DNA of 64,000 nt from Octopus vulgaris (taxonomy: Eukaryota): NCBI GenBank assembly GCA_951406725.2, contig OX597833.1:66402001-66466000 (forward strand). The letters are read 5' to 3'. The notes under the pieces are model-generated. The model was given only the letters and a program-made list of their open reading frames with translations. It did no database searches and was not told the origin of the DNA. Within the stretch, counting starts at the first letter, position 1. Each line of letters starts with the position of its first letter. Below are positions 1 to 64,000 of the stretch, one piece after another. The position numbers and the translations under genes were made by a program.

Positions 1-172
1 TCATTGTCAGCACCTTAATTATTGTTGCTAGTGGTGATGGTGGTGGCAATATAACTTTTAACCCTAAATAAGATAATTTTCCTGCTATCTTCGTCTTGAT
101 CACCTTTAGTATTGTTGTTGTTGTTAGTGGTCATGGTCGTAGCAGTGGAAGTAATACCTCTAAGTATTATTA

Positions 173-1252
173 TTATTGCTTATTTAGCTTGGGTTCGAAT
201 TTATCAATAAAATTCTTTTCTTTGATTTTCCTCTCGATTTCACTTGGGCTGTGTAATTTGTAGAATGGAAATATTATATATATTTTCCGACCACATGTTG
301 CTAGGTGGTTACTCAAAGGTATCTGACGGACCTCTGGGTCTCTAATCTGTTGCCGGTGTACACGTGAGCGTTCTAATAGTGCGTTTCCCGTCTGACCTAC
401 ATATATTTCTTCACAATTTGGGCATTTGATGCAGTAAATTAAATTTCTGCTTTTGCAGTTCATATTCGCGTTTGTGAATATTTTCCCGGTTTTTGTGTTT
501 ATATATTGACCGGTATGTATGAATTGGCATGTGCCACATCGGCTATCATTGCATTTAGATACCGTGAATGTTTGGTCTTTGTTGCTGAGGTCAAATTTTG
601 CCTTTGTTAGTAATGTTTTCAAGTTTTTAGGCTGTCTTTTACTAAGCACCATAGCTCGATCCTTGATTATGTCTTTTAATTCATTACTTTGGGCAATGAT
701 TGGTAGGTTTGCTTTGGCAATGTTGAAGATATTCTGGTGACATGGGTTGTGTGTCACTATGAATGGTATGACTTGTTCTTGTTTTCCTCTTCCTTGGGTT
801 GTCCTAAGTTGTTGTATAGGTATTTTTATAGCCCGCTGTATGCCATTTTCTATAAGTAGAGATGGGTATTTTTGTTTGAGCAAAAATTCTCTTAGTTCTA
901 TTAGGCGTTTGTTCCTGATATTTGCATCTTCTACAATAGTACAAATTCTTCTGGCTAGGCAGTATGGGATGTTACGTTTTGTATGTGGTGGATGGCACGA
1001 CTTAAAATTTAGGTATTGATGTGTGTCTGTGTGTTTATAGTATATATCTGTGGTGATGGTGGTGTCTTTTTTAATTACCATTATATCCAGGAATGGTAAT
1101 TTGGTACTACTCATCTCCTTTGTAAATTTGAGAGATGGGTGTAGGTTGTTCAGGAGGATATTGAACTCTTCCAGAGTATTTAGAGATTCTGTCCAGATTA
1201 TGAAACAGTCGTCTAGGTATCTCTTCCATGCCTTTTCAATATACTTTCTAAA
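173..1252 (-). mobile_element. Penelope-like element ORF fragment: RT C-terminal part (YLDD, thumb) plus GIY-YIG endonuclease, 5'-truncated
   Basis: Translation shows WKRYLDDCFIIW, KLPFLDIMV, TDIYYKHTDTHQYLNFKSCHP, NIPYCLARRICTIV, Cys motif CNDSRCGTC, then NLIYCIKCPNCEEIYVGQTG...ERSRVH (GIY-YIG). It is open for about 360 codons to the stop at 173. The first ~38 aa of the supplied ORF derive from the adjacent TA tract and Helitron. Confidence 0.93.
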
Positions 1253-1266
1253 TATATATATATACA

Positions 1267-1651
1267 CTAGCAGTATCGCCCGGCGTTGCTCAGGTTTGTA
1301 AGGGAAATAACTATAAAGCATTTTTAGAGAGTTATAGCCAAAAAATAGCAAAAAAATGGAAAACAAATGATGGTAAATTTTTTTTGAGAGTTAAAAAAGG
1401 TAGAGTTGCGTCCCCTAGACGGTCTGTGGTTTGGGTTTCTAATTCTCGACCCCATGTCGAATTTATCGATTTTTTTCAGAACTGGGGGAACTTTTCAAAA
1501 TTTTCGCTGCGTTAGTTTTGAATTATGACATTGGGCTATGTGTGTGTCAAGTTTCATCAGAATCGGTTGAAAGCCGTGGTCAGAGTGAGGGTACGAGAAA
1601 ACAGACACACAGAAACACGCACAGACAAACTGCCGTTTATATAGAGAGAGA
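1267..1651 (-). mobile_element. Non-autonomous Helitron (~385 bp)
   Basis: Minus strand reads A|TCTCTCTCTATATAAACGGCAG ... CCTGAGCAACGCCGGG (subterminal hairpin) CGATACTG-CTAG|T. This gives a 5' TC, a 3' CTAG, an AT target and no TSD. Confidence 0.8.
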
Positions 1652-1971
1652 TATATATACATACATACATACATATATATATATATATAATATATATATG
1701 TATATATATATATATCGAATACAAAGACCATGCGGAAAATTCTAGGTTTAATAATGGTTCAAAATCCAATGCCACTCTCACAAATCGTTCAATTATCATT
1801 TCCAACAAGTCACATGTTATAGAAATACGTATAAAAAAAAATGTCTCCTACCATTTGGCTGCATTGCTGGGCTGTAAATGTAATTCCTATTCAGAACAGA
1901 GTCATTAGCAAAAAGGACATTGATTGGTTTAGAAGTAGGAAAATTGCAAAGCATTTTACTTCCATCAGAGT

Positions 1972-2022
<51 letters not shown>

Positions 2023-2301
2023 GTATGTATGTGTGTATGTATGTATGTATGTATGTATGTATGTATGTGTTTATGTATGTATGTATGTATGTATGTATGT
2101 ATGTATGTATGTATGTATGTGTGTATGTATGTATGTATGTGTGTGTGTGTATGTATGTGTGTATGTATGTATGTATGTGTGTGTGTGTATGTATGTGTGT
2201 ATGTATGTATGCATGCATGTATGTATTATGTATGTATGTATGTATGTATGTAAGTATGTATGTATGTATGTATATATAGACCTCAATTTACACACACAGG
2301 C

Positions 2302-2334
<33 letters not shown>

Positions 2335-2476
2335 TATATATATACATATATATATATATACATATATATAAATACTACACACACATATATATGTATAGGT
2401 GTATATATATATATATACATATATATGCACAAACACACCTAAAATGAAATGTATATATGTATATATACATGTATAT

Positions 2477-2545
<69 letters not shown>

Positions 2546-2623
2546 GTGTATATGGACTATGCACTTAGCAAAACATTTCGCCTGCTCATTCCTTTTGCTT
2601 TTTTATCTTATTATCTATTTATG

Positions 2624-2669
<46 letters not shown>

Positions 2670-3074
2670 GATCTATCTATCTATCGATCTATCTATCTAT
2701 TTATCTCTACACACTTACACACATATGCATTGGGAACTTCTACGAAGAACATATTCGCCTGCATGCTTCCATTTTAGAAAATGGCAATTTTCGTTTACCG
2801 AAACGCATAATAAAACATGCAGAATAGTGTAAATGTTAAATTTAAACAAAAAAAGAAAACTAGAAGAAGAAGAAAAAAATTATGGTAGATTTGAATTAAT
2901 GTTATGGAAGCACAGAACGAAAATTAAAAGGGTCTATCAAAGTAAGGCTTCACTTAACGCATTCTGTTTAACATCACCGTTTCACGGTTCATTTAACTTC
3001 TCACAAATCTTCGTATTTTTCATCAACCAAACCATTTAAATTAGCATATTCGTTAAGTTTTCTCTTAGCTTTTC

Positions 3075-3572
<498 letters not shown>

Positions 3573-3618
3573 TTTGTCCGAAAATATAAATAAAATATCC
3601 TTGAATATTTTATTATTT

Positions 3619-3652
<34 letters not shown>

Positions 3653-4217
3653 CCACACACAAAAATCAACAAAAAAAAAAGAAAACAAAGCAAAAAATCT
3701 GTCGTTGTTGTTGTCAATTTGTTTCTCTTATGGGAATCCTGAAAATGATTAAAAGATCGGAAGATTATAGGATAGCAATTAATTCCAATATCAGGATTTC
3801 CATTTTATATTCTTCGACTTTTCTCTTATTTGGGATAAAAGCAAAAAAAAAAGTAAAAATAAAATTCCAAAAACAAAAACAAAAAATCGTCAAAATAGTA
3901 CAAAAAAAAAATAAATGAAGAATTTACTGGTTTTCGTTTCAGGAACTGCCAATTAAATATTTTAGAAACTATATATTTTCTGTAGATGGGGACATATTCT
4001 AAGTGACCCGAGCGAAAAGTAATTATTTTCGTAAATTTTAAAATAAATGAATTTTGTTTCTTGATGCATGATATGTATCTAGCACGCAATACCGGGGAAA
4101 AATGTGTAAATAACAACCATCATCACGACGACGACGACGACGATGACCACCACCAACACCACCACCACAACCACCACCACCAACAACAACTCCACCACCA
4201 CCACCACAACCACAGCT

Positions 4218-4400
4218 AAAATTTACAATGAAAAACATGAAGACAGGTGTACGAACAACGAACAGGTGTATTAGTTTAATGCTCGTGAAAAATGGAAAAA
4301 GTCTTTTACGTTTCGAGCATACGCTCTTCGACGGAAAGAATAAATGGGAAAAAAAATGGAGAAAACGAAAAGAAAAGCAGAGAGTGTAGAATATATATAT
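4218..4400 (-). mobile_element. PLE pLTR-like repeat (family H3) with HHR-like motif at 4303-4338
   Basis: Minus: CTTT-CCGTCGA-A-GAGC-GTAT-GCTC-GAAAC-GTA-AAAG. Flanks are homologous to the copies at 16.4, 16.7, 31.6 and 62.6 kb. Confidence 0.7.
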
Positions 4401-4757
4401 TCTAGAGGAACCCGAACAGGACGTCACTGCACTGTTCGAAAGATCCCACCCATCCTGTCTAGAGTGAGAAAAAGGTACAACAATAGTTTCGGATTCAAGA
4501 GCCCACAACTATTGAATGACTTGCCAAAAATCCGAGACATCTACATGGATTAGGGGTCGATGTTTTCCAGAGGTAACTTGACGTCTTGCAGTTCAAAACC
4601 CCAGATAAACTTGCATCAAGGGAAGAAAAACAAAAAAAGGGCGGTAATATCAAACACCGTCAGTCACCAAAAGTCAATCACAAAAGAATGGGCATTAAAA
4701 AGGTGATAACATTGGTGGTGCCTCATCATGGCCACAGCTTTTGGACTGAAACGAATA
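4400..4757 (+). mobile_element. CR1-group LINE 3' end fragment
   Basis: RTGRHCTVRKIP...RYNNSFGFKSPQLLNDLP is similar to the translation at 46310-46570. It ends in the shared tail GGTGGTGCCTCATCATGGCCACAGC...GAAAC. Confidence 0.65.
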
Positions 4758-4842
4758 ATATATACATATATATATACATATTCTGCATATATACATATAT
4801 ACAAATTAATCATTCTATCCCTCGGTCTATCTGTCTGTCTAC

Positions 4843-4915
<73 letters not shown>

Positions 4916-4916
4916 G

Positions 4917-5016
<100 letters not shown>

Positions 5017-5035
5017 CTCTCTCTCTCTCTATCTC

Positions 5036-5082
<47 letters not shown>

Positions 5083-5084
<2 letters not shown>

Positions 5085-5119
5085 ATATCTGTTTGTCTCT
5101 CTATCTATATCTATATATC

Positions 5120-5153
<34 letters not shown>

Positions 5154-5334
5154 TGTATGTATCATGGAAGGCTAGAGATGGGACTGATAACCTTCCACGG
5201 AATACTAATCGGACACAGACTGTGTGTCGTTGGCAAGTTGGACGAGATGTCTCCCTGGGGTTAAAAACGACAGTAACACCGTCCTCTATAGGACCGCCAC
5301 ATTTAGTTGGCAAATCTATCTATCTATATATATC

Positions 5335-5406
<72 letters not shown>

Positions 5407-5644
5407 TAAATAGATATATATAGATAGATAGATTTGCCAAATAAATGTGGCGGTCCTATAGAGGACGGTGTTACTGTCGTTTTTAACCCCAGGGAGACAT
5501 CTCGTCCAGCTTGCCAACGACACACAGTCTGTGTCCGATTAGTATTTCATGGGAGGTTATCGGTCCCATCTCTAGCCTTCCATGATACATATAAACATAC
5601 ATACATACATATATAGATATATAGATATAGATAGAGAGACAAAC

Positions 5645-5655
<11 letters not shown>
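5083..5655. repeat. Long inverted repeat (foldback) centred on (TA)n at ~5372-5394
   Basis: Unique segment ~5161-5314 is the reverse complement of ~5430-5587 with few mismatches. The flanking microsatellites are mirrored too. Confidence 0.92.
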
Positions 5656-5691
<36 letters not shown>

Positions 5692-5704
5692 ATATGAATA
5701 TATG

Positions 5705-5746
<42 letters not shown>

Positions 5747-5793
5747 TATATATATATATATTTATGAATGTATGTATATATAAGAATAAAAGA

Positions 5794-5844
<51 letters not shown>

Positions 5845-6172
5845 GATGTACATATACTGATACTGACATGAAACCAGAAAAGGAAATTCTATCTTATTGT
5901 TTGTTTATTATGGAAACCAAATGCATCAAGAGCAACAAGAACCGACAAATAAGAAATACAAACAACAAATAAAGACCAACAACAACCAGAGAGAGAGCAA
6001 GAGAGAAAAGAGAGAGAGAGAGAGAGAGGGAGAGGGAGAGAAGGAGAGCGGTAATTCCAAGGTATTATTTACAAACGTTGTTACTATCGATTCGTAAACA
6101 GTTACAATGATCTTTCTCAGGAGACAAATACAAAACAAGATATTGAAGAAATAAAAATATAACGTAATAATA

Positions 6173-6203
<31 letters not shown>

Positions 6204-6476
6204 TGATAAAAACAATGATGTTGATAATATAATAAAGGGCAAATCGTGATAAATGAAAAAGAGCAGCTAAATGGAAGAGGGGGGAATGAATTGCGCTGAA
6301 TCTGAGAGATTAAATGCTCTTAAGTTCTCGTCTGGCGCCAAGTGAGACGCGGTCTTTCTCCCCCAAGTCTTCGCTGGTTCATGGATCCTGTTTTGTTTTG
6401 AAGAATTCTGTCTTGTCTTCGTGTCTTCGTGTATTCCATCATTTGTCTCTCCTCCCCCCGTCTCTCTCTTTTTCCT

Positions 6477-6508
<32 letters not shown>

Positions 6509-6599
6509 CCTCTTTGGGTTCATCGGTGTGGTTTATAGCAGTTTTTGATTTCACTTATATAGAACTTATATTCTAATATATCAATATGCATATTTATGC

Positions 6600-6638
<39 letters not shown>

Positions 6639-6986
6639 CACATATATATATGTATATATATATACATGCATATAAATACATATAAATATATATATACATG
6701 CATATAAATACATATAAATACATACATACATACATATATATATAAATATATATATATATACATAAATGGAGATATATATATCTATATACATACAAATATA
6801 CATACACACACACACACACACACATACATATATACACACACATATATATGTATATATACATACACTCATATATGTATAAATATATATATGCATATGTATA
6901 TGTGTGTGTGCGTGTATATATATATTTGTATAATTATAGCTATTCGTGTATAAGCATTTGTATCCATAGATATATAAATATATTAC

Positions 6987-7031
<45 letters not shown>

Positions 7032-7519
7032 TGTATATATATAAGCATACATACTATGTATGTAGGTATATATATATATGTATATATACATTAATATATA
7101 TACGTATTATATATATATATATAATATATGTATATATGTGCGTATATATTTGTATATATACATGTATATCTATCTGTCTATTTATAGTTATCTGTCTGTC
7201 TACCTGTGTCTCTCTCTCCCCCCTCTCCAAAGACACACATACACACACACACACATATAAGTATAGATACATATATAAAAGAATGACATAAAAGAAAGAC
7301 AGATGGACGAATGGATACAGAGAACAAATATGAGAGAGAAAGAGAAAGAGAAAGAGTGAGCGAAGAAGTGTGTGAAAGAGAGAGAGGAAGAGGGGGAGTG
7401 TATGTGCGGGAGAGAAAGAGAGAATCTTGTTTAAGCTTGCTGTTATTGTATACATGATGTTGAGTGCGGTGTATGCAAAGATGGCGGTGGTAGTGTTGGT
7501 ATAGTTAGCAGTAGTAAGA

Positions 7520-7738
7520 GCAGCGAGCTGGCAGAATCGTTAGCACACCGGAGCATTAATGCTTAGCGGTGGTTATTCGTCCGTTTTTTATTTTCTGGGT
7601 TCAAATTCCGCCGAGGTTGACTTTCCCTTTTATCCTTTTGGCTCCGAAAAAATAAGTACCGGTTGAGTCCTGGTGGGGTCGATGGAATCAACTATTCCTT
7701 CCCGCCAAATTTCAGGCCTGGTGCCTATAGTAGAAATG
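7520..7738 (+). mobile_element. tRNA-head SINE, family B
   Basis: GAGCTGGCAGAATCGTTAGC (A box) ... GGTTCAAATTCC (B box) ... AAGTACC ... GTGCCTATAGTAGAAA; homologous to 24007-24226. Confidence 0.8.
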
Positions 7739-8052
7739 TTTTACTCTTTTACTCTTTTACTTGTTTCAGTCATTTGGCTGCGGTCATGCTGGAGCACCGC
7801 CTTTAGTCGAGCAAATCGATCCCCACGACTTATTCTTTATAAGCCTAGTTCTTATTCTATCGGTCTCTTTTGCCGAACCGTTAAGTTACGGTGACGTAAA
7901 CACACCAGCATCGGTTGTCAAGCGATGTTGGGGGGACAAACATAGACACACACATACATACATATATATATATATACATACATATATGCGACGGGCTTCT
8001 TTCAGTTTCCGTATACCAAATCCACTCACAAGGCTTTGGTTGGCCCGAGACC
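7739..8052 (-). mobile_element. SINE family A, 5'-truncated
   Basis: Reverse-complement match to the 3' two-thirds of 34797-35222, including the internal microsatellite and (GTAAAAGA)n tail. Confidence 0.85.
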
Positions 8053-8115
8053 AGCTCTGTGTAATATTAGAGAATATATATGTATGTTTATAGAGAATAT
8101 ATATATGTATATATG

Positions 8116-8365
8116 TGGAGGCGCGTGGCTTAGTGCTTAGGGTGTCAGCATCGTGATCATAAGATTGTGGTTTCGATTCCTGGACCGGGCGACGCGTTGT
8201 GTTCTTGAGGAAAACACTTTATTTCACGTTGCTCCAGTTCACACAGCTGGCAAAAATGAGTAACGCTTCGATGGGCTGGCGTCCGATCCAGCAGGGGAAC
8301 ACATACGCCAGTGAAACCGGGAAACCGGGCCCATGAGCCTGGCTAGGCTTTAAAAAGGGCGCATT

Positions 8366-8370
<5 letters not shown>
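8116..8370 (+). mobile_element. tRNA-head SINE, family C (tail type 1)
   Basis: GGCGCGTGGCTTAGTGCTTAGGG ... GGTTTCGATTCC ... GTGTTCTTGAGGAAAACACTTTATTTCACGTTGCTCCAG; head shared with 50371 and 51365. Confidence 0.82.
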
Positions 8371-8413
<43 letters not shown>

Positions 8414-8927
8414 TTAGAGAGAGAGAGAGAAGAGAGGAAAAGAGAGAGAAAATTGGTGAGAGAGAATAAGAGACAGATTGGCAAAGAGTGAATGAGAGTG
8501 AAGATGGACATCATGTGTTGTTATGGCGGTGCCCCAGCATGGCCAGGTGCATATAGCCCAAACAGTAAACAAGTAAAAGAATGAATGCTTGATGGTGTTG
8601 AGCGAATAAATATGAAAAGGGATCAGCGTTCAAGAAAGAGACGAGAGTCTTGGGTTTGGAGAGTCCATTGTCTCTGAATCTGCAGGCACCATTCCAACGG
8701 TGCCGACTAAAGCACAAATACCTACACACATGCGCACGCACACACACATATACACACACATACTTAGAATCACATAAATATGGTATATAATTATGTGTAG
8801 GTATTTATGTTGCATGTGATGCGTGCGTGTGTGTGTGAGTGTGTATATATATATATTCCTATGTGCATATATATATGTATAGTGACATGTATATGTATAC
8901 ACGCACACACTTATATACATACACACA

Positions 8928-8982
<55 letters not shown>

Positions 8983-9292
8983 ATATTATACACATACATA
9001 TACACCCATATATGTATGCATATTTATATATAAGCACATGAATATATGGTGCATACGCTTACATATATGTGAGCATGGACATACACACTCACACACACAC
9101 ACCCACACACAACTCACACACACACACATCTATAGAACATGCCCATAAGTGTATGCGTATATGTATATGTATATCTATACTCACGCACACTGTCCTGTAC
9201 TCACGTATATATATTTATATATGCATGTATATATACATGTAGATGTGGGTACGTACATATATGTATGTATGCATACATTTTATTTATTACAC

Positions 9293-9336
<44 letters not shown>

Positions 9337-9662
9337 GTACACACACATACAGTTGCGCATATACTCACACAGACGCACAAACACATGCACACACACACAC
9401 ACTCACTCTCTCTCTCTCTCTCTCGCATATCTCAGTAGTCGTGTTGTATTTGCTTTTGTCTTATTAGAACTTAATGAAATTGGTAGACGTGAGGTGTGAG
9501 ACATGTGGAATGGTAAATGGTTCCACAGTTGAAAGGTTAATGCCAAGACTTGTTTCTTACATATTTCACATTTCCTCGAGATGGGAAAACGTTTATTATA
9601 TTCGGAAGAAAGAAAAATTAATGAAAAGTTCAGAGGTACATCTTACTCTTGATTATGTATGC

Positions 9663-9731
<69 letters not shown>

Positions 9732-9736
9732 GAACG

Positions 9737-9900
9737 TGGGCGCTGGCTTAGCTGTGTGGTTTAGAAGCTTGCCTCTCAGCCATACAATTCCAGGTTCAGC
9801 TCCACAGCGGGATATCCTGGCCAAGTGTCCTGACCTATAACCTCGGACCGACCAAAGCTTTATGAGTGAACTTGGTAAACGGAAACTGAAAGAAGCCCTC

Positions 9901-9934
<34 letters not shown>

Positions 9935-10142
9935 GTATGTATGTGTGTTTGTGTTTGTGTTTGTCCCCCACCACCACTTGACAGCAGGTTTTGACCTGTT
10001 TAAGAACCCCGTAACTTAACGGCTAAGCAAAAAGAGACCGATAAAATAATTACCAGTTTTAAAAAGCACTGGGTTCCAAAAAATTTTTCAAGGCGGTGCC
10101 CCAGCACGGCCGCAGTCTTATGATTAAAACAAGAAAAGGAGA
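9737..10142 (+). mobile_element. SINE family A (diverged, near full length)
   Basis: Head TAGCTGTGTGGTTTAGAAGCTTG...GGTTCAGCTCC, internal TA/TG tract, tail GGCGGTGCCCCAGCACGGCCGCAGTC. Confidence 0.8.
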
Positions 10143-10779
10143 AAATATATACATACATATATTTATGTTCAGAAAAGCGTCTCATATACATATATATATT
10201 CATATATGTATTTATGTATAAATGTATATATTTATGTATGCGTATGAGATGCTTTTCTGAACTTTTCATTAATATTTATAAGAGATAACGTTTTGTTGCT
10301 GCTAAAATAACATTTGAAATTGAAATGATTAAGTGAACTTGCTAAATTTTTCCAGCAGGAGTAGTTTACCTTTGTCAGGTTTCGGTTAAAAATTTTATGA
10401 TATCTGCGATTCACAAGAAAACGAAAATAAATTAAATACAGGAAATATTTAGCAGTATTTGATCGTAAGTTCGTGCAGAAAACTGAATTATGCCACTAAA
10501 CAATGCTTTATAGAATAGATAAAATGCACAACCAGAACTTACGCAGACGGTAAGTTTAGATCTGGAAGAAGGAAAAGTTCGCGAAATCAGACGAAGTCAG
10601 ATAAAAGCCTGAAATCTTTCTTTATCGAATCTTTTCATTTTAGTTAAAAGGATTAAATTCAGGAACATTCACAGCAACTTTCAAAGTCGTTTTAACAAGT
10701 GTTTAACATCATTATGATATTTCAAGAAAATTCATGTACCATCGAACAAGAGAAAAAATGTTTTAGCAGAGAGAAAAGC

Positions 10780-11170
10780 ACACATATTCGTTATCTAATA
10801 ACATTATTGACATTTACAAAAAATATGGCATCATTACATACGACTCCACAAACTTGGAAGCTAAATTAATTGTCACTGCACTACACAAAATAGAATATTT
10901 AGCGTGCATACCGTACATTACTCACAAAGATCACAAGGGTAATTTTTGCAGTAAACACCAAATGCAAGTTATTCAACCAGTCTAAAATCAAATTAGAAAT
11001 AGTTAGCAAGCATATCCTAGGTTCAATTATATCTGGAATACCAAAAAAAAAAAGCAACTTAGCTATGGAACAACAGTACGACCATAATAGACTGGTTCAA
11101 CGCTATTAGCAACAAACAACACTGGCAATTTGCCGTTTGATATTATAGAATTCTGCGCTTCCATCACACA
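10780..11170 (+). pseudogene. Degenerate Penelope-like RT N-terminal fragment
   Basis: Frameshifted translation PYITHKDHKGNF..KCKLFNQSKIKLEIVSKHIL..WNNSTTIIDWFNAISNK..FDIIEFCASI resembles the PLE RT motifs ITLKDHK/CRLINP/FDIVEFYPSI. Confidence 0.75.
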
Positions 11171-11186
11171 CACAAAAATATTACTG

Positions 11187-11217
<31 letters not shown>

Positions 11218-11326
11218 GCATACACAAATATATATAAAACATTTATATGAATACATGGAAACACCCGCAGACATGTTATTTACAGCCATAAATATATACT
11301 TAGGCATACACATATGCATACACACT

Positions 11327-11357
<31 letters not shown>

Positions 11358-11388
11358 GCATATATACGTATGAATATGGAGTTACATA

Positions 11389-11433
<45 letters not shown>

Positions 11434-11486
11434 CGCAATACATAGATATATGTAGATACGCTATTATGAGATATATATAGATATAC

Positions 11487-11519
<33 letters not shown>

Positions 11520-11523
<4 letters not shown>

Positions 11524-11740
11524 TCAGCAAAAATTTAGATTCAGATGAATATGGTACTTAAGTTAAAGGCACCAGAATTTGGTATGGTATTATGCATATA
11601 AATCAAATGGGGTGATTATAATCAAAATAAGCAACAAGGATATCCAAAGGTAGTGTAGTACAATCGTTTCATGCTACTTCGTTTAATTAAACAATGCAAG
11701 TATTACATCAGTTTTAAAATGTAGACCACTCTTCAGTCAC
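11520..11740 (-). mobile_element. pLTR-like repeat with degenerate HHR-like motif (11655-11740)
   Basis: Minus: CTGAAGA-GTGGTCTAC...GTAGCAT-GAAA-CGATTG-TA-CTAC. Stem I pairs poorly. Abuts (TA)n. Confidence 0.45.
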
Positions 11741-11744
11741 ATAT

Positions 11745-11925
11745 GGAATTCCATATTTTGTTGCCAGAGCAATCTGGACAAAGTCTTCGGGGTCCAATCA
11801 ATTACTCTGCTTTGATTTTATTTTCTTTAGAGTAGAAAATCCTTGTCTGCAAACGTAGGTTGGTTGTTGCAAAGGGCAGCAACTTTTAGATTGCTTCCTC
11901 GTACCAGAAGAAAATGTTCTGCTGC
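11745..11925 (-). pseudogene. hAT (Charlie/Buster-like) transposase C-terminal dimerisation-domain relic
   Basis: Minus translation with a frameshift and stops: KLLPFATT..YVCRQGFSTLKKIKSKQSN*LDPEDFVQIALA, matching the LLPFxTTYLCExGFS..IKTKxRNRL motif. Confidence 0.75.
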
Positions 11926-12744
11926 AACAAGGAACAGGTTTTTTTTAATGTAATTTTACTTACGTCTGAGTTCTCATTACCTCCAAGGATTTTATTTTTA
12001 CCCCACTTGGAGTAATTTACCCCGGTTCGCCGACCCCTGCTATAGATTCGAATCGTGCAAACGTTATTTGCACTCAGTACATACGATGCTTTGTATAAAG
12101 AAATTCCTTTCTACTCTCGGCACAAGGTCCGAAATTTTGCCGGAGAGGGCCAGTCGATTAGATCGATCCCAGTACGCAAATAGTTTTTAATTTATCGCCC
12201 CCAAAAGGATGAAAGGCGGAATTTGCTCTGTGTAAAGAAAATGACAGACTAAGTACCCGGCTTAAAAAAAAGTATTAGGTTTAATTAGACTGCACCCCAC
12301 CATGGTGGTAGTCTAATGACTGAAAATAAAAATGAAAGGGTAGCAGAGAGTATATCTGAAGAAAAGATGCGATGGTCATGGTTGGATTCTTCTTAATAAA
12401 AAGTTAGCTGGATGAGGGTTGCGATGAGGGTAGCCAACAACAACCACACCAGCAACATTTTCAGTTGTTTATATTTCATTCTCTCACTCACCCCCACCAC
12501 CCATGCACTCACCTACTCATTCCCTCTCTCACTCTTTCACTCTCTTACACTCCCTATTACACTCCCACGCACACTCGTTTATTCTCCGATGCACACATTC
12601 ACTCATTCATATTGGCACTCTTTCACTTACTAACTTATTCGTTTGCTTTCTCATTCAACTAAACTCTCATACACGCTCCCCCTCACTCAGTTATTCTTTC
12701 ACTCCCCCTCTCTCACTCAATCTGTCAATCTGTCAGTCAATCAG

Positions 12745-13200
12745 TTAGTCACTCACTCACTCACTCACCTACTCACTCACTCACTCACTCACTCACTCAC
12801 TCACTCACTCACTCACTCACTCACCCGCTCACTCATTCACTAATTCACTCACTCACTCACTCACTCACTCACTCACTCACTCACCCGCTCATTCACTCAC
12901 TAATTCACTCACTCACTCACGCACTCATTCATTCATTCACTCACTCACTCATTCACTCACGCACTCATTCATTCACTCACTCACTCACTCACTCACTCAC
13001 TAATTCACTCACTCACTCACTCACCCACTCACTCATTCACTCCCAGTCAGTCCTTTATTCATTCCCGTCCTCATTCAATCTCACATTGACTGAATGACTG
13101 ACTGACTGACTCACTCATTCATTCACCCGTTTACTCAGTCACTCAATCTCTCATTCACCCACTCATGCACTCCCACCCAATCTTTTATTCACTCACTCAC
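12745..13200. repeat. (CACT)n / (CATT)n microsatellite
   Basis: Directly visible. Confidence 0.9.
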
Positions 13201-13221
13201 TCACTTTCTCAATAACTCCTT

Positions 13222-13800
13222 CACTTAATCTTTCATTCACCCACTCATTCACCACAACTCAATCTTTTACTTGCTTTCTTTCTCAATAACTCCTTCTCTC
13301 CCTCCCTTCCTTCCTCACTCTCTCACTTACGCAATAGCTCCTTCACTCAATTTTTCATTCACCCACTCATTCACTCCAACTCAATCTTTTACTTGCTTTC
13401 TTTCTCAATAACTCCTTCTCTCCCTCCCTTCCTTCCTCACTCTCTCACTTACTCAATAGCTCCTTCACTCAATTTTTCATTCACCCACTCATTCACTCCA
13501 ACTCAATCTTTTACTTGCTTTCTTTCTCAATAACTCCTTCTCTCCCTCCCTTCCTTCCTCACTCTCTCACTTACGCAATAGCTCCTTCACTCAATTTTTC
13601 ATTCACCCACTCATTCACTTCAACTCAATCTTTTACTTACTTTCTTTCTCAATAACTCCTTCTCTCCCTCCCTTCCTTCCTCACTCTCTCACTTACGCAA
13701 TAGCTCCTTCACTCAATTTTTCATTCACCCACTCATTCACTCCAACTCAATCTTTTACTTGCTTTCTTTCTCAATAACTCCTTCTCTCCCTCCCTCCCTC
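13222..13800. repeat. 122-bp unit tandem repeat, ~4.6 copies
   Basis: CAATAACTCCTTCTCTCCC recurs at 13284, 13406, 13528, 13650 and 13772. Confidence 0.93.
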
Positions 13801-14715
13801 CCTCCCACACTCACTCACTCAATAACTCCTTCACTCAATCTTTCACTCACTTCCTTTCTCACTCAGTCTCTCGTACACTCACTCAACCAACTCACACATT
13901 TACTTGCTCCCCCTACAAACACTGTCTCGATGACTTCCAAAGTTAAAGAAGTACCACATACCAGTGATGTATTGGGGGTGTGTACTTTAAACCAGTCATA
14001 ACCATCTCAACATATTTTTTATTGTCAATGCAAGAATTCATAAATTTCCAATTTTTTTCTTTGTTTCTTTGTTTCTTTGTTTGTTTGTTTCTTTCTTTCT
14101 TCCTTCCCTTCTTTCTTTCCTTCCTTCCTTCCTTCTTTCTTTCCTTCTTTCTTTCTTTCTTTCTTTCTTTCTTACTTTCTTTCTTCCATTCTATCTTTCT
14201 TTCCTTCTTTCTTTCTTTCTTTCTTTCTTTCTCTCTTTCATTCTATATTTATTTATTTATTTGTTTATTTATTTATTCAATTTTATTCAAACAATTAGTG
14301 ATCGGACACTCAACAAGGGCAACAACAAAAACAACAACAACAACAACAACAACAACTGGCGCACCAAAATTAAATTTCATATTCTGCTGTTGTTATAGAA
14401 TTTATGAAATGGAAGCCATAACGACCATTCTTCTTTCGATTTATGATTTGACCAAGAATAGAATCAACGGCGATTTATGCCGACATCAGCAGAAAGATCT
14501 GAAGACAGACACCGTAGCAAAGAGCATACTAAATTTCCATCACCAGGATCGCCCTACTGACCTTTCTACCCCCTCCACCCTTTTCCTACCCCTTTCTTCT
14601 TCTTCTTCTTCTTCTTCTTCTTCTTTGCACCACCTCTTCCCACTTTACATAATCGCAGTAATCTTTAAGACTATCAGCATCGGCATCATCATCATCGACA
14701 TCATCATCATCATCG

Positions 14716-14771
<56 letters not shown>

Positions 14772-15442
14772 GACATCGGCATCGGCATCATCATCATCAT
14801 CATCATCATCATCACAATTGTCATCAGCATCCTGGCCATCCTTCTCTTCCTCCGCCTCCTCATCGTTATCATCATCATTATCATCACTATCATCATCATC
14901 ATCATCATCATCATCATCGTTATCATTATCATCGTCATCGTCGTCGCCGTCGTCATCATCATCATCATCATCATCATTTTCCTCCTCATCAACACCACCA
15001 CAGTCCTCATTATTATAATCACTATCATCTCCGTCATGATAATCATCACCGTAAGAAAAGCATTTAAAATTAGAATCTTCAAGAGAAAAAAATAATGAAA
15101 GAAAAGAAATTTTGTTCTCAGCAGAAAAAGAATTGAAACAAAACAAAACCAAAATCGTAGCTTTAATTGAAATGGAATCTGGTTTGCCATATCTGAACGT
15201 GAAACCTGCACGTGAAATCTGAAACCGATATCTGGAATAATTAAAAACTCCCTGAAGTTAATTTTTAAACAATCATCTACAGAAAGTTCATCAATCTGTC
15301 CATCCATCCATCCATCCATCCATCCATCCATCACTCCGTCCAATCGTCTGTCCGTCCGTCCATCTGTCCATTCATCCATCCATCCATCCATCCATCCATC
15401 CCTCATCCATCCATCCATCCGTCCGTCCGCCCATGCATGCAT

Positions 15443-15538
<96 letters not shown>

Positions 15539-16327
15539 CCTAGTATATATATATATAATTTTATTTGCTAGTATGGCTGTATAAAAACAAGGTAAGAGTT
15601 TTCATTATCATTCTTTTCGAAATTGCTCTTAAATGTGGTTTTGGTCGTTTTGACTGCTACTTCTAGCATGTAAGGCTGCCTGTTAAGGGTCGCTTCTCTT
15701 GTGTTTAATTGTACACAAATTTTATACATACATATATATATATATATACATATATATTTATGTATATATCTATATCTATATCTATGTGTGTGTTTATATA
15801 TATATATATATATATATATGTTGAGATAGAGTAAGAGATAGATAGATAGATGTTTATATATATTATATGGGTAGTAGGGCAAATCCCGGCTGTTTTTTTC
15901 CCTTGAAACACATCTGCTTTATTCCATTATTACAATCAATATGTATCGATAGGTACTGTTGTATGTTAATCAAAATACATACTAAAATTGATAATTGTGG
16001 AAATATTATTTGAAGAGTTATGGAATTACAAAACAGAAACATGGAAATTATCTGTTATTATTTACCCTCCATTACACGTGTTTCGTTTGCTGATAAGAAC
16101 TACAAAGACATGTAAAGTATTTCGTTTTTGAATTTTGTCAGAGGAAGTTTTTTTAAAAATAGAAAAGCCTGAGGTTTGTAGTTCAATGAGTTTGTGGCAT
16201 TCAATTGCTCTAAAATTCTGCTATCAGCAATACCAAAGAGTGTGAATGGTCTTGCATAAACCGTTATCACTGATAACAAATCGTTTGCTTGAGATATCTA
16301 ACAACTTTAATACTGATCACCTATCGA

Positions 16328-16361
<34 letters not shown>

Positions 16362-16362
<1 letters not shown>

Positions 16363-16543
16363 CTTGATCGTTTGCCACTAAACCTTTTTCTATTTTCTCT
16401 CCCTGTTTATTTCTGTGTTCCTTTCTGTCGAAGTGCGTCGGCTCGAAACGTAAAAGAGTTTTTCACTTCCTGAGCATTATACTAATACATCTGTTTGTTG
16501 TCTACACAACCCGTTTTCGTCTTTTGTTTCTTTTTGTAAATTC

Positions 16544-16550
<7 letters not shown>
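16362..16550 (+). mobile_element. PLE pLTR-like repeat (family H3) with HHR-like motif at 16421-16456
   Basis: CTTT-CTGTCGA-A-GTGC-GTCG-GCTC-GAAAC-GTA-AAAG; 3' end runs directly into (TA)n. Confidence 0.75.
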
Positions 16551-16624
<74 letters not shown>

Positions 16625-16627
16625 TAT

Positions 16628-16835
16628 GTAGTGAGAATTTACAGAAAATAAAAGATGAAGACAGGGGAAAGGACAAGTAAGTGTATCAGTTAAACGCTCG
16701 GAAAGAACGGAAAAGTCTGATGTTTCGAGCGTACCCTCTTCGACAGAAAGGACTGAGAGGGGTAGAAAAATAGAGAGAGAGATCGAAAAAGCGAAAAAAA
16801 AGAGAGAGAGAGAGAGAAAAAATTGTGTGGGATTA
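16628..16835 (-). mobile_element. PLE pLTR-like repeat (family H3), inverted partner across the TA tract; degenerate HHR at 16716-16750
   Basis: Minus: CTTTCTGTCGAAGAGGGTACGCTCGAAACATCAGAC; its 3' end (GTAAATTCTCACTA) matches that of the plus copy. Confidence 0.7.
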
Positions 16836-17249
16836 ACGGTTCAACATGATGAAATGACCGGAAGAAAGAGGCCGAGTGAAAGGGAGATAATAATGATAAT
16901 AATGGTGACTCGGTTGAACAAAGGTGTGCAAGCGCGTTTGTGTATGTAAGAAGGGTGTATGTGTGAATAGGGACGAGCGTGTGTGAATGTGCGTGTAGGC
17001 GAGCTTAAAATTATGTGGACCTCTGCGTGTGTATGTGTATAAGTAACCTAGTACGTACACTATATCGAGTAATGTACGTTCCCTGTATTTATGTAAGTGT
17101 GTGTGTGACTATGGACGTGTGTAATGTGTGTGAGGCTATCCTCTGTGTGTATGTGTGTGCGTGCATGTGCAAACGCTTGGGCCTTATATACATATTGTTA
17201 TTTGTATGTGCCTGTATGTGTGTGTATATATATATATATATAAACACAT

Positions 17250-17417
17250 AAATGTGAAACAAGGTGGAAAAAGGTACTCAAATACCAGTGGTAGAGTAAT
17301 ATGCTTTATTTTAAGCAGCAGAAAATAACAAAATATAGTTTCTCGTTGCCGTTCATCAGATGAACGGCAACGAGAAACTCAGAGTAACAGATTTTGTTGA
17401 ATTTTCTGCTGCTTAAA

Positions 17418-17422
<5 letters not shown>
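17250..17422. mobile_element. PLE pLTR-like foldback (family H2) whose palindrome centre lies in the HHR core
   Basis: Perfect 21-bp arms at 17337-17357 and 17359-17379, with outer arms to 17305/17422. Motif (C)TGATGA-A-CG-GCAA-CG-A-GAAA-CTC-A-GAG-TA-ACAG. Confidence 0.75.
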
Positions 17423-17465
<43 letters not shown>

Positions 17466-17578
17466 TAGTGGTACAACAAAGCCCCAATGATTACTGGAAA
17501 TAGCAGTCGATAAATTTACGACGCTATAGTAAAGCTTCACTGTGTGTACACACACACATACACACACATACACACATA

Positions 17579-17667
<89 letters not shown>

Positions 17668-18011
17668 TTATATATATACACACACACACGTATATGGAAT
17701 TAAGTAGGATCGAATGTGAAGGAATAAATTTAATGAAACTGTGTTAGTGTGGAATGGCTTCATTCTCTACAAGGCAGACAATTCTTCATTCTTAGAAATG
17801 AAGCGGCAGGAAATACAAACAATTAAAGAGGTTAAAAGAAGCAAAACCAAAAAAACAAAACACAATAATAATAATAATAATAACATTCACTAAACAAAAA
17901 TAATAAACAATAACAAAAATCGAAAAAACAAAAACAACATATTAAACAACCGACTCACTTGAGATTTCAACAACACCCAAGTCATCATTTTTAATTTATA
18001 AAAAAATAAAC

Positions 18012-18013
18012 TA

Positions 18014-18087
<74 letters not shown>

Positions 18088-18121
18088 TTTTATTGTTGTT
18101 GTTGTTATTAATATTATTATG

Positions 18122-18169
<48 letters not shown>

Positions 18170-18322
18170 GTTGTTGTTGTTGTTATTAATAATATTATTA
18201 TTATTACTATTATTATTGTTATTGTTATTAATATTATTATTGTTATTGTTATTATTATTATTATTGTTGTTGTTGTTGTTGTTGTTATATTATTATTGTT
18301 ATTGTTATTGTTATTATTATTA

Positions 18323-18354
<32 letters not shown>

Positions 18355-18427
18355 GTTATTGTTATTATTAATATTATTATTATTATTTATATTTTTATTA
18401 CTATTATTATTTATTACCATCATTATT

Positions 18428-18501
<74 letters not shown>

Positions 18502-18520
18502 AATCATCATCATCATCATC
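18012..18520. repeat. Compound (ATT)n/(GTT)n/(CAT)n microsatellite
   Basis: Directly visible. Confidence 0.95.
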
Positions 18521-18629
18521 GTTGTTGTTGTTTTTCTTGTTCCTTTCCATACGATGTTATGTAACCATTACCGAATTACACAACTTAATTAGTCGTATAA
18601 CAAAACCAAAAATTATTATAACAAATAAT

Positions 18630-18716
18630 TCCGACAGGTTAATGATAAACTGCGACGAAAGGTTAATGATTAACTGTGACGAAAGGTTAATGATGAATTG
18701 TGATGAAAGGTTAATG
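18630..18716. repeat. 24-bp tandem repeat, ~3.5 copies
   Basis: Unit approximately GACGAAAGGTTAATGATTAACTGT. Confidence 0.85.
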
Positions 18717-18935
18717 GCTGCAATATTAATCATCATGGATGTAGTTTTAGTAGGCGTCACGGTTGACACGTCTCGCTTTCGCTGTGTCGCCTTCTTTTAT
18801 ATTCTGGTAATAAAGCAGAATCGTAAACATAACGAAAATATGACAGAGATTTCAGACACTTGTGAACTAGTAGTAAATTATAGTGTGTGTGTGTGTGTGT
18901 ATATTTATGTGTGTGTGTGTGTGTGTGTGTATATT

Positions 18936-19009
<74 letters not shown>

Positions 19010-19211
19010 TGTGCATATTTTTTTTCGAGCCCTGGGAATGATACTGTCCTCCATCACTGCTTGGCAATCCGTGTTGGAGTGTGTTTACGTTCTGTAAATT
19101 AGCGGTTCAGCAAACAGCCCCCGACAAAGGAAGTACCTGGCTTAAAAAAACAGAACTGGGGCCGAGGCCCAATTATATAAGCATAAGATATATATATATA
19201 TATATATATAT

Positions 19212-19364
<153 letters not shown>

Positions 19365-19446
19365 TTTATTTATTTATTATTTATAATTTTATATACATAT
19401 AGTCAGTACCTTAAAGAAAAACCTTCTTTAGGTAAATTAAACAAAT

Positions 19447-19794
19447 TATTCTATAATTATATACATAATTATAATCAGGGGTCAGCTAAGTGTCTTGCCA
19501 CGTACTGAATTAGAAATAGATGCTAATTAGAAATAGATGCTAATGTCTTTTCAACTACCATAAAAATCTCCGATCAATAACACACTTTTTTATGTAGGTA
19601 AAAAGAAAACTGATGAATCCATACGACAAAAAATAAGTGTGTTATTGTCTCGGAGATTTTTATGGTAGTTGAAAACATTAGCATCTATTTCTAATTGTTA
19701 TTTCATTAGCATCTATTTCTAATTCAGTACGTGGCGAATCCACTTAGCTGACCTCTGATTATAATTATATAATTATGTATATAATTATAGAATA
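19447..19794. repeat. Long imperfect inverted repeat (~150-bp arms)
   Basis: TATAATCAGGGGTCAGCTAAGTG..GCCACGTACTGAATTAGAAATAGATGCTAAT..CAACTACCATAAAAATCTCCGA is mirrored on the right. Confidence 0.9.
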
Positions 19795-19849
19795 TTTTAC
19801 ACACACACACACGTATATTTTAGAAGGTTTGGAGATGATGTACAGGTAT

Positions 19850-19917
19850 TATATATTAGAAGAAATGAGGTACTCAGAAATCCGGATTTCTGAGTACCTC
19901 ATTTCTTCTAATATATA
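19850..19917. repeat. Perfect 68-bp palindrome
   Basis: TATATATTAGAAGAAATGAGGTACTCAGAAATCC|GGATTTCTGAGTACCTCATTTCTTCTAATATATA. Confidence 0.95.
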
Positions 19918-19921
19918 TACA

Positions 19922-20130
19922 TACGAGGTGGTATCGAGAGGTTCCCAGACTAGTTATGTTTAATAAAAAAAAAACTTATTTACCTAAGTTTTAAAATAAT
20001 TTCCTTCGAAATAGTCCCCTTGCGGAGCAATACACCGATCCTAGCGTCCCTGCCAATTTTAGTGTGTGGAAGACCGATACCATGTTGCTTTTGGCGAGAA
20101 GTTCTCGAGTGAGGAGAGCTTGGTAAAGAA
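19922..20130 (-). mobile_element. Mariner-type transposon 3' end relic
   Basis: Terminus TA-CGAGG; minus translation WQGR*DRCIAPQGDYFEG matches the mariner C-terminal motif W..RW..CI...GDYFE. Confidence 0.75.
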
Positions 20131-20239
20131 TTCATTCTTCTTCTTCTTCTTCTTCTTCTTCTTCTTCTTCTTCTTCTTCTTCTTCTTCTTCTTCTTCTTC
20201 TTCTTCTTCTTCTTCTTCTTCTTCTTCTTCTTCCAATCA

Positions 20240-20400
20240 GTGGTGAAAGAGTACAGCGGAGTTCACCTCCACCCGCCGGAGCCTCGGGGAGCTTAGGTGT
20301 TTTTTGCTCAATAAACACTCACAATGCCCGGTCTGGGAATAGAAACCGCGTTCTTACGACCGCCAGTCCGCTGCCCTAACCACTGGGCCATTACGCCTCT
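20240..20400 (-). mobile_element. tRNA-head SINE, family D (5' part)
   Basis: Minus: GGCGTAATGGCCCAGTGGTTAGGGCAGCGGACT...GGTTTCTATTCCC...GTGAGTGTTTATTGAGC; homologous to 54877. Confidence 0.75.
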
Positions 20401-21020
20401 ACTGCTGATGCTATTGGTCTGTCGTACGGGTCCGTGGAGCTGTCGTCGTCGTAGTTGTTGTAGTAGCAGCAGCAGTAGTAGTAGTAGCAGTGATAAAAGA
20501 CTTCAAAGTTCACGAATTTGTGGCCCCGAAGACAATGTTTGCAATCTTTACAGGCAGAAGCACTTGTTGCTTCTCCGTTATTAAACAAAACTGCTCTCAA
20601 AGCTGTGACGTGGCACAATCGTTAGAGCGTCGGAAATATTTGCTTTGCCATATTTATTCCAGTTCAAATGACTTCAAGCTTATCGTCTTCGCCTTTCATA
20701 TTTTCGGGATCGTGCAAAACAAAGCAGCACAAAGCACCTGTCACGTACTTGGAAGTCGATGATGTGAACTTCGCCGTACCTTCTCTACCCTCAAAAATTG
20801 ATGGTTTTGTACCTAAATCAAAATCTATTAACGTAAACTTTCTTTAGTTCATATCAGATAAGAGTCACGTTTTTTTTTTTATGGGAGGCCCGGCGGGGGG
20901 AATTGAGAATGCGTAGGAGAGAAGTTTTCTTCTAGATATCAATTTCTTCATAAATACAAGAATATTGAAATATATTATATAATAATGAAAACTATATACA
21001 TACATACATACATACATACA

Positions 21021-21133
<113 letters not shown>

Positions 21134-21375
21134 GTATATATACACACACACAAATATATGAAATGTCATGTATGTGTATATATATTATGTGAAATTTTCT
21201 TCTAGATATCCATTTATAATACAAGAGTAGTCAAATATATCATATAATAATCAAATTTATATATATTTATGTCATATATATATATATATATATAGATGTG
21301 GATGCATATATATATCTATGTATATATATGTGTATGTATATACATATTGTCATATACATATGTATAGATATATAG

Positions 21376-21432
<57 letters not shown>

Positions 21433-21755
21433 AAGTCATGTATGGTCACAAATACAATATACATATGTGCGTATATATATGTATGTGTAAATATATATAT
21501 ACAAATGTATCTATGTATGCTTGTATGCTTGCATGTACGTACGTACGCATGAATGTATGTATGTATGAAGCACCTATTACTTATTCAGACTTTCCTCTAA
21601 ACACATCGACAAATACTTTCGCAAACGTCACGCGAGGTAAACTTCCACAAAAATATTTACTAATAGATTTCGGGCTGTTCTCTTCTCCCGACGTCACGGA
21701 TTATTTTACTGCAATATACTTGATTGTTCATGCTGAGAAATTGAGAAATTGGGTG

Positions 21756-21791
<36 letters not shown>

Positions 21792-21813
21792 TGTATGTAT
21801 GTATGTATGTATG

Positions 21814-21904
<91 letters not shown>

Positions 21905-21926
21905 GTATATATATATATATGTATAT

Positions 21927-21977
<51 letters not shown>

Positions 21978-22075
21978 TAAAATAAATTATATTGCATGGG
22001 TACACACATACAATGGTCATCTGTATAAACATACACACACATATATGTATATATATGTATATGTGTGTATATATA

Positions 22076-22154
<79 letters not shown>

Positions 22155-22794
22155 ATATATATATTTATATATATATATAAACATATATATATGCATATAT
22201 ACGTATATATATATATGTATATATTTATATCTGTCTATCTTTCTATCTACATATATCCTACACACACACACACACATATACATATACATATATACGGGAC
22301 CAACAAAAAAATGTGAAATGTAGTTATTTAATGTGTGGATACACATACAGAGACACAAACTCAGACATGTGTATGTATATACATATATATAAGAATTCTA
22401 TATACTTCTATGTACAATAGACTATCACAGTCTGTTTACGCAGCGATGCTGTATGTTTATTGTACACAGATAGGAAATAAACATATATACAAGCTACACA
22501 CACAGACACACACACATTCTGTGTCTCTTTTCCTCTCCTCTCTCTCTCCTTTCTCTCTCGCTCTTTCTACGTTGCTTACCAAACAGTAAACTCAGAAATA
22601 GCAATGAATAACCAAATTTACTTTCGTTCCTTCTATAAATCTTGCAATTTCTTCCACTGGTCGCTCTCTGTTTCACACACATTTACAGACACATACGCAG
22701 CTACATATACACAGACACATACACACACCCACACACACTCACACACTCGCACACATTCACACCCGCGCACACACACCCACACGCAAATGTGGAC

Positions 22795-23070
22795 TGTGCC
22801 CATAATGGGGCACCGTTGTAAAGTGTTTTAGTCGAGCAAACCGACCCCAGAATTAATATCTGGGTACAGAGACGTTAACAAACCAGTAACGGTCGGTGGG
22901 GTAGAAATACAAACACAAGCACAAAGACATACACATAGACTCACACGCACACATATGTAGGATGGGATTCACTTAGTTTCCATCTGCCAAATCGACTCAC
23001 TAGGCCTTGGTCGACCCAGCACTACAACAAAAGAATTTTGATCAAAGTGCCGCACAGTGGGACCGAGCCC
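22795..23070 (-). mobile_element. Degenerate SINE family A
   Basis: GGGGCACCG..AGTCGAGC..; AGTTTCCATCTGCCAAATCGACTCACTAGGCCTTGGTCGACCC. Confidence 0.65.
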
Positions 23071-23199
23071 CGTTCCCTACAGAAAATTACTTTCTGTCTG
23101 GGCCCTTAATTGTTTTTCACAAGCATCGGAGCATAATATAGTCCTCACGACCGCAGGTTCGTAAGACGGTTGTGATCTATAAAACAGTTTTGAGTAGAA

Positions 23200-23410
23200 C
23201 TGGAAAAAAGAATTATGAACGCGTAATGCGCATGTGCACTCTGAATTTATAAAACGGAAGAGAAGAGTAAAAACGCAATGAGCATGTCAAAATAAAGCTG
23301 AAGAGAAGAATAAGAACGCAATGCGCATGTCAAAACTAAAACTGAAGAATAGAATAGAAACACCGTGCGCATGTCAAAACGGTAGAGATGAATAAAAACG
23401 CTATGTCCAA
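23200..23410. repeat. Degenerate 43-52-bp tandem repeat carrying TGCGCATGTC
   Basis: Motif at ~23227, 23279, 23322 and 23366. Confidence 0.75.
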
Positions 23411-23554
23411 CGATGCGAGCCACATGTGACACCACTACTCCCCAGCTTTGCTGTGTGAGTGTGCGCGCGCGCGCATGTGTTAAAGTCGACGATGGACTAG
23501 CTAGCCACTACTTCGAAGTGACTATCAACAGCATTTTTGCTTAAGAAATCTATG

Positions 23555-23977
<423 letters not shown>

Positions 23978-24006
23978 GTATGTATGTGTGTGTGTGTGTG
24001 TGTGTG

Positions 24007-24226
24007 AGGCGGTGATCTGGCAGAAACGTTAGCACGCCGGGCGAAATGCGTAGCCGTATTTCGTCTGAGTTCAAATTCCGCCGCGGTCGACTTTGCCTTT
24101 CATCCTTTCGGGGTCGATAAATTAAGTACCAGTTACGCACTGGGGTCGATGTAATCGACTTAATCCCTTTGTCTGTCCTTGTTTGTTGCCTCTGTGTTTA
24201 ACCCCTTGTGGGTAGTAAAGAAATAT
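24007..24226 (+). mobile_element. tRNA-head SINE, family B
   Basis: GGCGGTGATCTGGCAGAAACGTTAGCACGCCGGGCG...GAGTTCAAATTCCGCC...GGGTAGTAAAGAAATA. Confidence 0.88.
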
Positions 24227-25150
24227 CTTTATGTATGTGCGTGTATGCATGTATGTATGTATGTGCGTGTGTAAATGCATGTGTGTGCATGTGTATATGT
24301 GTGTGCGTGGATGTATGTGTGTCCGTGTATGTGCGTGTGTATATGCGTGTGTTTGTATGTGCGTGTGTGTGTTGTGTTTGTAGACGCATGCATGTATGTG
24401 CATGTATGTGCGTGTGTATGTGCGTGTCAGCATGTACGTGCATGTGTATATGTGTGTGTGTGCGTGTATATGTGTCCGTGTACGTGCGTGTGTATGTGTG
24501 TGTGCGCGTGTGTGTGTGTGTGAGGTTGGTGGGTGGGTGTTGGGTGTTCAGGAATATATCTCGTGAACCCTTTTCTTCCATTCTGGAGAGTTTCCAACAG
24601 GAAATTGTAAAACATTCGCAAAAACCCCCTAATATATTGAAAATATAATCAATAAGAGGACAAAGAAATATCTACCTCTAGCCATGCCATTCCCATCGAC
24701 ACCACTGACATCAACACCAAGGATACCGTTATTAATAGTAGTATCAACAACCTCATCAATACTCCGACCATCACCATGAACCATCTCACTATCAACACCC
24801 CACCAGCACCACCGTTGCCCCCAACACCAGCAGAAGAAGCAATATCACCACCACCATCACAACCACCACCACCACCACCACCACCACCGCCTCCACCACC
24901 GCCGCGGCTACCAAATCCCCACCACCAGCACCACTAGCACCACCACCACCACCACCACCACCACCACCACCACCACCACTACCATCACCACCACCACCAC
25001 CAGCTTCACCTCACCACCACCAGTATCACCTCCACTACCACCAACTCCACTGCGGCTATCAAATCACCACCACCACCACACCACCACCACCACCACCACC
25101 ATCACTACCTCCACCACCACCGCGGCTACCAAATCCCTACCAGCAGCAGT

Positions 25151-25181
<31 letters not shown>

Positions 25182-26477
25182 CCACCACCACCACCACCAC
25201 CACCACCACTCTACCCCCACCACACCACCGCTACCGCCAACTCCGCCTGATGCTCAGTTCAATGGAGTATACGTCCATTTATCGCTTAGTGCTCCCTGCC
25301 AACTCTTCTGCCAAGGGTATAGAGAAAGTTTCCCTGTTGTTTGTTTGTCTTCTCTCGACTAAATTCATCGGCTCAGGTGGCCGTGCATTTCTCCGTAGAC
25401 CCCCATCGATATTTTTCCTTCTGTTTTGGTGTTGGTTCGCTAATAGTAAATTTCGCCGCAAACATTTTTGCCGCGTGAAAATTTGCCGTAAAAAAATAAA
25501 TTGCAGAAAAAAAAAACATAACAAGAAAAGAAAAAAAGAAAAAGAAAAGACATTTGCTGTTTTCTTTAAAATAGCAACTTCACCAACTAATCTACCAATT
25601 AGAGAAGGGTAATTGGTTTAGAATGAGTTATCTAGTTTACTGTCTGCCATAATCATCGCACTCACCGCCAACACGGCAACTACCATCACTGAAATGACAA
25701 TTACCACCACCACCACCACCACCACCACCACCACCATCAATGACCCCCTCCCACCACCACTACTCCCACCACCACCACCAATAAATACGTCACTTAATTA
25801 TCCTGAAGCATGTATACTCCATTGAACGAAGCAAGGTGTATAACAGGCGAGATTGGTCTGTTTCCTCTTCAAGAATGAGGCGTGGATACTGGTGATTTGG
25901 CAACCGCGGTGGTGGTGGTGTTGGAGGTGGTAGTGATGGCAACGGTGGTGGTCGTGGTGGTAATCTTCTTTACGGTAAAATTTCCCACGGTGAAAATGTC
26001 TACGGCGAATTTTCCAAAAGCTCATATCCAAAAGCTCCTTATGACTCGCAACACTTGCAAAAGAAGACGAATTTGTTTTGCAGTTCGTACAGCTTATCCT
26101 GTGTGTTTCCCCATTATTTTTATTGTATTTTCCATTGTGTGTATGATTGAAACTCAGTTTAATTCTGACACAATTGTTGGTCAAAATCTATTTTTACCCT
26201 TAGGTGTTAGTGAAGCTACTGCCATCAAAACGGCAGCAAGTACGCGAACCCCTCCTGCTAATTCTAATGATACGCAGGTAAACATAGAGGAAATACAATT
26301 ACCAAAACAAAAACAAAAATAAAAAGAAACATAACAATGTTTTCCAGAAATATTTCTACTTATTTCAGAGTTAATATTCTGGGCATTTAAATATTCCGGA
26401 CTTCTTCGGAAAACGATCCCACGTCGTCAAAACAGTTTTTTCAATCCCAAATAATCTTGCGATTTTCTTCGGCGCAA

Positions 26478-26832
26478 TAATGATCATGAGGATGATAATG
26501 ATGCTGCTGCTGCTGATGGTGTTGATGATGATGATGATCGTGGTGTCGGGGATGACGATGATGATGACGAAAATGGCTATGAAGATAACGACAATAAAGA
26601 AGGCAACGACAACGACGACGACGATGATAATAATAATAATGGTGATGATGATGATAGTGATGATGATGACAATGATGATGATGATGATGAAGTTGTTGTT
26701 GGTGGTGGTGGTGGTGATGATGAAAATGATGGTGATGATGATGATGATGATGATAATGATTGTGATGATGATGATGATGATGATGATGACAGTGATGATG
26801 ACAGTGATGGTGATGATGATGATGATGATGGC

Positions 26833-26872
<40 letters not shown>

Positions 26873-26914
26873 GTTATGATGATGATGTTGATGATGATGA
26901 TGATGATGGCGATG

Positions 26915-26945
<31 letters not shown>

Positions 26946-27110
26946 CAATGATGACGACGATGATGATGATGATGAAGATGATGATGATGATGATGGCGAT
27001 GATGATCAAGATGATGATGATGGTAATGATGATGATAGTGATGATGATGTTGATGATGTTCATGGTGAAGGCTATGACAATGATGATGATGATGATGATG
27101 ACGATGATTA
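26478..27110. repeat. (GAT)n microsatellite, ~630 bp
   Basis: Directly visible. Confidence 0.95.
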
Positions 27111-27559
27111 AGGATGATCGCCGCGTCGGTGATGGTGATGGCGATGACGAAGACGACGACGACGAAAACGACGAGGAGGGAGGGGGGCGAGGGCGGCCGG
27201 CGACAATAAAGACGATTAACTATGGCGACCCCAAAAAAAAGTGACGATGATGACGACGAAGTCGATAACTACGACAACAACAGCAACAAAAACAACAACA
27301 ACAACGACGACGATGATGACATTGACGAAGTGGGCGTAGATGGAGACAATAAGAAAAAAAACAAACAAAAAAATGCAAAACCCCACAAGAGAAAAAGCAG
27401 TGAAAATCCCCAAGTCCACGAGCGCTGCAACTCCAATTTCATGGATGGTTTCCAATAAGTCTGCGATCGACGATGTTTTCCACAGAAGCAATTCCGATTC
27501 TTGCCAAATATTCAATAACACACTCCTAGGACTTCTATTCTCTTCTTCTGCCTCAAAGT

Positions 27560-27630
<71 letters not shown>

Positions 27631-27872
27631 CATTCTTCAGGTAGATGAAGAATTTGATGGAGAAAAAACACTAAAAACAAGGAAATTGATTTTGTGCCAA
27701 AAAATTAGCGAAACACTTTCTACATTCTAAAAGGAAATAATTTATACATACATTCATACATACATAGCGATGCGCTCGCTCACACACTTCAGTCACACAC
27801 ACACACACACGCACACGCACACACACACACACACACACATTCATGTTGTATATCTCTCTATCTAACTGTCTG

Positions 27873-27931
<59 letters not shown>

Positions 27932-28015
27932 CTGTCATTTTCTCTTTCTTAGCTCTCTCTCTCTCTATATATATATATACATGCATATATATGTATGTGT
28001 GTGTATATGTATAAC

Positions 28016-28094
<79 letters not shown>

Positions 28095-28164
28095 ACGTGT
28101 GTGTATATTATATATGTGTATGTACTGCCATGCCAATAGAAATAAATATAATTGCATATGTATG

Positions 28165-28223
<59 letters not shown>

Positions 28224-28310
28224 ATATATGTATGTAAGTATATATATATTATTATTTATATATATACATACATATATATACATATATATATATATATGTA
28301 TATGTATACA

Positions 28311-28384
<74 letters not shown>

Positions 28385-29039
28385 TGTCTGGATGTTTGGC
28401 AAAAGATTATCAGAGTTGAAAGTATAAATGTGTGGAAGACATCGCAGCAATCAAATCGTATCTTATTTAATCTTATCTCCATGTCCTTAAGTATGAGACT
28501 ATGTGTGCACGCATGAAGTTGTGTATTTGCGAACGTGTATATATGTGTGCATGGGTGTACATGTGTCTTTGTGTGTGTGGCCAAACACACACACACACAC
28601 AAACACATATACGTATATGCATGTGCGTAGGAATATCCACACTAGCGTATATATACATGTGTATATACATACATGTATATATATATATATATGTATGCGT
28701 TATATGAAAGTATGCATCAATATGCATTAATGCTAATTTGTGTGTGATTATATATGTATATATATGCATAGATGTGCACATATATGCATGTAAATATGCA
28801 TCTATATTTCTAGTTTTTTTCTCTTCCTTTTCGCTGCCTACCTACCTGTTTGTGTATCAGCCTCTGCTTGTACACTCCCACGTATATGCATGTATACATG
28901 TATATGTATATATGTATGTATGTATCTATGTATGTAATTATGTAATTATGTACGTATGTATGAGTATGTATTTTTGCATGTATGATTATTTCGGACTCAC
29001 TGAGTATAAGGTTTGTGCCGAGCGATGGAACTGAAAGTG

Positions 29040-29750
29040 TTTTGTGGAGATGTGGTCTGTGCCTTCCGGAACTGTTTGTTGGGCGATGATTGACTTTGTG
29101 AAGCCCAACATATGTTTCGTAATTAAATGCAGGCGAATTACATACTTCACACACAGTCTTCTTATTTTAATTTCAAGATTATTTCACGCTGTATTGCTCA
29201 GCTTCTTCTCTACGATATTGTAATCAAAATGAAAAAATATTTTAATATTAGTCCATAATTAATACATCAGGTGCGATTGCGCTGTTCTTTTCTCTGCAAA
29301 CGGTTACGTCCCAGATGCTTGTGGCTTGTTCGCACCAATCTGCTTTGGTGGGTTCTGTAGTATGATGTTCCAGGGCTTTTATGTATTTGTCTTTATCTTC
29401 CTGCTGCTTTCTTTCATACGCTTGAGAAGTACGTATTCTGCATGTGGTACATTCAATCGTGATGCTCTTATTCATGCGTCAAAATTTCTCTCATAATTAA
29501 AATTGGTTTTATTTTATTTTCATTGTATATTCTTTCTATCAGTTATTCATTAGCTGGGATCTTGCTATTGTTTCTCATGAATATCCGTACATTCGGAAGT
29601 GCGTTCGCATTGACATTGTTTCCAAATTTCTCTTTCTCTCCATAACCATTTGTCTATTGTATGTTGTCCATATTTGTTGACTTCAGTGTGGATGTTTTAC
29701 AGTAAATATCTCTCCACAGTAGTGCATTCGTTGACAAAACGTTCTCTAGT
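29040..29750 (-). pseudogene. Degenerate RLE-type (R4/Dong-like) non-LTR retrotransposon C-terminal region
   Basis: Minus translation ...IWDVTVCREKNSAIAPDVLIMD resembles the W-D...PD-I endonuclease motif; many stops. Confidence 0.45.
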
Positions 29751-29969
29751 AATTTTGCTTTTATTCTGGAATTGTGGGAGAGGATGCTGCTCGATTACAT
29801 GGACTCCAGTGTTCAATTGGTACTTAATTCATTGGCCCCAAAATGATGAAAGCCGACCGTAGCGGAATTTGAAACCAGAAAGTAAAGACGGACGAAATAA
29901 CGCTAAGCACTGGGGTCGATGTAATCGACTGGACCCTTCTCACCAAATCTCAGCCTCTCTTCCTGAAGC

Positions 29970-30100
29970 GGAAAGAATTCTTCTTCTTCTTCGAGCGGTT
30001 CCAAGCAGTGTTGCTTTCTGCAGGTGCTCGACCCTTATTGCAGTTCCTATTTGTTCCACGTACTTCTCGAGATATTTGCTCACTGTTCCTAGGGCTCCGA
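29970..30100 (-). mobile_element. R4/Dong-clade LINE extreme C-terminus, abutting (AAT)n
   Basis: IIGALGTVSKYLEKYVEQIGTAIRVEHLQKATLLGTAR matches the R4/Dong terminal motif IGALG...LQK.ALLGTARILR. Confidence 0.82.
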
Positions 30101-30124
30101 TAATAATAATAATTATTGTTGTTG

Positions 30125-30162
<38 letters not shown>

Positions 30163-30178
30163 ATTATTATCATTATCA

Positions 30179-30245
<67 letters not shown>

Positions 30246-30257
30246 TATTATTATTAC

Positions 30258-30373
<116 letters not shown>

Positions 30374-30374
30374 G

Positions 30375-30555
30375 TGCAACGAGCTGGTAAAATCGTTAGC
30401 ACGCCAGGCAAAATGCTTCGCGGTAATTCGTCCGTCGCTACGTTCTGAGTTCAAATTCCGCCGAGGTCGATTTTGCCTTTCATTCTTTTGAGGTCGATAA
30501 AATAAGTGCCAGTTGAACAGGCCAAAATGGCTGCCCTTGTGGCAAAATTTGAAAC

Positions 30556-30558
<3 letters not shown>
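30375..30558 (+). mobile_element. SINE family B within (ATT)n
   Basis: GAGCTGGTAAAATCGTTAGCACGCC...GAGTTCAAATTCCGCCGAGGTCGA. Confidence 0.8.
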
Positions 30559-30627
<69 letters not shown>

Positions 30628-31292
30628 CCTTATTATTATTATTATTTCCCTTTAATAGAACGCGACGGTCTAGTGGGTGATTGATTATCTGTCTTTAGTG
30701 ATTAATCCTACATTATCGATTCAGTCTATTGCGTCTCACCCCCTCTCTCCCTCTCTCTCCCTCACTCTTCCTCTCTCTCCTTCCTTTATATTATATAACA
30801 TATGATATATGTTGTATGATATAAAATATATAAGTATTATATATATATACACGCACACATGCATACATACACAAACACACACACACACACACACATATAT
30901 ACATATACATATATATATATTATATTCTCCACCAACAAGATCATTGACTCCATCCCTCCTCTCTCTCTTGCTCTCAATCGTTCTCCCTTTGTATCTCTCT
31001 CTCTCTCCCTCTCTCTTTATTTCAAGCACACGGAATTATATTTTTCAAAGACAACCATTTATCTGAGATTAACCACAAAGCTTTTGAACAGTTATAATGA
31101 AGGAGAGAGAGAGAGTGAGAGAGAGCGAGAGCAAGAAAGAGAGTTAGAGAGAGTGAAACAAAGAGGGAGAGAGAGAGAGGATGGGAGGAAAATAGGTAAA
31201 AAGTGAGGGAAGGAAAGGAAAAAGGAGATGGAGTGTTGGACAGCTGTTAAGAGAAAGGCAGGAACAGTAAAAGACCTCTTTCACCATTTATA

Positions 31293-31327
<35 letters not shown>

Positions 31328-31515
31328 TCATACACATGTATAAATTCTACCTTTTACTGGTTTCAGCCATTAGACTGCGGCCATGCTGGAGCACGCTTTT
31401 CAGGAGTTCTTTAAATTCTAGTTCTTATTGTATCGTTTTCTTTTGGCGAACCCCTGGGTTACGTGGACATAAACACACCACCACCGCTGGTGGAGGAACA
31501 GACGCAGATACAAAG

Positions 31516-31552
<37 letters not shown>

Positions 31553-31589
31553 AGTATATATATGTATATATATATGCATATGTATATAC

Positions 31590-31758
31590 GCTACCCACTA
31601 CACATTCTTTATTTTTTCTCCTTGTTTCTTTCTGTGGAAGAGCGTAGGCTCGAAACGTTAAAGACATTTTCATTTCCAGAGCGTTAAACTAATACATCTG
31701 TTTGTTGTCTACACAACCTGTCTTCGACTTTTGTTTTCTTTTGTAAATTTTCCCTATA
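31590..31758 (+). mobile_element. PLE pLTR-like repeat (family H3) with HHR-like motif at 31628-31663
   Basis: CTTT-CTGTGGA-A-GAGC-GTAG-GCTC-GAAAC-GTT-AAAG; ends in TATATA. Confidence 0.75.
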
Positions 31759-32126
31759 TATATATCTGAATAGTTTTCTTGAAAAAGGTTGGTTGTAATA
31801 TATCTGTCACAAACGATTTAACCAAAGTCGGTTTATCGGAAATTTGCTTTAGGCTTCAGAACAGGTAAATACTACTTTGATTGATTATCTGAACTTTAAT
31901 CATAAATCTGATCGATCCAGATCGATCTGGAGGTAAACAATGATGACAATGAAGAATGCAACGGCGACAATAACGATGACAACAACGACGGTGATAATAG
32001 CGATGACAGGGGAAAAAACGACAATAAGGATGAGATAACAACGGCGCGATGACAACGATGACGACAATGATAACGACAACATAGACAGCTTTGAGAATCA
32101 CGTTGATGATAAGATCGATGGAAATT

Positions 32127-32695
32127 TTGGGTTGTCCGGAAAGTCCGTGCCGATTTTTTAAAGGAAACAAAAAAGGTCAATAAATACTTGCCGTTACATT
32201 TTTAATCAACCAAATACAAACCATTTTGTTGCACAATGCGTCCTCCATCTTTCCTTTAACTTGAAAATGCCCTCTTCCCAGAATTGATGTGGTTTCATGG
32301 CAAAGAATTCATTAAGGTATCTTTTTACGTCATCAAACGAATTGAGAATTTTACCATTAAGGCTATTCTGCAGAGACCTGAATAAGTGGAAATCCGAAGG
32401 AGCAATATCTGGTGAATATGGAGGGTGGGGTAATATATCCCAGCCGAGCTGCAGCAATTTTTGTCTGGTTCCCAAAGAATCAAGTGCCGAAAATGAACTT
32501 TCTTATCTTCCATTTTAAAGGGTTACTGAATTAACACAGGTTACAGGAACACAAACCTTCTTCCCCGAAACGATAGCTTAAACATTGCTCTAATTGGAGG
32601 TGTAGTCAAATCCTATTTTATGGATTCAACCATGTTTTAACATAAGTCGAAAGGTAAGCTACTATAAATCGGCAGGAACTTTCCGGACAACCCAA
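32127..32695 (-). mobile_element. Internally deleted mariner element with both TIRs
   Basis: ~30-bp TIRs TTGGGTTGTCCGGAAAG..GCCGATTT at both ends, with TA at 32696-32697. The N-terminus MEDKKVHFRHLILW is fused to the C-terminal GWDILPHPPYSPDIAPSDFHLFRSLQN. Confidence 0.93.
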
Positions 32696-32899
32696 TAACA
32701 ATGATTGCGATTAGATCGACGACAATGAAAACAACGATGAGGAAATCGATGACACCAGTTACGATGAGAACGAATATAACGTCGGCTACGATGATGACAA
32801 CAATGTCGATGGCGACTGTGACGTGCGATGAGGAAAATGATGGGACCAATGACGTGGATGCTGATAACCAGGACGATGACAGGTATGATGATGACATCT

Positions 32900-33585
32900 A
32901 CAACGATGATGACAAACGGTGATGACAAACGATGACGATGACAATGATGACGACTACGACAATGACGATGGTGGCAATGATGATGACGATAACAACAACG
33001 ATGACAAAGATGATGACAACAATGACAACGATGATGATGATGACAACGATAACGGCGACGACAACGACGATGACGATGACAACGACGACGACAACGATGA
33101 TGACAAACGATGACGATGACAATGATGGCGATTACGACAATGAAAACGGTGACGACAACAACGATGACGATGACGGCAATGATAATGACGATGACAGCAA
33201 TAACGACGATGACAACGACGATGACGATGACGATGACAAAGATGATGACAACGATGACGATTATGACAACGATGATGACGATGACAACGATAACGACGAC
33301 GACATCGACGATGACGATGACGATGACGAGGACAGCGATGATGAAAACAATGACGATTATGACAACGATGATCATTATGACAACGACGACGACGACAACG
33401 ATGACGATTATGACAACGATGAAGGCGATGACAACAATAACGACGATGACAACGACGACTACAACGATAATGACAACGATGACGATCATGACAATGATGA
33501 GGACGATGACACGATGAACATTATGACGACAATGACGACGATGACAACGCTGACGGTTATGACAGCGATGACGGCGATGACAATT
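32900..33585. repeat. Degenerate (GAC/GAT/AAC)n trinucleotide tract
   Basis: Directly visible. Confidence 0.9.
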
Positions 33586-34025
33586 CATTAACTATATCGA
33601 TATCAGAATATCATCTAATTAGATTTCGTTTCGTAAAAATATCGGAAAATTTTTCTGTTGGACAACTAACTGACCGAACTCTTTCAAGACATTCTAATTA
33701 GAAAAATAAAAATGCTGCATTCATAGAATTTCCTGTCTCAGACAATTGGTTTCTTGTATTCTTTTATTTACCGTTTCTCTTCTGACTGTTTGTTAATTTT
33801 TTCCCCTCGTTTTCCGATTTTTATTTTTTATAACTGTACGTATTCATTGTTCGACTCATTTGGTTTTTCTTTAAATGTTGTTTTACTATCATCACATCAA
33901 ACGTCAAACTTTTATGTCATCTATCTGTCTATCTGTCAGTCAGTCGTCTGTCTGTCTGTCTATCTATCTATCTGTCTGTCTGTTTGTCTGTCTGTCTATC
34001 TATCTATCTATCTATCCATCTATCC

Positions 34026-34095
<70 letters not shown>

Positions 34096-34189
34096 ATATC
34101 TATCTATCAATAAACTCAAATATACACACACACACCACACATATTTGTATCAAGGGAAATATAGATATACATTTATATATGTATATATT

Positions 34190-34271
<82 letters not shown>

Positions 34272-34778
34272 AATATATATATATATACTTATATATATAT
34301 ATATGTATGGATGTATGTATATGTTTGTATAATGATATAGTCTGTTAGCGATAATATATCATTTAGTTTTATGCTAAACTTATACCAAGGAAAAGTTTAA
34401 AGAAGCAACTTCCGGCAGCTCGTAAAATATATGGATACGTTCTTTCGGCATTGCATTATAGGGTTTATAACTTGTGGAATAAATATTAACGGGATTAAAT
34501 TCGCTACCTCGCTGGTTATCAAGTGAGAAATATATTTTAGAAAGTTAAGTTATCTAAAAATATGACAAATGGAGGAGAAAAAACCAGTATAAGAGAAACT
34601 TCAAAATGGAAATCAGCTTTGAAGCTAAAGAACGGAAAATATTAAAGTATTTGAGATTGCAAAGATTATGAGATCAGGATTGTATATTTGTGGATCAATT
34701 GAAGACGGAAATAGGGAAAATATGATTGCTCGTTGAGGCTTTTGAAAATGTGGCAATTTTCAGTTATGCATAAACAGC

Positions 34779-35222
34779 ATAGGTGCAGGAGTGGCTATAG
34801 GCGCAGGAGTGGCTGTGTGGTAAGTAGCTTGTTTACCAACCACATGGTTCCGGGTTCAGTCCCACTGCGTGGCACCTTGGGCAAGTGTCTTCTACTATAG
34901 CCTCGGGCCGACCAAAGCCTTGTGAGTGGATTTGGTAGACGGAAACTGAAAGAAGCCCGTCCTATATATGTATATATATATTTATGTATGTGCGTGTGTG
35001 TGTGTTTGTGTGTCTGTATTTGTCCCCCTAGCATTACTTGACAACCGATGCTGGTGTGCTTACGTCCCCGTTACTTAGCGGTTCGGCAAAAGAGACCGAT
35101 AGAATAAGTACTGGGCTTACAAAAGAATATGTACCGGGGTCGAGTTGCTCGATTAAAGGCGGTGCTCCAGCATGGCCGCAGTCAAATGACTGAAACAAGT
35201 AAAAGAGATAAAAGTAAAAGAG
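34779..35222 (+). mobile_element. Full-length tRNA-head SINE, family A, with duplicated 5' 18-19 nt
   Basis: A box TGGCTGTGTGGT, B box GGTTCAGTCCC, CCTTGGGCAAGTGTCTT domain, internal TA/TG tract, tail GGCGGTGCTCCAGCATGGCCGCAGTCAAATGACTGAAAC(AAGTAAAAG)n. Confidence 0.92.
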
Positions 35223-35919
35223 CATATTGTGTTCCATTTCCGTGCGTTCTGCATCTTTCGTATATATTTAAAGTTAATGGTGAATTCAACAGCATGTTGT
35301 TTCAAATGGCAGACATATTGGAAAACATAAGCTCCACGATCCCTTGTTTTTCACTCGCTTCTTCTGAGATATCCCCGGGAAATATGAAGATAAGTTCCGT
35401 TGAACTTCCCAAGCTAATGGTGAATTCAACAGCATGTTGTTTCAATGGCGTGCCTTCCAACAAATATTCGTCGTAAATTGAAAGAAATTTTGTATGCCAT
35501 GACCGAATGGAAGTACTTTGAAATATTCGTCGTAAATATGATATAACAAATATTCGTCGTGTCTGCTGTAGCCCACACTAAGAAAAGCACTTGACTTACA
35601 CACCACAATGTGAGTTTTCTCGAAATTTTGCTTAATTGGGGTTGAAATTTGAAAAACTGTACCTGGCACGACCCGATGCATTCTACTCTTAAAAATGCTA
35701 GGTAAATTGTAATTGAAGAAATCCTATATTGTGGATTTCTATAAGAGACAAACATTCGTCGTAAATATGGTATAACATTTATGTTCTGTGAAGAATTCTG
35801 CTTTTGTCTAGACACTACTCCTTAAGACGGCATGCTTTTGCATTTCTCGTTATCCATTCCGTCTTCCTTATTTTAGTTGCTTTACATGCCATTACGTGTT
35901 TCAGATTGGAAATATAATA

Positions 35920-36148
35920 CTCTCTTTTACTCTTTTACTCTTTTACTTGTTTCAGTCATTTGACTGCGGCCATGCTGGAGCACCGCCTTTAGTCGAGCAA
36001 CTCGACACCGGGACTTATTCTTTTTGTAAGCCCAGTACTTATTCTATCGGTCTCTTTTTGCCGAACCGCTATGTGACGGGGACTTAAACACACCAGCATC
36101 GGTTGTCAAGCAATGCTAGGGGAACAAACACAGACACACAAACACAAC

Positions 36149-36232
<84 letters not shown>

Positions 36233-36396
36233 GACAGGCTTCTTTCAGTTTCCGTCTACCAAATCCACTCACAAGGCATTGGTCGGCCCGGGGCTATAGC
36301 AGAAGACACTTGCCCAAGATGCCACGCAGTGGGACTGAACCCGGAACCATGTGCTTGGTTAACAAGCTACTTACCACACAGCCACTCCTGCGCCTA
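35920..36396 (-). mobile_element. Full-length SINE family A
   Basis: Reverse complement of 34797-35222 with an expanded internal (TA)n. Confidence 0.92.
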
Positions 36397-37515
36397 TGTT
36401 AAATTAGCCACTTAGCTTAAGGTTATTTCTATTAAATAATTTGTATGAACTGGTAACTGATGAGGAAACTTGTTAGAATTAAGGCGAAGTTTTATAAACA
36501 ATATTAGACTTTTACGCATATGAGAGAGGTGAATGATCTAGAATCATTTCCGCCCAACCTTTTAGATATGGTTTTCGACATAAATTCCCGTATGGACAAC
36601 AATATCTTCTAAAACATACTAAAATCTGATATTAAGAATGTTAAGAAATGAAATATCCGTATTCTAAAAGATATGCTATACAAAACTATACAACTGTGTA
36701 TAAAAGTTGGATATAATATGCTCCTAGTTTTACCATGAAATGAAAGATCATCGAGAAACGCTTGCCATACAGAAATAGGATAACAACTGTTAGATTAAAG
36801 CTTTTAATAATACGCAAAATATGTAAACATTAGATCAGAAAATCTTTATTAAATATCGCCACTTCGATAAACACAGTCTGAAGCACAAGAAGATGATACA
36901 AATATCCGGCTAAATGGATCAATACGTCGTTATTCATAGGAACAGATACTACACAGTCCGTCGTACAATAGTTTAGAATAATACGCTCTTCGATATTTTC
37001 AACCATTTATGATTCCTTGCCCGTTTGGATCAATATCGTTTAAGTTTTATCATTTTCTTGTTTCAGTCATCAGACTGCGGCCATGTTGGGGCACCGCCTT
37101 GAAGAATTTTGAGTCGAATGAATCGACGCCTGGTACTTATTCCATCGATATTTTTCACCGAGAACCATGTGGTTGAGAAGCCGACATTATGTACCATACA
37201 GCCAGCGTTTGTTCATCTATTTACAACAAAATCCATCCTTTTCCCATCCACCTTAATTGCTACCTCGCTGATTACACTACACTTTATAAATAACACATTC
37301 TTTGATATTTTCAACTTTTAACAGACAAAGAGCAGCTCTGCGGCCTTTTCCCATAACTTTTTCTATGGCCAGACTTTTGAAGATTTCAATTTTCTATAAA
37401 AATTTTTACTGTTTATAATCTCCGACGGCAATAACCAACGCCAAAAATTGAATTTTTGAAGACACTGTACGACTAACTGTGTGATTATTTCAATCTAAAT
37501 AAACAAATAAATAAG

Positions 37516-37616
<101 letters not shown>

Positions 37617-37624
37617 ATATCTAT

Positions 37625-37907
37625 CGATAGGCTGAGTATTTCGTCATCAGAGAGGTAGAAGTTAGGGAGATGTAAAGTCCTCAATTAGTGTATTCCAGTT
37701 TGTTAAGAACGGGGAATGGAACGAAGTAAAATAGGAAAATAGGAGTGTCTGTGTGCTAAGTAGCTTGCTAACCAATCACATGGTTCCGGGTTCAGTCGTA
37801 CTGCGTGACACCTTGGGCAAGTGTTTTCTATTATAACATCGGGCCGACCAACGACTTTTGAGTGGATTTGGTAGCCGGAGACTGAAAGAAGTCCGCCGTA
37901 TATATTA

Positions 37908-38000
<93 letters not shown>

Positions 38001-38212
38001 CAATTGCAGCGTGGAAGGTGTTTGTAAGCCATTTAAGAAACACACAAAAGCCGTTCGATTCACTTCAACATTTAAGTTTAATTTGTCAAAATATTTTCGT
38101 CGCTTTAAGACCGTGACCTGTTCACTGACAAAAATCCGTACTGCAATTGTTTTTGTTTCAGCACACGATCTCAGATCAAATCACTTGTATGCAGGTATAC
38201 CAACCTATATAT

Positions 38213-38274
<62 letters not shown>

Positions 38275-38830
38275 TTATGTATGTGTTTTAGTGTTTGTCC
38301 TCCCAACATTGCATGACAACGCGATAGGCTGAGTATTTCGTCATCAGAGAGGTAGAAGTTAAGGAGTTGTAAAGTCCTCAATCTATGATATTAGTGTATT
38401 GGGGGAATGGAACGAAGTAAAATAGGAAAATAGGAGTGTCTGTGTGCTAAGTAGCTTGCTAACCAATCACATGGTTCCGGGTTCAGTCGTACTGCGTGAC
38501 ACCTTGGGCAAGTGTTTTCTATTATAACCTCGGGCCGACCAACGACTTTTGAGTGGATTTGGTAGCCGGTAACTGAAAGAAGTCCGTCGTATATATTATA
38601 TATACACACACACGTATATATATATACATATTTGCATGTGTGTGTTTTAGTGTGTTTGTCCTCCCAACATCGCTTGACGACGGGATGCTAGTGTGTTTAG
38701 TTCCACGTAACCTAGCGGTTCGACCAAAGAGAGCGATAGAATAAGTACTAGGCTTACAAAAAATAAGTCCTGGGGTCGATTCGTTCAACTGGTGGCGGTG
38801 TTACTGATGCTTTTAGCCGCAGTCAAACCA
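37625..38830 (+). repeat. Local tandem duplication of unique flank plus SINE family A (copies start at 37625 and 38322)
   Basis: CGATAGGCTGAGTATTTCGTCATCAGAGAGG...AGGAGTGTCTGTGTGCTAAG occurs twice with shared private SINE mutations. Confidence 0.88.
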
Positions 38831-38876
38831 CCCCCCCAAGACCCTAGCCACATTCAGATGGCTGATCCCTCTTATG

Positions 38877-38931
<55 letters not shown>

Positions 38932-39148
38932 GTTTGAAAGTTATAGGCGTCAAGAAGACTCAAAGGTGTCAGGTAATGGTGAGTAAGTGCTATGGACAGA
39001 CTATAGTTAAGCTCCAGTTTCGATAATGATATGAATGAGGAGTCCATCGTGGGTCGTGTATTAGCATGCATATATATATAAAAGGTAACAGAATGAGATA
39101 AAAAAATCCTAGGCTGTGAAAGTTTTCAGAACATTTATAAAGAGAAGG

Positions 39149-39195
39149 TCTTTACAGCTGTTTCTGGGATATTTTATATAACCATTCATCAGAGA
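39149..39195 (-). ncRNA. Minimal type I hammerhead ribozyme (slightly degenerate)
   Basis: TCT-CTGATGA-A-TGGTTAT-ATAAA-ATATCCC-A-GAAA-CAGCTG-TA-AAGA. Confidence 0.65.
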
Positions 39196-39395
39196 TGGTG
39201 CAAGAAAACGTTAAGTAATAGTTATAATAGAGAAAATAGAAATACTGAGTGAAGTGGAAGAATGAAAACAGACGTGAGATACGTAAGGATATTGTATCTG
39301 CAGTTCCATATCTCATGTCTGTTTACATTTCTCCACTTCACTCTGTATTTCATATCTTCTCTATAATAACTATTACTTAACGTTTTCTCGCAACG

Positions 39396-39441
39396 TCTCT
39401 GATGAAGGGATGTATAAAATATCCCAGAAACAGCTGTAAGA
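39396..39441 (+). ncRNA. Minimal type I hammerhead ribozyme, GUA cleavage site after 39438
   Basis: Stem I TCT/AGA, core CTGATGA at 39399-39405, stem II GGGATGT/ATATCCC, GAAA at 39427-39430, palindromic stem III CAGCTG. Confidence 0.8.
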
Positions 39442-39518
39442 ACTTCTCTTTATAAATGTTCTGAAAACTATTCAAAGCTTTGGATTTTTTTATTTCATTC
39501 TGTTAATATATACATATA

Positions 39519-39549
<31 letters not shown>

Positions 39550-39736
39550 CTGTGTAAGATGGTGTGGGCATGTTTATTTTCACGCAGTCTGAAGAGGTGT
39601 CGATCGTTTAACTGAGTCTGTATGTCGAGACTACTGTGGCAGAATCTCCTAACAGGATTATATAATTTACAAAATAAATAATAACCACATCGTATATTTA
39701 GTTATCCTTTTGCTTGTTGAATAATAAACCAATATA

Positions 39737-39913
<177 letters not shown>

Positions 39914-40491
39914 GCACATCTATTTCATTATTCTACACACACAGATACACACGTGCACACGCACACATGTATCAGAGCGCAGATACGTGTGTATATGTTG
40001 TGTTAGACACAATATGTTGGTATCGTTACTTTTTTTTTTTATGTAAAGAAAAAAAATATTTCCGCTGTTCTTTGTGTTGTTTTCTTGGAATTCTTCACTT
40101 TAACACTAAAGTTCACTAATGCAACTAATTAACCATAACCAAATTTCCCGGAGACACGGCGTCGCGTCTCAGTTTTTCGGATATTATTCCAAAATGCAAT
40201 TAGTAGCTGTCCGTCACTGCGTCGATAAGTATAAGTACATACATACATACATATATATGCTGCGTGCATACGTATATTTTATTTATGTGCGCGCGCGTGT
40301 TCATGTATGTATATTATACTGAGAATGAGATAGAGAGAGAGAGAGGGAGAGAGGGAGAGAGGGAGAGAAAATCAGAGAGAGAGAGAGAGATTTATGTATA
40401 TTATGAATATATACACATATAGTTGTTAATAAAAAATAATATATATATTATATATGTATATATATATATGTATCTATATATGTATAAATAA

Positions 40492-40557
<66 letters not shown>

Positions 40558-40650
40558 CATATATATATACATACATATATATATAATATATAATATATAT
40601 ATATATATAGAGAGAGAGAAAGAGACAAAACATTGGTGTATGTATTTATG

Positions 40651-40722
<72 letters not shown>

Positions 40723-40751
40723 TATATGTACATATGTATAAGTATAAATGC

Positions 40752-40792
<41 letters not shown>

Positions 40793-41312
40793 AAGAGTGA
40801 GAGGGAGAGAGAGGGAGAGAGAGGGAGAGAGAAATATACGAGTATTACATTGCTTTTTGCAAGTGCGTTTGGTAGGGTGTAAATATGTTCATTTGCACAT
40901 ATATATATATATGTGTGCATGTGTATATGTGTATACACACACACACACACATATATATATATATGTATATATATATTGACCTATACGTATATATACATGC
41001 ATATATGTATATATCTATGCATATGCATATATATATATATATATACATACACACACATATATATATATATGAATATATATATATTTATATATGTGTTATA
41101 TTATATAGCTATACACTATACAATCTTATATGAGCAATCACGAGTAGAAAAATACACAGATCTGTATGAACTTTAATTAACTTATCTCCTTCCATTATCT
41201 GATTATGAACGTCCAAAGTTATGTAGAAAGTGTTCATACTTTTCTATATATACACACACATATACATACATACATACTTACATACATACCTACATATATA
41301 TAAATATATAAA

Positions 41313-41422
<110 letters not shown>

Positions 41423-41452
41423 ATATGTATGTATTATATATATATATATGTA

Positions 41453-41483
<31 letters not shown>

Positions 41484-41781
41484 TATGTGTATTTGACTGT
41501 CAATACCTAACGTCCTTTCACGAACTGTATCGCGCCCCGAAGGCAACTTTGGGACGGAGGTGATTGGTTGAAATATGGTCGATGCAACAGTTCTTATTAT
41601 CTACGACTGTACAGGAAACACTTTTACCATCATCCAGGAAGTGATGGAATGTGAAGCACACTGACGACTGACTTAAGTTAATTTCTAACAACAGTTGCAA
41701 ATACACAGTCTTGTGTTTAGATATGTATACATATATGTAAACATATGTATGCATGTATAAGTGTATCCATCTATCTTTCTG

Positions 41782-41854
<73 letters not shown>

Positions 41855-42014
41855 TTATTTATCTATCTATCTATCTCTACGTATGTATGTATATATTCAT
41901 GTATGTATGTATGTATGTATGTATGTATGTATGTATGTATGTATGTATGTATGTATGTATGTTGTTTTGTATGTATCTATCTATCTATCTATCAATCTAT
42001 CTATCTATCAATCA

Positions 42015-42507
<493 letters not shown>

Positions 42508-42799
42508 GGTTCAATCTCAGTACATGCACACGCAATTATATATATACATATATATGTGTGTGTGTGTGAGTGCATGTATATGTGTGTGTGTGTGTGTATG
42601 TGTAAGTGCATTCACATATTTGTATATGGCCATGCGTACATACAGATACAATTTTATATGCATTCAAAGGCTATTTCGAAAAATATGTACACCATTAATA
42701 TCTGATAACTTCCTTCCTTCCTTTCGGATTTAACCCATCGAAAGCTCCCAGCCTAAATCTGAATACAGGAAATTTATCCAAAGCTGCTACTCGTAGTTT

Positions 42800-43180
42800 G
42801 ACATCACGGTCGAAGTGTAAAAAATGTTGAGGAAGGAGTTTCAAACAGATCTGCCTATACAACTTACCATTGATCGAATTACAGATAAGTTTGAAGCAGA
42901 CAGAACTCTGCAAAATGTCCACGAGAAACTCTGCTGGAGACCGAAAACATCGACAAGATGCTCAATAAAGAAAATATAATAAAATAAAACCAGAAATGGC
43001 ACCAGAAACGGATTGCCAGAGTTCAGAAAAATCTGTCAGTATTGCAAGTGAATCGTAAGGTAGGAATTTCGAAATCGGACTTTTGTAGAATTTTTGAAGA
43101 GTTATTCTTGAAAACCTTACATTCAAGAATAGTGTATGCTCTCAGTGATGATTCCGATCCAAGAAGGATAACCGTTTTCG
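42800..43180 (+). pseudogene. Tc1-like transposase N-terminal HTH relic
   Basis: RKEFQTDLPIQLTIDRITDKFEADRTLQNVHEKLCWRPKTST resembles the P.R.TI.R...KF...G.V.....SGRP.TS motif. Confidence 0.6.
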
Positions 43181-43221
43181 AAGACATCGGTCAATCAGTT
43201 CCCTCGTTGAGGATAACTTAA

Positions 43222-43277
<56 letters not shown>

Positions 43278-43449
43278 TAGAGTATTCTGGCTCAAAACAT
43301 TCACTGCTATCTGAAGATCGGTTGACTGAGTAATAGTTTGGGAAATCGTTTCATATTGAACGGATGCAATTTTACTCTGCCGTTGACATTCGAGTACTAT
43401 TTTGTCCAATCTCTTTTGAATCTATCTGTTCGCATGTGGGTTTATATAT

Positions 43450-43530
<81 letters not shown>

Positions 43531-44328
43531 TGTGTGTGTGTATTATATATGTACACAAATTTATATATCTATTTGAGTATATATATATATATATATATAT
43601 ATAAATGAATATGTATATAAATATATATTTATATTAAATTAGCTTTAAGATTTAAAAGTGAATTTGACACACCACATATCATACACATGCATATTTGGAT
43701 GTGCCATACATAAACATATACTATATATATATATATAGTATATGTATATAAACATATACTATATATATATATACATATATGTTTGTGTGCGTATATATCT
43801 ATATACATATGCATACACATATTTTTATATATATATGTTTATCTATCTCTATTTGTGTGTGTATATATATATATATATACGCACACACACATATACTCAT
43901 ACACACACACACACATATATAAGCACTCTCACAGAATCCCCCCCCTCCGCCACCCCCTACACATCATATACAGTAGAGCGATTCTTCTTTTCTATTTTCC
44001 CTTCTTTCAAATCTTGATCAAATCGTTTTATGTTAGATCAGAAATAATTTTTTTTTTATTCACAAAAATATTGGCACTTTTCAAACATCCTCATATTGAG
44101 TTTTTCCCATGTTCTCTGTGTTTGTTGTTCAGCCGTTCGTCACTCTTTATTCTTTATTCGTTACTCTTTGTTCTTCTATATTTTTTATTTTTTTCCCTTT
44201 TGAACTTTATATTATTTTGTTTACGTTTCGTGCGATATCTGTTCGATAAAACGCCATATTTTTGCTATATGTAGAAAAATAATTTAGTTCGCTTCTCTAT
44301 CCTTCCTTTCTTTCACTCTTTCTCCCGC

Positions 44329-44369
<41 letters not shown>

Positions 44370-44398
44370 TTAGATATTTATATATACATATATATATG

Positions 44399-44449
<51 letters not shown>

Positions 44450-44690
44450 CAGTTGTATATGTGTGTAGGTGTGTATGTATGTATGTGTGTGTGCGCTGTT
44501 TGTATGAGTGGGCGTGTGTTTGGGTATGTGTGTGTGTGTGTATTTATTTAAAGCTGTGCCTGATGTTACTTGTACGCACACCTTACCGAACCTCAGGCGA
44601 CCGATTAAGTGTTGTATTAATTGTGTCCGTGAGAATGTATTTATACACATATGTTTCTATACATTTATATATACGAACATATATGTACGT

Positions 44691-44742
<52 letters not shown>

Positions 44743-44838
44743 GCATACATACACACTCTAACATCAATATCTATATTTTTGTTACTCATACACTTTAAGT
44801 TTCAAGGACTCAACATCAGAGAAGAGATAAGGAAAATT

Positions 44839-44912
<74 letters not shown>

Positions 44913-44989
44913 CATACATACACATACATATGCATACATACATACATATATATATGTATATATATATACATATGTGTGTGTATATATAT

Positions 44990-46100
44990 ATTATCAGTTT
45001 CCACTCAAAGCTGTGGCGATGCTGGGGCACCGCCATTTTGCTACACTGTTATTATTGAGAGCCTCCTCTAATACGTGGCATTTGGTGAATAAATGAGTTC
45101 GGTAAAGCTACCCCCATTTGCATCTCCTGCTGCGAGGAAGTGATACAGTTTTGATTTGAAAACACCTTCATCCATTTTGTGTAGATCCCTGAGGTTCTTT
45201 GTCAGAATATCAAAAAGCTGTGAGCCTTGAAACCTAGGCTGTTGCAATAACTGGTACTTTAGGGCGATGGCGTTGCTGGGATCTTTGGCATTGTGTAGTG
45301 GCAACCCGTTCTGGCATTTGTGTAGCTTTCAATGCCAAAATTTGGCACAATACCTTCCAGGATCTTCCAGATATATACTGCTGCATATCTCTCCAGCCAT
45401 CGCTCCAGTAAGTAGAATTTCCGCTGTTTCAGTCTATCCTAGCAGCTGGGTTGTTGCAATGAGACGATCTTTGTGAAGCTTCGCTGGATTGCTTCAATGT
45501 CCGCTGTTAATTTTACACTGTGGGGTGACCATAGCTGGTAGCAGTAGTCCAGGCGGCTGAGGGAAAATGTCCTCCATAGATTCCTTCTCTTTGGTTCTGA
45601 AAGTTCTCAGGATCCAGCCAGCCAATCATCTGCATTTTGTCACTATCATGGTAATGTGCAGTTTGAAAGAGGTATAATTGCTCATTTATGGATTGGACAT
45701 ATGTTTCCTCCTTTATGGATTGGGTATATTATTACCTCCATTTGTTTGCTTGGCTGACTTGCCGGTTGCAAGAAAGCTCTGGAAGAGAATCTGTAGTAGT
45801 TTCGCCAGGGCGATTTGAGGATAATAACCAGCAGCTGAGTTTGTGTCCACCTCATCTATGGCTAGTAGTATATCTTCTTCACTAATATCGATGTAATCCA
45901 TCGTAACTGCCTCGCTGGTTATAGCTGAGGCGGCAAAGAAATCCACTGGTTCGTTCATTTGTCTGTGTTCGAATGGGGCAGTAAAGACACTTTTGAACTG
46001 GTCATTCAGTACCTCACTCATCCTGGTTGAGCTATATGTGAGGGAGCCATCCTTTTGGAAGAGGGGTCCTATATTGCAGCGTACTGAGGGTTTTCTTTGG
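44990..46100 (-). mobile_element. Degenerate, internally deleted CR1-group LINE
   Basis: [14 protein letters not shown]...ILLAIDEVDTNSAAG; LDYCYQLWSPHSVKLTADIEAIQRSFT; 3' tail GGCGGTGCCCCAGCATCGCCACAGC. Confidence 0.82.
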
Positions 46101-46113
46101 CATAATATACATA

Positions 46114-46690
<577 letters not shown>

Positions 46691-46739
46691 GCATACATAT
46701 ATATATATACATGCATACATATATATATATATATACATG

Positions 46740-46778
<39 letters not shown>

Positions 46779-46800
46779 GCATACATATATATATACATGC

Positions 46801-47070
<270 letters not shown>

Positions 47071-47150
47071 GATATATATGTATATACAAACACACATGCA
47101 TATATGTATTTATATATGTCTAAGCAGGTAGATAGATTTACATATGTATG

Positions 47151-47215
<65 letters not shown>

Positions 47216-47452
47216 GTATACACGCATGAATGCAGCTATATAATGTATCGGCTCCTGTTCTTGGTAAATGTGCTGTCTCTCTCCCAAGAGCTGTTTGAAA
47301 TTTGCATTAAAACACAGTAAAAACATCTCTCATCTCAAGTGGCAATGTTGTTTGTGTTGCCCGATTTATGGATGTATATATGTAATATATGCGTGTTTGT
47401 ATGCTAGCATGCTTGTATTTATATATTTATATCTATCCCCCCTCTCTCTGTC

Positions 47453-47536
<84 letters not shown>

Positions 47537-47869
47537 GACGCACACACACAGACACGTTTGTTTCTATTTCACGTTTTGTTTATTGTTCTCATTCCGCTAT
47601 GTTTTGGCTGTATATTTCCTCGTATCACTTTCTGACATCAAATACCCAATTTTCCCGGTATTAAATATATATATTCTGGTAATTGAATAAATATTCTCCT
47701 TCGGCCTGTTTTTATCGATCTGTTAACCTTATCGAATTTTCACATATCAGAGATCGCCTGGCCTGAAGCTTTCAGATATGGTTGTCACATTATATATTTT
47801 TATTTATATTAATTTTTCCTCTTTATTCCTCCATAACGCCCACTTCGGGACGTCGGTGTGATGGAGGAA

Positions 47870-48350
47870 CCACGTCATTTAATTCCTTGACCACCACGTC
47901 TTTTAATCCCCTGTCTACCATACTATTTAATCCCCTAAAAACTTCTTCCTTTAATCCTCTGACCATGACACTATTTAATCCACTAACGACCACAACATTT
48001 AATCTCCTGAACATCATACTATTTAATTTCTTTGTCATCACACCCTTCAATCCTCTTTAATATTCTGACCTCCACACTTTTTAATCTCCTGACCATTATA
48101 CTATTTAATACCGTTACCACCACAACTTTAATCCTCTAACGACTACACCTTTTAATACTCCGACCATCACACTATTTAATCCCCTAAGCATCACAACTTT
48201 AATCCCCTGGTCACCATGGCATTAATCCCTTACCATTACCGTAACTTTAATCCCTTTCCATACCCCTTTCCATCAAACCATATTAATCCCTTTACCATAA
48301 CCACCTTTAAACCCCTAACTCCCATGACATTTAATCCCGTGACCACCACG
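47870..48350. repeat. Degenerate ~24-bp minisatellite (TTTAATCCCCTGACCACCACAACA-like), ~20 copies
   Basis: TTTAATC recurs about every 23-24 bp. Confidence 0.85.
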
Positions 48351-48654
48351 CATATTTTAACAAAAGCGTCACTATTTACTTTACCTCCAAACCCAGCCAT
48401 TATATTTTTTATTATTTATATCTGTTTACATATGAGGAAATAGCAGCTAAATATCCCCCAGATGACAAAGAGACGTCTTAGAAAACAGAGAGAACATTGA
48501 ATAATGTGATCATAGATAAACTGTGTCTTGAACACAAAGTTGGAAGGGCATGGTTGGAATGTCTTTGATGATATATCAAGTCAGACTGGGAAGATGTAAA
48601 GCTAAACACCCAAAGCAACGACAACAACAACAACAACAGCAGCAGTAGCAGCAA

Positions 48655-48668
48655 GAGTAATAATAATA

Positions 48669-48701
<33 letters not shown>

Positions 48702-48725
48702 ATAATAATAATAATAATAACAATA

Positions 48726-48756
<31 letters not shown>

Positions 48757-48804
48757 AAATAATGATAATAATAATAGTAAAAATAATAATAATAATAATA
48801 ATAG

Positions 48805-48835
<31 letters not shown>

Positions 48836-48941
48836 AATAATGATAATAATAATAGTAAAAATAATAATAATAATAATAATGATAATAATATTAATAATAA
48901 TAATAATAATAATAATAACAATAATAATAATAATAATAATA

Positions 48942-48972
<31 letters not shown>

Positions 48973-49020
48973 AAATAATGATAATAATAATAGTAAAAAT
49001 AATAATAATAATAATAATAG

Positions 49021-49051
<31 letters not shown>

Positions 49052-49187
49052 AATAATGATAATAATAATAGTAAAAATAATAATAATAATAATAATGATA
49101 ATAATATTAATAATAATAATAATAATAATAATAATGATAAGAAAAACAACAACAACAACAACAACAATAGTATTAATATTAATAATG

Positions 49188-49218
<31 letters not shown>

Positions 49219-49230
49219 TAATAATAATAA
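48655..49230. repeat. (AAT)n tract with a 216-bp higher-order duplication
   Basis: The variant pattern AAAAATAATGATAATAATAATAGTAAAA at 48755 recurs at 48971. Confidence 0.85.
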
Positions 49231-50370
49231 GAACAACAACAGCAGCTGCAACAACAAAAAACAACAACAATAAAAACAAACATCTAAAAATACAGTGTCT
49301 TTGTGTGTGTTCCCCACCGCGTGAAAACCGGTGTTAGCTTGTTTACATTCCCGCAACTTAACGTTTCAGCGAAAGAGTTCGTTAGAAAAAAGTACCGAAA
49401 GAAAACAAAATGCTTTTGTCATTTTATTCGACTACACCTTTCAAGGCAATGCTGTAGCATGGTCGCAGTCCAATGATTGAAAGACGTAAAAGCTAAACGA
49501 CAAAAGACTCAATTTGCCACGGATTCTATGTAAGCGGTTGTAATGTCTTCCTACGCTGAATATATATCAGCCGTACATGTGTAGCGAAGACTTTTAATCA
49601 TCTCACGACCATCGAGGGGCCTTTATTATTTTTTTTTTTTACCAAATTTGTTTTAAGAACTTGAGAAGTAATTACAGAGCATCCATTTTGAACGCTGTTT
49701 ACCTGATATCTTTCAGTGATATCTCGTAGTAATATCTTTCAGTAATATCTTGGAGTAATATCTATGTTTCAGTAATGACTTACAGTAATATCTTCCCGTA
49801 ATATCCTCTTCTGATAACTTCTTATTTATCATTATTACGTTTTCTGCTCTTCTTGTGCTTCGGCTTGAAACTATGCATTTCTCATTTCCTTTAAGCTGAG
49901 CCGAAAGAAAATCATTCTAATTTTCTATAACATTTCTCTTTCTTTCTATACATATTTACCCTAATTTATGGAAACCTCCAAAAGAGTAGCTTATCTGATC
50001 CTGCCAACCACCGTCTTATCTCTCAAAGATAATGGATTTAACCACGAACATTCACTCGTTACAACACCGAAGCTTTCGTTCTATCTCTCCTCAACGACAT
50101 CCAGTGCAGTTCCCGTATAAACAGGTCACTTCAGCTATCAACTAAATGCAACACTATGTCACCTCTATTAACGAACAACTCACAAATAAACCTAGGTAAG
50201 CTTTCTAAATGGTAATCTTTCCAATCCCACCTGACCTTTCAAAGCCGATTTATATTTATTTACAACGTAGCCAAAATTATATTTCAAAAAACCCCCATCT
50301 TCTGTACGAGAAATTACTTTAACTCTCAAATAGCTGTTTACCCTGTTATCCAGAACATATATGATAAAGT

Positions 50371-50698
50371 GTGAGGGCGCGTGGCTTAGTGGTTAGGGCA
50401 TTCGGCTCATGATCGTAAGGTTGTGAGTTCGATTCCCGGCGACGCGTTGTGTCCTTGAGCAAGTCACTTTATTTCACGTTGCTCCAGTCCACTCAGCTGG
50501 CAAAAATGAGTTGTACTTGTATTTCAAAGAGCCGGCCTTGTCACTCTCTGTGTCACGCTGATTATCCCCGAGAACTACGTTAAGGGTACACGTGTCTGTG
50601 GAATGCTCAGCCATTTGCACGTTAATTTCACGAGCAAGCTGTTCCGTTGATCGTATCAGCTGGGACCCTCGTCGTCGTAACCGGCAGAGTCTTTTTTA
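50371..50698 (+). mobile_element. Full-length SINE family C (tail type 2) with 11-bp TSD
   Basis: tRNA-like head; ATATGATAAAG at 50359-50369 and 50699-50709. Confidence 0.88.
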
Positions 50699-51364
50699 AT
50701 ATGATAAAGCACCGAACTGGCAGAGTCACTAGAATGGCGTTCGCTATTTGTTCGTGTCTTCCGGAGAGTTTTTCATTAATTTGAAGTCGATTTCTGACTC
50801 TTCACGTTTCGAGTTCAAATCGCACCAAGGTCAACTTTGCCTTTCATTCTTTCAGCGATCTAAAATTAACATATAATAAGGGTATCAGTGATGTGCCGAA
50901 GTCCATGGGATCTGCCCCTCAAAATTTTTGTCATTTCACCTAAATCAGAAATTATTTTGGGGTTGATGAAAGGAAGTGGCGTGGCAGAATCGCTGGAGCA
51001 AGATGTATTGCAGACATCAAACCCTATACGTGGCTAGACATCAAACCCTATACGTAAAGCAACTGAGTTCAGTTGCTTTACGTTTGTACCTCTGCCGGAA
51101 GGAAGATATGTGGTTAGCATAGGGACAAAAAAAAAAAAAAGCCGTTCAAATGGTTAGTCACTTATGGGATTTGAAGTCTAACGCAACACCACATATACTC
51201 AAGTGAAAAATAGTTGAAAAATACAAGACAAATGTTAATGTATTCAAACAAAAAAGAATGCAAGCTATGCGTTGCTGAAAGATTGTAGATGCTTTTCAGA
51301 TCATATAACTTCACCTCACATTTGAATTCCAGATCTGAAATTTCCAGAGGATGTAAATATATGG

Positions 51365-51723
51365 ACCAATGCCTGCTGGCGAATTAGAAAATACTACCCT
51401 CTCTGAAGTGAGCGGCTGTACCGCTGACCATGAGATTGCACCTAGAAAGTTACCCTCCCAGGCACAAGTCCGGGCAAGGTTGTTTATGGAAGAACAGAAG
51501 TCGCTCATGCATACCGGACTCCACTCTCCACGCCACCAGTGTTATCCTAGGGAAAGGCAAAGGGGCCGATACGGGTTGGCATCAGTGACGTCGCAACACT
51601 TTTCTGGAACCTGAGTGAACTGGAGCGACGTGAAATAAAGTGTCTTGCTCAAGAACACAACACGCAGTCCGGTCCGGGATTCGAACTCACAACCTCACGA
51701 TCGTAAGCTCGACGCTCTAACCA
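51365..51723 (-). mobile_element. SINE family C (tail type 3)
   Basis: Minus: GGTTAGAGCGTCGAGCTTACGATCGTGAGGTTGTGAGTTCGAATCCC...GTGTTCTTGAGCAAGACACTTTATTTCACGTCGCTCCAGTTCACTCAG, then a different 3' half. Confidence 0.8.
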
Positions 51724-51796
51724 TATATACATATATGAATGTATGAATACATTATATATATATACCTTACACCTTTGTATGTGTGTATATATATAC

Positions 51797-52175
51797 TCTT
51801 TTACTCTTTACTTGTTTCAGTCATTTGACTGCGGCCATGCTGGAGCACCGCCTTTAATCGAACAACTCGACCCCGGGACTTATTCTTTTGTAAGCCCAGT
51901 ACTTATTCTATCGGTCTCTTTTGCCGAACCGCTAAGTAACAGGGACATAAACACTAGGGGACAAACACAGACACACAAACACACACGCATATATATATAC
52001 ATATATACGACGGGCTTCTTTCAGTTTCCCTCTACCAAATCCACTCACAAGGCATTTTGGTCGGCCCGAGGCTATAGTAGAAGACACTTGCCCAAGGTGC
52101 CATGCAGTGGGACTGAACCCCGAACCATGTGGTTGGTAAGCAAGCTACTTACCACACAGCCACTCCTGCGCCTAT
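51797..52175 (-). mobile_element. SINE family A
   Basis: Reverse complement of 34797-35222 with a small internal deletion. Confidence 0.9.
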
Positions 52176-52180
52176 GTTAA

Positions 52181-52296
<116 letters not shown>

Positions 52297-52341
52297 TGAA
52301 GGTTATATATATATAAAGACATATATAATGTGTAACATATG

Positions 52342-52377
<36 letters not shown>

Positions 52378-52396
52378 TGTTATTATTATTATATAT

Positions 52397-52430
<34 letters not shown>

Positions 52431-52635
52431 ATATTACTTATATTATAAACACACACACATATATATATATAAATATATACATATGCATTTTTGTATGGCA
52501 TTGTGTAAAAGTGAAGGTGGGTGTTTTCATCATTGTTATGGGGCATAAAGACATACGTGTGCGGCTGTTAGTGAATGTGAGTGCGTGTGTGTGTGTGTAT
52601 GCTTGTATTTCTGTTTCCTTCTTTTTATTATAGAC

Positions 52636-52712
<77 letters not shown>

Positions 52713-52942
52713 CCTTCCTCGTTTCCTTCTGAACATTGTTTCTGATCTTACTATGGCCGCCATCGTCTTCGTTGTTGTCGTCGACGTTGTTGATGTTGTT
52801 GCTGTTGTTGTTGTTGCTGTTGTTGTTGTTGCTAGTGATGATGTTGTTGATGTTGGTTGCAAAACACTAATAATTCATCTTGAACAATGGTGCTACGAAA
52901 CATCTAAAAACTGAGGCAACACACACACACACACATTGATGC

Positions 52943-53003
<61 letters not shown>

Positions 53004-53237
53004 TATACATGTATATATATAAATATATAAATACATATATATGTATATATATATGCACATATATGTATATAATTATATATATTTATATATATATACATAT
53101 ATGTATATGTGTATATATATATATATACACATATATATGTATATATATATAAATATATAAATATATAAATATATAAATACATATATATGTATATATATAT
53201 ATGTATACACATATATGTATATAATTATATATGTATA

Positions 53238-53269
<32 letters not shown>

Positions 53270-53315
53270 CGCATATATATGTATATATATATATATAAGT
53301 GTGTGTGTATATATA

Positions 53316-53372
<57 letters not shown>

Positions 53373-53869
53373 GTATGCACACGCAACTACATGCACACGT
53401 GTACACGCATACACACTTGATAACCCCCATTCTTTGTCCTCTGAACGTTCACATACATCTACTCTCTTGTGAATCTTACATTAGCGCCCCTCTTCCTCCT
53501 CCTCCTCCCACCTCTTCCTCCTCCCACCTCCTCCATCTCCTTCCCTTCAACCAACCAACCGATCCACCAACAAACCCCTTTCTCGCTTCCTTCTTTCTTT
53601 CTTTCTTTCTTTCTTACCTTCTTCCATCTTTCTTTCGTTCCTTTCTTCTCTGATGTGTTGTTATTTTCTTTTTTAAACTCCATGTCTTTTGCACCGATTA
53701 ACCCTCGAAGCCTACGTAACGCTCTGTTTTCATGTAGAAACTTGTCGAAAGGTTTTAAATATATTATATTCATATTTACGTCATGTTTGTAGTATAAAAT
53801 ATTTACATTACATTATATTCTTATGATACTTACGTCTATATTACACCATATCCATATTTTTCTATCATG

Positions 53870-54716
53870 TTTATTTCTTTCTTTATTGCTCACAGGGAGC
53901 TAAACATAGAGGGGGGAAAAACCAAGGACAGACGAAGGGATTAAGTCGATTGCATCCATCGACCACATTGCGTAACTGGTACTTAATTTATCGACCTCCA
54001 AAGAATGAAAGGCAAAGTCGACCTCGGAGGAACTTGAACTCAGAACGTAAGGACGGACGAAAAACGTATTTCTTTACTACCCACAAGGGGCTAAACACAG
54101 AGGGGGACAAACAAGGACAGACAAACGGATTAAGTCGATTATATCGACCCCAGTGCGTAACTGGTACTTAATTTATCGACCCCAAACGGATGAAAGGCAA
54201 AGTCGATCTCGGCGGAATTTGAACTCGGAACGTAACGGCAGACAAAATACGGCTACACTTTTCGTCCGGCCTGATAACGTTTCTGCCAGCTCCCCATCTC
54301 CTTTCTATGTAATATTATATTCTTTTCTACTTTAGGCACAAGGCCCGAAATTTTGAGGGAGCGGGACAGTCGATTATTGACCCCAGTACGCAACTGGTAC
54401 TTAATTTATCGACCCCGAAAGGATGAAAGGCAAAGTCGACCTTGGCGGAATTTGAACTCAGAACGTTAAGACAGACGAAATACCTATTTCTTTACTACCC
54501 ACAATGGGCTAAACACAGAGAGGACAAACAAGGACAGACAAACGGATCAAGTCGATTACATCGACCCCAGTGCGTAACTGGTACTTAGTTTATCGACCCC
54601 AAACGGATGAAAGGCAAAGTCGAGTTCGGCGGAATTTGAACTCAGAACGTAACAGCAGACGAAATACGGCTACGCATTTTGCCCGACGTGCTAACGTTTC
54701 TGCCAGCTCGCCGCCT
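53870..54716 (-). mobile_element. Cluster of four SINE family B units (two dimeric elements)
   Basis: AACTGGTACTTAATTTATCGACC...GGATGAAAGGCAAAGTCGA...GGAATTTGAACTCAGAACG occurs 4 times; complete heads only at ~54290 and ~54716. Confidence 0.88.
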
Positions 54717-54876
54717 TATTTCTATATATTATATTTATATTATATTTTTGTCGAAAGGTTTTAAATATGTTATATCTATATTATTTTATATTCATATTTA
54801 TATGACATCTGTTGTATATAATATATTATTATATTTCTATTATGTCATATTTACATTATGTTGATATATTATATTG

Positions 54877-55165
54877 TGGAGACACAATGGCCGGTGGTTA
54901 GGGCAGCGGATTCGCGGTCGTGAGATCGTGGTTTCGATATATATATGTGAGTGTTTATTGAGCGAGAACACACAAAGCTCCAGGAAGCTCCGGCAGGGAG
55001 TGGTGGCGATCCCTGCTCTACTCTTTTGCCACAATTTTCTCTCACTCTTTCGTCTGTTGGCCTGCTCGCTTAGCCAGCGGTGTGTCGTCATTTGAAAGCT
55101 AAAACAATGCGAAGCGCATTGTGACCAGCGATGTGTAGCAGCATCTGATAGCCTGGTCGTAAAAA
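54877..55165 (+). mobile_element. SINE family D
   Basis: CAATGGCCGGTGGTTAGGGCAGCGGATTCGCGGTCG...GTGAGTGTTTATTGAGCG; ends in an A-run. Confidence 0.78.
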
Positions 55166-55479
55166 AAAATTACAGTTGTATTATACTGTATTTGTATTTT
55201 GTTCTATGTATGTCATATTGTTTATATATTATGTTCTAGTAAGATTGTATTGTGCCGTGTATTTATTTTGTTATATTGTGTTATATAGCTTCATCATATT
55301 TTACTCTGTTGTTTTAATACAATATATTCATATTGTTAAATTGTGTTATATTAAATCATATTGTATTGTTATATCCATCGAACGTAAAGTAAAAAAAAAC
55401 AAAGGAAAAAAACAAACAAAATCACAACGCCAACAATGCCCAGGTGCATAATATTAATATAGTATACTCTAAAAGAAAA

Positions 55480-56080
55480 TAATATTTAACGTTTCGGACA
55501 TTGGCAGCTTTCTCAAGAGACGATGAAATTGTACATGACAGAAAAAATGTGCGCGTATTTATCGAAATGAAGCCTGTCGAATAATTACAGGAATAAAGCA
55601 AGAGGATGTTATCGTCATTTACTAGCAGTGAAGAACGAACTGTTGGGAACTGGTTAATGCCGGACGTGCTCTGAAGAAGATGAAGCCCGGGGAAAGATGT
55701 AGTATGTGAGAGTAGGAAATTAGATGTGCCTGAAGCGTTGTATGGTTCTGCGCGTTAGAATGGCGTGTTAGACATAACAGGACGCAAATTTAATAGAAAA
55801 TGAGAATAAAATTCTTCTGGATCTGAATAAAATTAGCGTGAGGATGTATGTATGAAGTACATCAGTGTGTTTATGTTTCTGGAAGAGAGAAACTGTAGAG
55901 AAATAAGTCAGTTGTTTATACCATAAAGAGAGAGGCTGTGCGCGTGCAGAAGATAAGCTATTGTTCGTGACAAAGACGATATGGGAACAACAAATGTGTT
56001 ACATGAGACCGCAAACAGTGAGATAAAGAAGAAAATAGCGTAGGAAGTTGAAATGGTAAGCAACAGTGATCCGCTGATAT
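55480..56080 (-). pseudogene. Possible highly degenerate PLE 3' end
   Basis: Minus YHFNF...LTVCGL...EQ*LIF...YGINN* resembles a GIY-YIG C-terminus; AACGTTTCGG at ~55488 may be a HHR remnant. Confidence 0.35.
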
Positions 56081-56349
56081 ATGGCTGAATGTCCAGTAAA
56101 TTGTATTTTCAAGTTAAATTTTTTGGAATAATTTAATTGGATATTTTTTTTTCTAAAGTTATCAGTTTTAATTTTGTTTCAATTTCTCAGTTGAAGTATT
56201 ATCGTTATTAGACTGATATATTCGAACTAGTATCATAATAATTTTGGTCGATATATATATATATATATATGTTAAAAAATAATATATCATGCACACAAAT
56301 TTTTATGTGTTCACAGACACACCACACACATCGGCAATAAATTCATATA

Positions 56350-56553
<204 letters not shown>

Positions 56554-57034
56554 TATCTAGATCCATTTATGTATGTATGAATAAATGAATTTTAAGCAAA
56601 CACACAACAGTACGCACAGGAAGTAGCAGGCAGCCATTCATGCAATCAAAAACACAGCGGAATGCATATGCATGAGGGAAATCAATAAATAAATTAAACG
56701 GTAAGTAAATAGACGGCAATAAAAGGTGCTCGATAAAGAAATACATATATATATATATACATAAATGCAAATAAATGTGAATAATTATTAAATGCAAATG
56801 AAACAAATAATACATGTAAATAATTAATAGAAAATGAATAAGTTTATATATGCAAAGAGATGCAAATGCATGCATGTGTATATAAGTGTATACATATATC
56901 TTTATACACACACATATAAATATATGCATATGAACATAACATACAAATATAAGCATATGTGTATAAACATGTATAAAGACAAACAACGCATATTTACTCA
57001 TATACGTACACGCACATATGTGAATGTACATATA

Positions 57035-57069
<35 letters not shown>

Positions 57070-57149
57070 GTGCATATATATATATATATGTATACATATA
57101 TGTATCTTTGAGTGAGTATATATATATATATAAATATATATATATGCAA

Positions 57150-57210
<61 letters not shown>

Positions 57211-57336
57211 CAAATGCATTTCATGCACATATACACATGTATATGTGCAAACATGCATACATAAATTTATATGCATATATACATATATACATCGATATAT
57301 ACGCAAACATGTATATGCGTACGTTCATACATACAT

Positions 57337-57416
<80 letters not shown>

Positions 57417-57733
57417 ATATATGCATGCACATATCAATATATATATGCACACATATACAAAATTTATATAAGTGACTATAATGACGCACTCATAAATATT
57501 TATTCACGTATACGCATACACACATCATGTATATACACGCATAGATATATACAACTACGCTATTATGTACATTTAAACACGTTCGAATCCGCGCTTTCTC
57601 ACAGGCACAAGTTTGCATTCTGTCATACATGCGAGATTACGTGCACACATTCACGCACCCATACTAACAGCACCCACGCTATACTCGTACCTTCATACAT
57701 ATGCATGCGCATACACAAATATATATATATATT

Positions 57734-57870
<137 letters not shown>

Positions 57871-58052
57871 GCATATACCATGTTATATATATATATATAT
57901 TATCGACGTAGCTATGTATTTATTTCTCTCTATGTTGGCTCGTATGCATGTATGTATATTCGTGTGTACATATGTACCTATCGATCTGTTTCTTCCACTT
58001 TCACTCCCACCCCCCTCTCTCTCCCTATACACACACACGCACACACACACAC

Positions 58053-58086
<34 letters not shown>

Positions 58087-58265
58087 TTACACACACACAT
58101 ATACATCTCTATATATGTGTAAATATGTACATACGTACAGATAGACATACAGCTATATAGCTGCGTGTATATATATTTTGCTAATAAATTTATATACAAA
58201 CAACATATATGTATATGTATATACAGACATAACACACACACACACACACTCACACGCATACTTAC

Positions 58266-58308
<43 letters not shown>

Positions 58309-58333
58309 CCTATCTGTCTATCTACCTATCTAC

Positions 58334-58392
<59 letters not shown>

Positions 58393-58505
58393 CCTATCTA
58401 CCTATCTATCTATCTATCTATCTATCTACCTATCTATCTATCTATCTATCTATCTATCTGTCTATCTATCTACCTATCTACCTATCTACCTATCTACCTA
58501 TCTAC

Positions 58506-58536
<31 letters not shown>

Positions 58537-58916
58537 CCACACACACACATATATATATATAAATTGATGGATATGTATGGATGTATGTATATATATTTAT
58601 ATATACATGGATGTAGATATTTATATATCTGTATGCACATGTGTAACTATTTATGCATGGATGCACGTATCATTTGCATATATTTGCATATGTTTGTTTA
58701 TATAGCTATTAATTACTTATTTACATGTATTATTTATTTCGTTTACATTTAATTGTTATTCACATTTAATTGCACTTATTTATATATATATTATGCCAGT
58801 TCTATTTGCATAAATATATATGTACATATATTTATGTCTGTCTGTTCTGTCTGTCTGTCTCTATGTATGTACGTATGTATGTATGTATGTATGTATGTAT
58901 GTATGTATGTATGTAT

Positions 58917-58966
<50 letters not shown>

Positions 58967-58970
58967 GTAT

Positions 58971-59012
58971 TTAAAGTGCTTTTATATAGCCACGCCTGCG
59001 CAGATATGTTGT

Positions 59013-59045
<33 letters not shown>

Positions 59046-59052
59046 ACATATG

Positions 59053-59084
<32 letters not shown>

Positions 59085-59123
59085 CATATATGTATATATA
59101 TATATGTATATATGTATAAATAC

Positions 59124-59189
<66 letters not shown>

Positions 59190-59227
59190 GCATATTTGCG
59201 CAGGCGTGGCTGTATACAGGCACTTAA
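58971..59227. repeat. ~38-bp inverted repeats flanking a TA-rich tract
   Basis: AAGTGCTTTTATATAGCCACGCCTGCGCAGATATG versus CATATTTGCGCAGGCGTGGCTGTATACAGGCACTT. Confidence 0.85.
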
Positions 59228-59929
59228 AATGTGCCTTTGTGACATTAACATTAACCATTTTACATGTGTTCTACATTCCTGCCCCACAGCTACACATACA
59301 TGCACACACACGGACACACACACGTGGGCGTACATACCTCCCTACACACATGCGCCGGCGCACACCATATATGTACATAATTGTACAATTGTATATGCAT
59401 ATACATATACATATATATCTATAGGTATATAGAAGAACATATATTTGTTTTATTTGCTTTAGCCAGAAGTTGTGACCATGCTGGAGCAATAGCATTTGTG
59501 TGATTACTGGTTTATATTAGATCATTTCCCCGTCCCTTTCTCCATGTATATATAGTACTGGTGAATTAGAGATCTTACCAATACCGCCCTTCTTTGCCGT
59601 GACCTGGGTTCATACTATATCGTGGGTACAAAATTGGTCACTATGTGTCTATTTTTACGACATCTGGATGTCGTCGATATGTGAGGATTTCAGGGAAGGT
59701 TAGCGAAACCTTGAACAGTAGGTCCTTGAACAGTAGGCTGTTAAAGCGTTGCGTCTTTACTGCGGAAGGAGATAAAAAGGATTTTTGGTACTGTGCAATG
59801 GTGTCCATTACATGGGTTTGTATAGTTTTCAAACCGAAAAATAGCGGCTAGTCTCTTCAGGGTCTTAGACACAGACAGACAGACAGACACACAAGTACGC
59901 GTGCGCACCCACCGATGCACACACATATA

Positions 59930-60462
59930 TATAGGCAATATTAAAAACAAGGATTACTACCTTAATTTTTACTCATACACACACATACACACACATATAT
60001 AGACAATATTTAAAACAAGGATTACTCCCTTACTTTTTACTAATACACAGACACACAACATATATACATATAGACAATTTTAAAAATAAGGAATACTCCC
60101 CTTAATTTTTACTAACACATACATACACACACACGCATATATAGACAATATTAAAAATAAGGATTACTCCCTTAATTTTTACTAACACGCACACATATAT
60201 AAAGACAATATTAAAATAAGGATTACTCCCGTAATTTTTACTAACACGCACACACATATAAAGGCAATATTAAAATAAGGATTACTCCCTTAATTTTTAC
60301 TAACACATACACACGCACACACATATAAAGACAATATTAAAAATAAGGAATACTCCCTTAATTTTTACTAACACACACATACACACGCACACGCATATAT
60401 AGACAATATTAAAAATAAGGATTACTCCCTTAATTTTTACTAATACACACATACACACACAT
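59930..60462. repeat. ~60-70-bp minisatellite, 8 copies, with a variable (CA)n spacer
   Basis: AGACAATATTAAAAATAAGGATTACTCCCTTAATTTTTACTAACAC repeated. Confidence 0.92.
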
Positions 60463-61176
60463 ACATGCATGTCACATTGCATATTTTTGTGTCTTCTGTT
60501 CAGCGCGTAGAACCTCATGTCCTTTGGTCTCCCTTCGTACCTCATCTGTTGCACCGTGGCAATCTGCTTGATTCTGCTAACAGATTGATACTAAATGACT
60601 ACCATAACCGGGAACAATATTCTGGGCGACTGAGGATGAATATATTCCTCACGATGGACGCAGTTACCTTTTACCTTTTCTTTGTTTCTTGTCCTGAATG
60701 ATCTCAGAATCAAACCTGCCATTCGTCCATGCATATTACACACACAGACACACACTCAAAAAAAAACACATGCACATCTATATATACATATACCTATAAA
60801 CATACTCTTAGGCGTTTATGTAAATCTATATCGGTTAAATATTTACTACGCATAAAATATGCAGACGAGAAATCTTATGTTGCAACACAACAACATATGT
60901 CCATTTATATGTATACTTATATGTCTGGAGGACGCTTTATCGTACGTCATGTAACTGAATATAGATTACGAAACAGCTGGTAATATATGGGATAAATATT
61001 TTAATATGTCCGTCTCTTAAATTCAATTATATATGTACGTTGAAATCAGTCAAACGTATTCCTGTAATTTAAAATAAAATAATAACATAATCAATTCTAA
61101 TATATGCTATGTGCATTTTCAACTTCATTCCTTCCACTCCCCCACTTATTTGGATCAATGACAATTTCTCTTTGTC

Positions 61177-61244
<68 letters not shown>

Positions 61245-61424
61245 TAGTTATCGCCATACTAATATGGCAGTCTATAAATATAAGACTAAAGCTGTCGCTG
61301 ATTAGCCCCAAGAGGCCATCGCCTCTAGCTAGCTATATGACACACGAACCTGCGTCCATTACTATTAATATCTAGTAACGCTGCCGTAATCTCCTTTAGA
61401 GAGACTTAGTAATTTTAATATTTC

Positions 61425-61474
<50 letters not shown>

Positions 61475-61512
61475 TATATATATGCATATATATATGTATC
61501 TTCAAATTTACG

Positions 61513-61555
61513 GTGGCTGACGATAAGCATCACGCTTTGAAACTTTAAGTACCAC
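61513..61555 (+). ncRNA. Minimal type I hammerhead ribozyme, GUA cleavage site after 61551
   Basis: Stem I GTGG/CCAC, core CTGACGA at 61517-61523, stem II AAGC/GCTT, GAAA at 61539-61542, stem III CTT-T-AAG. Confidence 0.8.
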
Positions 61556-62048
61556 GGATTTTGAATCAAACTGTTTTGATCCATAAATGTAACTCCCAAT
61601 AAAAATCTGTTGAGTACCCTTGTTTGTTTGGTCCACTCACTCGTGTATATATCCCAACACTGTCTATTTCAGGAATCCGTAGTCCGATTTGCGCGAAACT
61701 TGTTTTATTCTGTTTGTATTTAAATTTCAGGGGTGCTTACTTTCAGAGTATTTTCGCATTATGTGCCAATTTGGCTGTGTTAAATTACTGACAGACACGC
61801 GTGCAAGCAAGCAATCACAGAGTTAGTGAGGACGGGGTATCTCTCCTTAGGCCTGCTATCAGCGGGTCGGGAGAGGGTAACAAAGGATTCATCCCTTGGG
61901 TTTCTTTTGGATCGTAAGGACTCTTCCGAACCGCAGATAACCCGTCTTCACGAACGCCAGAATATCTATTCGTTGATAACCAGATGACCACCGACCGTAA
62001 CAGATTTCAACCTCACAGAGGTGAAGTGTAAAATTTGTCTTTGGACTA

Positions 62049-62109
62049 GAGTCTGATGAGCCTGTCTGCGAAGCTACAACACTCGTGGATGCGAAACCAC
62101 TGGTCACTC
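62049..62109 (+). ncRNA. Type I hammerhead ribozyme, GUC cleavage site after 62105
   Basis: Stem I GAGT/ACTC, core CTGATGA at 62053-62059, stem II GC/GC extended by GTCTGCGA/TCGTGGAT, GAAA at 62093-62096, stem III CCA-C-TGG. Confidence 0.85.
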
Positions 62110-62199
62110 CTTTACCAAACCTTAACTTTATCACTTTAATATATATATATATATATACATATATTAAAGTAATAATAATATATATATATATATACGGCT

Positions 62200-62565
62200 T
62201 ATAATAGGTAATGGTGTCATTGAGTCGCAAAGGTGTCAGGTAATGCTGAATAAGTGCTTTAGACAGGCCATAGTTAAGTTCCAGGTTCGGTGATTTTGCG
62301 AATAAGGGGTTCAACGTTGGTCATATGTTAGCGTGTGTATATAAGAATTTTTTGCGTAATGAGATAAAAAAAAAACAAGGCTGTGTAGATATTAGAATAT
62401 TTACAGATAGAAGGTCTTGCAGCTGTTTCCAAGATATTTATTAATTATATCCCTTCATCGGAGATGGTGTGAGAGGATGGTTAAGTAATAATTAATTTAG
62501 ATGGGATACAAAATAGAGAGTGAGGTGGAGGAAAGAAAATAGATGTGAGATATGTAGGGATATTT
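62200..62565 (-). mobile_element. PLE-derived element, family H1, with a mutated HHR at 62415-62464
   Basis: Colinear with 38940-39290. The HHR reads CCGATGA...GAAACAGCTGCA, i.e. two core substitutions. Confidence 0.72.
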
Positions 62566-62589
62566 ATATATATATCAAAGTAATAACAT

Positions 62590-62765
62590 TTTTCTTTCCT
62601 TTTTTCTCTCTCCTTGTTTCTCTCCTTGTTTTTTCTGTGTCCCTTTCTGTAGAAGAGCGTAGGCTCGAAAGACTTTTTCAATTCATGAGCGTTATACTAA
62701 TACATCCGTTTGTTTTGTACACCACCTCTCTTCGTATTTTGTTTTTTTTCGTAAACTCTCCCTAT
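62590..62765 (+). mobile_element. PLE pLTR-like repeat (family H3); HHR cleavage site deleted
   Basis: CTTT-CTGTAGA-A-GAGCGTAGGCTC-GAAA-GAC; ends in (TA)n. Confidence 0.72.
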
Positions 62766-62772
62766 ATATGTA

Positions 62773-62846
<74 letters not shown>

Positions 62847-62847
<1 letters not shown>

Positions 62848-62886
62848 CCCCACGTTGTGGCCGTGGTAACCCAGGTTCGAATCCTG
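62847..62886 (+). pseudogene. tRNA-His(GTG) fragment (anticodon arm plus T arm only)
   Basis: ACCCCACGTTGTGGCCGTGGTAACCCAGGTTCGAATCCTG matches the invertebrate tRNA-His sequence as I recall it; the D arm and acceptor stem are absent. Confidence 0.8.
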
Positions 62887-63167
62887 CTTCAAAATGGTCT
62901 CCTTATTCAATCCGAATTTGGAAATTTGCAATCTTTGAAACACGTGTAGAAAATAATAAAAAGGAATTTTGTAGAATCTTCGTTCAGCTCCATTTCTTCC
63001 CTTCACTAAATATATAAAACTTCAATTATCCGCGCTAAGGCACGGTTGCGACACCCCATGGTCGTAACCTCAACCGTGTTTTTTCTGTTGTGATTTTTGC
63101 TAGCCAGGTATCGGTTAAATTTTGAATAATCCGTAACAAGATAATTCATTTATCCATTTCAATAAAA

Positions 63168-63198
<31 letters not shown>

Positions 63199-64000
63199 TA
63201 TGCGAGAATATATGTAGATGCATGTATACACATATATTTAATAAAGCCGTATAAAATAATCACTGTTGAACCGCTGAGTCAGAAATAAATCATTACAAAC
63301 TACGATATATTGATTTCTTTTGGCAGCAAACAAAAAAATATTGTATTGTTAGGAAAGCAAAATGTCGTCCATTGATTCGAGATCCCCTACTCATGCACCT
63401 CATTGGTATTCATTGTGTTGAATCTCCATAAGGATCCATGTTAAAAAGGGTACCCTAGAGATAAATTAGGACTCGCATTGTAAAGGATCAGAATGTGTTG
63501 TTTTATACAGAATATGCTTTATTTTTGTGTATTTTTTTTTATCATTTATTTTTATCTGACGTTATTTGTTGTTTCTGTCCATGAATAATGTGAAGAAAAG
63601 GAAAAAAATTGAAGCTAAGTAAATATAGCTACCATAACCAATAGTTATAAATCGACTTTTGTCGCTGATCCCTTCAACACAAACACATATACACACATAT
63701 ACACAAATACACACACGCGCACCTTTTGAACAAGATTAAAAAAAATAAAAATAAATAAAGGACAAACAAAATGGCAGCTGTTTTTCATTGATTTTCCAAT
63801 CAATTCTTTTTCTTCTAACGTGATTTTTCAAACGAACGTCTGGGTATTTAAATAATTATTATTACCTGAAAGGAATACATTAAAAAGAAAAAAAAAGACA
63901 TCGGTCAGTTAATTTAAAAGTATAAAATTAAAGAAAGTATTTTCTTTCTTTGATCTTGTATAAAATTGAAGAAATATTTTTTTTACAAAAGAAAAAAAAA

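Follow-up and report, generated by a model that had tools for sequence, protein, structure and literature searches.

Two type I hammerhead motifs of unrelated sequence lie on the same strand of the window, the whole 64-kb stretch of DNA analysed here, raising the question whether they delimit an element that releases a discrete RNA or came to lie side by side by accident. A preliminary description had offered both readings, a two-ribozyme non-autonomous element yielding a 554-nt, possibly circular RNA, or two adjacent pLTRs. We scanned the window for type I hammerheads and obtained three motifs; 100 block-wise dinucleotide shuffles, serving as the null, averaged 0.09 (91 shuffles with none, nine with one). 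One of the three is located at 39399; the other two, termed HHR1 and HHR2, are those in question:

61501..61565, plus strand: HHR1, type I hammerhead (scanner and fold)
62040..62119, plus strand: HHR2, type I hammerhead (scanner and fold)

Both cores are real and above chance. The type I core (CUGANGA, GAAA and NUH, closed by helices I and II) is present in HHR1, with CUGACGA at 61517, GAAA at 61539 and GUA ending at 61551, as well as in HHR2, with CUGAUGA at 62053, GAAA at 62093 and GUC ending at 62105. The scanner thereby reproduced the two complete same-strand cores described earlier, with predicted cleavage after 61551 and 62105, and also their spacing, the predicted sites enclosing the 554 nt of 61552–62105. 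Also in line with the earlier description, which had seen no same-strand ORF here, the longest ATG-started frame between the cleavage sites spans 21 codons on the plus and 25 on the minus strand.

HHR1 is formed by a GUGG/CCAC helix I with a distal part at 61501-06/61560-65 and a helix II of 4 bp above a U-U mismatch (10.1/11.1). HHR2 exhibits a GAGU/ACUC helix I with a distal part at 62040-44/62115-19 and a long helix II with G-C at 10.1/11.1. Helix III is a 4-1-4 palindrome in both, consisting of the A15.1-U16.1 pair, 2 bp and a 3-nt loop, and its predicted pair probability of 0.01–0.06 in the two monomers falls short of a stable monomer helix. The hammerhead folds were predicted at −7.9 kcal/mol for HHR1 and −13.2 kcal/mol for HHR2, the respective MFE values being −11.4 and −15.7 kcal/mol. 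The earlier term intact-looking is thus appropriate for the core boxes but not for the mismatched helix II of HHR1 or the weak helices III of both motifs. Rfam returned no match in the window at the gathering score and 15 weak matches around the locus at E≤10, no hammerhead among them. The equilibrium fold of the whole 644 nt of 61497–62140 formed neither hammerhead (pair probabilities ≤0.02), a calculation that ignores co-transcriptional folding and carries little weight.

To what do the two motifs belong? A search of the 2.8-Gb, microsatellite-rich genome with these 644 nt gave at least 59 matches, with 40 of 2,263 candidates scored. The matches outside the window split into four pieces, covering query positions 9–156 (family A), 154–328 (family C) and 326–431 and 439–644 (both family B), and among the matches listed all four pieces occur together solely in the window. 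The stretch is a mosaic, in which the 3′ ends of two different Penelope-like families enclose a fragment of a third repeat:

61425..61496, no strand: (TA)n tract to the left of the mosaic (sequence)
61497..61645, plus strand: family A 3′ end (pLTR remnant), 5′-truncated just upstream of its hammerhead (repeat matches)
61598..61603, plus strand: AATAAA, candidate poly(A) signal, part of the family A 3′ end in 25 of 30 aligned copies
61646..61652, no strand: TATATAT, remnant of the (TA)n target past the family A end (sequence)
61653..61824, plus strand: family C fragment, cut at both ends, without hammerhead (repeat matches)
61822..61931, minus strand: inverted piece of the family B 3′ UTR (orientation in other copies)
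61935..62140, plus strand: family B 3′ end (pLTR remnant; repeat matches)
62138..62195, no strand: (TA)n tract to the right of the mosaic (sequence)

The two hammerheads accordingly belong to the 3′ ends of separate Penelope-like families, which bears out the reading as two adjacent pLTRs, and the AATAAA noticed after the first hammerhead is present. That the two hammerheads are unrelated holds insofar as families A and B differ, but the spacer is itself composite, made up of a third repeat and an inverted B piece. Long TA tracts lie outside the mosaic and none at its inner junctions; the A/C junction holds only 7 nt of TA, and family C and the inverted B piece overlap by 3 nt (GTT). The earlier remark that no microsatellite lies between the sites is therefore correct for long arrays but overlooks the TATATAT remnant. 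Within the right TA tract, 12 nt (62164–62175) are the reverse complement of the usual family B end and may be the tip of an inverted arm, or a chance match.

For family A, a 25-nt motif matched 1,493 times in the genome (control 0), a count that includes both arms of two-armed insertions. Searching with the family A end yielded at least 49 matches (40 of 1,397 candidates scored), and the nearest other copy among the matches listed is 84% identical to that of the window. A TA/TG dinucleotide tract follows 22 of the 24 scored ends, and an inverted arm on the 5′ side is common among the copies. Across the 30 aligned copies, the helix III palindrome is complete in 19 of the 24 that could be scored, with a compensating change in one subfamily, and the full core is kept in nine, the window copy included. 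Longer copies continue into a low-complexity 3′ UTR and, further upstream, an endonuclease remnant. We fetched 20 loci with such a remnant: eight gave RT matches, 10 carried the A end downstream on the same strand, and five (L117, L119, L122, L123 and L130) combined the two, with the RT preceding the A end in the same orientation.

For family B, a 23-nt motif matched 27 times in the genome, and the search with its end gave at least 42 matches (40 of 170 candidates scored), the nearest other copy among those listed being 81% identical to the window copy. As judged by eye, (TA)n is found at 11 of 24 family B ends and 12 more continue into a shared tail. The helix III palindrome is complete in 13 of 17 scorable copies, and the full core is kept in eight of the 30 aligned copies including that of the window, an alignment with one duplicate row (L064 and L077 are one place). 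In all 11 other copies that hold the 61822–61931 piece beside the B end, the piece has the opposite orientation, from which we conclude that an inverted piece of B is joined to the B 3′ end in the window. The two parts share about 21 nt, identical today at 18 of 21 positions. The locus L007 provides an open endonuclease frame with CxxC and CxH motifs directly upstream of the family B UTR, with 6 nt between its stop codon and the piece found inverted in the window. At a second locus, L089, two B ends enclose thumb, linker and endonuclease in a partial tandem, and a piece of the RT core lies in an inverted arm. The partial L007 peptide and two L089 pieces, decayed sequences, had no Pfam match, GIY-YIG included; YIG is visible in L089. 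Related endonucleases are abundant, as all 150 scored out of 16,098 candidates matched.

Family C accounts for most of the 59 whole-query matches. Its 25 loci, at 81–86% identity, contain internal tandem copies, and no hammerhead motif was found in their matched segments. Other C copies show a TA-rich end near the position where the inverted B piece meets C in the window. Family C may resemble non-autonomous Helitron-like elements.

Placing families A and B relied on their coding parts. In both, the hammerhead end is preceded by an RT and, after it, a C-terminal endonuclease; for family B this order is read from L089 and L007, where thumb and endonuclease precede the B end. The Hydra clade, in the account of it in Craig et al. 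(2021, PMC8557442), is defined by a CxCX5C linker, CxxC and CxH motifs, hammerheads and (TA)n targets. CxxC and CxH around a conserved E and N could be read in the translations of both families, with CCHH absent by eye. The CxCX5C linker is complete in one of 20 family B endonuclease loci (L106) and decayed in L089, and its second Cys is missing in all 12 matched loci out of the 20 of family A. The L089 RT piece and Hydra-1_Obim are alike at 68 of 93 positions, compared by eye with the published alignment. In view of the linker result and a by-eye comparison in place of a tree, we call both families Hydra-like; they would represent two such families with contrasting hammerheads, neither of them being Hydra-1_Obim itself. 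An assignment of family B to the Naiads was ruled out, as these are described to have an N-terminal endonuclease and to be without canonical hammerheads (PMC8557442). Decayed Hydra-like fragments of thumb and endonuclease also occur elsewhere in the window, at 10331–10501 (minus) and 51129–51239 (plus; tblastn E ~3e-4 and 8e-4, respectively). Separately, L092 harbours at 101–679 an open 193-codon frame with a Pfam GIY-YIG match (E 5.6e-5) and a CCHH-like pattern, pertaining to another Penelope-type clade.

Does the arrangement move as one unit? We searched the genome once for each of the three internal junctions. The A/C pattern matched a single place, the window itself, as did the C/inverted-B pattern with two mismatches allowed; the inversion junction had 16 candidates, and scoring all of them showed the window alone to span it. 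Sensitivity, gauged by recovery of the pattern halves in control loci, was partial, with 20 of 29 (A) and 12 of 25 (C) for the A/C pattern and 22 of 25 and 18 of 29 for the C/inverted-B pattern, so that one or two old sister copies might escape. Among the 186 non-self loci fetched (623 kb, some overlapping), families A and B meet in two and in none of the others: in L081, B comes first and A about 700 nt later, with the main arm inverted, and in L041 a 42-nt inverted B tip follows A. Within the sensitivity of these searches, the genome thus gave no second place with the order A, C, inverted B and B.

The first reading of the preliminary description, a mobile non-autonomous element with unrelated hammerheads at its two ends, would account for the geometry, namely same-strand cores, the lack of an ORF between them and TA tracts on the outside. 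The pieces nevertheless derive from separate families, no second copy of the arrangement was found, the stretch is not a tandem repeat, and the joint of the putative circle rebuilds no ribozyme. As far as the sequence comparisons go, a mobile two-ribozyme element is not supported, and we regard it as extremely improbable. A second pair of unrelated same-strand hammerheads was encountered in L174 (minus strand, 1519–2546), where a family E hammerhead is followed 451 nt later by an unrelated one; the latter recurs after 534 nt, forming a retrozyme-like tandem.

We consider it very likely that the mosaic has its origin not in one mobile element but in separate old insertions, target-primed and truncated, at one TA-rich site. 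Each end would have been laid down by target-primed reverse transcription that stopped early, the inversion of B with its 21-nt overlap would reflect a second priming event akin to twin priming, and the TA tracts may have drawn repeated insertions. Younger unrelated repeats flank the mosaic (99% and 93% identity to their nearest copies), and since they are younger than A and B, the site took insertions at several times. The stretch is probably unremarkable genomic debris, in which fossils of known element types have piled up. Against neutral debris, both window copies keep the full core, a mildly lucky outcome given the proportions in the aligned copies of either family. A target-site duplication is not readable in the TA tracts, and the 5′ part of family C is missing in the window.

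Alternatively, the 644 nt could have landed at once in one (TA)n tract as a chimeric, non-propagating insertion, in which a Hydra enzyme on B RNA switched template to an RNA holding a C fragment and the A end. The long TA tracts flanking the whole mosaic and not the inner junctions are compatible with such an event, as are the similar divergence of A and B (84% and 81%), the 3-nt C/B overlap, the short TA remnant at A/C and the truncation of C at both ends. Yet B possesses an ordinary inverted 5′ end that meets C directly, near the usual TA-rich end of C, and A retains its usual TA tail. Moreover, the junction pattern search revealed no donor in which A is so joined to C, and the families meet in other orders at other loci. 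We therefore judge a single chimeric insertion unlikely, and separate insertions remain our preferred reading.

The repeats neighbouring the mosaic were inspected as well. Family D occupies 61241–61428 and is young, with nearest copies 99% identical and other loci at L136–L164. In the window, the copy folds back on itself at a short AT palindrome, and as eight other places match the whole 188 nt at 90–96%, the fold-back recurs. Longer family D copies carry a hammerhead with a U3-A8 core variant in 11 of 29 loci, and the window copy is without ribozyme; U3-A8 covariation is known from Schistosoma Cercyon elements (PMC4209133). On the other side, family E lies on the minus strand at 62198–62480, with a hammerhead core at 62461–62418, about 310 nt from HHR2, that reads CCGAUGA in place of CUGAUGA and GCA in place of GUA. 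Across the 29 nearest family E loci, 37 motif matches comprised 25 with CCGAUGA and four with CUGAUGA, and a subfamily with the changed core may have spread. The third scanner motif, at 39399–39450 on the plus strand, is a family E-type hammerhead with the canonical CUGAUGA core and GUA. At L034 (G000:C1 ~27.647-27.649 Mb), D, A and E fall within 1.1 kb in an arrangement unlike that of the window and not its duplicate. This triple meeting seems rarer than copy numbers suggest, perhaps reflecting clustering at TA hot spots. A composite unit of D, E and A, as hinted by L034, was rejected: another family was present at none of 29 D and one of 29 E loci, and D and E of the window resemble copies elsewhere more than those of L034. 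Apart from these, 59925–60460 is a tandem array of about eight units of 57–70 nt with a conserved core and (CA)n-like spacers.

Irrespective of how the pieces were assembled, could the locus act as an accidental cassette, in which a plus-strand transcript is cut twice, releasing a 554-nt RNA whose 5′-OH and cyclic-phosphate ends RtcB could join to give a circle? In its favour, the two complete cores share a strand, the hammerhead folds are within 2.5–3.5 kcal/mol of the local MFE, and RtcB circularises retrozyme monomers in vitro (PMC7229834). The low helix III pairing of the monomers speaks against it, however, and metazoan motifs of this kind are described to act as dimers, a single Penelope-type minimal hammerhead showing no detectable cleavage in vitro in the experiments reported (Cervera and de la Pena, PMC4209133). 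Heterodimers offer no way out, since the two palindromes are not complementary (predicted duplexes of −3.6 for A/A, −8.2 for B/B and −0.6 kcal/mol for A/B). Each ribozyme is thus predicted to cut poorly alone, its helix III being weak and built for the homodimer, and heteropairing impossible. Weak cleavage is conceivable, given that an axolotl hammerhead whose helix III has 2 bp, and which also contains a U-U mismatch, reached 22% cleavage as a monomer (PMC7229834). In addition, the family A AATAAA could end transcripts before HHR2.

Joining the ends of 61552–62105 brings the 5′ part of HHR2 next to the helix I strand of HHR1, leaving two of four helix I pairs with the closing pair broken. Because this joint rebuilds no ribozyme, the circle, unlike a retrozyme, would be unable to process multimers of itself. 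Folded as a circle, the 554 nt do no better than shuffled sequences (z +0.08, 40 shuffles). From the poor cleavage it follows that the 554-nt product is predicted to be rare, and a dead end if made. Among 18 presumed-RNA runs, none was listed as containing the stretch, and we compared eight of them at the level of assembled contigs (X1, X2, X4 and X5 at 85%; X3, X6, X7 and X8 at 95%). These contigs contained none 99% alike, none spanning the stretch and no joint from 62105 to 61552, a blank that is no evidence either way; the contig matches look like other copies of families A and C. Overall, we regard an accidental cassette as very improbable. The same slim chance applies to viewing the locus as a retrozyme at its possible birth, in which two accidental Penelope hammerheads would cut a read-through transcript and RtcB would close the 554-nt circle. 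Separate truncated insertions thus remain the reading that we favour.

The finding in itself is of little consequence, comprising known element types in a one-off juxtaposition. It does advise caution: where a genome has many Penelope elements that target TA repeats, unrelated hammerheads come to lie next to each other on one strand, L174 being a second case, and such pairs need a shared-junction test before they are labelled retrozymes. If the 554-nt circle were true, pairs of different ribozymes could yield circular RNA in an animal genome, and genomes crowded with hammerheads could spawn novel circles without a tandem repeat. A narrow search of the circular-RNA and hammerhead literature did not find the phrase 'two different ribozymes'. 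Families A and B could serve tests of homodimer-dependent cleavage.

Compared with known systems, families A and B resemble the Hydra clade, exemplified by Hydra-1_Obim from Octopus bimaculoides, as portrayed in the relevant part of PMC8557442: common to them are the order RT, thumb, linker and endonuclease, the CxxC and CxH motifs, a hammerhead close to the 3′ end, insertion into (TA)n, truncation at the 5′ side, and copies with inverted arms or in partial tandem. Family B and Hydra-1_Obim also agree in the ACCA-N-TGGT helix III, in addition to the RT similarity given above, whereas helices I and II of the B hammerhead differ. Family A departs from the clade by the lost second Cys of the linker and its long low-complexity 3′ UTR, and the window departs from Hydra elements in that the non-coding ends alone are kept.

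Metazoan non-LTR retrozymes, in the descriptions drawn upon here (Cervera and de la Pena 2020, PMC7229834; Li et al. 2026, 10.64898/2026.07.22.740005), likewise feature type I hammerheads around a non-coding stretch of a few hundred nucleotides with low G+C. In contrast to the window, they repeat a single unit in tandem, each copy with the same ribozyme, which the joint of the circle rebuilds; the window has four unrelated pieces, no repeat unit, no second copy found and no rebuilt ribozyme. Also comparable are the published hammerheads of truncated Penelope-like elements, which are of type I with a short palindromic helix III and mostly occur as single dispersed copies of highly variable sequence. 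The close pairs described there (100–700 bp) are on opposite strands, whereas the two hammerheads of the window pair share a strand and come from different families. Finally, the family B piece resembles the twin-primed, 5′-inverted L1 insertions described in PMC12016303, in which an inverted upstream part and the non-inverted 3′ end share a short overlap. The 21 nt of family B exceed the quartile range of 4–17 bp given there for L1, and twin priming for this Penelope-like family would hold by analogy.
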